DNA of 63,517 bases, the filler included, from Archaeoglobus sp. JdFR-37 (GTDB taxonomy: Archaea; Halobacteriota; Archaeoglobi; Archaeoglobales; Archaeoglobaceae), in assembly GCA_002010215.1 (NCBI GenBank). It is 3 parts of 3 records of this genome, joined end to end, with 100 filler letters (N's around TTAATTAATTAA, not from the genome) between each part and the next. Parts side by side here need not be neighbours in the genome. Positions count along the whole stretch, not along the records: positions 27,159 to 54,014 come from MTMY01000052.1; 2 more parts are not named here. One strand, 5' to 3'. Below are positions 1 through 63,517 of this stretch, in pieces (positions within the stretch are counted from its first letter, which is position 1; the number at the start of each line of letters is the position of its first letter). The translations under genes and the position numbers were made by a program. Below the pieces are notes generated by a model. The model did no database searches and had not been told where the DNA came from. It saw only the letters and a program-made list of their open reading frames with translations.

Positions 1-20
1 TACAGATATCCTCAAGTTAG

Positions 21-632
21 TTATTCCCCTGCCGAATCCGTCGACCAGCATAATTCATCAGCTCTTTTCAAATCCTCAGGAGTGTTGATGTTGAAGAATG
101 AAATGAGCTTTTCATCCACATCTCTGAGTTTTTCGATGCTGTAAAATATTACCTTTTCGAGCCGCATTATTGGAGCAAGAACCTTCGTCTCACCCCTCTC
201 CAGGCTCCTCTCAATCTCAGGCAGGGTTGTTGCAGAATAGACTGCTAGCAGCGGCTCCATTTTTCCACATCCCCATACAGGGATCAAGGCATCAGCTTTA
301 TTCCTAGCTCTTTCCTTCCATAGCTTTAAAGCAACATTTCTACGCAAAAAAGGCATATCTGCAGCCACAATAAGTGTTGAATCTCCAAAATGCTTCAGAG
401 CAGCATGAATTCCGGCAAGAGGGCCCATGCCCCTGAATTCATCAACAATGACGTTTTCCCAATCTTCGTATTTCCCAGACTGCTCCTCATCTCTGCAAAC
501 AATAACGGTGTTGAAGTCTTCAAGAGAGCCGAGAATTCTTTCCACAACAGTTTTTCCGCAAATAACAAGCTTACCTTTCTCTACACCACCCAATCTCCTT
601 CCAGCTCCGCCAACTAATATGGCTGCATTCAC
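21..632 (-). CDS. mobA: Molybdenum cofactor guanylyltransferase
   Basis: ILVGGAGRRLGGVEKG N-terminus, GPLAGI, ADMPF and FFNINTPEDL motifs; GTG start. Confidence 0.9.
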   Translation of the reverse strand: MNAAILVGGAGRRLGGVEKGKLVICGKTVVERILGSLEDFNTVIVCRDEEQSGKYEDWENVIVDEFRGMGPLAGIHAALKHFGDSTLIVAADMPFLRRNVALKLWKERARNKADALIPVWGCGKMEPLLAVYSATTLPEIERSLERGETKVLAPIMRLEKVIFYSIEKLRDVDEKLISFFNINTPEDLKRADELCWSTDSAGE

Positions 633-683
633 TGGTTTGGGGTAAAACAGTTATGTATTTAACACCTCTGCAAAGTTTCAGCT

Positions 684-1796
684 ATGCTCAATGAACTGGA
701 AGAGTTCAGAAGAAAAGACATTCCCTATTCAAGGGTTCTCAGTTCCATGTGTACAACACCCCATCCAGTTGCAGTTGAGGCCCACAGGCTTTTTCTTGAA
801 ACGAATTTAGGCGATCCGGGCATATTCAGAGGCACTTGGGAGCTTGAGGAAAAGCTGATGAGGCTGCTTGGCGAGATGCTGCACAACGAAAATGCCGCTG
901 GCTATATATGTTCTGGGGGGACTGAGGCCAATATACAGGGGATAAGGGCAGCTAGAAATGTCATGAGACAGAAGAAAGGAGTTCAGAAATCAAACATTGT
1001 CATTCCAGAATCAGCCCACTTCAGCTTTGAGAAGATAGGAGATATACTGGGCGTTGAGATCAGAAGAGCGGGGCTGGATGAAGATTACAGGGTTGATGTG
1101 GGTGCTGTTGAGGAGCTTGTGGACAACAATACCGTTGCATTGGTGGGAATTGCTGGCACCACAGAGCTGGGACAGATAGACCCCATAAAGGAGCTTTCAG
1201 ACCTTGCTGTTGAGAGGGGTATCGAACTCCACATCGACGCCGCCTTTGGCGGCCTCGTACTACCCTTCATGGATGACGCTCCTGACTTCGACTTCAAGCT
1301 TGATGGAGTTTCGTCAATAACCATCGACCCCCACAAGATGGGAATGGCCACAATTCCTGCTGGAGGTATCCTTTTCAGGGACGGAAGCTACCTGAGAGCC
1401 CTTGAGGTGGAAACACCATACCTCACGTCCAAGAGCCAGTACACGCTAACGGGCACCCGGCCAGGCACCGGAGTTGCTTCTGCTTACGCTGTACTCCGCC
1501 ATCTGGGATACGATGGTATGAAGAAAGTTGTAGAGAAATGCATGGACATGACAACCTTGCTTGTGGAAGAGATGAGAAGTCTGGGCTTTGAGCCAGTTAT
1601 AGAGCCCATAATGAACGTCGTTGCCTTCAGGACAGATAAAGCGGAGAAAATAAAGGATGAGCTTTACAGAAGAGACTGGGTGATCTCTACTATAAGGAAA
1701 CCAAAGGCAATAAGGATGGTAATCATGCCCCATGTCAACGAGGAAGTAATCTCAGGCTTCATCCAAACACTCAGAGAGGTAATCAGAGCAGTTTGA
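684..1796 (+). CDS. mfnA: PLP-dependent L-tyrosine/L-aspartate decarboxylase (methanofuran/CoA precursor synthesis)
   Basis: LSSMCTTPHP, TNLGDPGIF, SGGTEAN, HIDAAFGG and IDPHK (PLP lysine) motifs. Confidence 0.9.
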   Translation: MLNELEEFRRKDIPYSRVLSSMCTTPHPVAVEAHRLFLETNLGDPGIFRGTWELEEKLMRLLGEMLHNENAAGYICSGGTEANIQGIRAARNVMRQKKGVQKSNIVIPESAHFSFEKIGDILGVEIRRAGLDEDYRVDVGAVEELVDNNTVALVGIAGTTELGQIDPIKELSDLAVERGIELHIDAAFGGLVLPFMDDAPDFDFKLDGVSSITIDPHKMGMATIPAGGILFRDGSYLRALEVETPYLTSKSQYTLTGTRPGTGVASAYAVLRHLGYDGMKKVVEKCMDMTTLLVEEMRSLGFEPVIEPIMNVVAFRTDKAEKIKDELYRRDWVISTIRKPKAIRMVIMPHVNEEVISGFIQTLREVIRAV

Positions 1797-1942
1797 GAGT
1801 GAGAGATAACATAGATATTACTCTCAAATATTTCCTTTCCCATCACTCTGCTACTTTTTACCACCCTATCGTCTTCTGATACCTATTTAAGCCAACAAAT
1901 TAACTGGCAAAAATTAAAATTCTGAGCTGTCAAAGATGCTCC

Positions 1943-3631
1943 ATGAAATTCAAAACTCTTTTGAGTGTTGAAGAGGCAAAAAACATCATTTCAGAGCTTA
2001 AATTCAACGTCAGAGTTGTTGAACTTCCCGTTTATGAGGCTGTAGGAAAATATTCTGCTGAAGACGTTTATGCTCCCATTGACCTACCTCCTTTTCCACG
2101 CTCTATCCGGGACGGTTTTGCAGTCAGAAGCCAGGACATCATTGAGGCAGATGAGAGGAATCCGGTCACTCTTAAGGTTAAAGGAGTTATTGAAGCTGGA
2201 CAGGTTCCCGACATCGAGATCAGATATGGTGAATGCCTGGAGATTGCCACCGGAGCAGTTATGCCTTCTGGCAGCGATGCTGTGGTGATGATTGAGTACA
2301 CTGAAAGGAAAGGAGATGAGGTGCTCATCAAACGAGCGGTGAGAAACGGGGAGAACGTGATGGATAGAGCTTCCGACATCGCCATAGGGCAACGAGTCAT
2401 CAGAAAAGGTGAAAGAATCGATTTTACCAAGGTAGGCGTGCTTTCAGCTCTGGGATTCGAAAGCGTTAAGGTTTCCACCCTCCGCATCGGAGTTCTCAGC
2501 ACAGGTGATGAGCTGGTTGAGCCTGGAAACGAGCCATCTTTTGGAAAGATATACGATGTGAATAGCAACGCCATTGCAGCATACCTGAAATCATCAGGTT
2601 TTGATGTTGTGAAATACGGGATAGTGGGAGACGATGAGGAAGAGATGTGCAACGCTGTGCGGAAGGCTGTGCAGGAGTGCGATGCGGTGATAACATCTGG
2701 CTCTACTTCAATGGGTCAGAAGGACTTGCTGCCGAGGATTGTAGGTCAGGAGGGCCGGATAGTCTTCCACGGTGTAAAGGTTAAGCCTGGAAAGCCTTTT
2801 CTGGTAGCTGAAATCTCTGGAAAGCCCTTCTTCGGCCTGCCGGGTTTCCCGGTTTCAGCTCTGACGATCCTCCACGAATTCGTCTTTCCTGCCCTCCTGA
2901 GAGCTGTTAATGGTAGACTCAACATAAAGAAGATGAAGGGGAGACTGGCCAAGAGGTATGTTGGCGAGGGGCGGCACGAGTTCGTACCGGTGTTTGTGGT
3001 GAAAGATAAAATCTTCCCCATAGAAAAGGGAAGCGGAGCCATAACAGCTCTTTCCGATGCCTGCGGGTACATGGAAGTGAAAAGTGGTGAGGAGGTTCTT
3101 GAGAGGGGTGAGGAGAGGGAAGTTACCCTCTTTAAAGATTATTCCTACAGCCTCATAGCTGGAGGAATAGATTTGTTTGAGCTCGTTGATGCAGATGATA
3201 TCAAAATGGTGCCAATGCCAGCAGCAAGAGCAAGAGCGGAATTCATGAAAGGTGCTCTGGATGTGGCGGTGATGCTGAAAGATGGAAATGACTTGGCTTA
3301 CGGAGTTGCTGGCAGCAGGGGCGGAAAAGGAAATAAGGGAAAGCTAGGAGGCTGGCAGAATGGTTACGGGCTTCCAGAGGGTGATGTGAGCTGCAGCAGC
3401 CATCTCCAGCTTTACTATCTGCTTAAAACCGGAGCGATAGACGGTTTTTACTGTCTTGAACCTTTTGCCAGACTCTTCAGGTTACCATTTACAGAATTGG
3501 GACGGGTGGGTGTGGAAATACTCAGCAATGAAGAGGGCCAGTACTTTGCCGGGAAATTGAGAGAGCTTCTTTCCTCTAAGGAGGACGTGGGCAGCAGCAA
3601 TCAAAGCAATGAAGGCAATGAGCGGAAGTAA
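1943..3631 (+). CDS. moeA: Molybdopterin molybdotransferase MoeA with a C-terminal extension (short, divergent version of the binding-protein-like domain seen in archaeal MoeA fusions)
   Basis: PPFPRSIRDGFAV, IATGAVMPSGSDAVVMIE, STGDEL, KPGKP and GLPGFPVS motifs; about 160 extra C-terminal residues. Confidence 0.85.
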   Translation: MKFKTLLSVEEAKNIISELKFNVRVVELPVYEAVGKYSAEDVYAPIDLPPFPRSIRDGFAVRSQDIIEADERNPVTLKVKGVIEAGQVPDIEIRYGECLEIATGAVMPSGSDAVVMIEYTERKGDEVLIKRAVRNGENVMDRASDIAIGQRVIRKGERIDFTKVGVLSALGFESVKVSTLRIGVLSTGDELVEPGNEPSFGKIYDVNSNAIAAYLKSSGFDVVKYGIVGDDEEEMCNAVRKAVQECDAVITSGSTSMGQKDLLPRIVGQEGRIVFHGVKVKPGKPFLVAEISGKPFFGLPGFPVSALTILHEFVFPALLRAVNGRLNIKKMKGRLAKRYVGEGRHEFVPVFVVKDKIFPIEKGSGAITALSDACGYMEVKSGEEVLERGEEREVTLFKDYSYSLIAGGIDLFELVDADDIKMVPMPAARARAEFMKGALDVAVMLKDGNDLAYGVAGSRGGKGNKGKLGGWQNGYGLPEGDVSCSSHLQLYYLLKTGAIDGFYCLEPFARLFRLPFTELGRVGVEILSNEEGQYFAGKLRELLSSKEDVGSSNQSNEGNERK

Positions 3632-4136
3632 AGGGGGTTTCCGTTTTCTTTTCCCTTCAACATAGCCAGCATCCTTCCTGATAATCCCCGCCACGAAGTC
3701 CGAAACCTCTTGGGAGTTAATCTCGAACGCTGCTGAAGTTGACCCAGCCTCCATACCTGAAATCCCACTCTTTTCAGTCCTGAAATATATCAAACCCTAC
3801 ATCTCTGTAAAAAGAAGTGTAATCGAAGATATCCACCAGTCTGCCGTTTTCGTAAAGCCTCATTTCCTCTCTGGAGTTAGAGAGAACAAATTTCTTTCCG
3901 AAAGGGATTGATTCAATCCCGTAGCCTTTTGAATAGCACAGGGTCTTTTGCAGCGTAATAGATGCCAGATGTGTTGAAGTTCACATATCCCTCGCCATCC
4001 GTTAAGTAGGCCGATGAATTAACCCTCACCTTCACGTATTCCAATCTTTCGTCAAAGGGATTGGGATAAACCTCAAGAATCTCAGCAGATACTAAAAAAA
4101 GGTTGGAGTGATGGAGAGAAGCGGGAGATATTTCAG
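3560..4136 (-). pseudogene. Frameshifted, internally deleted remnant of a membrane-anchored lamin-tail-domain protein (possibly LTD + phospholipase D type)
   Basis: Manual translation gives fragments in shifting frames: SAEILEVYPNPFDERLEYVKV..LTDGEG / FVLSNSREEMRLYENGRLVDIFDY / EWDFRYGGW / AFEINSQEVSDFVAGIIRKD..LLPLIAFIALIAAAHVLL. Confidence 0.55.
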
Positions 4137-4137
4137 A

Positions 4138-5061
4138 CTAAAGAGAGGCCACCTCATTCCTCAGTTCACCGATGGTGGCAACTCTTTCAGCCACAACATC
4201 ATGCTGGTGTATGCTCTCCTCATTCACCTGCCTGAAAACCACCGCAACATCGTCTGGAGCTTCAGGGAATATTTCAAGGGTGGCTTTGGCCATTAGCCTC
4301 ACGCTATCCTCAACGAACCTCGGATTCATATGAGCATTCTCAACAACCATAAGCTCGTCCTCTCTTTTAAGTATCTCGTAGATCTCACCGCTCATAGCTG
4401 CTCTTGCTATCTTCATCAGCTCATCTATGCTGGCTGTAAAGTCATCTCTCACCTCTATCTTGACCATCGCCCTTCCGCGCTGGTTGTGGGAGGCTATTGG
4501 GACCACCTCTAAAATCCTCGGAATGCTTTCAGCATCAATTCCCATCTCTTCCAGCCTTTTTGCCGTCTCAGACCTCACAAGCTCCTGGGCACAGGGACAG
4601 ACAGTAATGCCTGCAACCTCTACGCCAATAAACACCTTTTTACTCCCGTTTCTCCATCTCAAAGCATCACTGAAAATCTTAACCACTTCCTGAGTCTTCA
4701 AACTTGAAGATGGTGATCTCTTCCGCATTATGAGCTCACTCACCATATTGACCTCTGCTCTCGTAGCGTATTCGTGCCTCAAAAGCAGTTCATCGGCTAT
4801 GGCAACCGTTAGATCCTCTATTCTTTTCACTGGCTTTGCTGTTAACCTCTCAATGACCTCATCTACCGCCTCAAAATTTCTGCTCAGATTTGCACCCTTT
4901 CTGCTGGACGGAAGGTCAACATAGACGTTGAAAGATGATATAAGGATGATGGGCCTTTTCCCTTCTCTTTCAACCTGGACAAGCTTCTTTATACCTGTGG
5001 CTCCCACTCTGCTAAGTCCTATGGGCACTTCAGGCTTCAAAAGTTGAACATCTGGAAGCAT
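4138..5061 (-). CDS. mptA: GTP cyclohydrolase IV (FolE2/MptA family; methanopterin biosynthesis)
   Basis: LPDVQ, GANLSR, TVCPCA, SHNQRG, NPRFVED and EESIHQHD motifs; start moved to ATG 5061, about 25 nt from the TTATAAAG box. Confidence 0.9.
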
Positions 5062-5103
5062 CAAATAGAGTTGCCCCACCCCTTTATAAGCATAGCTGAA
5101 TTT

Positions 5104-5613
5104 TCACTTCTGTCGTAACTTCTTTAGGATTTCTCTGCAGAACGCTGGTAAATCATCAGGCATCCTTGAAGTGATTATGTTGTCATCCACCACCACTTCT
5201 GCATCCTCGTATATCCCACCGGCGGCGATAATATCGTCTCGTATTCCAATCCAGGATGTCATTCTTCTTCCTTTAACAATTCCAGCAGAGATTAGTAGCT
5301 GAGGGCCATGACATATGGCCGCAACAACCTTACCTGATTCCAGAAAACTCTTCACAATATTTACCGCCTGAGAATTAACTCGTACTCTCTCAGGAGACCT
5401 TCCACCTGGTATGACCAGAGTATCATATTTTGCTGCATCAACACCGGTATAATTTCTATCCGGCTTAACATAATAGCCATGCTTCCCCTTCTTTTCCGAT
5501 GTGCTGGAAGATGCAACCTCTGCTGAATGCCCTTCCTCTATGAGCCGGTAGAATGGATAGAAGAATTCTAGATCCTCAAACTCATCCTCCAACAAAAAGA
5601 GGATTTTGGCCAT
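5104..5613 (-). CDS. pfpI: PfpI/DJ-1 family protease/deglycase
   Basis: FEDLE, IPGGRSPE, AAICHGPQLL (nucleophile Cys) and TSRMPDDLPAF. Confidence 0.88.
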   Translation of the reverse strand: MAKILFLLEDEFEDLEFFYPFYRLIEEGHSAEVASSSTSEKKGKHGYYVKPDRNYTGVDAAKYDTLVIPGGRSPERVRVNSQAVNIVKSFLESGKVVAAICHGPQLLISAGIVKGRRMTSWIGIRDDIIAAGGIYEDAEVVVDDNIITSRMPDDLPAFCREILKKLRQK

Positions 5614-5659
5614 AAAACACCATCAGAAGTGTTACATATAATGATTTCTTACTGAAAAT

Positions 5660-6121
5660 ATGGAAATTAAGGATTCAGAGAAGCTTGTCAGAATCGAAAA
5701 ACTCCTAGAAGATGGTGAAGTAGAGGAGGCTCTTGAGGCTGCAATGGAGCTTGAAGCTCGCACCAGAGATCTGGCACTGCTGATGCTGGTGGAATGGGGC
5801 TATAACTGCGCTGAAGACATAGAAAATGAGTATTACAGGAACGTTGCAATGGCAATTCTGTATGAAAGAGGCGAGACAGGAGAAAATGATGTAAAAGACG
5901 TAAGAATCAAAAGCGCTGCCATGAAAAGAGTTGCAGTGAGGGACTGCGATGTAAGCGTGGCAGCAAGAATTCCTGTACCATACTACCGGGCTCTGGCATT
6001 CATGGAGATTTCAAAGAGAACCGGAAAGGATTTCGGAAAGCAGATTGAAAGTGCCATAAACATGGTGGAGAACCCGTATTTGAGGAAGTGGATTGAAAGA
6101 AGATTTAAAGGGAGATTATAG
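5660..6121 (+). CDS. Hypothetical helical-repeat protein
   Basis: 153-aa ORF with typical composition; repeated I-x-x-x-YYR-x-x-A pattern. Confidence 0.6.
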   Translation: MEIKDSEKLVRIEKLLEDGEVEEALEAAMELEARTRDLALLMLVEWGYNCAEDIENEYYRNVAMAILYERGETGENDVKDVRIKSAAMKRVAVRDCDVSVAARIPVPYYRALAFMEISKRTGKDFGKQIESAINMVENPYLRKWIERRFKGRL

Positions 6122-6137
6122 GGAGAGGATTATATAA

Positions 6138-6620
6138 CTACAGGCTGTTTATCGTTTCCTTCAGAATCTTAAAGGTTTCTTCCACCGCTTCTGGTATCAC
6201 TTTCACGTCAGCCAGTACCGGCATGAAATTCGTATCCCCGTTCCATCTCGGGACGATGTGGAGGTGGATGTGGTCTTCTATGCCCGCTCCAGCAACCCTT
6301 CCAATGTTTATCCCCATGTTGAAGCCATCAGGATTCATTGACTTCTTAATGGCCCGCACTGCCAAGGAAGCCAGATTCATTATTTCGTCTATCTCTTCAT
6401 GACTCAGCTCCTCCAGCTGCCCCACATGTCGGTAGGGTGCTATCATGAGATGGCCTGGGTTATAAGGGTAGTTATTCATGATGATGAAGCTTTTTTCGCC
6501 CCGATAAATGATTAGCCTCTCATCATCTCTGTTCTCACTCGGGAAATCACAGAATATGCACCCTTCATATTTTGGTGAGCGTATGTATTCTATTCTCCAC
6601 GGTGCAAATATTCGCTCCAT
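6138..6620 (-). CDS. HIT family hydrolase (Ap4A hydrolase/phosphorylase-like)
   Basis: FAPWR, CIFC, NNYPYNPGH, and HIHLHIVPRWNGD histidine triad. Confidence 0.9.
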   Translation of the reverse strand: MERIFAPWRIEYIRSPKYEGCIFCDFPSENRDDERLIIYRGEKSFIIMNNYPYNPGHLMIAPYRHVGQLEELSHEEIDEIMNLASLAVRAIKKSMNPDGFNMGINIGRVAGAGIEDHIHLHIVPRWNGDTNFMPVLADVKVIPEAVEETFKILKETINSL

Positions 6621-6749
6621 GCAGGATCATTATCCGGGATGATTTTAACATTTCTGCATTGTCCCTTAAAGCTGAAAGACAGAATCCCTCCTCTTGCGTA
6701 AAGACTTTACCGATGAAGTAACATTTAGGTAACAATTAACTGTGGTACC

Positions 6750-7382
6750 ATGTTTGAAGACAGGTTTGAAGATAGACGTGAGGCGGGAAAAAGACTGGCA
6801 AAAATTATACCGGAAGTGGATCTCATAGCCGCCATACCCCGCGGTGGCGTGCCTGTTGCTGTTGAGGTTGCTAAAAGGCTCTCAAAGCCACTTTTTGTTG
6901 TGGGAGTTAGAAAGCTTCCAATCCCCTGGAGTCCTGAAGCAGGATTTGGAGCAATTGACGAAGATGGAAACATACACATCTCTCACCACATTGTATCTCA
7001 CACCAGAATTGATGACATGACGGTCGAAAAAATCGCGGAAGACGTTCTAAAGGAGGTTAAAAGAAGGATTTCTATTTACAGAAAAACGCTTCCTGAAATC
7101 GCTGGAAAAGTTGTGGCAGTCATAGACGATGGGTTTGCAACTGGACTAACAGCGGTTGCAGCAGTGGAATTCGTGAGAGTTAAAGGAGCAGAGGAAGTTA
7201 TAGCTGCCGCTCCATGCTGCTCAATAACTGCCTACGAGATATTGAAAAAACATGCTGACAGAGTTCTGTATCTCATCAAGTCAGACTTGCCAGTTTTTGC
7301 AGTTGCAGAATTTTACAGAGATTTTAGAGATTTGAGTGACAGAGAAGTTATGGAGTTTCTCTCGGAGGTGGAGAGTCATTAG
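6750..7382 (+). CDS. Phosphoribosyltransferase-family protein
   Basis: FEDRREAG, AIPRGGVPV and VIDDGFATG PRPP loop. Confidence 0.85.
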   Translation: MFEDRFEDRREAGKRLAKIIPEVDLIAAIPRGGVPVAVEVAKRLSKPLFVVGVRKLPIPWSPEAGFGAIDEDGNIHISHHIVSHTRIDDMTVEKIAEDVLKEVKRRISIYRKTLPEIAGKVVAVIDDGFATGLTAVAAVEFVRVKGAEEVIAAAPCCSITAYEILKKHADRVLYLIKSDLPVFAVAEFYRDFRDLSDREVMEFLSEVESH

Positions 7383-7908
7383 AAGGATCTACACAATTGG
7401 TCATTCGAACAGAAGCTTGGATGAGTTTTTACGACTAATCTTTAAATACGAGGTAAAAGCTATCGCAGACGTCAGGAGATTTCCATCCTCCAGACATCAG
7501 CATTTCAAGAAGGAGAACCTCAAAGAAATCCTCGCCACTTACGACATAGATTACATATGGATTGAAGCTCTCGGAGGGTACAGGAGACAAATTGTCAAGG
7601 AATCTCCAAATATAGCCATTCAAAGTGAGGGATTCAGAAATTATGCAGATTATATGCTCACAGACGAATTTCTAAAGGCTATAGGGGAGCTGGAGAACAT
7701 CGCCTCTGTGAAAAGAACAGCAATTATGTGTGCTGAGAAATTCTTCTGGAAGTGCCACAGAAAGTTTATCTCAGATTTTCTGGTTGTCAGAGGGTGGAAA
7801 ATACTCCATATTCTTGATGACAAGCTTTTAGAGCATAAATTATCGGAAACGGCTCGAGTTGACAGTGATAAGATTATATATGATAAAATAGCCAATAATA
7901 AACAATAA
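7336..7908 (+). CDS. DUF488 family protein (true start possibly ATT at 7378)
   Basis: IYTIGHSNR, DVRRFPSS, LGGYR and MCAEKFFWKCHR motifs. Confidence 0.85.
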   Translation: MTEKLWSFSRRWRVIRRIYTIGHSNRSLDEFLRLIFKYEVKAIADVRRFPSSRHQHFKKENLKEILATYDIDYIWIEALGGYRRQIVKESPNIAIQSEGFRNYADYMLTDEFLKAIGELENIASVKRTAIMCAEKFFWKCHRKFISDFLVVRGWKILHILDDKLLEHKLSETARVDSDKIIYDKIANNKQ

Positions 7909-8123
7909 CGCACGCTTAATGATCAAGAGATGCATCAAATTCCTTCTGGCAATCATCAACCACATCTCATGAACCAACTATGGCTAGGTTCATCACTGCA
8001 AGCAATAAATCCCTTAAGCAATCAATTTCTCACCCCTTGGAACCTAAAAATTTATATAAGAGAAGTTGCGAAAATTAACGTTAAGGAGATTCGATATCTC
8101 AATTAGTAGGAGGTGGATAGGAT

Positions 8124-8327
8124 ATGGAGTTGCCCCTTGCACCGGTGGAGAGAATTATAAGGAATGCCGGAGCACCTCGTGTAAGTGAAGCTGCAAAAAA
8201 GGCTCTTGCTGAGGCTATTGAAGACTATGCTCTTCAGGTTGGTAAAAAGGCTGTCGAACTTGCAAATCACGCAGGCAGGAAGACAGTTAAGGCTGAAGAC
8301 ATAAAGATGGCAGCCAAAGAGCTTTAA
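8124..8327 (+). CDS. Archaeal histone (HMf/Hpy type)
   Basis: [40 protein letters not shown] and upstream TTTATATA box near 8051. Confidence 0.95.
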
Positions 8328-8573
8328 ATTTTTTATTCCATTTTTCTTGAAGTTTGTTGTCAACAAAACATATCACACGTCTTTTGATTGATCATTCAAC
8401 CATTATAAGTATAGCTTCGTAAGTTTAGCTTTCACCATATTTATTCGCAATTAAAAGATTAAACTTTTCAAGACCTCTAATTCTCCTCTACGCACCATAC
8501 ACAGTCAAACTCTAATCTTCAAAAATCAAAACATTAATATCATCTCTTGTCACACTTTCTCCGGTGGTTTTGA

Positions 8574-9467
8574 ATGAAGGTGAATGGAGTTGAAGTAGAA
8601 GAGACTTTTGCCGAGGCCTTTGATATAAAAATTGCCAGAGTTTTGATTACTGCCTACGACTATGACTGGGCTTATGTAGCGGCAAATGAAGCTACTGGTT
8701 TCGGGACATCAGTCATAATGTGCCCTGCAGAGGCAGGGATTGAAAAGAAAGCATCGCTTGACGAAACACCTGACGGCAGGCCGGGGTACTACATTCAGAT
8801 ATGCCACATGAGCAAAAAAGGGCTGGAGGAGCAGTTACTTGCAAGAATTGGCCAGTGTGTACTTACAGCCCCAACAACAGCAGTTTTCAATGGCCTGCCC
8901 GACGCTGAAGAGAAGTTCGACACTGGCAACAAGCTCAGATTCTTTGCAGATGGCTTTGAGAAGCAGGTAGATGTTGGCGGCAGGAAGATGTGGGCTGTGC
9001 CAATGATGGAAGGTGACTTCCTGATCGAGAACGAGATTGGCTACACAAATGGTATCGCAGGAGGAAACTTCTTCATCATGGCTGAAACCCAACCGTCAGC
9101 CCTTGCAGCTGCAAAAGCTGCGGTTCAGGCTATTGCTGACGTTGAGGGAGTAATTACACCCTTCCCGGGCGGCATAGTGGCATCAGGTTCAAAGGTGGGG
9201 GCGAATAAGTACAAGTTCCTTAGAGCCTCGACCAATGAGAAGTTTGCCCCCAGTATAAGGGATCAGGTGCCTGATACTGCCGTTCCAGAAGGGGTTAAAG
9301 CCATCTATGAGATAGTCATAAACGGAATCTCTATCGACGCAATAAAGGAGGCAACCAAGGTTGGAATAGAGGTTGCTACAAGAATTCCGGGAGTCGTGAA
9401 GATAACTGCCGGAAACTACGGTGGAAAGCTTGGCAAGCACCTGGTTTACCTGAACGAGCTCTTTTAA
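8574..9467 (+). CDS. ftr: Formylmethanofuran:tetrahydromethanopterin formyltransferase
   Basis: VEETFAEAF, TGFGTSVIMCPAEAG, ETPDGRPG and GNYGGKLG. Confidence 0.96.
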   Translation: MKVNGVEVEETFAEAFDIKIARVLITAYDYDWAYVAANEATGFGTSVIMCPAEAGIEKKASLDETPDGRPGYYIQICHMSKKGLEEQLLARIGQCVLTAPTTAVFNGLPDAEEKFDTGNKLRFFADGFEKQVDVGGRKMWAVPMMEGDFLIENEIGYTNGIAGGNFFIMAETQPSALAAAKAAVQAIADVEGVITPFPGGIVASGSKVGANKYKFLRASTNEKFAPSIRDQVPDTAVPEGVKAIYEIVINGISIDAIKEATKVGIEVATRIPGVVKITAGNYGGKLGKHLVYLNELF

Positions 9468-9721
9468 ATTTTTATTTTTGTAGTGAACAATTTTAAATTG
9501 TTTTAATATTTCCACCTACCACCTTATCTCCAAGGTTTCATTGAAGAATCTGGAATACTATTTCCCGATTAATGTCCCGATTAATGCAAAATCAGACTAT
9601 AATAGGATTGAAAGGTTTGTCTATGCTGTTGTTAACGCTGCAATTATAGCATGGTTCAAATCTACTAAAATTGACCAAAATATTTATACCTCTGACCGTA
9701 GGGATTTAATGGAAGACTGAA

Positions 9722-9793
<72 letters not shown>

Positions 9794-9935
9794 TTTGGGG
9801 AGGCTGGAACTCCCTCTTTTTATCACACTGAAGTATTCTCTGAGTTTCAGTTCTGGATACTGCAAACGCGCTTATAAAAAGGCAGATTCTTGATATGCTT
9901 GATATGTTCTTCATTAAATATTCAGGAGATTGAAG

Positions 9936-10133
9936 ATGATCGAATTCAGCTGACATGCTAGGGAAAGAATGGGGTAAAGAAAGGTTACTGAGGATGATGT
10001 CAGAAATGCATTAGTGAATCCAGATGAAACTTTTTACAAATCGAATATTGAAAATTGAAAATCGGATTAAAAGAGGGAGGTGGATTAGGATATGATGGTC
10101 AGACATGATCTTGAGGCTGATGTCCTTTATTAA
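9936..10133 (+). pseudogene. Remnants of a DUF4258-like + DUF2283-like gene pair (putative toxin-antitoxin module)
   Basis: 9936: MIEFS*HARERMG*RKVTEDDVRNALVNPDETFY (two in-frame stops); 10092: MMVRHDLEADVLY* after a GGAGGTG RBS. Confidence 0.55.
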
Positions 10134-10216
10134 ACTGGCTAAACAGGTTAGCTAGGATTTCATTTTTTGCCGTACTTCTGGTGTTTGACAACAAAAAATT
10201 TTTGCAAATTTTAAAC

Positions 10217-11137
10217 TTACCTCTTTTTGCTACCAAACACCCGCTTTAGCTCTTCAACCTTCAAGTCACTTCCCACGAACACAGCTTTAGGTGCTGGGTT
10301 TAGATTCTCAACTCCTTGACCCACGATCTCCCATTCTCTGATTTCGTAGCTCTCCCCCGAAATCTGAAACATATACAAGCCATCGCACTCGACAAAGCCC
10401 TTGGCTCTTATCACCTTTCCGCACTCTCCCTTAACGAGCTTCTCCACCAGTTCTTCAAGCTCTCTCCTGCTGAATTTCTTCTGTGGCACGAGGGATAGAG
10501 ATTCGAGGGGAATGCCAAACTCAACGCTAAACTCTTTATCGTCAACCTCCCCCACATGCTCGCCCCCTTCCGGAACGAACTTGCTGTACTGAGTTCGGAC
10601 AACCATAGCTTGCGGGTTTATTTCTCTCATCATCTTCTCAATCTCATCTAGCTCTTCATTGCTTACGAGGTCAATTTTGTTGATGAGCAGGATATCCGCG
10701 GTTTCAATCTGATCCCGGTAGAACTTCCCGAACTCATGCACGAACTCCTGAAAGACAGTAGCATCCACAATTCCGATCACGGGCCTGATGGTATATTTTT
10801 CAGCATATCTGCACTTTTTTATGGCAACAAGCACATTTCTTGGTGTTGCTATGCCTGAAGGCTCTATGAGTAGCACATCTGGCTTTACGCTCTTATAGAT
10901 CATGTCGATGGTCTCTGGTAGGGACGCACGAAGAGAGCAACAGATGCACCCACTTGGAAGCTCTACCACTTCTAAGCCTCCTTTTCTGATAACTTCCCTG
11001 TCTATAGACAAATCTCCAAACTCGTTAACCAGTACTGCAATTTTCCTTTCTCCATCCTCAGCATATCTCCTGATGAACTCGAGGATGAATGTTGTTTTAC
11101 CGGCGCCAAGAAATCCTGAGACTATGATTATGTCCAT
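10217..11137 (-). CDS. CobW/COG0523 family G3E GTPase (metallochaperone)
   Basis: GFLGAGKTT, NEFG, GCICC metal motif, IEPSG, NKID and RAKG; start refined to MDIIIV. Confidence 0.9.
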   Translation of the reverse strand: MDIIIVSGFLGAGKTTFILEFIRRYAEDGERKIAVLVNEFGDLSIDREVIRKGGLEVVELPSGCICCSLRASLPETIDMIYKSVKPDVLLIEPSGIATPRNVLVAIKKCRYAEKYTIRPVIGIVDATVFQEFVHEFGKFYRDQIETADILLINKIDLVSNEELDEIEKMMREINPQAMVVRTQYSKFVPEGGEHVGEVDDKEFSVEFGIPLESLSLVPQKKFSRRELEELVEKLVKGECGKVIRAKGFVECDGLYMFQISGESYEIREWEIVGQGVENLNPAPKAVFVGSDLKVEELKRVFGSKKR

Positions 11138-11401
11138 AAACGAGCAGCATTTCCGGATATATTTAACTTTACTCTTTACAACTGGGGGCAACTAGGAGGG
11201 CTATCATAGCAGTCCAATTGCATACGAGGTCAAAAGCTTCTCAGGGTAGACTTCCGAATATACCTTAAGCTACTTAAGCTCTCACTTTCCAGCCCTATTC
11301 TAGAGTTCACAGCAGGTCAGCGAGTGAAAGTGGGCAAGTAATGGGTAGAGCGATGGGCGAATCGTTAACATTTTTATGATTAATTATTCTGAACCTTTTG
11401 G

Positions 11402-12808
11402 GTGAAAAGTATGGATGCAGGATTCAATGAAGTAATAATCCGATTAAAGTCGATTGTAGGGGAGAAATACGTAATTCTGGAACCAGACGGGTACCTCTAC
11501 GACGAAACCCCTGAACCCATCAGGCCAGGAGCATCAAGGGATGTTGTCATAGTGAAGCCATCCAACCCTCAACAGATCTCAGAAATTCTGAAGCTGGCAA
11601 ATAGGCTGAGAATTCCGATCTTCGTAAGAGGTGGCGGAACCGGACTGAGTGGCGGGGCAGTACCAACAAGGCCCGGCATAATCCTCTCAATGGAGAGACT
11701 CAACAGGATACTTGAAATCGATGCAGACAACCTGATGGTGGTTTGTGAAGCAGGAGTTACTCTGAGGGAATTGCTTGAGGCTATTGACAAGATTCCCGGG
11801 CTCTCATTCCCACCACATCCCGGAGATGAGAGTGCGCAGATAGGAGGGCTTGTCGTGAACAACGCTGGTGGAGCGAGAGCCGTAAAATACGGTGTTATGA
11901 GGAACTATGTCGTCGGAATCGAAGCAGTTCTGCCAACGGGGGAGATACTTCAACTGGGCGGGAAGGTCATCAAAAATGCTACCGGCTACGATTTGCTCCA
12001 TCTTATTGTTGGTTGTGAGGGTACGCTCTGTGTTGTGACAAAGGTTGTACTCCGCCTTATTCCAGAGCCCGGTGCAACCTACACACTGGTCATACCCTTC
12101 AATAATCCTGAAAACGCAATTAAAGCCGTTCCTGAAATTCTAAGAAGTGGAGTGGTTCCGCTGGCCATCGAGTATATGGATATAGACGCCATAAAGGCTG
12201 GAGAGAAAGTGACGGGGAAGAGATGGCCGTACAGGGGTGGCAAAGCCCATCTTATGGTAATTATTGACGGAAGGAGCGAGGATGAGCTGATTGAAAAATC
12301 AGAGCTGATTGAGGAAGCTGTGAAGAAACATAATGCCTTAGATGTGCTGGTTGGGACTAGCAGGAAAGAACAGAGGGACATTCTGGACATCAGGAGCCTG
12401 ATTTATGAGGGGCTGAAGGATGAAACAATTGAGGTACTAGATGTTTCCGTTCCTCCTGCAAGCATAGCAGAGTATGTGAAGCGATGTCAGGAGGCTGCTG
12501 ACAGAATTGGCATTACTGTTCTGCACTTCGGGCATGCAGGGGATGGGAACGTTCACCAACAAATACTGAAGTCAGGGCTGAGAGAGGAGGAGTGGCGGAA
12601 GAAATATGAGGAGTTCAAGGAGTTCGCATTCAGGGTTGCAGGGGAGTTTGGTGGATACATTACAGGAGAGCACGGCATAGGAGTGGTAAAGAAGGAAGAC
12701 ATGCGAAAAACTATGCCAGACAAGGCAATTGAGCTGATGAAAGCTATAAAGAAGGTTTTCGACCCTAACAACATCCTGAATCCAGGGAAGGTTGTGGATG
12801 TGGAGTAA
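11402..12808 (+). CDS. FAD-linked oxidoreductase, GlcD/D-lactate dehydrogenase family
   Basis: RGGGTGLSGG, NNAGGARAVKYG, GHAGDGNVH, GEHGIG and FDPNNILNPGK. Confidence 0.88.
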   Translation: MKSMDAGFNEVIIRLKSIVGEKYVILEPDGYLYDETPEPIRPGASRDVVIVKPSNPQQISEILKLANRLRIPIFVRGGGTGLSGGAVPTRPGIILSMERLNRILEIDADNLMVVCEAGVTLRELLEAIDKIPGLSFPPHPGDESAQIGGLVVNNAGGARAVKYGVMRNYVVGIEAVLPTGEILQLGGKVIKNATGYDLLHLIVGCEGTLCVVTKVVLRLIPEPGATYTLVIPFNNPENAIKAVPEILRSGVVPLAIEYMDIDAIKAGEKVTGKRWPYRGGKAHLMVIIDGRSEDELIEKSELIEEAVKKHNALDVLVGTSRKEQRDILDIRSLIYEGLKDETIEVLDVSVPPASIAEYVKRCQEAADRIGITVLHFGHAGDGNVHQQILKSGLREEEWRKKYEEFKEFAFRVAGEFGGYITGEHGIGVVKKEDMRKTMPDKAIELMKAIKKVFDPNNILNPGKVVDVE

Positions 12809-12924
12809 AAGATATTGGTGTATATGTGGTGTGAGGCAAAACTAGATTGAGTGAAGGGATCAAGATTTTCAAGAAGATTTTCAACGATAAAAAACTTCTT
12901 AATCCCCAAATCCAAGAAAGCTCC

Positions 12925-13797
12925 ATGGAAAAAATCAATGTCCTCGTTGAGGCTCTGCCGTATATCAGAGAGTTCCACGGCACCACCATGGTGATAAAAC
13001 TGGGTGGACACGCCATGGTAAATGAGGAAATTTTGGAGAAAACCATCAGAGATATCGTACTCTTGTACTTCGTCGGCATAAAGCCGGTAGTTATACATGG
13101 AGGTGGGCCGGAAATCTCGGAAAAAATGCAGAAATTTGGAATCTCCCCCAAATTTGTTGATGGATTGCGAGTGACAGACGAGCAGACAATGGAAATCGTC
13201 TCAATGGTTCTTGATGGTAAGATAAATTCCAAAATAGTTGCGACTTTCATAAAGAATGGTGGAAAGGCTGTTGGTCTTAGTGGGAAGGATGGTCTGCTCA
13301 TAGTTGCTAGGAAAAAGAAAATCAAGAAAAAGCTTGGTGAGACAGAGGTTGAGCTTGATCTGGGCTATGTTGGAGAAACTGAATACGTTAATCCCGAACT
13401 GATAAGAATTCTGGTGGATAATGGGTTCATTCCAGTCATATCTCCTGTTGCAACAGATCTTGAGGGTAAAATCTACAATATGAATGCCGATAGCGTTGCG
13501 GGAGATGTGGCTGCAGCCCTTAAAGCGAAGAAACTCATAATGCTGACAGATGTGCCAGGTTTGCTGAGAGACATCAACGATGCCAGTAGCCTTATCACTA
13601 GGCTCAGCCTTGAAGAGCTGGAAGAAATGCTGAGTTCTGGTAAGCTCCAAGGGGGGATGATTCCGAAAGCTGAGGCAATCGTCAAAGCAATCAAAGGGGG
13701 TGTTGAGAGGGCACACATCATCAACGGGAGCCGAGAGCATGCAATACTCCTTGAGCTCTTCACAAAGGACGGGATAGGCACGATGATAGAGAAATGA
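12925..13797 (+). CDS. argB: Acetylglutamate kinase
   Basis: EALPYI, IKLGGHAM, HGGGPEI, GLRVTD, NMNAD and GGMIPK; start refined to MEKINVL. Confidence 0.95.
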   Translation: MEKINVLVEALPYIREFHGTTMVIKLGGHAMVNEEILEKTIRDIVLLYFVGIKPVVIHGGGPEISEKMQKFGISPKFVDGLRVTDEQTMEIVSMVLDGKINSKIVATFIKNGGKAVGLSGKDGLLIVARKKKIKKKLGETEVELDLGYVGETEYVNPELIRILVDNGFIPVISPVATDLEGKIYNMNADSVAGDVAAALKAKKLIMLTDVPGLLRDINDASSLITRLSLEELEEMLSSGKLQGGMIPKAEAIVKAIKGGVERAHIINGSREHAILLELFTKDGIGTMIEK

Positions 13798-13806
13798 TGC
13801 GTTAAT

Positions 13807-14589
13807 GTGGTGGCGGAGATGAAGCTGGATAAGCTGGGAGTTCAGCCCGATATAACCCATGATCTGGCGAAAGCATTTGAATTCGCTGCTCAGCATGGTT
13901 TTTATCATATCGAACTTCTCCTCGACCACCCTTACTATTCCCTTGACGTGCTGAATCCCGAAGAGGTGTTGGAACTGAAAGAGGTCAGCGATGTGGATGT
14001 AATTCTCCACGCCTCTGCTGTTAACACAAACTTCATTGCCACAAGCAGCGTGATGAGGAGGGCAAGTTACGATGAACTTCTGAGAACGATTACCTTTGCC
14101 GAGAAAGTGGAAGCAGAACTGATTACGTTCCATATAGGATGGAATCCTGGATTCATAACTTCAAAAGGATTCTATTTTGACCAGAAGCTTTACGATGAGC
14201 ACAACTACAGAGTCCTGAAGGAGGAGATGATTCCCTTCCTGAAGGAGCATGATAGCATTCTTGCCATCGAAAACACCATAGAGATCAGCGGGGGGCTGAG
14301 AAGGGCAATGAAAGAGATACTGGATGAAACTGATGTTAAGCTGACGTTTGACATTGGTCATCACAGCATAAAGGGCGGCCATGACATCTTCGTCAGCAAC
14401 TTCTACAGGGTTGTCAATGTGCATCTGCACGACAACGACGGCAGAGTTGATGAACACCTTCCATTGGGTGAGGGAAGAGTTGATCTAAGCATAATTCCTG
14501 AATCATTCGATGGCTTTTTAACCTTGGAGCTTCGAGATGAGGATGCAATATTGAAATCTAAGGAATATGTTGAGAAGTGGAGAGGTTGA
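13807..14589 (+). CDS. Sugar phosphate isomerase/epimerase-like TIM-barrel protein
   Basis: IEN, TFDIGH, VHLHDNDG..DEHLPLGEG and TLE metal-binding motifs. Confidence 0.8.
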   Translation: MVAEMKLDKLGVQPDITHDLAKAFEFAAQHGFYHIELLLDHPYYSLDVLNPEEVLELKEVSDVDVILHASAVNTNFIATSSVMRRASYDELLRTITFAEKVEAELITFHIGWNPGFITSKGFYFDQKLYDEHNYRVLKEEMIPFLKEHDSILAIENTIEISGGLRRAMKEILDETDVKLTFDIGHHSIKGGHDIFVSNFYRVVNVHLHDNDGRVDEHLPLGEGRVDLSIIPESFDGFLTLELRDEDAILKSKEYVEKWRG

Positions 14590-14662
14590 GATTGGTATTG
14601 GATGTATCAGACCCGATGATGAAGTTGAAGTTAAAGATACAAGATGAGAGGTGGAAAAATTG

Positions 14663-15880
14663 ATGGCGAGAGAGCTTGAATTTGAGGGACATCTGATAGA
14701 TTCCATGATATTTCCGAAGGTTCTGGACACGATTCTGGATTTGGAAGGAGAATTTGAGATTCTGGAATTCAGGATAGGGAAGAAGAAGGAGGATTACAGC
14801 TATGCTAGGATCATAGTTTTTGGCAGGGATGAGACACATCTCGAAAGCATATTGAAAGAACTTCATAAGCTTGGAGCTCGGGTTCCTGATGCGGAAGACG
14901 TCCAGCTTGCTCCAGCTCCCGGCGATAGGATTCTGCCTGAAGGCTTCTATGTTACAACCAACCATCCAACCTATGTCCATCATAACGGAAGGTGGGTGGA
15001 GGTTGAGGACATCGGAATGGACAAAGTAATAGCTGTAAGGAATGGGAGAGCTTTATGCCTGCCCATTGATGAGATACGGAAGGGAGACTTGGTGGTAATA
15101 GGTGAAAAAGGCGTCAGGGTAATCCCTCCTGAGAGACCCAGAAAGGCGACGCACTTCCAGTTCATGGGTGGACAAGTTTCTTCTGAAAGACCAACTGAAG
15201 AGCTCATAGAGATAATTGCCGAGGAAATAGCGTCGTTGAAGAAAAATGGCGGAAAAATAGCCGTTGTTGCTGGCCCGGCTGTAAACCATACTGGTGCGAG
15301 AGATGCGCTGGCGGGGATGATAAGGGATGGCTACATTGACCTCCTGCTTGCTGGCAATGCGGTTGCAGTTCACGACATTGAACTCTCAATCTTCGGCACG
15401 TCCCTCGGTATGGATATCGAAACAGGCAGACCCGTTCCCGGAGGGAATAGACATCACCTTTATACCATCAGCAGGGTGATAGCTGCCGGGGGCATAAAGG
15501 AGGCAGTGGAGAAGGGAGTGATAAAGGACGGGATAATGTATGAGTGCATAAAGAACGATGTCCCCTTCATTCTTGCCGGCTCAATAAGGGATGATGGCCC
15601 GCTGCCTGAAGTCATCACAGACGTCATGGAGGCCAAAAAAGCCATGAAAGAGGCTCTTAGGGGAATAAACATGGTAATAATGCTGGCCACAATGCTCCAC
15701 AGCATTGCAGTCGGAAATCTACTCCCCTCAACTGTAAAGACTGTTTGCGTGGACATCAACCCGGCAACTGTAACAAAACTCATGGACAGGGGAACTGCTC
15801 AGGCCATAGGTGTCGTCACTGATGTGGGGCTCTTTGTTCCGAAGCTTTATCAGATGTTGAAGGAAATAGAGGAGAGGTAA
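14663..15880 (+). CDS. TIGR00300 (LOR/SDH-domain) family protein, probable ornithine cyclodeaminase
   Basis: GHLIDS, FYVTTNHPT, AGNAVAVHDIE, LAGSIRDDGPLP, MLHSIAVGN and KLMDRG. Confidence 0.8.
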   Translation: MARELEFEGHLIDSMIFPKVLDTILDLEGEFEILEFRIGKKKEDYSYARIIVFGRDETHLESILKELHKLGARVPDAEDVQLAPAPGDRILPEGFYVTTNHPTYVHHNGRWVEVEDIGMDKVIAVRNGRALCLPIDEIRKGDLVVIGEKGVRVIPPERPRKATHFQFMGGQVSSERPTEELIEIIAEEIASLKKNGGKIAVVAGPAVNHTGARDALAGMIRDGYIDLLLAGNAVAVHDIELSIFGTSLGMDIETGRPVPGGNRHHLYTISRVIAAGGIKEAVEKGVIKDGIMYECIKNDVPFILAGSIRDDGPLPEVITDVMEAKKAMKEALRGINMVIMLATMLHSIAVGNLLPSTVKTVCVDINPATVTKLMDRGTAQAIGVVTDVGLFVPKLYQMLKEIEER

Positions 15881-15898
15881 TACTGGATCAATCTGGAG

Positions 15899-16435
15899 GT
15901 GAGTTATATGCTGGAAATTATGAGAAAGAGAAGAACTATAAGAATCTACCAGGACAAAGATGTCTCAGACTCTCTCATCCAGGAACTTCTTAAGGCTGCC
16001 TTTTTCTCACCATCCTCCAAGAATCTGAGGCCATGGCACTTCATAATCGTGAAGGATTCTGAGATGAGACGAAAGCTCTCAGAAGCAACGCCTTGGAGCA
16101 GACCAGCAGAGAGGGCACCGGTGGTGATAATTGTTCTTGCAGAAGAGCTGTCGGAGAAGTGGATAGAGGACTGCGCCATTGCTGCGGAACACATCCAGCT
16201 TGCAGCCACAGAGCTTGGCTTAGGAGCATGCTGGCTGCAGATAAGAGGGAATATGCACGGCGATGAGCCGGCTGAGGATTATGTAAAGAGGCTGCTGAAC
16301 ATTCCTGATAATTTCAGGGTGGAATGCATGGTCTCTGTCGGATATCCTGCTGAAGAGAAAGAGCCACATTCTGAGAGTAAGGTGAGATGGGACAGGGTTT
16401 ACGCTGAGAAATTTGGAGTTAGGTGGAAGGAGTAA
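15899..16435 (+). CDS. Nitroreductase family protein
   Basis: RRTIRIY, SPSSKNLRPWHF and LGLGACW. Confidence 0.9.
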   Translation: MSYMLEIMRKRRTIRIYQDKDVSDSLIQELLKAAFFSPSSKNLRPWHFIIVKDSEMRRKLSEATPWSRPAERAPVVIIVLAEELSEKWIEDCAIAAEHIQLAATELGLGACWLQIRGNMHGDEPAEDYVKRLLNIPDNFRVECMVSVGYPAEEKEPHSESKVRWDRVYAEKFGVRWKE

Positions 16436-16514
16436 AAAGAGGTCACTGGTAGTTATTGAACCTTTTTTCTGTCCCGTTTTTTCGTTTTAGTTGTATGCTT
16501 AATTCACCAAAAAG

Positions 16515-16533
16515 ACTATCGGATACCGATAGT
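16515..16533. promoter_or_regulatory. Perfect palindrome, candidate PadR operator
   Basis: ACTATCGG-ATA-CCGATAGT immediately upstream of the TATATAAT box of the padR operon. Confidence 0.55.
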
Positions 16534-16564
16534 GATATATAATGTTTTCATCAAAGCTTCATCA

Positions 16565-17083
16565 ATGTCGGACACGTGGCTGAAGGGCATGTTAAAACTG
16601 CTCATTCTAAAGGAGCTTGAAAGCGGAGAGGCAACAGGTTACGAGCTTATTGATAGAATAGGGAGAATCACATCGAAAAAGCCTTCTCCCGGCTCTGTCT
16701 ATCCCCTTCTTGGTGAGCTTAACGACAAGGGCTTTCTTGAAGTCTCTATTCAAGGGAACAAGAAGATCTACTCCCTTTCCAGAAAAGGGGAGAGGGCTCT
16801 TGAGGAGCTGAAAGAGCGAGAAAGAAGGCTGATACTCGATAAGATGAGGTTCTTGATGGAAACGGGCATTCTTTCAGGTGAGAGCATTGATGAAGCTGTG
16901 AATTTTGTCATGAAGAGGAGGGAAAAAAGGTGGGAGCTTTTCAGAATTAAAAACTGGTTCAGACTTCAGGAGGCGCTCCTAAAGGCCTACAGAAAAAGCC
17001 CGGAAGAGACTGAAAAGATTATTGAAGATGCAATAAGGATGTTTGAAGCTATTGAAGGTGGTAAGCGTGATGAGGATGTTTAG
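16565..17083 (+). CDS. PadR family transcriptional regulator
   Basis: LKLLILKEL..TGYEL..PSPGSVYPLL..KKIYSLS..G winged helix. Confidence 0.88.
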   Translation: MSDTWLKGMLKLLILKELESGEATGYELIDRIGRITSKKPSPGSVYPLLGELNDKGFLEVSIQGNKKIYSLSRKGERALEELKERERRLILDKMRFLMETGILSGESIDEAVNFVMKRREKRWELFRIKNWFRLQEALLKAYRKSPEETEKIIEDAIRMFEAIEGGKRDEDV

Positions 17084-19175
17084 GATTTTTTCTACGGCGG
17101 TTTTAACGATTCTTCTGCTAACTCTGGGAATTGCCAGTGCCGATAGTGCAGACTTCGAATTTCACGTCTCGCCGGTCAGGGACACTTTCTACCCGGGAGA
17201 AGAGACCGTTTTAACACTGCTGATCGAGAATGATGCTAAGGTTAGCAATTTTCCTGTAAATGAAAACACATCCAAGCTTCTGTCTCTCATTACTACTGCC
17301 AAGAATCTCAGGGTTGAGCTAAATGACAACTATCCCGTTGAGGTGAAAACGATCAATCCGCAGCTTGCCGGAGATCTTCCTTCAGGGATGGTTTCCAAGG
17401 TATCGTTCAAGATAGGAATTGATGTGAGTGCTGAAGAGAAGGAATACAGCTTAACGGTAAAGATCCACTACACCTATGCAAGCTACTCCATTGACCCAGC
17501 CACAAATTCTGTTTTTATCTCCTACGACGACGATGTTTATCTCAAGAACATCAACATTCTGATAAGCAGAAAGGACTACGATTTCAACGTCAAAATTCTG
17601 AATTCAACAATTATGGCCGGAAAGGAAAGTGTTGTGAATGTTGAAGTGATTAACACCGGCAAAAACCCGTCTTACAATACCTATGTCATTCTGAACGCAA
17701 CACCACCTTTGATGGCAAATCCGACAGCGATGATGGCATATATTGGTGACTTAAACCCGGAAGAGAAGAAATCTGTATCTTTCAAGGTGTATGCTGCCGA
17801 AAATGCATTGAATCAGAGTTATCCTATACGGTTCATTATTAAATTTAACGATGCTGCTGACTTTCCTAAAACAGCTGTAAAAACAGCTTCACTGTCAGTG
17901 GAAGGGAATGAGGTTATAGAAGTGGTGAGTCATCGGAGCATTCTAACCCCTCCCAGATATGTTGCCGTCAGGCAGAAAATCGGCCTCTCACTCCCATCTA
18001 TTCCACAATCTTTCTCTTTTCAATCTCTTTCTCAAACCAAAATTGAATCAAGTTCAGCTTCCAGTGTCTTAACCATCCCCTCCAGAGGCTTTGTAGAGGT
18101 TACCATCCAAAACAAAGGGGAGGAGATGAGGGATGCCGTCGCCATTCTATCCTTCGACACTCCACTCATCCGGGTTGAGAATTCGCCCTATATAGGCTAT
18201 TTTGAGGAGAACGACACTGTCAGGGTTGTATTCGATGTGGAAAACCATGCTCAGGAAGGGAAATACAGGGGATGGGTTGCGATCAAATACAGAAACCCAC
18301 AAGGAGATGAAGTTCTGACTGAAAAGCATTACATTGGTGTTGAGGTGGGAGACAGCCCTCTGCAGATAAAAGAGGTTAAAGCAGACCTCTCAGCCGGGCA
18401 GAAGAGCGAGATTGTGGTGGAGGTGGAGAACAGAATCAAGGAGGAGCTCAGAGACGTTGAGCTGAGCATTCTGTCACCAGAGCTCACCATAACACCTTTG
18501 ACAACGACCGCTTTCATTGGAACTCTGGAAAGTAGCAAGACTGGAAGCGCAAAATTCAGGGTTGAAGTGGACGATGACGCTGTTCTGGGGAATTACATTC
18601 TCTATCTGCTGGAGAGATTTGAGGTAGATGGATCAGAGATTGTAAGTACAGCCACCATACCAATCTCGGTAAAGTCCAGAGGAGTGAAAATAGAGATAAC
18701 ATCGGTTGAAGCTTCGCTCTACCCTGATTCGACAGGTGAGGTTGTTATAAAGCTGAAAAACTCAGGCAGCACCCTTTACAACACTGTCGTAATGCTAGAG
18801 GTGTCTCCGCCTCTCTCAGTGGCTGGAGGAAGCTCTCTGGGCAGCCTTGTTGGCCAATCACAGCCCGGCATGTACTTCATCGGAACTCTTGAGCCAGACC
18901 GCATTGCGACGGTCAAATTCAGAGTGAAGGTCGATAAGGATGCAGGAGCCGGCAGCCATCCCGCAAGCCTGAAGCTGAGTTATTACGATGCTGAAGGCTA
19001 TAAGCATGAAACCAACAATTTCCCCATAGCACTGGAGGTAAAGGAGAAGCCTGTGATAACTCCCGTTCTTTCCGCAGCGGTTGTAATGGGGTTGATAGCT
19101 TTGACAATAGCGGCAGTTATTGTAAGGAGGAGCAGAGCCAAGAGGAAACTTCAAGCAAATCAGGGAGAGAAATGA
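17070..19175 (+). CDS. COG1361 S-layer-like multi-Ig-domain surface protein
   Basis: Signal peptide, repeated V-x-N-x-G / YIG-x-L-x-P beta-sandwich units, C-terminal TM helix with basic tail. Confidence 0.78.
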   Translation: MRMFRIFSTAVLTILLLTLGIASADSADFEFHVSPVRDTFYPGEETVLTLLIENDAKVSNFPVNENTSKLLSLITTAKNLRVELNDNYPVEVKTINPQLAGDLPSGMVSKVSFKIGIDVSAEEKEYSLTVKIHYTYASYSIDPATNSVFISYDDDVYLKNINILISRKDYDFNVKILNSTIMAGKESVVNVEVINTGKNPSYNTYVILNATPPLMANPTAMMAYIGDLNPEEKKSVSFKVYAAENALNQSYPIRFIIKFNDAADFPKTAVKTASLSVEGNEVIEVVSHRSILTPPRYVAVRQKIGLSLPSIPQSFSFQSLSQTKIESSSASSVLTIPSRGFVEVTIQNKGEEMRDAVAILSFDTPLIRVENSPYIGYFEENDTVRVVFDVENHAQEGKYRGWVAIKYRNPQGDEVLTEKHYIGVEVGDSPLQIKEVKADLSAGQKSEIVVEVENRIKEELRDVELSILSPELTITPLTTTAFIGTLESSKTGSAKFRVEVDDDAVLGNYILYLLERFEVDGSEIVSTATIPISVKSRGVKIEITSVEASLYPDSTGEVVIKLKNSGSTLYNTVVMLEVSPPLSVAGGSSLGSLVGQSQPGMYFIGTLEPDRIATVKFRVKVDKDAGAGSHPASLKLSYYDAEGYKHETNNFPIALEVKEKPVITPVLSAAVVMGLIALTIAAVIVRRSRAKRKLQANQGEK

Positions 19176-20773
19176 GGGAAGTTGAAAAAATTGAGAAGAT
19201 GGAAAAAATCACAAAAACGAGAAATCCGTGGCTCTCGCTGATTCCGGTAGCCATCGGAGTTTTCATGGTGATGCTGGACACTAGCATACTGAACATAGCG
19301 CTTCCAAGCATTGCTGAGGAGTTCAACGCATCTGCATCCGACGTTCAGTGGCTTCTCAATGCATATCTCATAACTCTGGTGGTGCTGCTCGTCACCTTCG
19401 GAAGGCTAGGGGACATGGTGAAGAGAAATCTGCTCTACGTCACAGGAATGGCAGTATTCATTGCTGGCAGTTTTCTCTGTGCAAAATCCTGGGATATTCT
19501 GGTTTTCGTCTTGGCGAGAATAATCCAGGCAATTGGTGGAGCAATAATGCTGGGGAACAGCATGGCCCTCATCACGGAACTCTTTCCTCCGGGTAAAAGG
19601 GGGGCTGCTATGGGCTTGAATTCAATACTCATTGCATCCTCTTTCGCTTTTGGGCCAGTGATAGGCGGGTGGCTTACGACGCATCTAAGCTGGCACTGGG
19701 TTTTCTACATCAACTTGCCTGTAGGTCTTGCCGGCATAGCTCTTGGATTAACCCTGCTCCCTTCCATGGGGGAAAAAGCTAAGGTGCCAATAGATGTGCT
19801 TGGGCTAGCTCTCCTCTCGATTTCTCTGGGCTTTCTCACTCTTGGAATCATTCAGGGTCAGGACTGGGGGTGGGGAGATGATAAAACCATTGCATCATTC
19901 ATGGTGGCATTTTCATACCTCACTGCTTTCATTGTGAGGGAGTTAACATACGAGCATCCAATCCTTGATTTAAAGTTATTCAAAATAAGAAATTTCACAG
20001 CGGGAGTTACAGCCCTATTTTTCATGTCAATGGGCCTCTCAACCTCTCTGTTTCTCATGCCCTTCTTCCTGCAGGGGATAAAGGGGTTGACTGCTGAGCA
20101 GGCGGGGCTCTGGATAATGCCAATACCCATCGTGAATACTGTTATAGCCCCGCTAGCTGGCAGGCTTAGCGATAGGATGAATCCGAAAATAACTATGTCT
20201 ATAGGGCCCGTTGTGTTCTCTGTCGGACTCTACCTCCTCAGCAAAATTGATGCAGATGTAACCTTCTGGGAACTGCTACCAGTTCTCCTCCTCATTGGCT
20301 CCGGCATGGGCCTTATAATGCCCCCTGCTATGAATGTCATGATGACCTCAGCTCCACCCCACAAAGCAGGGATGGCAAGTGGAACAATTCAGACCTCAAA
20401 TTCCCTTGCAAGAGCCATGGGGGTATCGCTGGGTGGAATACTCTTTACAGGGAAGATGAATGAGCTGATTCCAAACTTCGGGAATGTCATCCCGAATCCA
20501 ATGCAGATAAAAATCCTTGAGGTTATTGCTATAAAGGGCTATGCTGCGCCCCTCGTTATGATAACCGAAGCATTCATGAGGAGCTTTAGGAGCGTCTTCC
20601 TGAATTCCATACCTTTCATCCTGACAAGCCTGTTTATCGTGCTGGTGTTTTTGAGAGGGAAGGAGCATCTCGAGGTGATTGGGAGGTCTGGTTCTCTCGT
20701 CACCTCACCTGAACGAATTCAGAGGAGCGAGTTCCCACCACCAAACTCAGGTGGTGAACGAAAAACAATGTAG
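19172..20773 (+). CDS. DHA2 (EmrB/QacA) family MFS efflux transporter
   Basis: MVMLDTSILNIALP, GRLGD, GPVIGGWL and WHWVFYINLP; about 14 TM segments. Confidence 0.92.
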   Translation: MREVEKIEKMEKITKTRNPWLSLIPVAIGVFMVMLDTSILNIALPSIAEEFNASASDVQWLLNAYLITLVVLLVTFGRLGDMVKRNLLYVTGMAVFIAGSFLCAKSWDILVFVLARIIQAIGGAIMLGNSMALITELFPPGKRGAAMGLNSILIASSFAFGPVIGGWLTTHLSWHWVFYINLPVGLAGIALGLTLLPSMGEKAKVPIDVLGLALLSISLGFLTLGIIQGQDWGWGDDKTIASFMVAFSYLTAFIVRELTYEHPILDLKLFKIRNFTAGVTALFFMSMGLSTSLFLMPFFLQGIKGLTAEQAGLWIMPIPIVNTVIAPLAGRLSDRMNPKITMSIGPVVFSVGLYLLSKIDADVTFWELLPVLLLIGSGMGLIMPPAMNVMMTSAPPHKAGMASGTIQTSNSLARAMGVSLGGILFTGKMNELIPNFGNVIPNPMQIKILEVIAIKGYAAPLVMITEAFMRSFRSVFLNSIPFILTSLFIVLVFLRGKEHLEVIGRSGSLVTSPERIQRSEFPPPNSGGERKTM

Positions 20774-20819
20774 TCGCAATCGATATATACAATTTAATCA
20801 TTAAGATATTTGATGCAGT

Positions 20820-21392
20820 ATGAAGTCTGTTGTTGTTTTTCCTGAGCGTTGTGTGGGTTGCATGCAGTGCATGTTTGAATGCGCCGTTTCTCACTCGCAG
20901 ATCAAGGACTTCAGAGCCATTTTTGAGGAGCCAATACCAAAACCCAGGATTCATGTGTATTCAACCATTGAAAACTACGCCTTTCCCAGCAAGTGCAGGC
21001 ACTGCGAGCCAGCACCTTGCATGGAGGCATGTCCGACATCTTCGGTGAAAAGAGAGGAGGGAATAGTTTTCGTTGACGTGAACAGGTGCATAAATTGTGG
21101 AATGTGTGCCATGGTCTGTCCTTTTGGGGCCATCAGATTTCATCTTGACTGGAAGAGAGTTGAGAGGCTACCAGTAAGCTACAAGTGCGATGGCTGTATC
21201 GAGCGGGTTTCTGAAGGTGAACTGCCTGCTTGTGTTGAAGCTTGCAAGACTGGTGCACTCAAATACGGTGATGTGAATGAGCTGGTAAAAGAGGAAGAGA
21301 GGCGCATAGCCTCCACTTACTCCCCTCTTTTCCAGAAAAAAGAGATTGTGCCTGAGAACTACAGATTGTGGGTTGAGTTGAGGAGGAGGTGA
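20820..21392 (+). CDS. cooF: CooF-like 4Fe-4S dicluster electron-transfer protein
   Basis: CVGCMQC, CRHCEPAPC, CINCGMC..CP and KCDGC..PACVEAC; directly upstream of cooS. Confidence 0.88.
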   Translation: MKSVVVFPERCVGCMQCMFECAVSHSQIKDFRAIFEEPIPKPRIHVYSTIENYAFPSKCRHCEPAPCMEACPTSSVKREEGIVFVDVNRCINCGMCAMVCPFGAIRFHLDWKRVERLPVSYKCDGCIERVSEGELPACVEACKTGALKYGDVNELVKEEERRIASTYSPLFQKKEIVPENYRLWVELRRR

Positions 21393-23260
21393 TGGTAATG
21401 GTTGAGGAGTATTCTGTTCATGCTGATGCTAGAGCCATGATAAGGAAATTGAGAGATGAAGGAATCCAGCTGGTTTGGGATAGGCTGGAGGAGCAGGAAC
21501 CTCAATGCGGTTACTGCGCTCTGGGTCTGAGCTGCAGAAACTGTGCCATGGGCCCGTGCAGAATTGACCCCTTCGGAGAAGGACCACAAAAGGGGGTTTG
21601 CGGAGCTGATGCAGATGTGATAGTGGCGAGAAATCTCGCAAGGGCAGTTGCAAGTGGTGCCGCCTCTCACAGCGACCACGGCAGGGATTTGGTGGAGGTG
21701 CTGGCAAAGGCCGGGAAGGTTAAAGCTTACACAATCAGAGATGTGGAGAAGCTTAAGAGGGTTGCTCAGGAGTATGGCATAGATGTAACAGACGCAAAAA
21801 GCGTTGAGGAAATAGCATTTGAGCTTGCTGAGGCCATGCTGGAAGATTTTGGTTCAAAGAAGGAAAGAATTCAGCTTCTCAGCAGAGCACCAAAGAAGAG
21901 ACTTGAAATCTGGGAAAAGCTAGGAGTCATCCCGAGGGGAATTGATAGAGAGGTTGTGGAAATCATGCACAGAACCCATATGGGAGTTGATAATGATCCT
22001 GTCAACCTGCTGCTTCAGTGCCTCAGAACGTCTTTAGCAGATGGCTTTGGAGGCTCAATGATAGCTACCGAAGTTTCGGACATACTTTTCGGAACTCCTG
22101 AGCCGAAAATGGCAGCGGTAAATCTAGCAACGCTGAAAGAAAATGAGGTGAATATAGTTCTTCACGGTCACAACCCCATAGTCTCGGATGCAGTTGTTGA
22201 TGCCGCATCAGATGATGAGCTGCTGAAACTTGCAAAAGAGGCTGGAGCTGAAGGGATCAACCTTGCAGGGCTTTGCTGCACAGGAAATGAGGTTCTCATG
22301 CGCAAAGGTGTTCCCATGGCAGGCAATCACCTGATTCAGGAGCTGGTGATTGGAACCGGAGTTGTGGATGTAATAATCGTGGACTACCAGTGCATAATGC
22401 CCTCCATCGTTGACATTGCAAAATGTTATCACACTACTGTTGTAACAACCTCGCCCAAAGCCAAGTTCAAGGGCGCAACTCACGTGGAGTTCACCCCTGA
22501 AGATGCCCACAAGAAGGCGAGGGAAGTGATCAGACTTGCCATAGAGAGGTTTAAGGAACGAAAGGCTGACCTCATAAAGATTCCGGACGTGAAGCCAGTT
22601 GAATTGATGACGGGTTTCTCCATCGAAGCAATTCTGAAGGCTTTAGGCGGTTCGCTGCAGCCACTGCTTGACGTCATTAAAGACGGCAGCATAAGGGGGA
22701 TTGTGGGTTCGGTAGGGTGCAATAATCCCAAATTGAAGCAGGATAACTCCCACATTGCTCTTGCAAGGAAGCTTATTGAGAATGATGTGCTTGTTGTGGA
22801 TACGGGCTGTGCTGCAGTTGCAGATGCCAAAGCAGGCCTGAAGACTCCTGAGGCTGCGAAACTTGCTGGAGATGGGTTGAGAAAGGTGTGCGAAGCTTTA
22901 GGCATCCCGCCTGTGCTTCATTTGGGCTCGTGCGTCGACAATTCCCGCATTCTCGTTGCTCTCTCGGCCATAGCCAACGAGCTGGGCGTTGATATAAGTG
23001 AGTTGCCAGTTGCCGGGGCAGCGATGGAGTGGTATTCTGAGAAAGCCATTGCAATAGGAGCCTACTTCGTTGCTTCAGGCCTTCTGGTTGTGCTTGGAGT
23101 GCCGCCACCCATCTACGGAAGCAAGCTGGTTCTGGATGTGCTGACTGAGAAGGTAGAGGATCTAACCGGAGGAAAGTTTGTTGTTGAACCTGACCCCGAC
23201 AAAGCAGCGGAAATAATACTGAGGCACATTGAAGAGAAAAGGAAGAACCTTGGAATCTGA
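21389..23260 (+). CDS. cooS: Anaerobic Ni-dependent carbon monoxide dehydrogenase catalytic subunit
   Basis: C-cluster ligand motifs HGHNP, LCCTGNE, DYQC, GCNN, TGC, GSCVD and SEKA all present; B-cluster CxxCxxxxC. Confidence 0.95.
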   Translation: MMVMVEEYSVHADARAMIRKLRDEGIQLVWDRLEEQEPQCGYCALGLSCRNCAMGPCRIDPFGEGPQKGVCGADADVIVARNLARAVASGAASHSDHGRDLVEVLAKAGKVKAYTIRDVEKLKRVAQEYGIDVTDAKSVEEIAFELAEAMLEDFGSKKERIQLLSRAPKKRLEIWEKLGVIPRGIDREVVEIMHRTHMGVDNDPVNLLLQCLRTSLADGFGGSMIATEVSDILFGTPEPKMAAVNLATLKENEVNIVLHGHNPIVSDAVVDAASDDELLKLAKEAGAEGINLAGLCCTGNEVLMRKGVPMAGNHLIQELVIGTGVVDVIIVDYQCIMPSIVDIAKCYHTTVVTTSPKAKFKGATHVEFTPEDAHKKAREVIRLAIERFKERKADLIKIPDVKPVELMTGFSIEAILKALGGSLQPLLDVIKDGSIRGIVGSVGCNNPKLKQDNSHIALARKLIENDVLVVDTGCAAVADAKAGLKTPEAAKLAGDGLRKVCEALGIPPVLHLGSCVDNSRILVALSAIANELGVDISELPVAGAAMEWYSEKAIAIGAYFVASGLLVVLGVPPPIYGSKLVLDVLTEKVEDLTGGKFVVEPDPDKAAEIILRHIEEKRKNLGI

Positions 23261-23275
23261 GCTGGGAGATTCAGC

Positions 23276-24466
23276 ATGATCGGGATAATAGGGGCCGGGC
23301 CAGCTGGAATAACCGCAGCAGAGACTCTGAGAAGCTATTCAGACTCACACATTACCATTTTTTCCTCCGAAAGCCATCCACCTTACAATCCAGTACTTCT
23401 CACTACGCACCTGAAAACTGGTGGAGATAAGGTCTTTTGGAAGGGGAAAGATATTCTTGAAAGACTCAATGTTGATGCGAGGCTTGGCGAGAAGGTGGAA
23501 AGGCTGGATGTTAAAAACAGAAGGATCATCACTGAGAAAGGGGATTACGTGTTCGACAGACTTGTTATAGCTTCTGGAAGCAGGCTATATGCTCCCCTGA
23601 AGGGCCTGCATCTACCCAACGTTTACAACTTCAAATCCCTCACCCAAGTTCAAAACCTCCGCTCTCAAATTAAGGAAAGAAAAAAGGCAGTTGTTGTAGG
23701 TGGAGGTTTTCAGGGGACTGAGATAGCTCTCGCACTGTGTGAAATGGGGCTGGAAGTAACACTTATTGAGGCAACAGATAGGATCATGCCCGACAGGCTG
23801 GACAAAAAAACATCTAGGTTCATCGAAGAGGTCCTGGAGAGCAAGGGGGCAGAACTGGCATTTAACAGCTTTGGTGTCGAATTTGTAGGTGATGGGGTTT
23901 GCAGGGCTGTTATTACCAAAGATGGGGATGAATTCGCTGGAGACATATTCATTGCAGCAACTGGCATGACTCCGAACATCGATTTCTGCAAAAAGGAGCT
24001 GGAAATTTCAAAAGGTATAATCGTCAACGAATATATGGAGACCTCGCAAAATGGCATTTACGCCTGTGGAGATGTTTGTGAGACGAGAAACAGGATAACT
24101 GGAGAGAGAGAAATTTTTGCAAATTACTGGAACGCCGTGAGACAGGGAAGGATTGCAGCCCTCAACCTTCTAGGACATAGGATCCCCTACGATGGGTCAG
24201 ATGTCATGAACAGTCTTAAAAAACTGGGATTCCACTTTATTGTTGCTGGAGATGTTAGCGGTGAATACGAAGAGGTTGAGAAAAGAGGAAACTACTGGAG
24301 ATTCTACATCAAAGATGGACGGCTTATAGGCTACATAATCGTGGGAGATATATCTAATGCGGGTTTATTCTACAAGTTGATGCTCTCAGGCGAAGATGTC
24401 AGCAGATTTAGACCTCTACACCAGTTAAAAGATTCTGATTTTGTTTTTAGAACCATCCAACAGTGA
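23276..24466 (+). CDS. FAD/NAD(P)-dependent oxidoreductase (CODH-associated)
   Basis: GAGPAG, VGGGFQGTE and YACGD motifs; third gene of the cooF-cooS cluster. Confidence 0.85.
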   Translation: MIGIIGAGPAGITAAETLRSYSDSHITIFSSESHPPYNPVLLTTHLKTGGDKVFWKGKDILERLNVDARLGEKVERLDVKNRRIITEKGDYVFDRLVIASGSRLYAPLKGLHLPNVYNFKSLTQVQNLRSQIKERKKAVVVGGGFQGTEIALALCEMGLEVTLIEATDRIMPDRLDKKTSRFIEEVLESKGAELAFNSFGVEFVGDGVCRAVITKDGDEFAGDIFIAATGMTPNIDFCKKELEISKGIIVNEYMETSQNGIYACGDVCETRNRITGEREIFANYWNAVRQGRIAALNLLGHRIPYDGSDVMNSLKKLGFHFIVAGDVSGEYEEVEKRGNYWRFYIKDGRLIGYIIVGDISNAGLFYKLMLSGEDVSRFRPLHQLKDSDFVFRTIQQ

Positions 24467-24714
24467 CAACTCTTACTCGAGCTTACGGGTAATCGATTCA
24501 TTTACAGCAACCCTTGATAGGCACCCCCTCCCGTGATTTTGGGTGCAAGTAAAGAGAAAGAGAGATACGAGAAAGTGAATAACAGGATAGCAAGGAATTT
24601 AAGGCAACATCTTTTGATGATGGGTCAGCAACGCTTTCAAGTTTACCCTTACATCTGGGGGATTCATAGAATATGTTGAAGTAAAGTGGAAATAAAGTTT
24701 TAAAAAAGTGAACG

Positions 24715-25149
24715 ATGAACGACATATACCTGATAAAATACTTCTTGATCAGCTATATGTTGCTCTGGATAATTGCAACTCCCGCAATGCTTCTGGCTCT
24801 ATTCGCATACGGAATTTCATTCTCAACAGATTATGAAGCATTCATAGGGAGCATTCCGCTTTATCTAAGTTGCTCAATTGTTTATCTCTCTGCCATTCCA
24901 AGTTATTACATCCCTGCAAACCTCTATTTCAAAAAAGTGCAAAGAAAGCTAAGAAAGTTGACCAGTAAATTTGTGTTAAAAACGGCATTCGTTTTCTGGG
25001 GATTATCCATGCTTTTGGATGTTATATTCGTTATCCTTATAGCTGGAATAAATATATTCACCTATCCCTTTAACTGGATTTATCTGGGCGTAAGTCCTTT
25101 GATGGTTATTTCAGTATATCTTGCAGGGATGCGAAGAAAGGAGTTTTGA
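24715..25149 (+). CDS. Hypothetical membrane protein
   Basis: About four hydrophobic segments; AT-rich. Confidence 0.55.
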   Translation: MNDIYLIKYFLISYMLLWIIATPAMLLALFAYGISFSTDYEAFIGSIPLYLSCSIVYLSAIPSYYIPANLYFKKVQRKLRKLTSKFVLKTAFVFWGLSMLLDVIFVILIAGINIFTYPFNWIYLGVSPLMVISVYLAGMRRKEF

Positions 25150-25213
25150 GTGAGAGTGAAGTAAAGGTTGACACCTCACCAAACCAAATACTTCTTATTC
25201 CTAATGATATATA

Positions 25214-25567
25214 ATGAAGCTTCCCGATGCAGCCCTGAAAGCATTTAAAGGGGAATCGCTTGATGAACCTGTTAGGCTATCTATCAAAATTGATGACAAA
25301 AAACATCAAGTCTTCATTGGTTTCGGCTTCATAAGTGTTCCATCAGTGAGATTTGACATGAACAGACTCGGGGAGATCGAGAAGAGGTACGATTGCCGCA
25401 CACGCATTTCTGGAAATGGTTGCGTCGTCGTTCCTGAAAGCGCCGCTGAGATAATCGACAGAGAGGGCGTTCTCTGCTCGTCAATAGAAGAGCACAGAAA
25501 AGTTCTGGATGAGTGGTTCAGGAAGCATGCAGGAAAGGTTATTGGTTTACTGATAGCGGGCGAATAG
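25214..25567 (+). CDS. Hypothetical protein
   Basis: 117-aa ATG ORF with plausible composition. Confidence 0.55.
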   Translation: MKLPDAALKAFKGESLDEPVRLSIKIDDKKHQVFIGFGFISVPSVRFDMNRLGEIEKRYDCRTRISGNGCVVVPESAAEIIDREGVLCSSIEEHRKVLDEWFRKHAGKVIGLLIAGE

Positions 25568-25761
25568 TTTTTGTTGTATGTGGGCTGGTTATACCCAGTA
25601 TCTTGTTCACATACGGCCATCTTAAAAGGATAAGGGATGATACATAAGTAGATATTCAGGCTTGATGGGTAATGTAGAGCTACATCAACTTCTCATCGAA
25701 GTTTCTTATCAGACTGCCAATCATTGGTAAATAAAAGTAAATTAAAAAAGACCCTATTCAC

Positions 25762-26751
25762 CTAGGCCTTCCTGAGAATATCAAGCACATCCTTTACATA
25801 TTGTAGTTCTTTCAGAGTAGGGGTGAGTTGTAGCAAGACATGATCTATGCCAATACTCTCCAGTTGCCTGATCTTTTCAGCAACTGTTTCAGGAGAGCCT
25901 ATCAGTCCCGTATCCAAGGTGCGGTCGAGCACGTTTTTTCTACCTCCCGTTAGCCGCCTCATATACTTTCTAGCTTCATCATCCGTATCTCTGATAAAGG
26001 TCAAAGCAGGGATGGCAAATTCTATTTCAACCCTTCCTTTCCTTTTCAGGCGTTGCTGCATGTCAGCGATGTTCTTCTTTGCTTCTTCAAGGTTGCATCC
26101 GCGCATAAGCCAGCCGTCTGCCAGCTCAGCCACGAGGTTGCGGGACGCCTCTGACACCCCTGCATACCACACCGGAGGCTTTGGTTCCGGCTTCGGTTCA
26201 AGAACGCCATTGGTTATCGAATAATACTTTCCGTTGAACGTCACGCTATCTTCCTGCCAGAGCCTTTTGATAATCTTAATTGCCTCTCCTGCACGGGCCA
26301 CCCTTTCATCATGTTCGTAAAATGGTAGGCCATAAGCTTCGTATTCCCGCTTGAACCAGCCTGCTCCAATACTGAGCCAGAATCTGCCGTTACTAATCTC
26401 GTTCAGAGTGGCTGCTTGCTTCGCCAGAACTGCAGGGTAGCGAAACGCCTCACAGAGAGTAGTGTGAGCAATAATCACTTTCTCGGTTGCTTCGGCAATT
26501 GCTGTGGCAAGAGTCCAAGCTTCTAACGAAGGAGCCCGTTCGCCTTTTATTGGATTTAACATGTGATCTGGAATCCAAAGAGAATCTACTCCAATCTTCT
26601 CAGCCTCAAGAGCTACCCGCTTTACGTATGCGTATGTAGGCTGCTCTTCTTCCTCTCCAGAAAAATAGGCTCCATCAGCCATAGCTTTGCCCGATTCACG
26701 ACTTGGTAACCACCCTCCGTAAACAGGCAAGTATATGCCGATCCTAATCAC
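25762..26751 (-). CDS. LLM-class (luciferase-like) flavin/F420-dependent oxidoreductase
   Basis: SLWIPDH, LEAWT, FRYPAVLAKQAATL..ISNGRF..GAGW..EY and ADGW. Confidence 0.88.
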   Translation of the reverse strand: MIRIGIYLPVYGGWLPSRESGKAMADGAYFSGEEEEQPTYAYVKRVALEAEKIGVDSLWIPDHMLNPIKGERAPSLEAWTLATAIAEATEKVIIAHTTLCEAFRYPAVLAKQAATLNEISNGRFWLSIGAGWFKREYEAYGLPFYEHDERVARAGEAIKIIKRLWQEDSVTFNGKYYSITNGVLEPKPEPKPPVWYAGVSEASRNLVAELADGWLMRGCNLEEAKKNIADMQQRLKRKGRVEIEFAIPALTFIRDTDDEARKYMRRLTGGRKNVLDRTLDTGLIGSPETVAEKIRQLESIGIDHVLLQLTPTLKELQYVKDVLDILRKA

Positions 26752-26818
26752 CTTTTCACCTCTTTAATTTTTCAACGCTACTCCGTTTGAGCACTATAAT
26801 TCTCAGGTAATTTTCAGC

Positions 26819-27058
26819 TTACCCAAGTATCTGCCTCGATATCAACAACTTCATGATCTCCGAAGTACCTTCAGCAATATCAATTATCTTGGCATCCCTG
26901 TAAGCCCTGTCCGCTGGAGTCCCTGCTATGATCCCATACCCCCCGTGTATCTCCACAGCCACATCTGCAGCCCTCTTAACCACTTCAGCAGCCTTGAGCT
27001 TGCACATCGCTCCCAACACAGTAGCGTCGCCTTGATTCGCAACCTCAGCCGCATAATA
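26819..27058 (-). CDS. Acyl-CoA dehydrogenase, C-terminal part (5' end lost in assembly gap)
   Basis: AVEIHGGYG..YRDAKIIDIAEGTSEI; frame is open up to the N-run. Confidence 0.85.
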   Translation of the reverse strand, partial: YYAAEVANQGDATVLGAMCKLKAAEVVKRAADVAVEIHGGYGIIAGTPADRAYRDAKIIDIAEGTSEIMKLLISRQILG

Positions 27059-27158
27059 NNNNNNNNNNNNNNNNNNNNNNNNNNNNNNNNNNNNNNNNNN
27101 NNTTAATTAATTAANNNNNNNNNNNNNNNNNNNNNNNNNNNNNNNNNNNNNNNNNNNN
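27059..27158. other. Artificial contig-join spacer
   Basis: N-run with central TTAATTAATTAA (stops in all six frames). Confidence 0.95.
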
Positions 27159-27337
27159 AGCTCTGAATGTCCTTTTAGTTGGGATGGTTGTTACGATGGG
27201 TTTTAGAGAAAAGAGGGTGTTGCAGAGGTTGGCTGAGATGTGATTTGAGAAGGACCCTAATAGAAGAGATCTTAGATTGGTGGGAGGAAAATAGAAATAA
27301 AAGGTTTGAAATCACGAGGCAGGTTTTAACCAGACTC
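27159..27337 (+). mobile_element. Possible 3' end of an IS5-family insertion sequence
   Basis: Contig starts with ..ALNVLLVGMVVTMGFREKRVLQRLAEM* (stop 27241-27243), recalled as similar to archaeal IS5-family transposase C-termini; candidate right end ..TTAACCAGACTC at 27337. Confidence 0.4.
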
Positions 27338-27388
27338 TATTAGGGATCTTATTTTCTAAATCGTTCTCTTGTTCAGATCCAAGCAATC

Positions 27389-27601
27389 TTATTTTTCTTT
27401 AATTTGCCGTTTATACTTACCGTAATAAACAATTGCATTTGTAAACCAGAGTGAAGTCATAATCAATCCCAAAATTCTTGATGTGTCGTTGCCGAAAATG
27501 GTAATATACAGCCACGAAAGCCCCAAGATGAAGAATGAAACTGCCAGACCTCTGTCTCGTTTGCCCCAGTCTGTAGTCCCCTCACTTTCGCTGACCGACA
27601 T
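27389..27601 (-). CDS. Small two-TM hypothetical membrane protein
   Basis: 70 aa with two hydrophobic helices. Confidence 0.5.
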   Translation of the reverse strand: MSVSESEGTTDWGKRDRGLAVSFFILGLSWLYITIFGNDTSRILGLIMTSLWFTNAIVYYGKYKRQIKEK

Positions 27602-27616
27602 AAATACCAGCCTTTA

Positions 27617-28123
27617 CTACCACATCTCAAGAAAACCTCTGAGCTCTGTTACCCCTTTAACCCTTAAATCAGGGTTACATTCACCATTCTAGCTCTGCTT
27701 CAGGACTTTCTGGAACTCTACCTTAACAGTTATCACACCAATTCCTTTCTTCTTAAGCTCGTTTATTGTCGTGGGTTTGTCATCAACAACTACAATCCGG
27801 TGTGGCTCTACGTGGTATTTTTTCGTAATAGCTTTGATGGCTTCAAATCTATCTTTGTTGTCTTCTCCAACGATAATAATTTCTTCAAAATATTCTGCGA
27901 GGCCGCTTTTTAGTATTCTCTACTTCTTAACTCCCCTCTTCCCATCATTTTCTGCTAGAATCACAAGCACAATGCCCCGCCCTTTGAGGAATCCCAACAC
28001 CTCTATAACACCGTCCAAAATCTCTGTTTTTTCAGCCTTCTTTTTCCAGAACTCCTCCAAGAGGTCGTCGAGCATTTGCTCTTTAACATCCACCCCAAAC
28101 TCTTTAAAGAGTTTTGGCCACTA
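27617..28123 (-). pseudogene. HAD-superfamily hydrolase pseudogene (N-terminus missing)
   Basis: Single frame: ..ILDGVIEVLGFLKGRGIVLVILAE..KK*RILKSGLAEYFEEIII..IVVVDDKP..QS*NGECNPDL..; TAG at 28121, 27920 and 27689. Confidence 0.7.
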
Positions 28124-28133
28124 GGTCCCTCGT

Positions 28134-28409
28134 ATGTGTATAGGTTCAGATGTTGATGAGAAAAATACCAACATAAGTTCGAGACGAACCAGAGATGACA
28201 CCAACCACATAAAAATTGGAACTAAAAAATATGGAAACGATGTCTACGTTTATTTCAGGCGGAGAAGTGTCCCGAGGTCGTTGCAAAAAATAAACGGAAA
28301 AACATGGAAAGAAGCTGCAAAAGATCTCGGCCTCTCAATTCCGAGCCTGTTCATCCTCTTGAACCACTCTATGAAAGCAGGAATTATAAAGGAGGTGAGG
28401 ATAAGGTGA
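28134..28409 (+). CDS. Hypothetical protein, C-terminal HTH-like segment (island remnant)
   Basis: TWKEAAKDLGLSIPSLF helix-turn-helix-like pattern; start uncertain. Confidence 0.35.
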   Translation: MCIGSDVDEKNTNISSRRTRDDTNHIKIGTKKYGNDVYVYFRRRSVPRSLQKINGKTWKEAAKDLGLSIPSLFILLNHSMKAGIIKEVRIR

Positions 28410-28516
28410 AAATCAGACAAATCCTTGAAAAGGTTGTTAAAGACATATCACAGGAGTATGGGATTCCCGAGGAAGAAGTCTGGGAAGCAGTACTAAAATT
28501 AAAAGAAATGAGGTAG
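28406..28516 (+). CDS. Small hypothetical protein (36 aa)
   Basis: GGAGGTGA RBS, then GTG: MKIRQILEKVVKDISQEYGIPEEEVWEAVLKLKEMR. Confidence 0.45.
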   Translation: MKIRQILEKVVKDISQEYGIPEEEVWEAVLKLKEMR

Positions 28517-28567
28517 GTCAATTTCTAATTTTATCATTCATCTTTAGCTCATCCAGTACCATTTGCC

Positions 28568-29731
28568 TTATCCTGTTTCAATTTTTCTCCAGATTTCATC
28601 ATCCAACGCCACATCGATAATTTCTTCTTCCCTGAACTCCGTCACTAGCCTTGCCGGATCCAGAGCTGCCTTACACTTCCAGCAGCGTTGTCTAAAAGGC
28701 TCGTTGAATTCTCCGCATAGGTTGCACTTGACTGGCGAGAGTTTTTTGACTTTTGGCTCCGCTTCAGCCTCACTTATCAGGCCAAGCTCTTTCAGAATCT
28801 TTCTGTCCGTATCAGCATCGACGAGCTTGGTGTACCTCTTGAGGTATTTCGACCCAGGTACGTGGCCGCTTCTCTTGCATAGCTGCATCTCTGTCAACAA
28901 TACCGACCACATAGTCATACCTGTGTGCCTGAACTTGTACGGAGAGAAGCGTTTGTTCTTCTTGATTTTCGCTCTCCTGAACAGTCTGTCGAGAATGCGG
29001 TTGTACGCAGCGTTATCGATGGGTACAACGACTCCCTGGCGGAACCTATTCAGATCGATCCACATAGGTGCAGTGGGTCCATCCTTCAGCGGATGAGCGT
29101 TTAGCCACCGCGAGATGTAAGGCAGCGAGAAGCTCAGGTGAGGAGATCTACGTCTCGTTTTGCTCCTCCTCATTTCAACTCTGATGCCCCAGGAATCTCT
29201 GATGAAGTCACCCACTGTCAGCGTTAGTACCTCCTCTGGTCGACAAGCTAGGTCGAGGTGACACATTATCAATGCTGGATCCCTATCGTTCATGGCGACG
29301 CTGACGAGCTTGAGGACTTCGTCGACGGTGAGAAGGTCGTCTCTTGTCAGCTCGTTATCTCTTGGCTCTTTTCTTCTTACTTTAGAAGCAAGTTCTGGAC
29401 ATTTTAGGATATCCCTCAGGAAGAACCTTATCGCCTTTTTGTACTCATTCAAAGCGTTGAGCTTGTACCCGGCCAGCTCAAGCTGTGCGAGCACTTCATC
29501 TAGGTAGTCCTCGTCTTTAAGTCTCTCAAGCTCTACATCGTACTTCTCGCAAAGTATTCGCAGGCTGCCGAACTCCCTTTGAACTCTGGGTAGGCTAACC
29601 CCTTGTGCCAACCTTCTGTTCTTTTATTTCAGAATTAGCACCTTGTTCTTTTGGGATATTGGGCTCTTCTCAAGCAGCTCAAGCTCTCTCTTAAGTCTAC
29701 CCTCCCAGTCGATGCTGCGCCATTTACTCAT
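28568..29731 (-). pseudogene. Tyrosine recombinase/integrase with C-terminal Zn ribbon, interrupted by an in-frame TAA
   Basis: Catalytic R (LACRPEE), K (RSKT), YKFRH, GH and Y (KRYT); CNLC..CWKC; frame extends to ATG 29731 through TAA at 29624-29626; adjacent to tRNA 3' end. Confidence 0.8.
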
Positions 29732-29779
29732 GTCTACTTTCTGTACCACGTTCTTACTGTTTTCAGAATTGGTATATAA

Positions 29780-29812
29780 GGGGTTGAACTTCGTTACTGG
29801 GCGTTCAACCCC
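29780..29812. repeat. 10-bp perfect inverted repeat between tRNA-Arg and integrase
   Basis: GGGGTTGAAC-N13-GTTCAACCCC. Confidence 0.7.
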
Positions 29813-29820
29813 CGAATTAG

Positions 29821-29892
29821 TGCCCCGGCCGGGAATTGAACCCGGGTCCGGGAGTCCGCAGCCCCCGAGGATATCCGCTACCCCACCGGGGC
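29821..29892 (-). tRNA. tRNA-Arg(GCG)
   Basis: GCCCCGG/CCGGGGC-A acceptor; anticodon arm GGGGG-CT-GCG-GA-CTCCC; TTCAATT T-loop. Confidence 0.93.
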
Positions 29893-29997
29893 TAAGTTGG
29901 GGTAAACTTGGAATGTTACATCAGTTAAAAAAGGATTTCGGATGGAAGAAAAGTATAAACCAGTATAAAACCACAAACCTAAAAAATTGAGTGGTAG

Positions 29998-30462
29998 GTG
30001 AAGAATATGGGAGAAACTGCGTTGAAGATTCTCCTTTCAGCACTGCCAGTCCTTATTCTGGTTTCAAGCACAATCATGGCCCTAGTTGAGAGTAACTGGG
30101 ATGTTGAGGCGGCTATATTCGGCAACATACCTGAAGTAATGAAGAATATTGCTGTGGAGATCAGAGAAGATGCATTTAAGGTAAAAGATATCAGCCTTTC
30201 AGGCGATATGGTTGAGGTTACGGCCGAGTTCACATCACCTTTCAGCTTTCCGGTTACAATAAAAGACGTAACCTTTGAGGCAGTTAGCGGTAAAGAGAGT
30301 ACAACGTTGAAACTTGAGAATGAAGTTGTAGTCCCACCAAATGGCGTTAAAGAGATCAAACTCTCTGGCAAGGCAATCATACCTTCGGAAAAAGTAGAAT
30401 TTACTAATTTCAGAGTAGTTGTAGAGTTCTATGGAGTTACACTGGAGGTGTCCCAGCCATGA
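29998..30462 (+). CDS. Hypothetical membrane-anchored beta-rich protein
   Basis: N-terminal hydrophobic helix, then beta-strand pattern; 4-nt overlap with next gene. Confidence 0.6.
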   Translation: MKNMGETALKILLSALPVLILVSSTIMALVESNWDVEAAIFGNIPEVMKNIAVEIREDAFKVKDISLSGDMVEVTAEFTSPFSFPVTIKDVTFEAVSGKESTTLKLENEVVVPPNGVKEIKLSGKAIIPSEKVEFTNFRVVVEFYGVTLEVSQP

Positions 30463-31013
30463 AGCTGAACTTCCCTGGCATTCTTGCAGCCATAGCAACA
30501 ATGATTCTCCCATTCTCAGGCATCTGGTGGCAGTTCAGAATTGGAGAAGCAATTATCATAGCATTTTCACCATTCGAAGCCGAGATAATGGTTTTCGGTA
30601 ATGGAATAATCATTCCATTGGTTTACTGGATTATGACTTCGTTTAAAGTTCTGATAATTCTTGCCGGCGTTTTCATGCTCCTAGCATCTCTCCAGCCGGA
30701 TAAATGGTGGTCTGCTCATCTTATGCGATTCGGTTCATTCAAGGTTCTAGGGCTAATTGTGCTTTTCCTTGTATTGATTCTGGCAATGAAATATGGGAGT
30801 TCAATTCTTTTGGAAAAATCCAACTTCCCTGTGGACTTTGAATTCCCTCTTTCAGGTACCACTGACATTGAAATCCAGAACAATGGATTTACCATGAAGT
30901 TCCAGCTCTCAACATCATTTGAAGATGTGTTTGGATTTGCAATACTGACAGCTTTGCTTGGAGTGGCAGCATGGGTTTATCAGCGAAGGTTGCAAACTGA
31001 AGTGAAAGCTTAA
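30459..31013 (+). CDS. Hypothetical membrane protein
   Basis: About four TM segments; coupled to upstream ORF. Confidence 0.6.
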   Translation: MKLNFPGILAAIATMILPFSGIWWQFRIGEAIIIAFSPFEAEIMVFGNGIIIPLVYWIMTSFKVLIILAGVFMLLASLQPDKWWSAHLMRFGSFKVLGLIVLFLVLILAMKYGSSILLEKSNFPVDFEFPLSGTTDIEIQNNGFTMKFQLSTSFEDVFGFAILTALLGVAAWVYQRRLQTEVKA

Positions 31014-31082
31014 AAGTGAAAATCTAATCCCGAAGCAATCCTATAGTGTTATATTTCATGGAGTAATAAATCAAATATTGTA

Positions 31083-32795
31083 ATGCCAGAGATGATGGAT
31101 TTAGAATGGAGAAAAATTCTATTTTTTCCGGTTGTAGTGGGAGCTATATCTGGATTAGCAGGAGTTGCATTACACGCCTCCATAGATATCTTTACAGAGC
31201 TTTTTCTCAAAAATCTTGCGAGTTTTGGAGAAGGATCGTTTTCTGGCGCAATCCCTTATTACTTTCTGCCACCTATAGGGGCATTAATTTCGGGCATCAT
31301 AGTGTATTTTCTCGCCCCTGAAGCTGAGGGGGCAGGTGAGAATGCGGCAATTGAGGCATTTCATCAAAAAAGGGGTTATATACGTCTGAGAGTGGCCGGA
31401 ATTAAGCTGCTAGCAACCTCGCTGATAATTGGTAGCGGCGGAAGTGCAGGCAGAGAAGGCCCCCTAGCCCAAATTTCTGCATCGATAGCATCATTCATAT
31501 CATCGAAGCTGAGGTTAAATGAGAAAGATCGAAGGATGCTCATTGTTTGTGGTATGGCAGCTGGTGTGGGTAGTATATTCAAAGCACCTCTCGGAGGAGC
31601 TGTGTTTGCCATAGAAGTTCTTTATAAGAGGGATCACGAGGTGGAGGTCATAATCCCTTCATTTATAGCAGCCATATCGGCATTTCTTATTTTTGGGTAT
31701 GTCTACGGCTTTGGAGTCATTTTTGAAACCGAGAAGATGGGCTTTGAATCACCCCTCTTCCTAATTTTTTACGCTATGCTGGGTGTTGCAGCTGCTTTTT
31801 TAGGTATATTCTTTATAAATCTGCTCAATGGTGTGAGGAGACTGTTTATGATCGCAAACCTGCCCGGATATCTGAAACCCGCTACAGGCGGAGTTATTAT
31901 GGGCATTGTTGCCTACTTTTCGCCTCATTCTGTGGACATAGGTTATGAGTGGATTCAGAAGATGATATTCAATGAGCTTACCGTCAATATCATCCTGATT
32001 TTGCTAATCGGGAAAATTATTGCTACCAGCTTCACAATAGGCTCTGGAGGCAGTGGCGGGCTTTTCGCCCCATCTCTTGTCATAGGTGCATCAATCGGAG
32101 CACTTTTTGCGGAATTCTTCTCAACCCTCTATCCTGGAGCCCCATTTTATTACGAAACCTTCGTTCTAACGGGGATGGCCGCTTTCATAACCGCGGTGGC
32201 AAAAACACCCATTTCAGCTGTCATCCTTATGGTAGAGATAGCTCATTCTTATAAAATCCTTCCTGGGCTTATGGTGGCTTCTATCATATCGTATGCATTA
32301 TCCGGTAAACAGAGTATTTATCCAGCACAGGTTGAAACCAGATTTCATTCTCCTGCTCATAGAAGAGAATTAACCGTCAGTATACTTGAGGAAATTCCAG
32401 CAAAGGAAGCTATGGTTCCTAGAGCCAAGCTAGTCACGGTCTCTCCGCTCCAAAAAGTGTCTGAAATATTTCTGTTGATTGAAAAAACTGGACACATTGG
32501 TTTTCCAGTCTTGGATGAGGATGAAAACTTAGTAGGAATAATCACCTTCGAGGATGTTGAAAGAGTTCCACCGGAGAAAAGAGATGAAACGACAGTCGAT
32601 GAGATTATGACAACCGAACTCATAGTAGCTTATCCTGATGAGAGCCTTGAGTTCTGTCTTCAAAAGCTGGTGGTTCACGACATCGGACGTTTACCGGTGG
32701 TGGCGAGGGATGACACTAAAGAACTGCTTGGATTGATTACGAAGACAGATATAATAAGGGTACATGCCAGAACTTCTGCTGAAGGCAGAGATTAG
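31083..32795 (+). CDS. ClC family chloride channel/transporter with CBS pair
   Basis: GSAGREGP, FKAPLGG and GGLFAP motifs; two C-terminal CBS domains. Confidence 0.92.
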   Translation: MPEMMDLEWRKILFFPVVVGAISGLAGVALHASIDIFTELFLKNLASFGEGSFSGAIPYYFLPPIGALISGIIVYFLAPEAEGAGENAAIEAFHQKRGYIRLRVAGIKLLATSLIIGSGGSAGREGPLAQISASIASFISSKLRLNEKDRRMLIVCGMAAGVGSIFKAPLGGAVFAIEVLYKRDHEVEVIIPSFIAAISAFLIFGYVYGFGVIFETEKMGFESPLFLIFYAMLGVAAAFLGIFFINLLNGVRRLFMIANLPGYLKPATGGVIMGIVAYFSPHSVDIGYEWIQKMIFNELTVNIILILLIGKIIATSFTIGSGGSGGLFAPSLVIGASIGALFAEFFSTLYPGAPFYYETFVLTGMAAFITAVAKTPISAVILMVEIAHSYKILPGLMVASIISYALSGKQSIYPAQVETRFHSPAHRRELTVSILEEIPAKEAMVPRAKLVTVSPLQKVSEIFLLIEKTGHIGFPVLDEDENLVGIITFEDVERVPPEKRDETTVDEIMTTELIVAYPDESLEFCLQKLVVHDIGRLPVVARDDTKELLGLITKTDIIRVHARTSAEGRD

Positions 32796-32905
32796 TCTTT
32801 AGATTATTTTCCCAGAGCAGAATTTATAAGAATATATTAAAATTATAAAACTGTAACATCACAAAAATATTTTAACATCTGGAACAATCTCTTGGGAGAG
32901 CTGGG

Positions 32906-33664
32906 ATGTTTGACAGAGAGATGATTAAATACGTCATAATCTTCTTTCTTCTCTCCATTCTGGTGTATTGGATAGGATATCATGCTGGATCCAGATTGGA
33001 GGAATTCGAAACTTCGGGAGAGGTTGAGATAGCTGGAATATTGAGGAAATTGATACAGATGTCAATGTTTAATACCCCACCTGACAGGTATTACGAAAGG
33101 GCTAAGGAAGAGTTCGGCTCAAAAGCCCCGCTGGTACATGATATCGACAGTCTTTACAAAATTCTGATGACTTTGAAGCTTCCCAAATATGAAGTGGGTT
33201 TTGACTGCTCTGAATCCTCGGCAATTCTGGAATGGATCCTTGAAGGCTACGGCTTTAAGACCTATATAGCGAAAGCGGAATGGGCTCCACCAGGCTCCAA
33301 GTATCCTGGAGGCCACACGTGGGTTGTTGTTGAGCTAGACAACAAAGATAGAGTTGCAATTGAAGCGACATTGCTGGCAGAAAACAGGTATAATCCTCCT
33401 GGCATTATTGTTGACCCGTCTCTTAAATATCTTAAGTACTCTTATATTTATCGATCAAATTCAGATGCGTTGGATTTTCAGAAGCCCATAATCATGGAGC
33501 AGGCGAATTATTATTACGGAGAATATGATGAGCTCTGGGATTCCATCTACGAGCCCACAAGAGGGGAGTTACAAGGCGACGCCATAGTTTTTACACCAAT
33601 CTCTGAGTTTGACTGGTGGAATCATCCCTATTATGTCAATTTTAAAAAGAAGTTTGGATGGTGA
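32906..33664 (+). CDS. Membrane-anchored protein with transglutaminase/papain-like Cys-His-acid motif
   Basis: N-terminal TM; FDCSE..GHTWVVV..IEAT. Confidence 0.55.
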   Translation: MFDREMIKYVIIFFLLSILVYWIGYHAGSRLEEFETSGEVEIAGILRKLIQMSMFNTPPDRYYERAKEEFGSKAPLVHDIDSLYKILMTLKLPKYEVGFDCSESSAILEWILEGYGFKTYIAKAEWAPPGSKYPGGHTWVVVELDNKDRVAIEATLLAENRYNPPGIIVDPSLKYLKYSYIYRSNSDALDFQKPIIMEQANYYYGEYDELWDSIYEPTRGELQGDAIVFTPISEFDWWNHPYYVNFKKKFGW

Positions 33665-33678
33665 ACTTGAACTGCGGG

Positions 33679-34986
33679 CTATAAGTACTTCTTGGGGTCT
33701 GTTATTTCTCCCGCCACTGCTGAAGCTGCTGCCGTTGCCGGGGATGCCAGATATATGTAAGCCTCGGGATTCCCCATCCTCCCCCTGAAGTTCCTGTTCT
33801 GTGTGGAAAGGCAGACCTCGCCATCTGCCAGAATGCCCATGTGGATGCCGACGCAGGGTCCGCAGCCCGGCGGCAGAACCACGCCACCAGCTTCAACAAT
33901 GATTTTCAGGTATCCCGCCTCCATTGCCTTCACGTAAATCTCCCTGCTCCCCGGCCCAACCAGCAGACGGGTTTTAACCTTCCTGCCCTTCAGAATCTTT
34001 GCTGCAATTTCTATATCGCTCAGCCTGCCGTTGGTGCAGGTACCAATGAAAATCTGATCAACCTTCAGACCCTCAACTTCTGTGACTGGAACAACGTTAT
34101 CCACGTTATGGGGCTTTGCCACTACTGGTTCGAGGTCTGAAGCGTCAAAATGCAGTTCTTTCTCATACTCTGCATCCTTATCTGGAGCGAGAGGTCTGAA
34201 TCTATCTGCTCTGCCCCTCTCTGCAAGATATCGCTTCGTTACTTCATCGCTCTTGAATAGACCAGCCTTTGCCCCACACTCTATGGCCATATTTGCCATG
34301 GTTAAGCGGGAATCCATGTCCATGCTGTCGATTGTGTCGCCATGGAATTCAAGGGCTTTGTAGGTTGCCCCATCAACACCTAGCTCACCGATAATGGTCA
34401 GCATCAGATCTTTCGAAAACACGCCCTTCTGAAATTCCCCACTCACCTCAATCCTGAAGGTTTCAGGTACCCTGAACCAGTTCTTACCCAGAACTATGCC
34501 TATGGCCACGTCAGTTGACCCCATCCCAGTTGCAAAAGCTCCCAGAGCTCCGTAGGTGCAGGTGTGGCTGTCAGCCCCTATCACGAGGTCTCCTGGGTTG
34601 ACGTGTCTCTCAACCATCAACTGGTGAATTATGCCCTCTCCGGGAGGATTGAAATTTGCTCCAATTTCTTCGGCAAAGTCATTTATCAACTTCTGGTCGT
34701 TGCTGAGCTCTCTGCGGGGAGATGGAGCGGCGTGATCCACGAAGAAATGGGTAACATCTGCAGCCTTTATCTTCTCCTTGGTAACTCCAAGCTCCTTAAT
34801 CTGCCTTATTGCAAGAGGAGCCGTCCCATCTTGAAGTGCTATAGCGTCAATTTTTGCGATAACAATGTCTCCTGCATGGGCATCCATTCCACTTTTTTCT
34901 GAGAAAATTTTTTCAGCAAGGGTTTTACCTGCAGACTTACTTGCCAACTCCTCGCTTCTTGTTGTTTTACCCATGCCTGAGGGCAT
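33679..34986 (-). CDS. leuC: 3-isopropylmalate dehydratase/homoaconitase family large subunit (start possibly further downstream)
   Basis: GKTLAEKI, DSHTCTYG, GTCTNGR, CGPCVG and NRNFRGRMG; LeuC vs HacA not distinguishable by eye. Confidence 0.8.
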   Translation of the reverse strand: MPSGMGKTTRSEELASKSAGKTLAEKIFSEKSGMDAHAGDIVIAKIDAIALQDGTAPLAIRQIKELGVTKEKIKAADVTHFFVDHAAPSPRRELSNDQKLINDFAEEIGANFNPPGEGIIHQLMVERHVNPGDLVIGADSHTCTYGALGAFATGMGSTDVAIGIVLGKNWFRVPETFRIEVSGEFQKGVFSKDLMLTIIGELGVDGATYKALEFHGDTIDSMDMDSRLTMANMAIECGAKAGLFKSDEVTKRYLAERGRADRFRPLAPDKDAEYEKELHFDASDLEPVVAKPHNVDNVVPVTEVEGLKVDQIFIGTCTNGRLSDIEIAAKILKGRKVKTRLLVGPGSREIYVKAMEAGYLKIIVEAGGVVLPPGCGPCVGIHMGILADGEVCLSTQNRNFRGRMGNPEAYIYLASPATAAASAVAGEITDPKKYL

Positions 34987-35091
34987 GGGATGCTGAAATA
35001 AAAGGTTTTTCTGTTGATAGTGTCGTAGGTCTTTACGGGGTCTCAGCCATGGATCTTAATCATAAATCAATTTGAAACCCCCGAATACAAG

Positions 35092-35832
35092 TCATAAAGG
35101 AATTTCCATCATATCTTGGCAAATCTCAATCTCTCCTCTGAATTTTTCAGAGAGGAGCTCTGTGATCTTATCAGCTTCCTTCAATGCGAATGGATACATG
35201 TGGGTCAGGTATATTCGCTCTGCCCTCGCGCTACCAATAAATTCCGCCATATTTTCCGGTGTAGTATGGTCTATAGCCTCGTACCCAAACGAGAGAGACA
35301 TCTCATGGATTATTGTATCGCAGTCAACTTCCATGAGCTCTTTAAAGCATCTTGTATCGCCGCTTATCAGGAGCTTACCATCAATCAGGTATGCTCTACT
35401 CTCGATGGAGTGGATCGTCGGAATGCTTTTTATTTCGATACTACCTATTTTGAATTCTTCGGATTCTCCAGATTCTCCGATTTCAAATATCTTAAATTTC
35501 AGTTTGTTTCTTAGATAAGGAAAGGCTTCAAGAAGGGACTCGAAGAAATTCAAAGTCCCCAGAGGACCGTATATCTTGAGTTCACCTCCACCTTCCAGCC
35601 ACCTCGCTTTTAGAATGGTAAGGACATCAGCATTGTGATCCAGATGGTTGTGGGTCAGTAGTATGGCGTCAATATCATTCACATGAATTCCAGTCTCCTC
35701 CATTCTCATGAAAGCTCCACTTCCAACATCAACTAGCAGCCTGACGTCATGGGTACCATCTTCAACATAAATGCAGCTCTCTGCTCTGCCTGTATGTACG
35801 GCGACACCGCTACCCAGTACTACAACCCTCAT
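35092..35832 (-). CDS. MBL-fold metallohydrolase, RNase Z-like
   Basis: VLGSG, THNHLDH, SGDT, HE and THMY motifs. Confidence 0.8.
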   Translation of the reverse strand: MRVVVLGSGVAVHTGRAESCIYVEDGTHDVRLLVDVGSGAFMRMEETGIHVNDIDAILLTHNHLDHNADVLTILKARWLEGGGELKIYGPLGTLNFFESLLEAFPYLRNKLKFKIFEIGESGESEEFKIGSIEIKSIPTIHSIESRAYLIDGKLLISGDTRCFKELMEVDCDTIIHEMSLSFGYEAIDHTTPENMAEFIGSARAERIYLTHMYPFALKEADKITELLSEKFRGEIEICQDMMEIPL

Positions 35833-37214
35833 TAAAATCCCCCCATAAACAGGTGGAGGTATTTGAGGAGCTTATCTACCTTTAAAACCTTATCTAAAAG
35901 CTCTTTACCCTTTAAAATTCCGAAACCCCGATTAAGAGACTCACCAACATTTTTTCCAAGCCCCTTCCATTCCCTAGTTACATAATCTGCCACTGCTTCA
36001 TCAACCCTTCTCAGCTTCCTTCTTTCGTAACACCACCATCTCCCGCCCTCTATGAAGGGTTTGTACCCTCTATCCTTGGATAAAAACTTCTTTACATGTT
36101 TTTCATCCTCGAAAGGAGGCCCCATTCTCTTTTCCACCTGTGAAAGCTGGAAGACTTCAGTTTCAAAAAACAGGTAGCATTTTTCATTTTCCTCAATAAC
36201 TGTGAAACCATTCCTTATGGGGGAAAATCCACTCCTCTCCAGAAAATCGTTTATTCTATTAACAGCCCTCTCAAGCTGAGGATAGAGATTATCCTCTACA
36301 ATGTCAGGTCTCTCGAATTCTATGGCGAAGATATATCGCTCATCAAGCTCCCTCTGAATGAAGGTTGGGTCAGGTCTCACATCTCTAGTCTCAAAAAACT
36401 CCTCAGACGGATTTGATACGAACTCTCTGCAAAGCTGGACGAACTTTGCAAGATTGTCAATACTCAGGTTTGCAGCAACGTTTCTCTTTACGTCAACTGG
36501 ATCAACAACAAAGAACCCCCTCCTCTCTCTGTAAACCTTTCCACTGGCAATGTCTATAACAGTGTCCCGTGTCCAACTTCTTGCTGCCTTTACAAGGTTT
36601 CTGAAGGTACCATAAAAAACGATAAGGAGTTCGCAGAGATAGCCTGAGAAACCTCTAACGCTGTATTCTGCCCCGTATATCCCATTAGCCTTCAGAAATG
36701 CCTTGAGAATTCTGATATCTTCCTCTTTACCACTTATTCTGTCCTTCAACCAGGCGTGGTGGAATGGCGTTCGATCAACGGCGGATTTTATCCTATCAAT
36801 CCTGCTGAGAGCAAAGCAAGGTACAACGTCAACCTCAACATCCATGACTTTCCCGTGAACATAGGGGTGGGCAGCGTATCTGAGCTCGTACTCATCCATT
36901 ACTGCTTTCCCGATTTCCAGACCTACTCTTTCAAGCTCTTCCGTGCTCCAGTTTTCAGGGAAGAGTATAAAAACATCAATCTCCAGATTTCTCGGAAGCC
37001 ATGTGTTTCTGGCATAACTTCCAAGAAACTCATATCTCAGCCCGGAGTATTTTTTGAGCAGGTTATCCAGTCTCTTTCTGAGTTCTATTTCAACTTCTTT
37101 TGCTCTCCTCACTTCATCCTCTGAGGGGCTTACTCTTTCAGCTATCCTTTTGACCACTTCATCTATTCTTCTGTCCATCTCACTCAAGTCATTCAGGTCG
37201 TTCATACTCGTCAC
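35832..37214 (-). CDS. cca: CCA-adding enzyme (class I tRNA nucleotidyltransferase)
   Basis: GSYARNTWL..EIDVF, YAAHPY, SAVDRTPFH and GFSGYLCELL. Confidence 0.95.
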   Translation of the reverse strand: MTSMNDLNDLSEMDRRIDEVVKRIAERVSPSEDEVRRAKEVEIELRKRLDNLLKKYSGLRYEFLGSYARNTWLPRNLEIDVFILFPENWSTEELERVGLEIGKAVMDEYELRYAAHPYVHGKVMDVEVDVVPCFALSRIDRIKSAVDRTPFHHAWLKDRISGKEEDIRILKAFLKANGIYGAEYSVRGFSGYLCELLIVFYGTFRNLVKAARSWTRDTVIDIASGKVYRERRGFFVVDPVDVKRNVAANLSIDNLAKFVQLCREFVSNPSEEFFETRDVRPDPTFIQRELDERYIFAIEFERPDIVEDNLYPQLERAVNRINDFLERSGFSPIRNGFTVIEENEKCYLFFETEVFQLSQVEKRMGPPFEDEKHVKKFLSKDRGYKPFIEGGRWWCYERRKLRRVDEAVADYVTREWKGLGKNVGESLNRGFGILKGKELLDKVLKVDKLLKYLHLFMGGF

Positions 37215-37224
37215 TCATACCCAA

Positions 37225-37776
37225 TCACTCAAGTCTGAAAACCTCTAGATCCTCATAGATTGGGCCTTTAGGTGTTAACGTGCTCTTCTTTAGCTTGAAA
37301 TCAGAAACCACCATTTCACCGAATTCAGTATCTAAGTACTCGGAAAGTTCTGAAACAAGCCTTTTCCTGTCATCCGCCCCCATTCTTTTAATTCTCCCAA
37401 CGGTTGAATGGGCAACAAACTCCTTATCTTTTTTGAAGCCCAGCTTTTTCAGAGCGGTCTCCACTTGAGATGCTAGAGCCTTCATCTCTCGCTCACCCTC
37501 ACTTGTCCCAACCCAGATAACTCGGGGGTTTCTCTGGTTTGGGAAAAATCCTATTCCCTTGAATTTCAATGTAAATGGGTTGAATTTGACGGTTGACAAG
37601 GCTTTTCTGATATCTTCAGCCTTCCTTTCATTTACTTCTCCAATGAACTGAAGTGTGATGTGGAGGTTCTGCTTTTCAACCGGTTTGACACCTTTGAATC
37701 TGGAGATTGCAGCAAGAACTTCGTTCAGATTTTCCCTGATTTTTTCACTCAAATCAACAGCTACAAACAATCGCAT
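37225..37776 (-). CDS. thpR: RNA 2',3'-cyclic phosphodiesterase (2'-5' RNA ligase family)
   Basis: MRLFVAVD, two HxT motifs (HIT, HST) and STLTPKGPIY. Confidence 0.92.
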   Translation of the reverse strand: MRLFVAVDLSEKIRENLNEVLAAISRFKGVKPVEKQNLHITLQFIGEVNERKAEDIRKALSTVKFNPFTLKFKGIGFFPNQRNPRVIWVGTSEGEREMKALASQVETALKKLGFKKDKEFVAHSTVGRIKRMGADDRKRLVSELSEYLDTEFGEMVVSDFKLKKSTLTPKGPIYEDLEVFRLE

Positions 37777-37820
37777 GATGGCAAAGAATATTAATAAGTT
37801 GAAATACCTTACCATCTGAG

Positions 37821-38900
37821 ATGAGAAGAGAAGTAAGGGAAGCGAAACACACACTGCCGGGAGAGGTAAAGTACCTGATACTCAGACCTTTGGGTTATCC
37901 ACTCAGGGCGAGCTATCACGAATATCCAATGATAGATAACCCTCGGGTTTTTGACAGGTATGCAAAAGATCAGTGGAAAGGAGAGTACGTTTCAAAGGGC
38001 AGGTTGCTGTTTGATATTCGCATGTTCCCCGACTTCGCCTTTGAAGTTGTTAGTGCTGAACCGGATTCTGGTGTTATAACTGACTCAACCATAATTCTTG
38101 TAGAAAGCCCCTCCAAGAGCATCGAGACTGAGATCATAAAGGATGTTTCCCTGAAAGACGTTGTAGGACAGGAAGAGGCAAAAAGGAAGGTGATAGTCAT
38201 ACTTGAATTTCTGAAGAATCCTAAGAGGTTCGGCAAGTGGGCACCGAAAAATGTCCTCTTTTACGGCCCTCCTGGAACTGGGAAGACCATGACTGCTAAA
38301 GCCCTCGCACATGAGGCCAACGTGCCATTCTTATCTGTTAAATCTACTAAGCTGATAGGGGAGCATGTGGGAGATGGAGCTAGGCGAATACATGAGCTCT
38401 TTGAAAGAGCAAGACAGCTCTCACCCTGTATAGTTTTTCTGGATGAGTTTGACTCTATTGCGCTTGACAGAAGCTACCAGGAGCTTCGTGGTGATGTCAG
38501 CGAGATAGTCAATGCACTGCTCACAGAACTGGACGGTATTGAGAGAAACGAAGGGATATGCACGATTGCCGCCACAAATAGAGCAGATATGCTGGATGCA
38601 TCAATACGAAGCAGGTTCGAGGAGGAAATAGAGTTCAGCATGCCTGATTACGATGAGAGGCTCGAAATCCTGAAGAGAAATCTGGAAGACTTCCCGCTGA
38701 AAGTCTCTGCAAAGCTTGAGCTGGTTGCTAGGAGCACCGAAGGTCTGTCAGGAAGAGATCTGGTGGAAAAGGTGATAAAAGCGGCTCTGCACAAAGCCAT
38801 AGCGGATGGAAGGGAGAGCATAGATACTGAGGATTTGCTGGATGCGATAACTAGGATAAAGAAGCCTTCTAAACAACCTCCAAAGCAAATGTTTATTTAG
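37821..38900 (+). CDS. AAA ATPase, AMA type (Archaeoglobus/methanogen)
   Basis: GYPL N-domain motif, YAKDQW, GPPGTGKT, FLDEFD and ATNR..D..IRSRF. Confidence 0.85.
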   Translation: MRREVREAKHTLPGEVKYLILRPLGYPLRASYHEYPMIDNPRVFDRYAKDQWKGEYVSKGRLLFDIRMFPDFAFEVVSAEPDSGVITDSTIILVESPSKSIETEIIKDVSLKDVVGQEEAKRKVIVILEFLKNPKRFGKWAPKNVLFYGPPGTGKTMTAKALAHEANVPFLSVKSTKLIGEHVGDGARRIHELFERARQLSPCIVFLDEFDSIALDRSYQELRGDVSEIVNALLTELDGIERNEGICTIAATNRADMLDASIRSRFEEEIEFSMPDYDERLEILKRNLEDFPLKVSAKLELVARSTEGLSGRDLVEKVIKAALHKAIADGRESIDTEDLLDAITRIKKPSKQPPKQMFI

Positions 38901-39072
38901 TATGGCCTTTCCTTTTTCTGTGAGAATATTCTAACCTAATAATTTTATGTACCTCTGCTATGACCCTAGATCCAAATATGTATGAGTCTAAAATCCTGAG
39001 AGCATACCACGACTCCTACTGACATTAAATCGTTAAGTATAAATAATATCCAGATTTTTTGTTTAGGTTGTT

Positions 39073-39981
39073 ATGAGACATCTTGTATCCATTTCAGACC
39101 TTAGCAAAGAAGAGATCGTTTACCTGCTCGATCTAGCAGACAGATTGAAGGAAGAAAGGAGAAACGGGATTTTCAAGGAGTATTTGAAGAATAGAAGTCT
39201 TGCAATGATTTTTGAGCTTCCATCTACCAGAACCAGAGTTAGCTTTGAGGTTGCCATGTGTGAAGCTGGCGGTCATGCTCTGTACCTGAATTGGAATGAT
39301 TTGCAGTTGGGGAGGGGTGAAGCAATCAAGGATACGGCTAGAGTAATGTCTCGATACGTTCATGCAGTGATGATGAGGGTAAGAAGACACGAGACAGTGG
39401 TCGAATTCGCCAACCATTCTGGGATACCGGTAATCAATGGCCTCAGCAATCTTGAGCACCCATGTCAGACTCTTGCAGACCTGCAAACAATAAGGGAGAG
39501 GAAAGGTCTGGATGCGGTCGTAGCATGGGTTGGTGATGGCAATAACGTATGCAATTCACTGGTTTTAGCTGCATCAATTCTCGGATTTGAGTTGAGAGTA
39601 GCAACTCCGGAAGGCTATGAGCCCGATAAACAAATTGTTGAGAAGGCATTATCTGAGAACACAAAAATTAAGATAATGCACGACCCCGTTGAGGCTGTTA
39701 AAGGAGCTGACGTAATATACACAGATGTTTGGGCCTCCATGGGACAGGAGAGTGAAAAAAAAGAAAGATTAAGAGTGTTCAAGCCATATCAGGTTAATTC
39801 TGAGCTTATATCTAATGCAGATGAAGATGCAATCGTCCTGCACTGTCTGCCCGCCCATAGAGGTGAAGAGATAACTGATGAGGTCATGGATGGGAAGCAA
39901 TCTGCCGTTTTTGATCAGGCGGAGAACAGGCTTCATGCTCAGAAAGCTTTACTAATATGGCTGCTGGGTGTTGAGATATGA
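39073..39981 (+). CDS. argF: Ornithine carbamoyltransferase
   Basis: STRTR, HPCQ, DVWASMG and HCLP motifs. Confidence 0.96.
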   Translation: MRHLVSISDLSKEEIVYLLDLADRLKEERRNGIFKEYLKNRSLAMIFELPSTRTRVSFEVAMCEAGGHALYLNWNDLQLGRGEAIKDTARVMSRYVHAVMMRVRRHETVVEFANHSGIPVINGLSNLEHPCQTLADLQTIRERKGLDAVVAWVGDGNNVCNSLVLAASILGFELRVATPEGYEPDKQIVEKALSENTKIKIMHDPVEAVKGADVIYTDVWASMGQESEKKERLRVFKPYQVNSELISNADEDAIVLHCLPAHRGEEITDEVMDGKQSAVFDQAENRLHAQKALLIWLLGVEI

Positions 39982-40760
39982 AAGAGGGTATGAACAAGGT
40001 GGCAGAGCGCATAAAAGATTTCATAGCAGATTTTGTTGAGAGTTCTGGAGTAGATGGAGTTATTGTTGGTGTAAGTGGTGGAGTAGATAGCGCCACTGTA
40101 GCTTTCCTCTGTGCTGATGCCTTAGGCAGTGATAGAGTTCTGGCATTGATCATGCCCGAGAAAGGTGTAACACCGGAAAAAGATGTGGAGGATGCTATTG
40201 AGGTCTGTAAGATCAAGGGAATTGATTACAAATTAATTGAGATAAACACATTCTTGGAGCCATTCTTCTCCATCCTTGGAGATTCAGAATCGATTGCGGC
40301 AGCGAACATAAAACCAAGAGTCAGAATGATACTGAACTACTATCACGCAAACAAAACTAACAGACTTGTGGCGGGGACAGGCAACAGAAGTGAGCTCATG
40401 GTGGGATACTTCACCAAATACGGCGATGGAGGTGTTGATTTTCTTCCGATAGGCGATCTATACAAAACAGAGGTGCTGGAGCTGGCAAGGTATCTTGGAG
40501 TTCCAGAAGAGATAGTGACCAAGAAGCCCTCAGCCAGACTGTGGACCGGACAGACCGATGAGGATGAGATGGGAATAAGCTACTCGGAACTTGATGCAGT
40601 TCTCAAAGCTCTGGATAAAGGTATGGATGCAACTCAGATTTCCTCATCCACTGGCGTGGAGCTAGAGAAAGTCAGAAAAGTGCTGAAAATGGTGGAAGAG
40701 AGCAGACACAAGCGGGAGATGCCCCCTGTTGCCAATGTCAGAGACCTCATTCAAAACTGA
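39978..40760 (+). CDS. nadE: NH3-dependent NAD+ synthetase
   Basis: SGGVDS, GTGNRSE, GYFTKYGDG and PSARLW..QTDE. Confidence 0.95.
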   Translation: MKEGMNKVAERIKDFIADFVESSGVDGVIVGVSGGVDSATVAFLCADALGSDRVLALIMPEKGVTPEKDVEDAIEVCKIKGIDYKLIEINTFLEPFFSILGDSESIAAANIKPRVRMILNYYHANKTNRLVAGTGNRSELMVGYFTKYGDGGVDFLPIGDLYKTEVLELARYLGVPEEIVTKKPSARLWTGQTDEDEMGISYSELDAVLKALDKGMDATQISSSTGVELEKVRKVLKMVEESRHKREMPPVANVRDLIQN

Positions 40761-41454
40761 AGGCATCAAACACGTCCATGTATTTTTCTGGCTTAATCAG
40801 AAACATTAGTCTTTCTGGGTCTTTAATCAATCTGTACATCTCTTCGCTTTTTGATAGGTCCAGAACTTTCTTGGGCTTTGCAAATCTGATTTCAGGTACA
40901 CCTTTGTAGTTTGGATTTTCAATCCAGCCATCTTCAGTATAATAGTAGCATGCCCCTCTGCTGTTCCGGTAGGGACCATAGATAGAAGAAAATCTATTGT
41001 AAACCCAGTTTGCCGTTCTCAGCTCCTTATTCGTCGGGTTTATTGTCACATGACCGTAGTCTGGGGGGACGATGACCTTTTCTCCCTCTCTAGCCCTCAC
41101 AACAATCACATCCTCTATTCCATCTTTTCTGGGCTTCTGGAGTACGAAAAGTGCCTCCCCTTTCAGCACCTCGTAGATTTCAGGATAGCTGATTCCATTG
41201 GCCTTGGGATGGTAATGGCCGAAGGTTTTAATGAACTCTGTTCCAACTTTTGCAGGAGGGATTATAGTATAATCATACCTAAGCCCTAGCTCGTCCATCA
41301 CTTTTTTATCAGAAGTGCTATAAAATACATTCCTAAACATATAATATGCAGGAAAATCATTATCTAAGGCTTCAGGAAAAGCGAGAACAGGTTTGAGATT
41401 TGAAGCCCATCTGATCTCAGCTGAAAAAATTCTTCCACTTATTTCTAGCTCCAT
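40747..41454 (-). CDS. Cupin-type glucose-6-phosphate isomerase family protein
   Basis: KTFGHYH, PEIYEVL.G and VPPDYGHVTIN cupin motifs. Confidence 0.85.
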   Translation of the reverse strand: MELEISGRIFSAEIRWASNLKPVLAFPEALDNDFPAYYMFRNVFYSTSDKKVMDELGLRYDYTIIPPAKVGTEFIKTFGHYHPKANGISYPEIYEVLKGEALFVLQKPRKDGIEDVIVVRAREGEKVIVPPDYGHVTINPTNKELRTANWVYNRFSSIYGPYRNSRGACYYYTEDGWIENPNYKGVPEIRFAKPKKVLDLSKSEEMYRLIKDPERLMFLIKPEKYMDVFDAFSFE

Positions 41455-41641
41455 GATGAATAGTTGATAAATCGGTATATAAAAATGGTGTATGTCAAAT
41501 GTCGATGAGGTTAGTGTTAATGAAATGTTATTAAGTAAAACTTAGTAACACTAAAATTATTTTCAATAATACGAATAGAGAATTGAGACTGTAACGAAAA
41601 AAACCGAAAATTTAAATTATTACACCCTCCGAGACAAGGCT

Positions 41642-42112
41642 ATGCCTATTACCCCCATGGAAGTTTACAAGCTCCTCCCAAAGACCAACTGCAGGAAATG
41701 TGGGGAGCCCACTTGCATGAGTTTCGCTTTCAAGGTCATTAATCGTGAAAAGAATATTGAGGAGTGTACACCCCTTTTTGAGGATGATAGATACTCCAGA
41801 CAACGAGATGAGCTTTTGAAACTGCTAGAACCCCTTAAAGAAGCTACAGAAACCGGTCTTATTGTTACAGAGGATCTGTGCGTTGGTTGTGCAAACTGCA
41901 TAGTTGTTTGTCCGGTTCATGCTGCAGAAGATCCCTACGGCTCTGCTGCCGGTTCAGGCCCGAAAATTGAGGATCCAATATTCAGACTTGAGGACGGAGT
42001 TTTGAAGGTAATAAATATGACGAAATGCAGGCGATATGGAAAAAACAGGATTCTTTGCGTTGCTTGCAGGGAAAATTGCCCCAGCGATGCCATAAGGTTC
42101 TTGGAGGGTTAG
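41642..42112 (+). CDS. fwdG: FwdG-like ferredoxin subunit with N-terminal FeS domain
   Basis: LPKTNCRKCGEPTC domain plus CVGCANCIVVCP and C..CVACRENCP. Confidence 0.75.
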   Translation: MPITPMEVYKLLPKTNCRKCGEPTCMSFAFKVINREKNIEECTPLFEDDRYSRQRDELLKLLEPLKEATETGLIVTEDLCVGCANCIVVCPVHAAEDPYGSAAGSGPKIEDPIFRLEDGVLKVINMTKCRRYGKNRILCVACRENCPSDAIRFLEG

Positions 42113-42113
42113 T

Positions 42114-43310
42114 ATGATCTGCACCGGCTGCTCCTGCCTGTGTGATGACATTGTTGTGGATGGGGGGGTCAGAAATGCGTGCAGGAGGGGAGCCGGAATA
42201 TTCAGGTTTGTCAATGAGGGAAGGGCTAAGCCCATGATAAATGGGGAAGTGGTGGACTTTGAAAAGGCAATGGATGCAGCTGGAGACATAATAGGCAACT
42301 CTGAAAAGCTTGCAGTGTACGGGCTGGACACCACAACGGTTGAGGCACAGCAGAAGGCCATTGAATTAGCTAAGACAAAAGAGGCCTACATTGATGATAA
42401 CTCTTCATTCTGCTTGGGAGACTTCGTCGAACTCATCCTTAAGGAAGAACTGCCAACCACAACCCTAGACGAAGTTAGAAACAACGCATACGTGGTCTTT
42501 TACTGGGGAACCGACGTTTACCACAGCCTATCTCGACACATGTCCCGCTTCACATACTATCCCAGAGGTGGAAAGAGGCAGAGGGGTTACGAAGAGGATC
42601 GCTTTCTGGTTGTTGTTGATGTCAGGCGTTCTCACACCGCCAAGCTTGCAAAGAAAAATGCCCGCTTCATAGAGGTGGGAGACGATTTGGAGCTCATCGA
42701 TGCAATCCTGAAGGTACTTGATGGTAAAGCTCCTGAAAAATTCGCTAAGGATGCAGTTAGAATAGTGAAAGAGATGCAGAAGGCTGATTTCAATGTCATT
42801 ATTGGAGGTCTCGGGTTGAAATATGGCTTGAAAGGTGATTATCAGCAATTTCTGGAGTTCGTAAGGAGGGTTAATGAAGTCACAAATCTTTACTTCATAC
42901 CGGCGGGCTGTCATCCCAACATGCGCGGCTTCAACCAACTCCTGTTTGAAAAAACCGGGCATGTGAATCGCTACAGTTTCAGAGACGAAGAGGCTGGAGA
43001 AAAATTCGCATTCCCTAAACTCCTTGAGGATGGCGAAATAGACGCTGCTCTCATCGTGGGAACCGATCCGGTGAATTCTCTCCCCTTTGATATTGCAAAA
43101 AAGCTGAAGGACATCAAAACCATACTCATTGATCCCCGCCAATCTCTGACAGCTGAGATAGCAGATGTTGTACTGCCTTCTGCAATTTCTGGTTTAGAAA
43201 CAGGGGGCACTATGATCCGAATTGATGGCGTGAAGGTCGAGTTAGCACCATTCCTTGAGAAGAAACCGGATGATGTTTCCATAATCTCAAGCCTCTTGGA
43301 GGCGGTTTGA
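42114..43310 (+). CDS. fwdB: Formylmethanofuran dehydrogenase subunit B-like (W/Mo)
   Basis: CTGCSCLCDDI, DNSSFC, TLDEVRN, RHMSR, GTDP and GTMIRIDG. Confidence 0.82.
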   Translation: MICTGCSCLCDDIVVDGGVRNACRRGAGIFRFVNEGRAKPMINGEVVDFEKAMDAAGDIIGNSEKLAVYGLDTTTVEAQQKAIELAKTKEAYIDDNSSFCLGDFVELILKEELPTTTLDEVRNNAYVVFYWGTDVYHSLSRHMSRFTYYPRGGKRQRGYEEDRFLVVVDVRRSHTAKLAKKNARFIEVGDDLELIDAILKVLDGKAPEKFAKDAVRIVKEMQKADFNVIIGGLGLKYGLKGDYQQFLEFVRRVNEVTNLYFIPAGCHPNMRGFNQLLFEKTGHVNRYSFRDEEAGEKFAFPKLLEDGEIDAALIVGTDPVNSLPFDIAKKLKDIKTILIDPRQSLTAEIADVVLPSAISGLETGGTMIRIDGVKVELAPFLEKKPDDVSIISSLLEAV

Positions 43311-43702
43311 TGGGGTTGAAATTTGCCAAGTTTATAAGAAAAATTGAAACGGAGGTGGTTGTGGCGAGAGATAGCTTCCAAGTTGAAGCGGCAGATAGAG
43401 GGAAGTTGTCGGAAGAATTCGTCAAGAAAAGTGCCGTACTTTATATTACCGAAGAGTTTGGCAAGAAAAATGCCCTCAGAGAGGGAGAAATCGTAAAAGT
43501 TACCAGAGGTGGCAGAAGTGTCAATCTTAGGGTAGTTTACAACGACACTGCCCCTTCGGAAGGGGCTATGATGCCCAATAGCATTTATGCAAACTATCTT
43601 ACCGACTTTGATTCATTCAAGAGATTCAGAGTTACAATCGAGATTGCCGATGGAAATGTAACAACACCTTCCGAAATCATTGAACTAATAAAATCAGGGT
43701 AG
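43307..43702 (+). CDS. fwdD: Formylmethanofuran dehydrogenase subunit D-like (divergent)
   Basis: Molybdopterin dinucleotide-binding domain pattern (R..FQ..GKLSEEF, MPNSIYAN); coupled to fwdB. Confidence 0.7.
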   Translation: MMGLKFAKFIRKIETEVVVARDSFQVEAADRGKLSEEFVKKSAVLYITEEFGKKNALREGEIVKVTRGGRSVNLRVVYNDTAPSEGAMMPNSIYANYLTDFDSFKRFRVTIEIADGNVTTPSEIIELIKSG

Positions 43703-43816
43703 TTTGGTTATTGAAATTAAGGGAGGTTTAAAAATTTGAGGAAGAAATCATTAGAGAGAAAAGGGTATATACAAATGGAAGAAAAAGGATAGGATTAATA
43801 ATGAGGAGGTGTGTGG

Positions 43817-46210
43817 ATGGCTTTTGAGTTGAGAGAAGGAGTTTTTGTTCTGGATGATGTTAGGAATGTGAGTATTAGAATCGGGAAAGTTATTGAGGAA
43901 GAGGAGGAGTGGGAAGAGGCTGGACCTACACCGATGCCAGGGATAATGGAGCTGAGAAAATGGGATCACAAGCTTCTTGAGCGCTATGAGCCATTTTATG
44001 CCCCCGTACAGGATTTCTGTAATCTTTGTACCATGGGCCCTTGCGATCTTTCAGCCAACAAGAGGGGCGCATGTGGTATTGATCTCAAAACTGCTAAAGC
44101 AAGACTTGTCACAATAGCATGCTGCATTGGGGCTGCGGCACACACAGCTCATGCGAGACACCTCCTTGATCACTTAATAGAAGAATTTGGTGAGGATACT
44201 CCCATCGATCTCGGCCCTGATGTCAATGTTGAGGCTCCGAATATCAGGACAATTGTAGGTGTCAAACCAAAGACCCTCGGAGACCTAAGGGTAGCACTGG
44301 AGTGGGCTGAGAGGGAAATTGTCAAGGTTCTACACGCCACTCACATCGGGAATGAAGAAAGCCTTGTGGATTATGAGAGCAAGGCAATGCACGTAAGCAT
44401 GTGTGACCATGTGGGCATGGAAGTTGCTGATATCGCCCAGATCGTTGCCTACAATCTTCCAAAGGCCGAACCAGACACGCCGCTGGTTGACACGGGATTT
44501 GGTGTGGTTGACAGAAGCAAGCCTGTCATCGTTGTTGTGGGTCACAATGTTATGTATGCCAGACCAATTGCAGATTACCTTGAAGAGCATGGTCTGATTG
44601 ACCAGTTTGAGATCGCTGGCCTTTGCTGCACATCTCACGACATGACAAGATACAATGCAAAGGCGAAGATATTCGGACCAATAAGCTATCAGCTCCGTGT
44701 AATCAGAGCTGGATTGCCGGACATCATTGTGAGTGACGAGCAGTGTATCAGGGCAGATTTGCTCGAAGCTTGTAAGGCAATGGGCATTCCGCTGATAGCA
44801 ACAAGTGATGCGGCGGTAAGAGGTCTGCCTGATGTGAATGAGTGGGATGTTGACAAGATTGCTGATGCACTTGCAACTGGAAAGCTGGCAGGAGTCTTCC
44901 TGACTGATCCGGTCAAGATAGGTGAAGTTGCTGTTAGGGTGGCAAGAGCAGTATTTGAGAAAAAGAAGAAGGGTGAGCTGTTCTTCGAGAGTGAGGAGGA
45001 GTTCAAGAACGAGATTGCCAAGTGTACTCAGTGTATGAACTGTGTCTTTACTTGCCCGCACAATCTCAGAATTGATCAGGGCATGGCTCACGCCCAGAAG
45101 ACCGGCGACGTCAGCAAGCTCGCAAAGCTGGAGGAGCAGTGTATTGCGTGCATGAAATGTGAGCAGGTGTGCCCAAAGAACATCCGCATTATCAACGTCA
45201 TAATGCGCAGCAATCTGAACAACCTCTATGCAAAGACTGGCAAGACTAGGGTTGGAAGAGGACCTGTGCAGGATACCGAAATCAGGAAAGTTGGTCAGCC
45301 AATAGTCTTCGGTCAGATACCAGGTGTCATCGCAGCGGTTGGATGTGTAAACTTCCCTGACGAGATGGGTGATCTGAGAATAATCTTGGAGGAATTCCTG
45401 AAGCGCCGCTACATCGTGGTCACATCTGGCTGCCACGCAATGGATCTAGGCATGATAAAGGATGAGGAGGGTCAGACTCTCTATGAAAAGTATCCGGGCA
45501 ACTTCGATGCAGGCGGTTTAGTCAACATGGGAAGCTGCGTTGCCAACAGCCACATTGCGGGAGCATGTATAAAGATCGCCAACATCTTCGCAATGAGGCC
45601 TCTGAGAGGCAACTATGCTGAAATTGCTGACTACATCCTCAATAGAGTTGGTGCTGTTGGTTTCAGCTGGGGACCATACAGCCATAAGGCTGCTAGTATC
45701 GCAACGGGCTTCAACAGGCTTGGAGTTCCTGTAGTTGTCGGACCCCACGGCATGAAGTATCGCCGTGCTTACATTGGCAAGCCTTGGAACCCGGAGAAAT
45801 GGTGGGTTTACGATATCAAGACCAGACAGAAAATGAACATAGAACCGGCCCCAGATGCCCTCCTTCTGGCGGTGGAGACCAAGGAAGAGGCCATTGTTCA
45901 GCTTGCTCGCCTCTGCTTGAGGCCAAATGACACCAGCATGGGCAGACAGATCAAGCTGACCCACTATCTGGAGCTGAGCCAGAAGTACATGGGTACGCTG
46001 CCTGACGACTGGCCAATTTACGTGAGGAGTGAAGCAGACCTGCCACTGAAGATGAAAGAGGAGTTACTCCACATACTTGAAAGCGAACACGGCTGGAAGA
46101 TTGATTGGAGCAAGAAGAAGATACTTGAGGGGCCGATAAGGCCGTATGATGCAGGTTTCAACCCGACGCTGGTTGAAGAGGTTTATGAGAAGTATACTAA
46201 GGGTAAATAG
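43817..46210 (+). CDS. cdhA: Acetyl-CoA decarbonylase/synthase alpha subunit (CODH)
   Basis: GPTPMP, CNLCTMGPC, GHN, LCCT, DEQC, two ferredoxin motifs, GSCVAN and SHKA. Confidence 0.96.
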   Translation: MAFELREGVFVLDDVRNVSIRIGKVIEEEEEWEEAGPTPMPGIMELRKWDHKLLERYEPFYAPVQDFCNLCTMGPCDLSANKRGACGIDLKTAKARLVTIACCIGAAAHTAHARHLLDHLIEEFGEDTPIDLGPDVNVEAPNIRTIVGVKPKTLGDLRVALEWAEREIVKVLHATHIGNEESLVDYESKAMHVSMCDHVGMEVADIAQIVAYNLPKAEPDTPLVDTGFGVVDRSKPVIVVVGHNVMYARPIADYLEEHGLIDQFEIAGLCCTSHDMTRYNAKAKIFGPISYQLRVIRAGLPDIIVSDEQCIRADLLEACKAMGIPLIATSDAAVRGLPDVNEWDVDKIADALATGKLAGVFLTDPVKIGEVAVRVARAVFEKKKKGELFFESEEEFKNEIAKCTQCMNCVFTCPHNLRIDQGMAHAQKTGDVSKLAKLEEQCIACMKCEQVCPKNIRIINVIMRSNLNNLYAKTGKTRVGRGPVQDTEIRKVGQPIVFGQIPGVIAAVGCVNFPDEMGDLRIILEEFLKRRYIVVTSGCHAMDLGMIKDEEGQTLYEKYPGNFDAGGLVNMGSCVANSHIAGACIKIANIFAMRPLRGNYAEIADYILNRVGAVGFSWGPYSHKAASIATGFNRLGVPVVVGPHGMKYRRAYIGKPWNPEKWWVYDIKTRQKMNIEPAPDALLLAVETKEEAIVQLARLCLRPNDTSMGRQIKLTHYLELSQKYMGTLPDDWPIYVRSEADLPLKMKEELLHILESEHGWKIDWSKKKILEGPIRPYDAGFNPTLVEEVYEKYTKGK

Positions 46211-46236
46211 GGGGTGAATAACCCTTATTTTTTGAG

Positions 46237-46800
46237 GTGATGGTAATGGCCACTGAAAGGGTGAAAAAGGAGGAGAAATATCCTGTAGCCAGAAGATATC
46301 AGGTAGCAGATGTTCAGGTCAGCAGAGAGGCCCAGGCTGTAAAGCCTGAGGTCATTGTGAGGTTGGTGAAGAAAGCAAAACATCCAGTTCTCATTACTGG
46401 AGGACAGTTGCTGAAGGATGAGAAGCTTGTGGAATATGCTGTGAAGTTCCACGAGAAGGGGATACCCATCATTGCAACCGGCGGTTCAAGCAAACCTCTC
46501 ATTGAGAAAGGTGTTAAGCCACAGTCAGCGGTCTTCACGCTGCATCAGATTACTCAGTACATGCTGGACCCCGACTGGAAGGGCTTTGATGATAAAGGGG
46601 CCTACGATGTAGTGCTGTACCTCGGCTTCCTGCCATACTACCTCTCCAGAATGCTATCGGCACTGAAGCACTTCTCAAAGATTACCACCATAAGCCTTGA
46701 CGAGTTCTATCATCCCCATGCCAGATTCAGCTTCACAAACCTGACTGCTAACAAGGAAATGCATTACAGAATGCTTGAAGAGGTTATAAACGGGTTATAG
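46237..46800 (+). CDS. cdhB: ACDS epsilon subunit
   Basis: KKAKHPVLITG, DPDWKGFD, YYLSRMLSALKHF and FSFTNL. Confidence 0.93.
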   Translation: MMVMATERVKKEEKYPVARRYQVADVQVSREAQAVKPEVIVRLVKKAKHPVLITGGQLLKDEKLVEYAVKFHEKGIPIIATGGSSKPLIEKGVKPQSAVFTLHQITQYMLDPDWKGFDDKGAYDVVLYLGFLPYYLSRMLSALKHFSKITTISLDEFYHPHARFSFTNLTANKEMHYRMLEEVINGL

Positions 46801-46820
46801 ATCTTAAATCTTTAAAGGAG

Positions 46821-48410
46821 GTGTTGAGCTTGGTCGAAAGGAAAAAGATCGAGATTCCGGAAGGAGTAAAGAAGAAGGAGAGCGTTGGTGAAGAGGCAGA
46901 ATTCCCGTTCGACATCTCACCCATGTACGAGGGTGAGAGGGTAAGGAAAGGAGACATGCACGTTGAGCTTGGAGGCACTTCACAGCCTGGCTTCGAGCTC
47001 GTTATTGCGCTGCCGGAAGAGCAGGTAGAGGACATGAAGGTTACGCTTGTAGGGCCCGACCTCGATGAGATGGAGGAGGGCAAAGCGTACCCGTATGCAA
47101 TGATCTACTACGTCGCCGGCGAGCAGGTTGACAACGACCTGGAGCCAGTCATAGAGCGACGCAACCACGACTTCCAGAACTACCTGGAGGGCTACATGCA
47201 CCTCAACCAGCGCTACGACATCTGGATCAGAATCAGCAAGGGGAGCGTTAAGAAAGGCCTCAACAGCCTTACTCAAATTGCAAAGGCGACGATGATGCTC
47301 TTCAAGAACGAGATGCCCTTCATTGAGAAGATCGAGGCAGTCTACATAACAGACGCTGAACTTGTTGATAAGCTGCTGAAAGAAGTTGCGATGCCGATCT
47401 ACGAGGAGAGAGATGCCCGTGTCGAAGCTCTGCACGATGAAGACGTTGAGGAGTTCTACTCCTGCACCCTCTGCCAGAGCTTCGCCCCAACCAACGTTTG
47501 CGTCATAAGTCCAGACAGGCCATCTCTCTGTGGGGCTATAACCTGGTTCGATGGCAGGGCAGCGGCAAGAGTCGATCCAGAGGGGCCAAATAAAGCAATT
47601 CCGAGGGGCGACCTCATCGACCCGATAGGTGGAGAGTACAGCGGAGTTAATGAGTTTGCCAAGGAGGAGAGCGGTGGAGAGTACGACAGAATAAAGCTCC
47701 ACAGCTTCTTCGAGTACCCGCACACCAGCTGCGGATGCTTCGAAGTGATAGGCTTCTACATGCCAGAGGTTGACGGCATTGGCTGGGTGCACCGCGGCTA
47801 TGCTGAGCCCGCTCCGAACGGCCTTACTTTCTCAACAATGGCAGGCCAGACGGGTGGTGGAAAACAGATTATAGGATTCCTGGGCGTCGGTATAAGCTAC
47901 TTTAGGAGCAAGAAGTTCATACAGGCTGATGGTGGCTGGTACAGGACTGTCTGGATGCCGAAGGAGCTGAAGGAGAGGATTGCCAAGTACATACCTGATG
48001 ACGTGAGGGACAAGATAGCAACAGAAGAGGATGCCAAGACCCTTGACGAGCTCAGGGAGTTCCTGAAGAAGGTTGAGCACCCCGTCGTTACAGGAGTTGT
48101 AAGGCCCGTCGACGGCAAGAAGATTACAGAGGGGTGGAAGGAAGAGGAGGAAGTTGAGGAGGTCGTTGAGGAAGCTGTAGAAGCTCCTGCTGCACAGCCT
48201 CAGGCGGTTCAGCCTGTACAGCCTGTACAGCCCGCAATGCAGCCCATGCAGCCAATGCCTGCTCAGCCATTCCAGTTCCAGCTTCCGATGCCCCAGTTCC
48301 AGCTTCCTGCAGGACAGCCTGCTGGCATCAAGCTGATAATCAAGGATGCAAAGATAATCATTGACAAAGTTATCGTGAAGAGCGAGAAGGAAAAAAAGGG
48401 TGGGAAATAA
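46821..48410 (+). CDS. cdhC: ACDS beta subunit (acetyl-CoA synthase)
   Basis: FYSCTLCQSFAP, SLCGA and HTSCGCFE A-cluster ligands; Pro/Gln linker and C-terminal motif. Confidence 0.96.
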   Translation: MLSLVERKKIEIPEGVKKKESVGEEAEFPFDISPMYEGERVRKGDMHVELGGTSQPGFELVIALPEEQVEDMKVTLVGPDLDEMEEGKAYPYAMIYYVAGEQVDNDLEPVIERRNHDFQNYLEGYMHLNQRYDIWIRISKGSVKKGLNSLTQIAKATMMLFKNEMPFIEKIEAVYITDAELVDKLLKEVAMPIYEERDARVEALHDEDVEEFYSCTLCQSFAPTNVCVISPDRPSLCGAITWFDGRAAARVDPEGPNKAIPRGDLIDPIGGEYSGVNEFAKEESGGEYDRIKLHSFFEYPHTSCGCFEVIGFYMPEVDGIGWVHRGYAEPAPNGLTFSTMAGQTGGGKQIIGFLGVGISYFRSKKFIQADGGWYRTVWMPKELKERIAKYIPDDVRDKIATEEDAKTLDELREFLKKVEHPVVTGVVRPVDGKKITEGWKEEEEVEEVVEEAVEAPAAQPQAVQPVQPVQPAMQPMQPMPAQPFQFQLPMPQFQLPAGQPAGIKLIIKDAKIIIDKVIVKSEKEKKGGK

Positions 48411-48520
48411 TGGAAAAAACGGAGAAAATGGAGAAGGAGAAACAGCAGGAGGTTAAGCAGCTGAAAATTACTCTTAAAGGGGCAACAATACACGTCAGCG
48501 AGCTTATAATTGAGGAGTAA
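48410..48520 (+). CDS. 36-aa microprotein resembling the CdhC C-terminal motif (not in ORF track)
   Basis: MEKTEKMEKEKQQEVKQLKITLKGATIHVSELIIEE*; ATG overlaps the cdhC stop (TAATG). Confidence 0.7.
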   Translation: MEKTEKMEKEKQQEVKQLKITLKGATIHVSELIIEE

Positions 48521-48538
48521 TCTGGGGAGTAGATACTG

Positions 48539-49315
48539 ATGGTCGTTGTAGCAGTGACAGGCAAAGGGGGGACTGGAAAAACAGTAATTTCAGCCCTTCT
48601 CATTCATTTTATTTCGAAGAGAGGTCTTAACCTTCTTGCAGTTGATGCTGACCCTGACAGCAATCTGCCAGATGCTTTGGGCGTTGCAGACGAGGTGACG
48701 AAGACACTTGGGGAAATCAGAGAGGTTTTTCAGGTAAGCAGAGATGAGATGGGTACTACAGATAAGGAACAATGGCTTGAGGGTAAAATTTATGGCGAAG
48801 CTATTTGTGAGTGCGACAATTTTGATTTACTAGTGATGGGCAGACCGGAAGGTGAGGGGTGCTACTGTTACACTAACAACCTGCTTAAAGGGGTTCTCAG
48901 AAAGCTGATGAGACACTATGATGTGGTAGTAATAGACAGCGAGGCTGGTCTAGAACACTTCAGTAGAGGAACCATAAGTGGGGCAGATTACATCATAGTC
49001 GTCACAGACATGTCTCAGAAGGGGTTGGCAACTGCAAAAAGAATAAAAGAGCTGAGCAAAGAGCTTAATCTGAAGTTTAAGGACATATTTCTAATTGGTA
49101 ACAGGATAACCAACAGTGAGGCTGAAGAAGTCATAAAGAGGTTTGCTGATGAGGAAGGGCTCAAGCTTCTTGAATTGCTACCTTACGATGAAAAAATAGC
49201 TGAACTCGATCTCAGAGGAGAACCAGTGATTAATCTGCCGGAAGATTCAGAATATACTCGAAAGGTGAAGAATATTGTGGATGTATTAATCAATCTAGTC
49301 GAGGCAGCCGTTTAG
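48539..49315 (+). CDS. cooC: CooC/AcsF-type nickel-insertion ATPase
   Basis: GKGGTGKT, DADPDSNL, GEGCYC and DSEAGLEHFSR. Confidence 0.92.
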   Translation: MVVVAVTGKGGTGKTVISALLIHFISKRGLNLLAVDADPDSNLPDALGVADEVTKTLGEIREVFQVSRDEMGTTDKEQWLEGKIYGEAICECDNFDLLVMGRPEGEGCYCYTNNLLKGVLRKLMRHYDVVVIDSEAGLEHFSRGTISGADYIIVVTDMSQKGLATAKRIKELSKELNLKFKDIFLIGNRITNSEAEEVIKRFADEEGLKLLELLPYDEKIAELDLRGEPVINLPEDSEYTRKVKNIVDVLINLVEAAV

Positions 49316-49362
49316 GAAGTTAAAGAGTAGGAAAAGAGTAGGAAGGGAGAGGAGGTGTATAA

Positions 49363-50739
49363 ATGACAGATAAGCTCACCCTTGAGGAGTTTTTTAACTT
49401 ACTCAAGAAATATAATGTTGAAGAACTCGAAGGAGTCAGAATTGAAGGGGACCTTGAAATAGAAATCGAACCAGGGGCAGGAATAGATGCAAACACCATC
49501 AATGCTCTGGTTGCCCTATCCCAATACGTTAACCTCATTCAGGAGTTTGGCAACTTTCTGTATCACACAAACATGGCTTTGAGCTACCTGCAGAGATTGT
49601 CGACTGCTCTTGGAATTCCAACGCCGTTCGCCGCTCCGCAGCCGGTTGCACCAATTACACCAGAGGTTCCAACCGTTGAGGTACCTAGGTTTGAGATACC
49701 AGAGAAGCTTGTTGAGGCGAGGTTCGAGCCTTACAAATCTGAGTACACTGGAGTTATTCAAGAAGTTACCCTCGGAGCCACGAGAGCTGATGGCGGCACC
49801 AGAGAGGTTACAGTGACAATAGGTGGAGAGAAGAGTCTGCCGTTTTATTTCTTCGATGCCGATATGCCTCATCTGCCAGTCATCGCTATTGACATCTTCG
49901 ATCGCCGCCCGATGCTCGCAAAGGCTGTAAGAGAGCACTATGAGGACGTTCTGGATGATCCAGCAGAGTGGGCAAAGAAGGCTGTAAAGGATTTCAATGC
50001 TGATCTGGTTACTCTCCATCTCATAAGCACCGATCCGATGCTGGAAGACACTCCGGCTAGAGAAGCGGTAAAAGTTCTCGAAGACATTTTGCAAGCTGTT
50101 AAAGTGCCGATTATCGTGGGAGGAAGTGGTAACAAGGAGAAAGATCCGGAGGTTCTTGAAAAGGCTGCGGAGGTTGCTGAGGGAGAGCGCATAATGCTGG
50201 CAAGCGCGACTCTGGACATGGACTGGGAGCGCATCGGTAATGCCGCCAAGAAATACGGACACGTCATCCTGAGCTGGACTCAGATGGATATAAACAACCA
50301 AAAGACTCTTAACAGGTATCTGCTCAAGAGAGTCGGTATAGCTCCTGAAAGCCTTGTTATGGATCCTACAACAGCAGCTCTTGGTTATGGTCTTGATTAC
50401 GCTTACACCAACATGGAGAGGATAAGGATAAGTGGTCTGAGAGGAGATAGCGATCTGGCGTTCCCCATGTCCAGTGGTACAACCAATGCATGGGGCGCAA
50501 GGGAGGCCTGGATGACTGAATCACCTATTGAAGGCGATTCACCTTGGGGGCCGAGAGAGCTGAGAGGACCAATCTGGGAGATTGTTACTGGTCTTACTCT
50601 CGCTCTGGCCGGCGTTGACCTCTTCATGATGATGCATCCCGGCGCAGTCGCTGTCCTGAAAGAAATCATGTACACCCTCGGCGGAAAGGTGGAAGGAGAG
50701 GCAGTTGATCCCAGTGCATGGATAACAATGGAGGGGTGA
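49363..50739 (+). CDS. cdhD: ACDS delta subunit (corrinoid Fe-S protein small subunit)
   Basis: LGATRADGGTR, GGSGNKEKD, MDPTTAALGYG and TNAWGAREAW. Confidence 0.95.
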   Translation: MTDKLTLEEFFNLLKKYNVEELEGVRIEGDLEIEIEPGAGIDANTINALVALSQYVNLIQEFGNFLYHTNMALSYLQRLSTALGIPTPFAAPQPVAPITPEVPTVEVPRFEIPEKLVEARFEPYKSEYTGVIQEVTLGATRADGGTREVTVTIGGEKSLPFYFFDADMPHLPVIAIDIFDRRPMLAKAVREHYEDVLDDPAEWAKKAVKDFNADLVTLHLISTDPMLEDTPAREAVKVLEDILQAVKVPIIVGGSGNKEKDPEVLEKAAEVAEGERIMLASATLDMDWERIGNAAKKYGHVILSWTQMDINNQKTLNRYLLKRVGIAPESLVMDPTTAALGYGLDYAYTNMERIRISGLRGDSDLAFPMSSGTTNAWGAREAWMTESPIEGDSPWGPRELRGPIWEIVTGLTLALAGVDLFMMMHPGAVAVLKEIMYTLGGKVEGEAVDPSAWITMEG

Positions 50740-50742
50740 AGA

Positions 50743-52155
50743 ATGAAGGTAAAAAGCCCTCTTGAGGTTTACAAATTTCTTCCTCAGACTAACTGTGGCG
50801 AGTGCGGATTTGACACCTGCATGAGCTTTGCGGCACACATCATAGACCGAGGTGTGAAACCGACAGACTGTCCTCCACTTGTAAAGGAGTCTGAGAAAGA
50901 TCCGAAGCTGAAGAAAAAACTCGAAGAGCTGATAAAGCTAACTTCTCCTGAGATTGCTGAGGTCATCATCGGTGTTGGTGACAGTGCCATCAAAATTGGT
51001 GGAGAAGATGTTCTTCACAGGCATGAGCTGACGTTCTTCAACCCCACCGCATTCTTCTACGATGTCTGGGACACCATGGATGAAAGGGAGCTTGATGAGA
51101 GGTGCGGCAAGGTTGTAGAATGGAAGAAGTTCTATGTTGGAGACTATCTGACTTTAGACGGCATAGCAGTAAGATGCACTTCCAACGATCCGGAAAAGTT
51201 CAAAGAAGTAGCAAAGAAGGTGGCTGGCTATGGCAAGCCCATGATTCTTGTAGCGCTCAATCCTGAATGTATGAGGGCAGCCTTAGAGGAGGTAGCTTCT
51301 TACAGACCTCTGATATATGCTGCAACCGAGGCTAACTGGAAGGAGTTCCTAGAGCTTGCCCTGGAGTTCAATGTCCCTGTAACTCTGAGGGCCAAAGATC
51401 TGAACCTCCTGAAGAGCATGGCTGTGACCTTCAAGAACGCAGGCGTCAACGATATAGTTCTCGATCCAGTCACCGAGCCGCTGGGTGAAGGATTGAGGAG
51501 CACTTATGAGAGAGTAATTCAGCTTAGAAGAACGGCAATTCTTGCAGAGGACAAGGATATTGCGTATCCAATAATGGTTACACCTCTTGTGGCGTGGACG
51601 ATAGATGCCGATGACGTAACCAAGGCATACTGGGAAACTGTGATAGGCAGCCTGTTCGTTGTAAAATATGGTGACGTCATGATATTCCACAGCCTCGAAC
51701 CCTACACTTTGATGCCAACGGTAACGCTCCGCTACAACATATACACTGACCCACGTACTCCTGTACAGGTAGAGGCAGGGCTGAGGGAAATAAACAATCC
51801 GTCTCCAGATGATCCGGTCTTCATAACCACAAACTTCGCTCTAACATACTATACTGTTGAAAGCGACCTTACCAGTGCAAACATCAAATGCTGGCTGCTG
51901 GTTCTGAACACTGAAGGTCTGGGTGTTGAAGTGAGCGTTGCAGGTGGCCAGTTCACTGCAGCCAAGGTCAAGGATTTGATAGAAGAAACAGGCATTGCAG
52001 ACAAAGTGAACCACAAATATCTGGTAATTCCGGGGCTTGCTGCAAGGCTTCAGGGTGCTATTGAGGACGAAACCGGCTGGAATGTTCTCGTAGGCCCTAT
52101 GGATTCTGGAAGAATAAAGGGCTGGCTGGAACAGAACTGGCCTCCCAAAAAGTAA
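50743..52155 (+). CDS. cdhE: ACDS gamma subunit (corrinoid Fe-S protein large subunit)
   Basis: LPQTNCGECGFDTCMSFA, IYTDPR, TTNFALTY and WNVLVGP. Confidence 0.95.
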   Translation: MKVKSPLEVYKFLPQTNCGECGFDTCMSFAAHIIDRGVKPTDCPPLVKESEKDPKLKKKLEELIKLTSPEIAEVIIGVGDSAIKIGGEDVLHRHELTFFNPTAFFYDVWDTMDERELDERCGKVVEWKKFYVGDYLTLDGIAVRCTSNDPEKFKEVAKKVAGYGKPMILVALNPECMRAALEEVASYRPLIYAATEANWKEFLELALEFNVPVTLRAKDLNLLKSMAVTFKNAGVNDIVLDPVTEPLGEGLRSTYERVIQLRRTAILAEDKDIAYPIMVTPLVAWTIDADDVTKAYWETVIGSLFVVKYGDVMIFHSLEPYTLMPTVTLRYNIYTDPRTPVQVEAGLREINNPSPDDPVFITTNFALTYYTVESDLTSANIKCWLLVLNTEGLGVEVSVAGGQFTAAKVKDLIEETGIADKVNHKYLVIPGLAARLQGAIEDETGWNVLVGPMDSGRIKGWLEQNWPPKK

Positions 52156-52186
52156 CTTTATTATTTTTTATTCTGTTTTTTATTCT
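52156..52186 (+). terminator. T-rich archaeal terminator of the cdh operon
   Basis: Several oligo-T tracts immediately after the cdhE stop. Confidence 0.55.
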
Positions 52187-52540
52187 GGCTTGGAACAGCC
52201 CCATCTGATTGTATGCCACTTCTTGCTTATTGTTACAACCTAAGCCCCATCTATCGGCTCGTGTTGTGCGGCATATAGGGTAAAGCTGGAAAAATATTTC
52301 AGTTCTCAACGCATTCTTCCTTTGAGGTTTTAAAGGTAAAGAAATGGATGTGAGAAAAGGCTCAGGAGAAAAACAGACGTTCTTATACGGTTCTAACAAG
52401 TCGTCGAGAGTTTGTAGAGTTCGTTAGCATGTATTTTGACTGCTTTAACTGTATTTTTCAGCTGATGTTATTTATCACTCTTAGCACCATCTTTAAATAG
52501 TGTAAGGGTTTCGACTGCTGCTCGGCGAGACTGACCACGT

Positions 52541-54014
52541 ATGGAAGATAAGGAGAAAGTAAATCTTGATAGGAGCCTCAGGAACCTTTTGATGGACGGG
52601 ATAGCCTCTCAAATAATGTTTTCCCTCATAACCGTGCCGATCATAAGTTCCTACCTCGCTTCCATAAATGCAGATTCATTTACAATAGGCTTAGTTGCCG
52701 CCATCCCCTTCCTCTCGCAGCTTATTCAAATTCCTTCTGTCGTTTTCGCTGAAAAATACAGTAGAAAAAAGAACACACTTCTTACTAACTTTATTTCCCG
52801 ATTTTCGTTACTGCTTATTGGAGTTGCACTACTCATCAATGGATACCCAGATATTTCGCTCTTCATAATCCTTTTTGCAATTTATAACCTCTTCAAAGAG
52901 GCATCTACTGTATCGTGGAGTTCCTGGATGAGGGATTTAATTCCAGCACACATCAGAGGAGAATTTTACTCGAAAAGAATTGCCTACGGAAAGTTTGTAG
53001 CACTGTTCATCGTTCTCACCTTTACATTCATCTTTAACTTCCTTGGAAGACTGGCATTCTCACTCGTTTTTATAACTGCCTTCGCTGCTGGAATAGTAAG
53101 CCTACATTTCATAAGAGGGGTCGACGACGTGGAAATCGAATGGAAAGGGAAGAGAAACCTCAAGGAACCGCTCAAAGATTCAAACTTTTTAAAACTTACT
53201 TCAGCACTCTCCATCTGGAAATTTGCTTCAGAAATGGCTTTGCCTTTCTTTTCAGTTTACATCATCACTATTTTAAAGTATCCAATATGGGTCGTCATAG
53301 CCTTAACATCTGTTAGCCAGCTGAGCTCAACTTACTTCCTTCGCATATCGGGCAGGATAATGGACAAATTCGGAAATAAGCCGGTAACTATCTTGTCCTT
53401 TATCTCGTTTTCAACGGCTGTTTTTATCTTCACGTTTACGACGATGCCTGAAAGGCACTCCCTTACACCTCTGCTGCTACTTGTAATTTATGTCCTCGAT
53501 GGTTTCTATTCAGCTGTTCCAAACATAGCATTTATGAATATGATTGCGAAGATAGCTCCCAGAGGTTCGTCAGCTTCTTACTACGCAATAAACAACGTAA
53601 TCGCATCAATATTTGCAGCCATGGGCTCAATCAGCGGTGGATTTATCGCTTCATCCTTTTTATCTGCAAATTTCGCAGTGAAAATAGATATTGAGTCCTC
53701 TATAGGCTTCTTAGAGATTCCTGCTATCCATTTAGCTGGCTTTGACTTCCTTTTTATAATTTCTGCTCTGACTTCGTTAATAGCTGCTAAAATCCTCCGA
53801 TTTTTCAGAGAAGGTGGAGAGGGGAGTGAAGAAGTCGTTAAAGAGGAAATTAAACATGCAGTGCTCCACGATGTTCAGACCATTATGGCGCACATGCACA
53901 TTCAGCCGAGGTGGTTTAATTTCAATAAACCACACGCTGTCAACACACCGCCTCATCCAGGCTTTAGCAGCTTTGAATCTCCAATACAGTCAGAAAAAAG
54001 CTTAGAAGAGAGTA
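52541..54014 (+). CDS. MFS transporter (3' end runs into assembly gap)
   Basis: About 12 TM segments; GRIMDKFGNKP loop motif. Confidence 0.82.
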
Positions 54015-54114
54015 NNNNNNNNNNNNNNNNNNNNNNNNNNNNNNNNNNNNNNNNNNNNTTAATTAATTAANNNNNNNNNNNNNNNNNNNNNNNNNNNNNN
54101 NNNNNNNNNNNNNN
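54015..54114. other. Artificial contig-join spacer
   Basis: N-run with central TTAATTAATTAA. Confidence 0.95.
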
Positions 54115-55168
54115 GAGATACATAATAATGGAGGAGCTGGGGTGGGGTAGTCTAGGTCTGGCTACTGCCATAGGCGTTGATCAGATACCTTTTGTGAATG
54201 CAGCCCTCTTCGGCCCATCTGAGCTTTATGAGGAACTCGTCATCCCCTGGCTCAAGGATGAAGAGGGCAGATACCACGGTTGCTGGGGCGTGACGGAGCC
54301 TGAGCATGGAAGCGACTACCTGCTATGTTTCAGGGATGTGGAGGTGGACAGGTTTGGCAAAGGAGCGGTTATAGCCGAAAAAGACGGTGATGAATGGGTT
54401 TTGAATGGACAGAAGTCTGCATGGGTGTCTTCAGCTCCAGTGGCGACTCACTGCGGCCTGCATGCCCAAGTGAAAGACGGTAAAAACCTTGCCCACGGGA
54501 TATTCTGCATCGTGCCTCTGGATGCGGACGGAGTACGAAAAGGAAAGCCTGTAGACATGTTGGGGATGAGAGACGGCCCGCAGGGAGAGCTGTTCTTTGA
54601 CAATGTAAGAATTCCAGAGCACTATGTAATCGTCGCACCCACAACCTTTTACGGCATATTCTTCGACCAGCTTCTCTGCCTGACGAGCTGTGGAATGGGG
54701 GCTTTTTCTGTCGGACTTGCCAGAGCAGCTTTCGAGGAGGCGTTAAGATATGCAAGGCAGAGGGTGCAGGGTGGAGTGCCCATAGCCAAGCACAAGAACA
54801 TCAAGCTGAAGCTCTATCAGATGTTCGAGAAAGTTGAGACGGCCAGATATTACGTGAGAAAGGCCATGGAGCACACCCATCGCAGAATACTTCACGAAAA
54901 GACCTTCGACGCCTCGCCGAGGCACACAAGAGCTGCTCAGATTTATGCGAAGAGGATAACTTATGAAGTTGCAAACGATGCCTTGCAGATTTTCGGAGCT
55001 TATGGCCTGAGCAAGGAGTTCATAATCGAGAAGTTCTTCAGAGATGCCAGAGCGCTGCAGATAGAGGATGGGACGATTGAGGTTCTCAGCCTGGATGCTG
55101 CGGACGACATTATTGACGGATATGAAAAGGATTACTACGATGTGGAGGCAATTTGCAGCAAGTATTAG
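54115..55168 (+). CDS. Acyl-CoA dehydrogenase (5'-truncated by gap)
   Basis: TEPEHGSD, LNGQK.WVS, ARQRVQGG, QIFGAYG and FRDAR..IEDGT. Confidence 0.9.
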
Positions 55169-55225
55169 GTATGGGCTTTGTTAGTTGACCCGGTTAAGGG
55201 TAAACTAAAAGGAGGTGGTGTAAAA

Positions 55226-55972
55226 ATGTTGAAGGGAATACCGTTTGATTCCCCCCTCTACGAGGTGGATGAGGAAAGGGGAGTTGAATACAGGAATTGT
55301 GAGGCGATAACAGCCTTCTTCACGATTGAAGGAGACGTAAGTGGCATCCTGCCTGAGGGGCTGAAGCCTTTTAGCGATCCCCCTCAGGGCGGGATATGGA
55401 TCTCCCACTACTCCTTCAGCACCGTTGGGGAGTACTACGAGTACCTGACGGTCATTCAGGTAGAGGACGAGGGCGGAGACATGGGCTACTATATTCCGTA
55501 CATCTACGTTACCAATGATGCCGCTCTCGCAGCAGGAAGAGAGCTAGCAGGAGCACCCAAAAAGCTGGCGAAGATAGAGCTGACAAGGGAATACGATGTG
55601 GTTCAGGGAATTCTTGAGAGGCCCTCAGGCAAAAGGCTGGTAACATTCACCATGAGACCAGATTCCAGGGCTGCTGGAGAAATTATAGATGCTATCCTAC
55701 CTAAACCAGTACCACTCCTTTCAGTAAGGCACCTTCCACCTATAAAGGGCAAGGGAGGCGTAACCCAGCTTGTGAAGTGGTATGCAGACATCGCATTCCA
55801 TGTGGATCCTGAAGGGGAAAGAGTCATATTTGCCGGCCCCGCATCCATAACCTACGACTCTCCCTCAGTAATAGACCCCGTCCATAAAGTTGGCATTGGA
55901 GAGATGCTGATGGCAATATATTTCCAGTTCGACATGAAGCTGGGGTTCACCGACATTCTGAAAGAGTACTGA
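55226..55972 (+). CDS. Acetoacetate decarboxylase-like superfamily protein
   Basis: VGEYYE and AGRELAGAPKK (Schiff-base Lys position); start after GGAGGTG RBS. Confidence 0.82.
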   Translation: MLKGIPFDSPLYEVDEERGVEYRNCEAITAFFTIEGDVSGILPEGLKPFSDPPQGGIWISHYSFSTVGEYYEYLTVIQVEDEGGDMGYYIPYIYVTNDAALAAGRELAGAPKKLAKIELTREYDVVQGILERPSGKRLVTFTMRPDSRAAGEIIDAILPKPVPLLSVRHLPPIKGKGGVTQLVKWYADIAFHVDPEGERVIFAGPASITYDSPSVIDPVHKVGIGEMLMAIYFQFDMKLGFTDILKEY

Positions 55973-55996
55973 ATAAATTTGGCTCTGAGGCACAGC

Positions 55997-56836
55997 TCAC
56001 AGCTCATCAATTATTTTGATGATATACCTGCTCAGCTTCAATAATTTTTCAGAGATGTGCCCGGAATGAATGTTTCCCTCGTGTTTCAGGGTGTTATGCT
56101 TCAATTTATCCTGCCTGCTCACCCCACTCGGACTATCGTACTCCATCAACCTGTCGGAAACCACGCCAACCCAGCAGCATTTCAACCCCAGTATGCGACC
56201 TACCGTCAGGAATGCGGATGATTCGAGATCAATGGAAATAACTCCAAGCTCCTTCATGAGTTTTATCAGACTTCTCTCCTCCCTGTAAAGGGCATCGGTT
56301 CCGAAAGACAGTCCCATATGGTATGATTCACCATGTTCCACCAGCTTCTCCTTGATCCTGGCTGTCAGCTCAAAATCTGCAACTCCCGGAAATTCGAGGG
56401 GGGCGTAATATCTGGAGACTCCATCACCTCTGACAGACCCTTCCAGCAGTATTATGTCACCGATGCCGATGTGCTGCTGAAGAGTTCCGCACAGTCCCAG
56501 CCCGAATACGTACTTAATTCCGCAAGCAGAAAGCTGTTCTAGGGAGTTGGCTATTCTTGTGGATCCATAGGAAGGAAAGTGGATGGTAAATCTTTTCCTT
56601 CTTTTGGTTCTGCACAGCTTTAATGGAGTGGTGCTGTAGGGCCATTGAAATTCTTCTTCGACCTCTACATAATCACTTTTCAGCACTTTCTGAAACAAAT
56701 CGAAACTGAAGGTCACTAGACAGGATGCTCCCAGATCAACTTCATCAGGATCCAAGCCATGGTAAAGAAAGTCTGATTTAGCTGTAACATAGCATTCCTT
56801 TCCTAGCCAGAGTTCTCGACCAAATATTGAACTCAA
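55997..56836 (-). CDS. Nucleoside phosphorylase (PNP/UDP family)
   Basis: GLCGTL, GDII, RGDGVS.YY, TDALYRE and DLESSA. Confidence 0.82.
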   Translation of the reverse strand: MSSIFGRELWLGKECYVTAKSDFLYHGLDPDEVDLGASCLVTFSFDLFQKVLKSDYVEVEEEFQWPYSTTPLKLCRTKRRKRFTIHFPSYGSTRIANSLEQLSACGIKYVFGLGLCGTLQQHIGIGDIILLEGSVRGDGVSRYYAPLEFPGVADFELTARIKEKLVEHGESYHMGLSFGTDALYREERSLIKLMKELGVISIDLESSAFLTVGRILGLKCCWVGVVSDRLMEYDSPSGVSRQDKLKHNTLKHEGNIHSGHISEKLLKLSRYIIKIIDEL

Positions 56837-56960
56837 TTCTTACACCTCCAAGGTTACAGGATGAGAATGATTTATGCAAATGACTATTTCTTTAGCTTTA
56901 CTCTAGCTTAACTCTGAAAATTACAAATAGCTTAGATAGAAGTTCACAATGCTACTCAGC

Positions 56961-57155
56961 CTACATCCTCAGCCCAAGCATAAAAAACCAGCCAACCAAA
57001 CCAAATCCAATGGCAAATAGAATTCTAACCCCAAAAGTCATTTGGGTGCCAAAGTATCTAGGTTTGCCGAAGTTCCTTTCGGACTTATAGAGTATAAACA
57101 GCGTCTTTCTTCTGGCTTCAGCCAATTCCACTTCTGAGACGAGTGGCCTTTTCAT
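56961..57155 (-). CDS. Small hypothetical membrane protein or gene remnant
   Basis: 64 aa, C-terminal hydrophobic helix. Confidence 0.3.
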   Translation of the reverse strand: MKRPLVSEVELAEARRKTLFILYKSERNFGKPRYFGTQMTFGVRILFAIGFGLVGWFFMLGLRM

Positions 57156-57364
57156 ACGATTTGCTCCCGAAAAGTTGTGGGATAAATCTACAACTCTTCG
57201 TTTTTGATTATCTCCTCTTCTTAAATTTTTCTACTCTTTTAAATTTTATAACTCAGATGCTTTTATGCAAGTAATATAATTTCTCAATTTTCATAAGTCT
57301 TCAAATTGATGATTCCATTAGTCATAGGGCTCTACTCCAACTGAAAAAATAAACCAAAGAAGAG

Positions 57365-57461
57365 TCCCGCCTCCCGGATTTGAACCGGGGACCACGGGCT
57401 CTCCGCTTGCCAGCGGAGTGGCAAACTACAGGCCCGCGCTCTGCCACTGAGCTAAGGCGGG
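57365..57461 (-). tRNA. tRNA-Tyr(GTA) with 25-nt intron at 37/38 (57401-57425)
   Basis: CCCGCCT/AGGCGGG-A acceptor (C1:G72); CT-GTA-G followed by intron TTTGCCACTCCGCTGGCAAGCGGAG forming a bulge-helix-bulge. Confidence 0.95.
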
Positions 57462-57618
57462 ATTCGATAGTTGTTGACATTATCGTTATAAAAATCTTGT
57501 GGCAGTTAGAAAAGGTCATTGAACCTTATTTAAGCCTAGATTGACCTATTAAAGAGTGAACTCTTGCAAAAAATTTACCAAAAAACTTAAAATCAAGCTT
57601 CAGCCTCTCTGAAGCAGC

Positions 57619-58287
57619 ATGATTGGTACGGCTATCAATGCCTTGTCAATAATATTTGCCGGATTGGTAGGTGCTGTTCTGGGGGCAAGAATTGGAGAGG
57701 AAAGAAAAGATGAGATCCTTAAGGTCTTGGCTCTGGCAGTTCTACTGATAGGAGTTAAAATGTCTCTCTCAACCAACAATCCTGTTCTGGTTACAGGCAG
57801 CATAGTTCTGGGAACTCTTGTAGGAGAGGTTATGGGAATTGAGGGGAAACTCAACAGCTTTGCTCTCAAAGTCCAGAAGAGGTTTTCCAGTTCCAATTTC
57901 GCCGAAGGGTTTGTAACTTCCACTCTCCTGTTTTGCGTTGGCTCCATGGCAATAATAGGGCCTATTCAGGAGGGACTTACTGGAGATATCTCAATTCTGC
58001 TGGCAAAATCAATGCTTGATGGGGTTGCAGCATTTTTCCTTGCTTCGGTTCTTGGCCTCGGCGTAGTATTCTCCTCACTGAGTGTGGTGGCTTATCAGGG
58101 GTTTTTCACACTACTTGCATCCTTCATAAGCCCATATCTGATCGACACAGCCATTACCGAGCTTACAGCCACGGGAGGCTTGCTCATAATTGCCATATCT
58201 ATGAATCTCATGGGAGCCGTTAAGTTCAGGGTGGGAAACATGCTGCCATCTCTTCTCATAGCTCCGATTGTGGCAGCCCTGATATAG
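57619..58287 (+). CDS. DUF554 family membrane protein
   Basis: GTAIN, FAEGFVTSTLLFCVGSMAIIG, KSMLDG and NMLPSL. Confidence 0.88.
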   Translation: MIGTAINALSIIFAGLVGAVLGARIGEERKDEILKVLALAVLLIGVKMSLSTNNPVLVTGSIVLGTLVGEVMGIEGKLNSFALKVQKRFSSSNFAEGFVTSTLLFCVGSMAIIGPIQEGLTGDISILLAKSMLDGVAAFFLASVLGLGVVFSSLSVVAYQGFFTLLASFISPYLIDTAITELTATGGLLIIAISMNLMGAVKFRVGNMLPSLLIAPIVAALI

Positions 58288-58306
58288 GGATGAAGGAGGT
58301 GAGAGT

Positions 58307-58846
58307 ATCCCTCACGGTGATGATCACGTTGAACGGGTAAGAAAGTTGGCGGAATTTATTGCTTTAAAAGAGGAAGCAGATCTGGAAATTATCAGAGTTG
58401 CTGCCGAACTTCATGACATTGCCAGAGACTCCAGCACTGGGAATCACGCATTAGAGGGGGCAAAGATGGCTGAGAAGATTTTGAAGGAGAAAGGCTACCA
58501 CAAAGAATTCATCGAGAAGGTTAAGCAGTGCATAACATCCCACTCCTTCTCTTCCGGAGTTGTCCCTGAAACGTTGGAGGCAAAAATATTGAGTGATGCA
58601 GACAAGCTGGATGCTATGGGTGCCATTGGTGTTGCCAGAGCCTTTATGTTCGCTGGAGAGACCGGAAGGAGCATAGAAGATTCCCTTGTCCATTTTGAGG
58701 AGAAACTCCTCAAGCTCAGAGAAATCCTCCACACCAACACCGCTAGAAACATTGGAGAGAAAAGGCACAAAATTCTGAAAATTTTTTACAACAGGTTGAT
58801 AGATGAGTTTTCGGTATTTCAGGATTCAGATGACCATATAGATTAA
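58307..58846 (+). CDS. HD-domain phosphohydrolase (start uncertain; ATC 58307 proposed)
   Basis: HGDDHVERV, LHDI, SHSFS and DADKLDAMGAIG. Confidence 0.85.
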   Translation: MPHGDDHVERVRKLAEFIALKEEADLEIIRVAAELHDIARDSSTGNHALEGAKMAEKILKEKGYHKEFIEKVKQCITSHSFSSGVVPETLEAKILSDADKLDAMGAIGVARAFMFAGETGRSIEDSLVHFEEKLLKLREILHTNTARNIGEKRHKILKIFYNRLIDEFSVFQDSDDHID

Positions 58847-58871
58847 TGAGAGAGTTGATGATGCTACCACA

Positions 58872-60146
58872 CTATGGCCACAGGCCCCTGAGTCTCAGGG
58901 ACTCAATAACCCTCCTGAGTGCTATGACCATGGCAGCATCCCTCCATAGAATCCTCCCAAATTCCTGGCGGGTTACAATCATATCCCTGAACGCCTTTAC
59001 CAAAACCCTTTCCAGTTCTCTGTTGACTCTGTCGAGATCCCAGAAATACCGCTCGAGGTCCTGAACCCATTCAAAGTAGCTGACTATCACACCTCCTGAA
59101 TTGGCGAGAATATCTGGAACTACCAATTCACACTTTCTGTTGAGATGTTCTTCCGCCTCCGGAGTTATCGGGCCGTTTGCTGCTTCAACTATCATCCTTG
59201 CCCGTATTTTCTTCATGTTGTCACCATGAATTACTCCTCCTATGGCTGCCGGAATCAAAACATCAACCTTCAACTTCAGCAAGTTTTCGTTGCTTATGGG
59301 TTCACTGCCAGGAAAGTCAACAACACTTCCAGTCTCCCTCTTGTACCTTGCAAGAGCATCAACATCCAACCCATCCCAGTTAATAACACCTCCCCTCGAG
59401 TCGCTTACGGCAACTATCCTTGCACCCATCTCTGAAAGGGTCTTTGCTGCCCAATAACCCACATTTCCGTAACCCTGGATTGCGATGCTTGCGTCCTTTA
59501 TTGTGGAACCGATGGCCTTGGCAGATTCCCGAGTTATGATGGCAACGCCTCTCCCAGTGGCGCTCTCTCTTCCAAGAGACCCTCCAAGCTCAACTGGCTT
59601 CCCTGTGACGATGCCAGGAACAGTGTACCCTTTATAGACGCTGTATGTATCCATCATCCAAGCCATTGTCTGGGAGTCAGTATAGATGTCTGGAGCCGGT
59701 ATGTCACGATTCTCGCTGATTATAGGCATTATCGCCGTGGTAAACCGTCTGGTAAGTCTTTCAAGCTCACTGTTACTGAGCTCTTTGGGATTTACTCTTA
59801 CGCCTCCCTTTCCCCCTCCAAAAGGGATGTCAACCAGAGCACACTTCCAAGTCATCCACATGGAAAGGGCTATAACTTCCTCCATTGTCACATTAGGGTG
59901 GTACCTTATTCCTCCTTTATACGGCCCTCTGACGCCGCAGTGCTGGCTCCTATACCCCACAAAAACCCTAATCCTTCCATCATCCATGCGAACCGGAACT
60001 TTGACTGTAAGAACCCTATCCGGAACTTTCAGATAGTCAACCAGCTCTGAATCGAGGCCTATTAACTCCGCAGACCTTTCAAGCTGCCTACATGCCATTT
60101 CATAAGGGTTTGTTTCCGGATTGGTCGGATCGGCTTTCATCCTCAC
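58872..60146 (-). CDS. gdhA: Glutamate dehydrogenase (Glu/Leu/Phe/Val family)
   Basis: GPYKGGIRYHP, GGGKGG, GR.SATG, QGYGNVG, EAANGP and VSYFEW. Confidence 0.92.
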   Translation of the reverse strand: MRMKADPTNPETNPYEMACRQLERSAELIGLDSELVDYLKVPDRVLTVKVPVRMDDGRIRVFVGYRSQHCGVRGPYKGGIRYHPNVTMEEVIALSMWMTWKCALVDIPFGGGKGGVRVNPKELSNSELERLTRRFTTAIMPIISENRDIPAPDIYTDSQTMAWMMDTYSVYKGYTVPGIVTGKPVELGGSLGRESATGRGVAIITRESAKAIGSTIKDASIAIQGYGNVGYWAAKTLSEMGARIVAVSDSRGGVINWDGLDVDALARYKRETGSVVDFPGSEPISNENLLKLKVDVLIPAAIGGVIHGDNMKKIRARMIVEAANGPITPEAEEHLNRKCELVVPDILANSGGVIVSYFEWVQDLERYFWDLDRVNRELERVLVKAFRDMIVTRQEFGRILWRDAAMVIALRRVIESLRLRGLWP

Positions 60147-60375
60147 ACCTCAAAAGATTCAGCATGCATCCGATTTCATACCAAGCCCACGCCCACACAA
60201 CACATTCAAAAGCCCTCACAAGGTCACCTTTCGAAAGAAAATATTCAGAATCTCTTATATAAGCTTTGATATTGATTTCAAAATCCTTACCAGTTTCGTT
60301 GATGGCTGAAAAAGACTTGTCCTTTATCTTCTCAAGCCACTTTAGCGTTTCACTCCTGAGTTCCTCCTCAACCAT
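60100..60375 (-). CDS. DUF357 family protein
   Basis: AYIRDSEYFLSKGDLVRAFECVVWAWAW. Confidence 0.8.
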   Translation of the reverse strand: MVEEELRSETLKWLEKIKDKSFSAINETGKDFEINIKAYIRDSEYFLSKGDLVRAFECVVWAWAWYEIGCMLNLLRCEDESRSDQSGNKPL

Positions 60376-61645
60376 GCCTTTCCACCTTCAATTTTAGTCC
60401 ATCTCTCCCCACAATAACCACTTCATCTCCCTCTCTAAGCTCCTGATCGCTTTCTATTTGCCAGATTTCTCCATGAACCCTTGCAATTCCTTTTCCATCC
60501 TTAAACTCAATTATTACTCCTTTTTCACCAATGATTGCTTCTCCACCCACTTTCTTCCTAGCTTTTCTCAGCTGGAAAATTTTGAGGATAATGAAAGTCA
60601 TTACTGCAGCGATGCCAAGGCTAATACCAGTCATCAGTGACGGAAACGTGGAGTAAAACTCTTTGGGCATCAGAGGCTCTTCGAAAAGCATTATTGAGCC
60701 GAGAGTTATGCAGATGACCGATGCAGCACCTAGCAGACCGTAAGTTGGAGTCATCAGTTCTGCCAGCAGAAATAGGATGCCTAAGAGCAGCAAGATCGCT
60801 GCGATATAATTGACGTTCATCACTCCCATCCCAATAAGGCTGAGAATTAACAAAATTGCTCCAACAGTTTCAGCAAACATCCCTGGAGACGTGAGGCCGA
60901 AAATTAGGCTGTATAGCCCAACAAGGAAAAGAATGGATGCTATAAAGGGATTTGATAGAACTTCAAACACTTTAGCCTTTAGGGGTTTTTCTACTTTTAC
61001 TATCTCAACTGTACTTAAATCTAGAGTCATTTCAGCATCATCCGACCTTATCTTCCACCCATTGAGTTTTTCCAGCAGTTCGCTCCTCGAATCCGCTATG
61101 AGGTCTATGACTCCAAGCTCCAAGGCTTCTTTTGCCGTCAAAGTTCTCCCTTCAGTTACCATTTCTTCTATAACATGAACGTTTCTGCCTCTTTTCTCGG
61201 CAATACCCCTCACATATCCGGCAACATAACTTATGGTCTTTTTCTCAGCCGATTCTGATGCCCCTCCAGTAAATACGGGAGTTGCAGCGCCAACCGAGGT
61301 TGAACCTGCCATGGCTGCAACATGTCCAGATATCAGAATAATTGATCCTGCTGAAGCTGCGAAAGAGCCCGGGGGAACATAAGTCACAACAGGAGTTTCA
61401 CTGGCAAGAATTAGCTCCACCATTTTGTTGGTTGAGGAGAGGAGCCCTCCTGGCGTGCTGAGCACAATAAGGATAGCATCAGCATCTCTTTCTTCAGCAA
61501 TTCTGAAAGCTTTCTCAAGAGTGATGTAACTACCCTCATTTATTTCCCCTTTGATCTTTACCTCCACTATGGTGGCAGCTATTGCTGGCTGAATCGCTAT
61601 AAATAGAATCAAAGGAATCAAAGGAATGAGTAAGGCTAACCTCAT
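60368..61645 (-). CDS. nfeD: Long-form NfeD membrane-bound serine protease
   Basis: TPGGL, AASAG (Ser), GAATPV..EKK, TM block, C-terminal OB fold (GEIW). Confidence 0.88.
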   Translation of the reverse strand: MRLALLIPLIPLILFIAIQPAIAATIVEVKIKGEINEGSYITLEKAFRIAEERDADAILIVLSTPGGLLSSTNKMVELILASETPVVTYVPPGSFAASAGSIILISGHVAAMAGSTSVGAATPVFTGGASESAEKKTISYVAGYVRGIAEKRGRNVHVIEEMVTEGRTLTAKEALELGVIDLIADSRSELLEKLNGWKIRSDDAEMTLDLSTVEIVKVEKPLKAKVFEVLSNPFIASILFLVGLYSLIFGLTSPGMFAETVGAILLILSLIGMGVMNVNYIAAILLLLGILFLLAELMTPTYGLLGAASVICITLGSIMLFEEPLMPKEFYSTFPSLMTGISLGIAAVMTFIILKIFQLRKARKKVGGEAIIGEKGVIIEFKDGKGIARVHGEIWQIESDQELREGDEVVIVGRDGLKLKVERHG

Positions 61646-61715
61646 AAAATTAAATGGTTTTTCAGAAAATTAAAATTTATGCATTACATCTAGCAACATC
61701 ATGCACCATGCGACG

Positions 61716-62459
61716 TCATGCAATATCTCTGGATGTGTCTATCTGCACACCCTCGCTGATATAGAACTTGAAGGTCTCCATCATTGGCTGTCTGTTTCTT
61801 ATTTTCGGAATGGATAGCCTGCTAACAACCCTGTCTCCGATTCTTTCAGTATCTATATCGAAAATGACGTCGCAGACATCGAGAACCATGTTGACAAGAT
61901 CTGTTGGATGGACCCCCTTCATCATATAGAGATATATTAGGTTCTTTGTCTGCTTGGACATTATGTAAAGCTTATTCAGCAACCACTGCTTTAGTCCAAC
62001 ACTCACATCAAGAGATAAAAAGAAAGATATTGAATCAAAAATGATGACGTAATCTCCTCCCTGCTGGGAGATGTTTGAGAGGTGATGATCAATAAAATCA
62101 AAAATTTCCTTGTCTCTGTAGCGATCTTCCAGTATAAACTGTCCATATTCGTTTAAATAGTACTGAGAGAAAACGTCAATAAATTCCACGTTTTCTATAC
62201 TGAAACCCATGTTCAACATGTTTTCCTGTATGTACTGAGGAGGTCTGCTTGTATTGAAATAATAAGTTTTCCCAACACTGGCAAACTGATACAGAAAGGC
62301 CTCAGGCATGCTGAGTGGGTTAGCATAAACACAGGCCAAGCTACCCTCGGGCAGCCCCCCATCGAGACGGCGATCAAGAAGGAGGATACCAGTAGGTTTG
62401 GATTTTAAAGGTTCTTTTTTAAGCTGGAATCTACTCAGTTCTTGCATCATTATCACCAT
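61716..62459 (-). CDS. RAD55/KaiC-like RecA-superfamily protein with degenerate Walker A
   Basis: TGILLLDRRLDGGLPEGS, IIFDS and IPKIR..IDTSRDIA. Confidence 0.72.
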   Translation of the reverse strand: MVIMMQELSRFQLKKEPLKSKPTGILLLDRRLDGGLPEGSLACVYANPLSMPEAFLYQFASVGKTYYFNTSRPPQYIQENMLNMGFSIENVEFIDVFSQYYLNEYGQFILEDRYRDKEIFDFIDHHLSNISQQGGDYVIIFDSISFFLSLDVSVGLKQWLLNKLYIMSKQTKNLIYLYMMKGVHPTDLVNMVLDVCDVIFDIDTERIGDRVVSRLSIPKIRNRQPMMETFKFYISEGVQIDTSRDIA

Positions 62460-62524
62460 AACAATTACAATATTCTTTGGTCAAAACACTATAAAAAAGT
62501 TACTGCCTTAATAAATAAGACCCA

Positions 62525-62610
62525 CAAAGCTTATATACCGCTGAAAAAGTGCAAGGAAGCACGTGATCCCGCATCGTACGGATGCGGGTGAGCAAAAGGC
62601 TTATAAATCA
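62525..62610 (+). promoter_or_regulatory. Tandem rRNA operon promoters
   Basis: Purine-rich BRE + TTATATAC (62531) and BRE + TTATAAAT (62601), separated by an ATCCCGCATC..GATGCGGGT hairpin. Confidence 0.6.
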
Positions 62611-62643
62611 CTAAGTCACAATACATGGTTACACTACGAAAAA

Positions 62644-62809
62644 GCCGCGGGACCGGCAAGTACCCCGACAGGGCGTAAGCCCGAGATGAGGGGAGGTGTT
62701 CCCACCCGCGGTATAATGGTGAAGACGTGCTTCGCGGCACGTCTGATGTGGGCTTGCCAACAGGGCAGATCCGGTGGGCAAAGGACGTATTCACCTTTTG
62801 CCCCCGTCA
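62644..62809 (+). ncRNA. Structured 5' external transcribed spacer of the rRNA operon
   Basis: GCCGCGGG/CCCGCGGT stem enclosing CCCC/GGGG and GGGC-GTAA-GCCC; GACGTGC/GCACGTC hairpin; GGGCAAA/TTTGCCC stem. Confidence 0.55.

Positions 62810-63517
<708 letters not shown>

What the first reader, a model, noticed from the sequence alone, without database searches (positions are those of the whole stretch)
48410..48520. Hidden 36-aa microprotein in the ACDS operon that is a stand-alone copy of the CdhC C-terminal beta-motif
Seen: an ORF below the track's size cutoff starts at the TAATG overlap with the cdhC stop and ends 18 nt before cooC. Its C-terminal half, LKITLKGATIHVSELIIE, aligns without gaps to the CdhC tail IKLIIKDAKIIIDKVIVK (same hydrophobic alternation, conserved K..K-x-A-x-I core). 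The DNA is clearly diverged, so this is not a recent duplication. Inference: a sixth, usually unannotated ACDS component that supplies extra strands to an oligomerisation hub, or caps it, and so tunes complex size or stoichiometry. I cannot confirm from here whether it has already been described.
Basis: partly seen in the sequence, partly recalled or inferred. Interest (0 to 1): 0.78.

Follow-up and report, generated by a model that had tools for sequence, protein, structure and literature searches.

The report
Free-standing copy of CdhC's tether tail
A real, conserved 36-codon gene between cdhC and cooC encodes a body-less copy of the short tail motif that is thought to tie acetyl-CoA synthase into its giant enzyme complex, so it is probably an undescribed small part of that tethering system in Archaeoglobus relatives.

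Summary
ORF 48410..48520 (+) exists as described: its ATG overlaps the cdhC stop (TAATG) and it ends 18 nt before cooC. It is a gene, not a chance ORF. Versions sit at the same place in 35 of 45 distinct Archaeoglobaceae cdh loci and in 0 of 26 outside. A whole-genome profile search finds a strong stand-alone copy in 56 of 92 family genomes. Purifying selection is specific to this frame.

It is homologous to the CdhC C-terminal motif:
- profile-profile probability 96%;
- CdhC is the best non-self hit in the genome's six-frame translation;
- the only PDB hit is residues 445-467 of Methanosarcina CdhC.

It keeps the K-[GDN]-A-x-I-x-I centre but has an acidic end where CdhC has a basic one.

Function is inferred. 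I read it as a small accessory piece of the ACDS tether system, made in step with CdhC. No binding was shown: the complex prediction gave no verdict, and monomer folds give no strands. No paper found in five searches describes it. Public collections hold it unnamed. Earlier notes of this scan report analogous free modules in other lineages. I class it as a new variant of a known kind, of moderate to high interest.

The parts
48410..48520 (+). Small gene (36 codons plus TAA): a free-standing paralogue of the CdhC C-terminal motif. Variable charged leader at residues 1-17, conserved core L18-I34, acidic end EE.
   Evidence: alignment A1: K19, I27, E36 invariant; L22, A25, E35 at 90% or more; frame-specific purifying selection; homology to the CdhC tail.
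48398..48404 (+). Shine-Dalgarno-like GGGTGGG, 5 nt before the micro ATG, lying inside the codons for the CdhC end KKGGK.
   Evidence: A GGTGG/GGGGGAG-type run is seen 5-10 nt upstream of the start in most of the 32 distinct loci printed. The reading as a ribosome-binding site is inferred.
48324..48380 (+). Parental motif: CdhC residues 502-520, GIKLIIKDAKIIIDKVIVK. A basic end SEKEKKGGK follows, up to 48407.
   Evidence: 60 distinct tails aligned; A3: K, A, I invariant.
46821..48410 (+). cdhC (ACS beta subunit, 529 aa), with a P/Q-rich linker before the tail motif.
   Evidence: PF03598 3e-61, PF19436 3.7e-84.
48539..49315 (+). cooC-type P-loop nickel-insertion ATPase gene, next downstream. 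GGGGAG at 48524-48529 is its likely ribosome-binding site.
   Evidence: (CbiA/ParA-type families).
43817..43912 (+). CdhA N-terminal conserved segment, MAFELREGVFVLDDVRNVSIRIGKVIEEEEEW. It shares N-V-x-I-x-I-G-K-V-I with the CdhC tail and an acidic run with the micro.
   Evidence: A2: N17, V18, I20, I22, G23 invariant; hhalign to micro P 4e-4, probability 34%; to tails P 2.5e-4, probability 43%: suggestive only.
49363..49470 (+). CdhD N-terminal conserved head, MTDKLTLEEFFNLLKKYNVEELEGVRIEGDLEIEIE. It lies next to the region that a 2026 preprint identifies as the ACDS oligomerisation hub. It is not related to the micro.
   Evidence: A4; hhalign probability 0.5%; preprint text.

Best explanation
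SHOWN (about 0.95).
- The ORF is a protein-coding gene of 25-36 codons, 36 here. In one genus the variants have longer ends.
- It arose from the 3' end of cdhC and is kept at the cdhC-cooC junction in most Archaeoglobaceae.
- It keeps the centre of the CdhC tail motif (K-[G/D/N]-A-x-I-x-I/V, flanked by alternating hydrophobic residues). It lacks the CdhC body and the P/Q linker. It carries an acidic end (EE to EEEE) where CdhC has a basic one (K/R-K-x-E-K-K-G-G-K).
- Its start overlaps or abuts the cdhC stop. In many relatives its stop overlaps the cooC start.

INFERRED (about 0.45).
- The overlaps and the Shine-Dalgarno-like runs suggest it is translated in step with CdhC.
- The peptide is a small accessory subunit of the ACDS tether system. 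The CdhC tail is the flexible, unresolved extension thought to hold ACS in the ~2 MDa complex next to the CdhD-based hub.
- The micro uses the same strand-turn-strand centre to join that assembly.
- Because its end is charge-inverted (like the acidic end of the CdhA N-terminal segment), it more likely pairs with the basic CdhC tail, or fills an extra slot beside it, than competes for exactly the same site.
For: Gene reality:
- Versions are present right after cdhC in 35 of 45 distinct Archaeoglobaceae CdhC rows (31 typical, 4 variant) and in 0 of 26 rows outside.
- In 92 family genomes, 56 have one strong stand-alone hit at E<=2.9e-7 (one of them has two). This count is my reading of the table.
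- On 21 core codons of 31 distinct versions, pN/pS is 0.29 in frame, against 0.95 and 1.87 in the shifted frames. 33 close pairs give dN/dS 0.03. It is the lowest of all six frames.
- The sense frame is open in 32 of 32 distinct versions.
- Start codon and SD-like run are conserved.

Homology to the tail:. In addition, in 25 family genomes the second-best genome-wide hit of the micro profile is the CdhC tail just upstream.

The tail's role:
- PMC11474084 (passages read) says the ~75-aa C-terminal extension of ACS is of unknown function and unresolved by cryo-EM.
- PMC13370988 (sections 9-11 and passages read) proposes that the conserved CdhA N-terminus and CdhC C-terminus interact with the CdhD N-terminal region to keep CODH and ACS attached. 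It states that biochemical data are lacking.

The motif can exist as a separate polypeptide: in the Methanothrix-type loci L077-L079, and in L028 and L076, the linker plus tail is its own 61-92 aa ORF after a tail-less CdhC.
Against: - No binding evidence of any kind.
- AlphaFold2 monomers give no strands in the motif. The micro has mean pLDDT 77 (the two 10-residue blocks from residue 21 average 86 and 84, and DSSP gives 'other' for residues 12-36). The tail has mean pLDDT 71.
- The tail HMM ranks the micro only fifth in the genome, E 2.4.
- Ten of 45 family rows lack the gene, with cooC starting 0-19 nt after cdhC, and I saw no obvious compensating change in the CdhA, CdhC or CdhD termini. 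It is therefore dispensable.
- The micro is no more like its own genome's tail than like other genomes' tails (7.14 against 7.07 of 17 identities over 28 pairs), so there is no sign of co-evolution.
- The acidic end is encoded by GAGGA-type codons that also look like the cooC ribosome-binding site. Part of its conservation may therefore be at the RNA level.
- No transcript or peptide data were available.
Confidence: 0.45

Rival explanations
1. Competitor or cap. The peptide mimics the CdhC tail, occupies tail-docking sites on the hub, and so limits or regulates how many ACS (or CODH) units are tethered.
For: It shares the invariant centre of the tail motif and has no catalytic body. It is dispensable in 10 of 45 family rows, as a modulator might be.
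Against: The end of the motif is charge-inverted, which does not fit binding to the very same site. Translational coupling to cdhC would make competitor and competed-for protein in a fixed ratio, with no sign of separate control. There are no binding data.
Confidence: 0.2
2. Coupling spacer. The ORF matters mainly because ribosomes that translate it deliver themselves to cooC. The peptide itself has little or no function.
For: The stop/start overlaps cdhC-micro (TAATG, GTGA-type) and micro-cooC (ATGA) are common, and the EEEE codons form a GAGGA run upstream of the cooC ATG. Where the ORF is missing, cooC is coupled directly to cdhC.
Against: A spacer needs no particular peptide, yet the amino-acid sequence is under strong constraint (dN/dS 0.03 in close pairs). 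It has also kept recognisable homology to the CdhC tail across the family, and even to Methanosarcina CdhC. The constraint covers the core, not only the 3' end.
Confidence: 0.1
3. Maturation helper. The peptide works with CooC, for example by holding or presenting the CdhC tail during nickel insertion, rather than in the mature complex.
For: It always lies between cdhC and cooC and is often overlapped with the cooC start.
Against: Position is the only argument. Relatives without the ORF keep cooC. The homology is to the tether motif, not to any known CooC partner. No test was possible.
Confidence: 0.1
4. Not a gene: a chance ORF, a decaying remnant of a tail duplication, or the shadow of an antisense gene.
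For: It is very short. One antisense frame is open in 26 of 32 versions and shows pN/pS 0.43 (0.19 in close pairs), as a mirror frame would. There is no expression evidence.
Against: The sense frame is open in 32 of 32 versions and has the lowest pN/pS of six frames. Start, SD-like run and stop are conserved and the ORF lies in operon orientation. It is retained across 10 genera plus variants in an eleventh (my reading). Open antisense frames are expected from the purine-rich sense strand (inference).
Confidence: 0.04

Closest known systems
C-terminal extension of archaeal CdhC (ACS beta subunit), e.g. Methanosarcina thermophila CdhC residues ~398-472 (PDB 9c0s/9c0t chains; PMC11474084)
   Same: Same conserved centre, K-[G/D/N]-A-x-I-x-I/V, with alternating hydrophobic residues. 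Profile-profile probability is 96%. It is the only PDB sequence hit, residues 445-467. Same operon.
   Different: The micro has no A2/A3 body and no P/Q- or A/P-rich linker. It has an acidic instead of a basic end. It is a separate gene with its own start. It is confined to Archaeoglobaceae, whereas the tail is found across archaeal ACDS.
Detached CdhC tails of Methanothrix-type operons (loci L077-L079; also L028, L076); noted before by this scan (e1-3949094, e1-6384512)
   Same: The tail motif is encoded as a separate small ORF directly after cdhC.
   Different: There, CdhC has lost its own tail and ends in another domain, and the 61-92 aa ORF carries the linker and a basic end: that is a split. 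Here CdhC keeps its tail and the micro is an extra, linker-less, acidic copy: that is a duplication.
Free-standing copies of the CdhD N-terminal head in other archaea
   Same: A tiny gene inside the cdh operon that repeats a terminal docking segment of an ACDS subunit.
   Different: A different parent. The micro does not match the CdhD head (hhalign probability 0.5%).
CdhA N-terminal conserved segment (residues 1-43 in M. acetivorans numbering, PMC13370988)
   Same: It shares x-I-x-I-[G/S/P]-[K/E]-[V/L]-I followed by an acidic run. hhalign P 4e-4 over 17 columns.
   Different: Probability is only 34%. The first strand differs. The segment is attached to the CODH alpha subunit.
MtrR, a small protein modulating the Mtr complex in Methanosarcina mazei (PMC13370731; search listing and start of abstract only)
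   Same: A small protein proposed to act on a large C1-metabolism complex in archaea.
   Different: No sequence relation was tested or expected. It is an analogy of kind only.

Membership tests
CdhC C-terminal tail motif (archaeal ACS extension) | Conserved sequence centre I-K-x-x-x-K-[D/N]-A-x-I-x-I-[D/G]-K-[I/V] | tested here: met
   hhalign 96.2%, E 2e-9. CdhC is the second hit in the genome at E 0.037. The sole PDB hit is 9c0s_E 445-467, E 0.0044. The reverse HMM is weak (rank 5, E 2.4).
CdhC C-terminal tail motif (archaeal ACS extension) | Attached to the ACS A2-A3 body through a low-complexity linker | tested here: not met
   Separate ORF with its own ATG, 36 aa, no linker. The frame relation to cdhC varies among relatives (-4, -1, 0, +3, +4, +9 nt), so it is not a read-through extension.
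CdhC C-terminal tail motif (archaeal ACS extension) | Basic C-terminal end after the motif | tested here: not met
   The micro ends in EE to EEEE, while most tails end K/R-K-x-E-K-K-G-G-K or similar. Four variants of one genus have other ends.
CdhC C-terminal tail motif (archaeal ACS extension) | Tethers its bearer to the ACDS complex | not testable with these tools
   This is unproven even for CdhC itself (PMC13370988 section 10, PMC11474084 passages).
Detached (split) CdhC tail genes, Methanothrix type | The neighbouring CdhC lacks its own tail motif | tested here: not met
   The window's CdhC retains the full motif at residues 502-520.
CdhD N-terminal head copies | Sequence similarity to the CdhD N-terminal 35-45 residues | tested here: not met
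   hhalign probability 0.5%, 6 columns.
CdhA N-terminal segment | Sequence similarity to N-V-x-I-x-I-G-x-[I/V] followed by an acidic run | tested here: inconclusive
   hhalign probability 34%, P 4e-4, 17 columns.
Any curated protein family (Pfam-A, NCBIfam) | Match to a curated model | tested here: not met
   0 Pfam families at E<=0.01 for the micro. 0 NCBIfam families at E<=1 for 5 micros.

The most novel reading that the evidence does not exclude
The peptide is a sixth, stoichiometric subunit of the Archaeoglobaceae ACDS that zips onto the basic CdhC tail and links it to the hub.

More generally, the ACDS supercomplex would be held together by a small set of interchangeable strand modules: the CdhC tail, the CdhA N-terminus and the CdhD head. 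Evolution would repeatedly detach, duplicate and re-charge these as free-standing micro-genes: the tail copy here, split tails in Methanothrix-type operons, and CdhD-head copies elsewhere according to earlier scan notes. These natural free modules would then be ready-made probes for the unresolved core of the complex.
Probability: 0.25. Interest if true: 0.78.

Novelty: new variant of a known kind. Interest (0 to 1): 0.6.

Why it matters
How CODH, ACS and the corrinoid protein are held together in the ~2 MDa archaeal ACDS is an open question.
- The 2024 cryo-EM paper could not see the ACS tail and calls its function unknown (PMC11474084, passages).
- The 2026 preprint proposes that the CdhC C-terminus and CdhA N-terminus tether to a CdhD hub, but has no biochemical data on them (PMC13370988, section 10).

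A naturally free, 25-36-residue, strongly conserved copy of exactly that tail motif is a cheap handle on the question. It can be made as a synthetic peptide for binding, competition and structural work.

Its charge-inverted end hints at which surfaces pair. Its presence in some lineages and absence in others within one family gives natural controls. It also adds to evidence that gene callers and curated families leave small subunits of central metabolic complexes unnamed.

Tried and rejected
I did not resend it and used the search of protein representatives with alignment A1 instead. That gave 13 hits at E<=1e-3 in 1.84 billion representatives: 12 are stand-alone proteins of 25-36 aa, one is a 3288-aa protein matched over 10 residues (probably spurious), and none is a CdhC.
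- Complex prediction with four chains (CdhA 1-36, CdhC tail 33 residues, CdhD 1-45, micro as partner, each with an alignment): no verdict, ipSAE 0.02 in both runs, controls not run. This is neither for nor against binding.
- The look-up of sequencing runs, kind rna, on 47900-49000: no RNA holder listed.
- AlphaFold2 monomers of the micro (A1) and the 50-residue tail (A3): moderate confidence, no strands, and a helix only in the variable leader of the micro. They do not settle the fold.
- Test for concerted evolution or co-variation of the micro with its own tail: none.
- Look for changes in the CdhA and CdhD termini that go with loss of the micro: nothing obvious by eye. No formal test was made.
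- Hydrophobic-moment check: the two short segments score higher at 180 degrees than at 100 degrees (0.82 against 0.59, and 1.01 against 0.22, over 31 sequences). Over the whole 17-residue core the spectrum is flat. This is weak support for strands.
- The search of earlier findings by place and by sequence: nothing. By words: five related notes.
- Literature searches listed no paper whose title or abstract start describes this small gene. Of these papers I read text only from PMC13370988 (outline, sections 9-11, passages) and PMC11474084 (passages). Subscription journals and supplements were not searched, so 'not in print' is limited to these searches.
Full report
**1. What is there**

The region 43811-52155 (+) is a complete ACDS operon (Pfam):
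- cdhA, 43811-46210; the likely true start is the ATG at 43817
- cdhB, 46237-46800
- cdhC, 46821-48410
- a P-loop cooC-type gene, 48539-49315
- cdhD, 49363-50739
- cdhE, 50743-52155

Between cdhC and cooC lies the ORF 48410..48520 (+), 36 aa, MEKTEKMEKEKQQEVKQLKITLKGATIHVSELIIEE. Its ATG overlaps the cdhC TAA (TAATG), and 18 nt separate its stop from the cooC ATG.

The window is several contigs joined by N spacers, at 27059-27158 and 54015-54114. The operon lies on contig C25 of the genome.

**2. Is it a gene?**

I collected cdhC loci from 41 related genomes (30 loci) and from public species genomes (80 loci).
- A motif-bearing ORF directly after cdhC was found in 41 of the 106 loci that could be scored. 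Thirty-six are of the short type and five are long detached tails. The two locus sets overlap.
- There are 31 distinct short protein sequences.
- On a CdhC tree of 71 distinct rows, built without the last 60 residues, the short gene occurs in 35 of 45 rows of the Archaeoglobaceae clade. That is 31 typical rows plus 4 variants of one genus with other C-terminal ends.
- It occurs in 0 of 26 rows outside. Outside means a sister family of the same order, ANME-1 and ANME-2 relatives, Methanosarcinales, Methanothrix and others.
- The trait needs 4 changes on the tree.
- Where it is missing, cooC starts 0-19 nt after the cdhC stop.

A whole-genome, six-frame search of 92 family genomes with the profile A1 gave a match at E<=0.01 in 68. 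By my reading of that table:
- 56 genomes have a strong stand-alone hit (E<=2.9e-7, open frames of 26-115 aa); one of them has two.
- 12 genomes have only weak hits, which are the CdhC tail itself or the variants of genus g8.
- Ten genera carry the typical form and an eleventh carries the variants, out of 18 genera.

Selection was measured on the 21-codon core of 31 distinct nucleotide versions, with L014 left out.
- In frame, pS is 0.855 and pN 0.245 (ratio 0.29, with pS saturated). The two shifted frames give 0.95 and 1.87.
- The 33 pairs with 80-99% base identity give dN/dS 0.03.
- Among all six frames the sense frame is lowest. The mirror antisense frame gives 0.43 (0.19 for close pairs), as expected when third positions coincide.
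- The sense frame is open in 32 of 32 distinct versions. One antisense frame is open in 26 of 32, which the purine-rich sense strand would explain (the explanation is inference).

A GGTGG- or GGGGGAG-type run sits 5-10 nt before the start in most versions. In many relatives the stop overlaps the cooC ATG (ATGA), with the glutamate codons forming a GAGGA run. I conclude that this is a translated gene coupled to cdhC and to cooC. Translation itself is inferred from evolution, not observed.

**3. Is it a copy of the CdhC tail?**

On the window pair alone the similarity is modest: 5 of 17 identical residues and 25 of 51 bases. With families it is clear.
- hhalign of the micro profile (28 rows, without the window's own genus) against a profile of 60 distinct tails gives probability 96.2%, E 2e-9, over 23 columns.
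- An HMM of those 28 micro rows, searched against 55,334 six-frame ORFs of this genome, finds the micro (2.5e-11) and then CdhC (E 0.037). All other hits have E>1.
- In 25 other family genomes the second-best genome-wide hit of the profile is again the CdhC tail, just upstream.
- The profile searched against 177,635 distinct PDB sequences returns one hit at E<=10: 9c0s_E, 'Acetyl-CoA decarbonylase/synthase complex subunit beta 2', residues 445-467 of 472, E 0.0044.

Against this, the reverse search with the tail HMM ranks the micro only fifth, at E 2.4.

The two families share the invariant K, A and I of K-[G/D/N]-A-x-I-x-I/V. They differ after it. CdhC continues [D/G]-K-[I/V]-[I/V]-x-[K/R]-K with a basic end. 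The micro continues [P/S/E]-E-[L/V]-[I/V]-I-E-E(-E-E).

That acidic finish resembles the CdhA N-terminal segment, N-V-S-I-R-I-G-K-V-I-E-E-E-E-E-W.
- hhalign of micro against CdhA-N gives P 4e-4, probability 34%.
- hhalign of tail against CdhA-N gives P 2.5e-4, probability 43%.
- Both are suggestive only.
- The CdhD head is unrelated (probability 0.5%).

**4. How far is the family known?**

- There is no Pfam hit and no NCBIfam hit.
- 9 of 10 exact sequences looked up are present in public protein collections, but all lack a name.
- Among 1.84 billion cluster representatives the profile finds 13 proteins at E<=1e-3. Twelve are stand-alone proteins of 25-36 aa.
- Five literature searches listed no paper that describes it.
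- Earlier AI notes of this scan report related things on other genomes. These are detached and duplicated CdhC tails in a methanogen (e1-3949094, e1-6384512) and free copies of the CdhD head (e1-5393694, e1-5532089, e1-5395070).
- I saw the detached-tail type myself in L077-L079, L028 and L076. I did not check the CdhD-head copies. I only checked that the present peptide is not one of them.

**5. What it most likely does**

Established context:
- PMC11474084 (passages read) reports that the ~75-aa C-terminal extension of methanogen ACS is of unknown function and invisible in cryo-EM. It also cites earlier isolation of a truncated beta subunit.
- PMC13370988 (outline, sections 9-11 and passages read) shows that a coiled coil in the CdhD N-terminal region oligomerises CoFeSP into a hexa- to octameric scaffold.
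- The same preprint proposes, without biochemical data, that the conserved CdhA N-terminus and CdhC C-terminus bind the CdhD disordered region to keep CODH and ACS attached.

From this I infer that the micro belongs to that tether system. It keeps the invariant centre of the tether motif and nothing else. It appears to be made in step with CdhC. The motif can evidently exist as a separate polypeptide, as the split tails in other lineages show.

I favour co-assembly over pure competition. In co-assembly the peptide would pair with the basic CdhC tail, or fill a neighbouring slot. The reason is that the end of the motif has inverted charge, whereas a competitor would be expected to keep the charge. 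This step is inference.

Nothing here shows binding.
- The four-chain complex prediction gave no verdict.
- AlphaFold2 monomers of micro and tail are non-helical in the motif (10-residue block pLDDT means 77-86) but show no strands.
- I found no co-variation with the own tail.
- No RNA run was listed.
- The gene is dispensable in several genera.

**6. Rivals**

They are a competitor or cap (0.2), a mere coupling spacer for cooC (0.1), a CooC-linked maturation helper (0.1), and not a gene (0.04). The evidence for each is given in its own section.

**7. Verdict**

- Observation: confirmed.
- Interpretation: partly supported. 'Gene' and 'tail copy' hold; 'hub strand or cap' is untested.
- Novelty: a new variant of a known kind. 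It is a free-standing, charge-inverted duplicate of the CdhC tether motif, specific to Archaeoglobaceae.
- Interest: 0.6. It bears directly on an acknowledged open question and offers an easy experimental handle. The function is unproven, and similar free modules have already been noted by this scan in other lineages.

Noticed in passing
L077:5444-5629, L078:1468-1650, L079:5443-5631, L076:5448-5723, L028:1077-1319 (minus strand): In Methanothrix/Methanocrinis-type loci and two other lineages, CdhC ends in an extra acidic domain (…GGDIDVD…QFMQV…EG…). The linker plus tail motif is a separate 61-92 aa ORF 22-45 nt downstream, beginning with a basic K-K-L-x-L-K-L-K stretch. NCBIfam cdhC models match its end weakly (E 0.004-0.005).
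   Followed up: partly
window 48390-48409 and 48509-48541; loci: The conserved CdhC end KKGGK is encoded by AAGGGTGGGAA, which looks like the ribosome-binding site of the next gene: the micro here, or cooC where the micro is missing. The micro's EEEE codons (GAGGAAGA…) play the same part for cooC. Protein ends and ribosome-binding sites are superimposed.
   Followed up: partly
window 43817-43912 against 48324-48380: The CdhA N-terminal segment and the CdhC C-terminal tail share [N/D]-[V/A]-x-I-x-I-[G/D]-K-[V/I]-[I/V] (hhalign P 2.5e-4, probability 43%, 12 columns). The two proposed tether segments may be related or convergent.
   Followed up: partly
G070:C68:2874-2957 and G070:C24:4585-4659: One family genome has two strong stand-alone copies on different contigs. 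It is the only such case among 92 genomes. A second cdh operon or mixed bins were not examined.
   Followed up: no
G000:C10:12564-13250 (minus strand): A second, distant CdhC-like gene in the same genome: 34% identity to residues 164-399, in a 366-aa open frame. Similar short paralogues occur in several relatives. It has no tail motif by the search.
   Followed up: no
L014, L016, L036, L051: In one genus (g8) the micro has lost the charged leader and the acidic end. It starts right at the core (M-K-I-x-L-x-G-A…) and carries basic or mixed extensions of up to about 25 residues. In L016 it lies in frame immediately after the cdhC TGA.
   Followed up: partly
window 27059-27158 and 54015-54114: N spacers show that the window is a concatenation of contigs. 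The MFS transporter ORF 52541-54070 runs into the second spacer, so it is cut by a contig end.
   Followed up: no
window 48263-48493 and 48370-48603 (minus strand): Two mechanical antisense ORFs of 76 and 77 aa overlap the micro. An antisense frame is stop-free over the micro in 26 of 32 relatives, but its pN/pS is higher than that of the sense frame. This is most likely a by-product of the purine-rich sense strand.
   Followed up: yes
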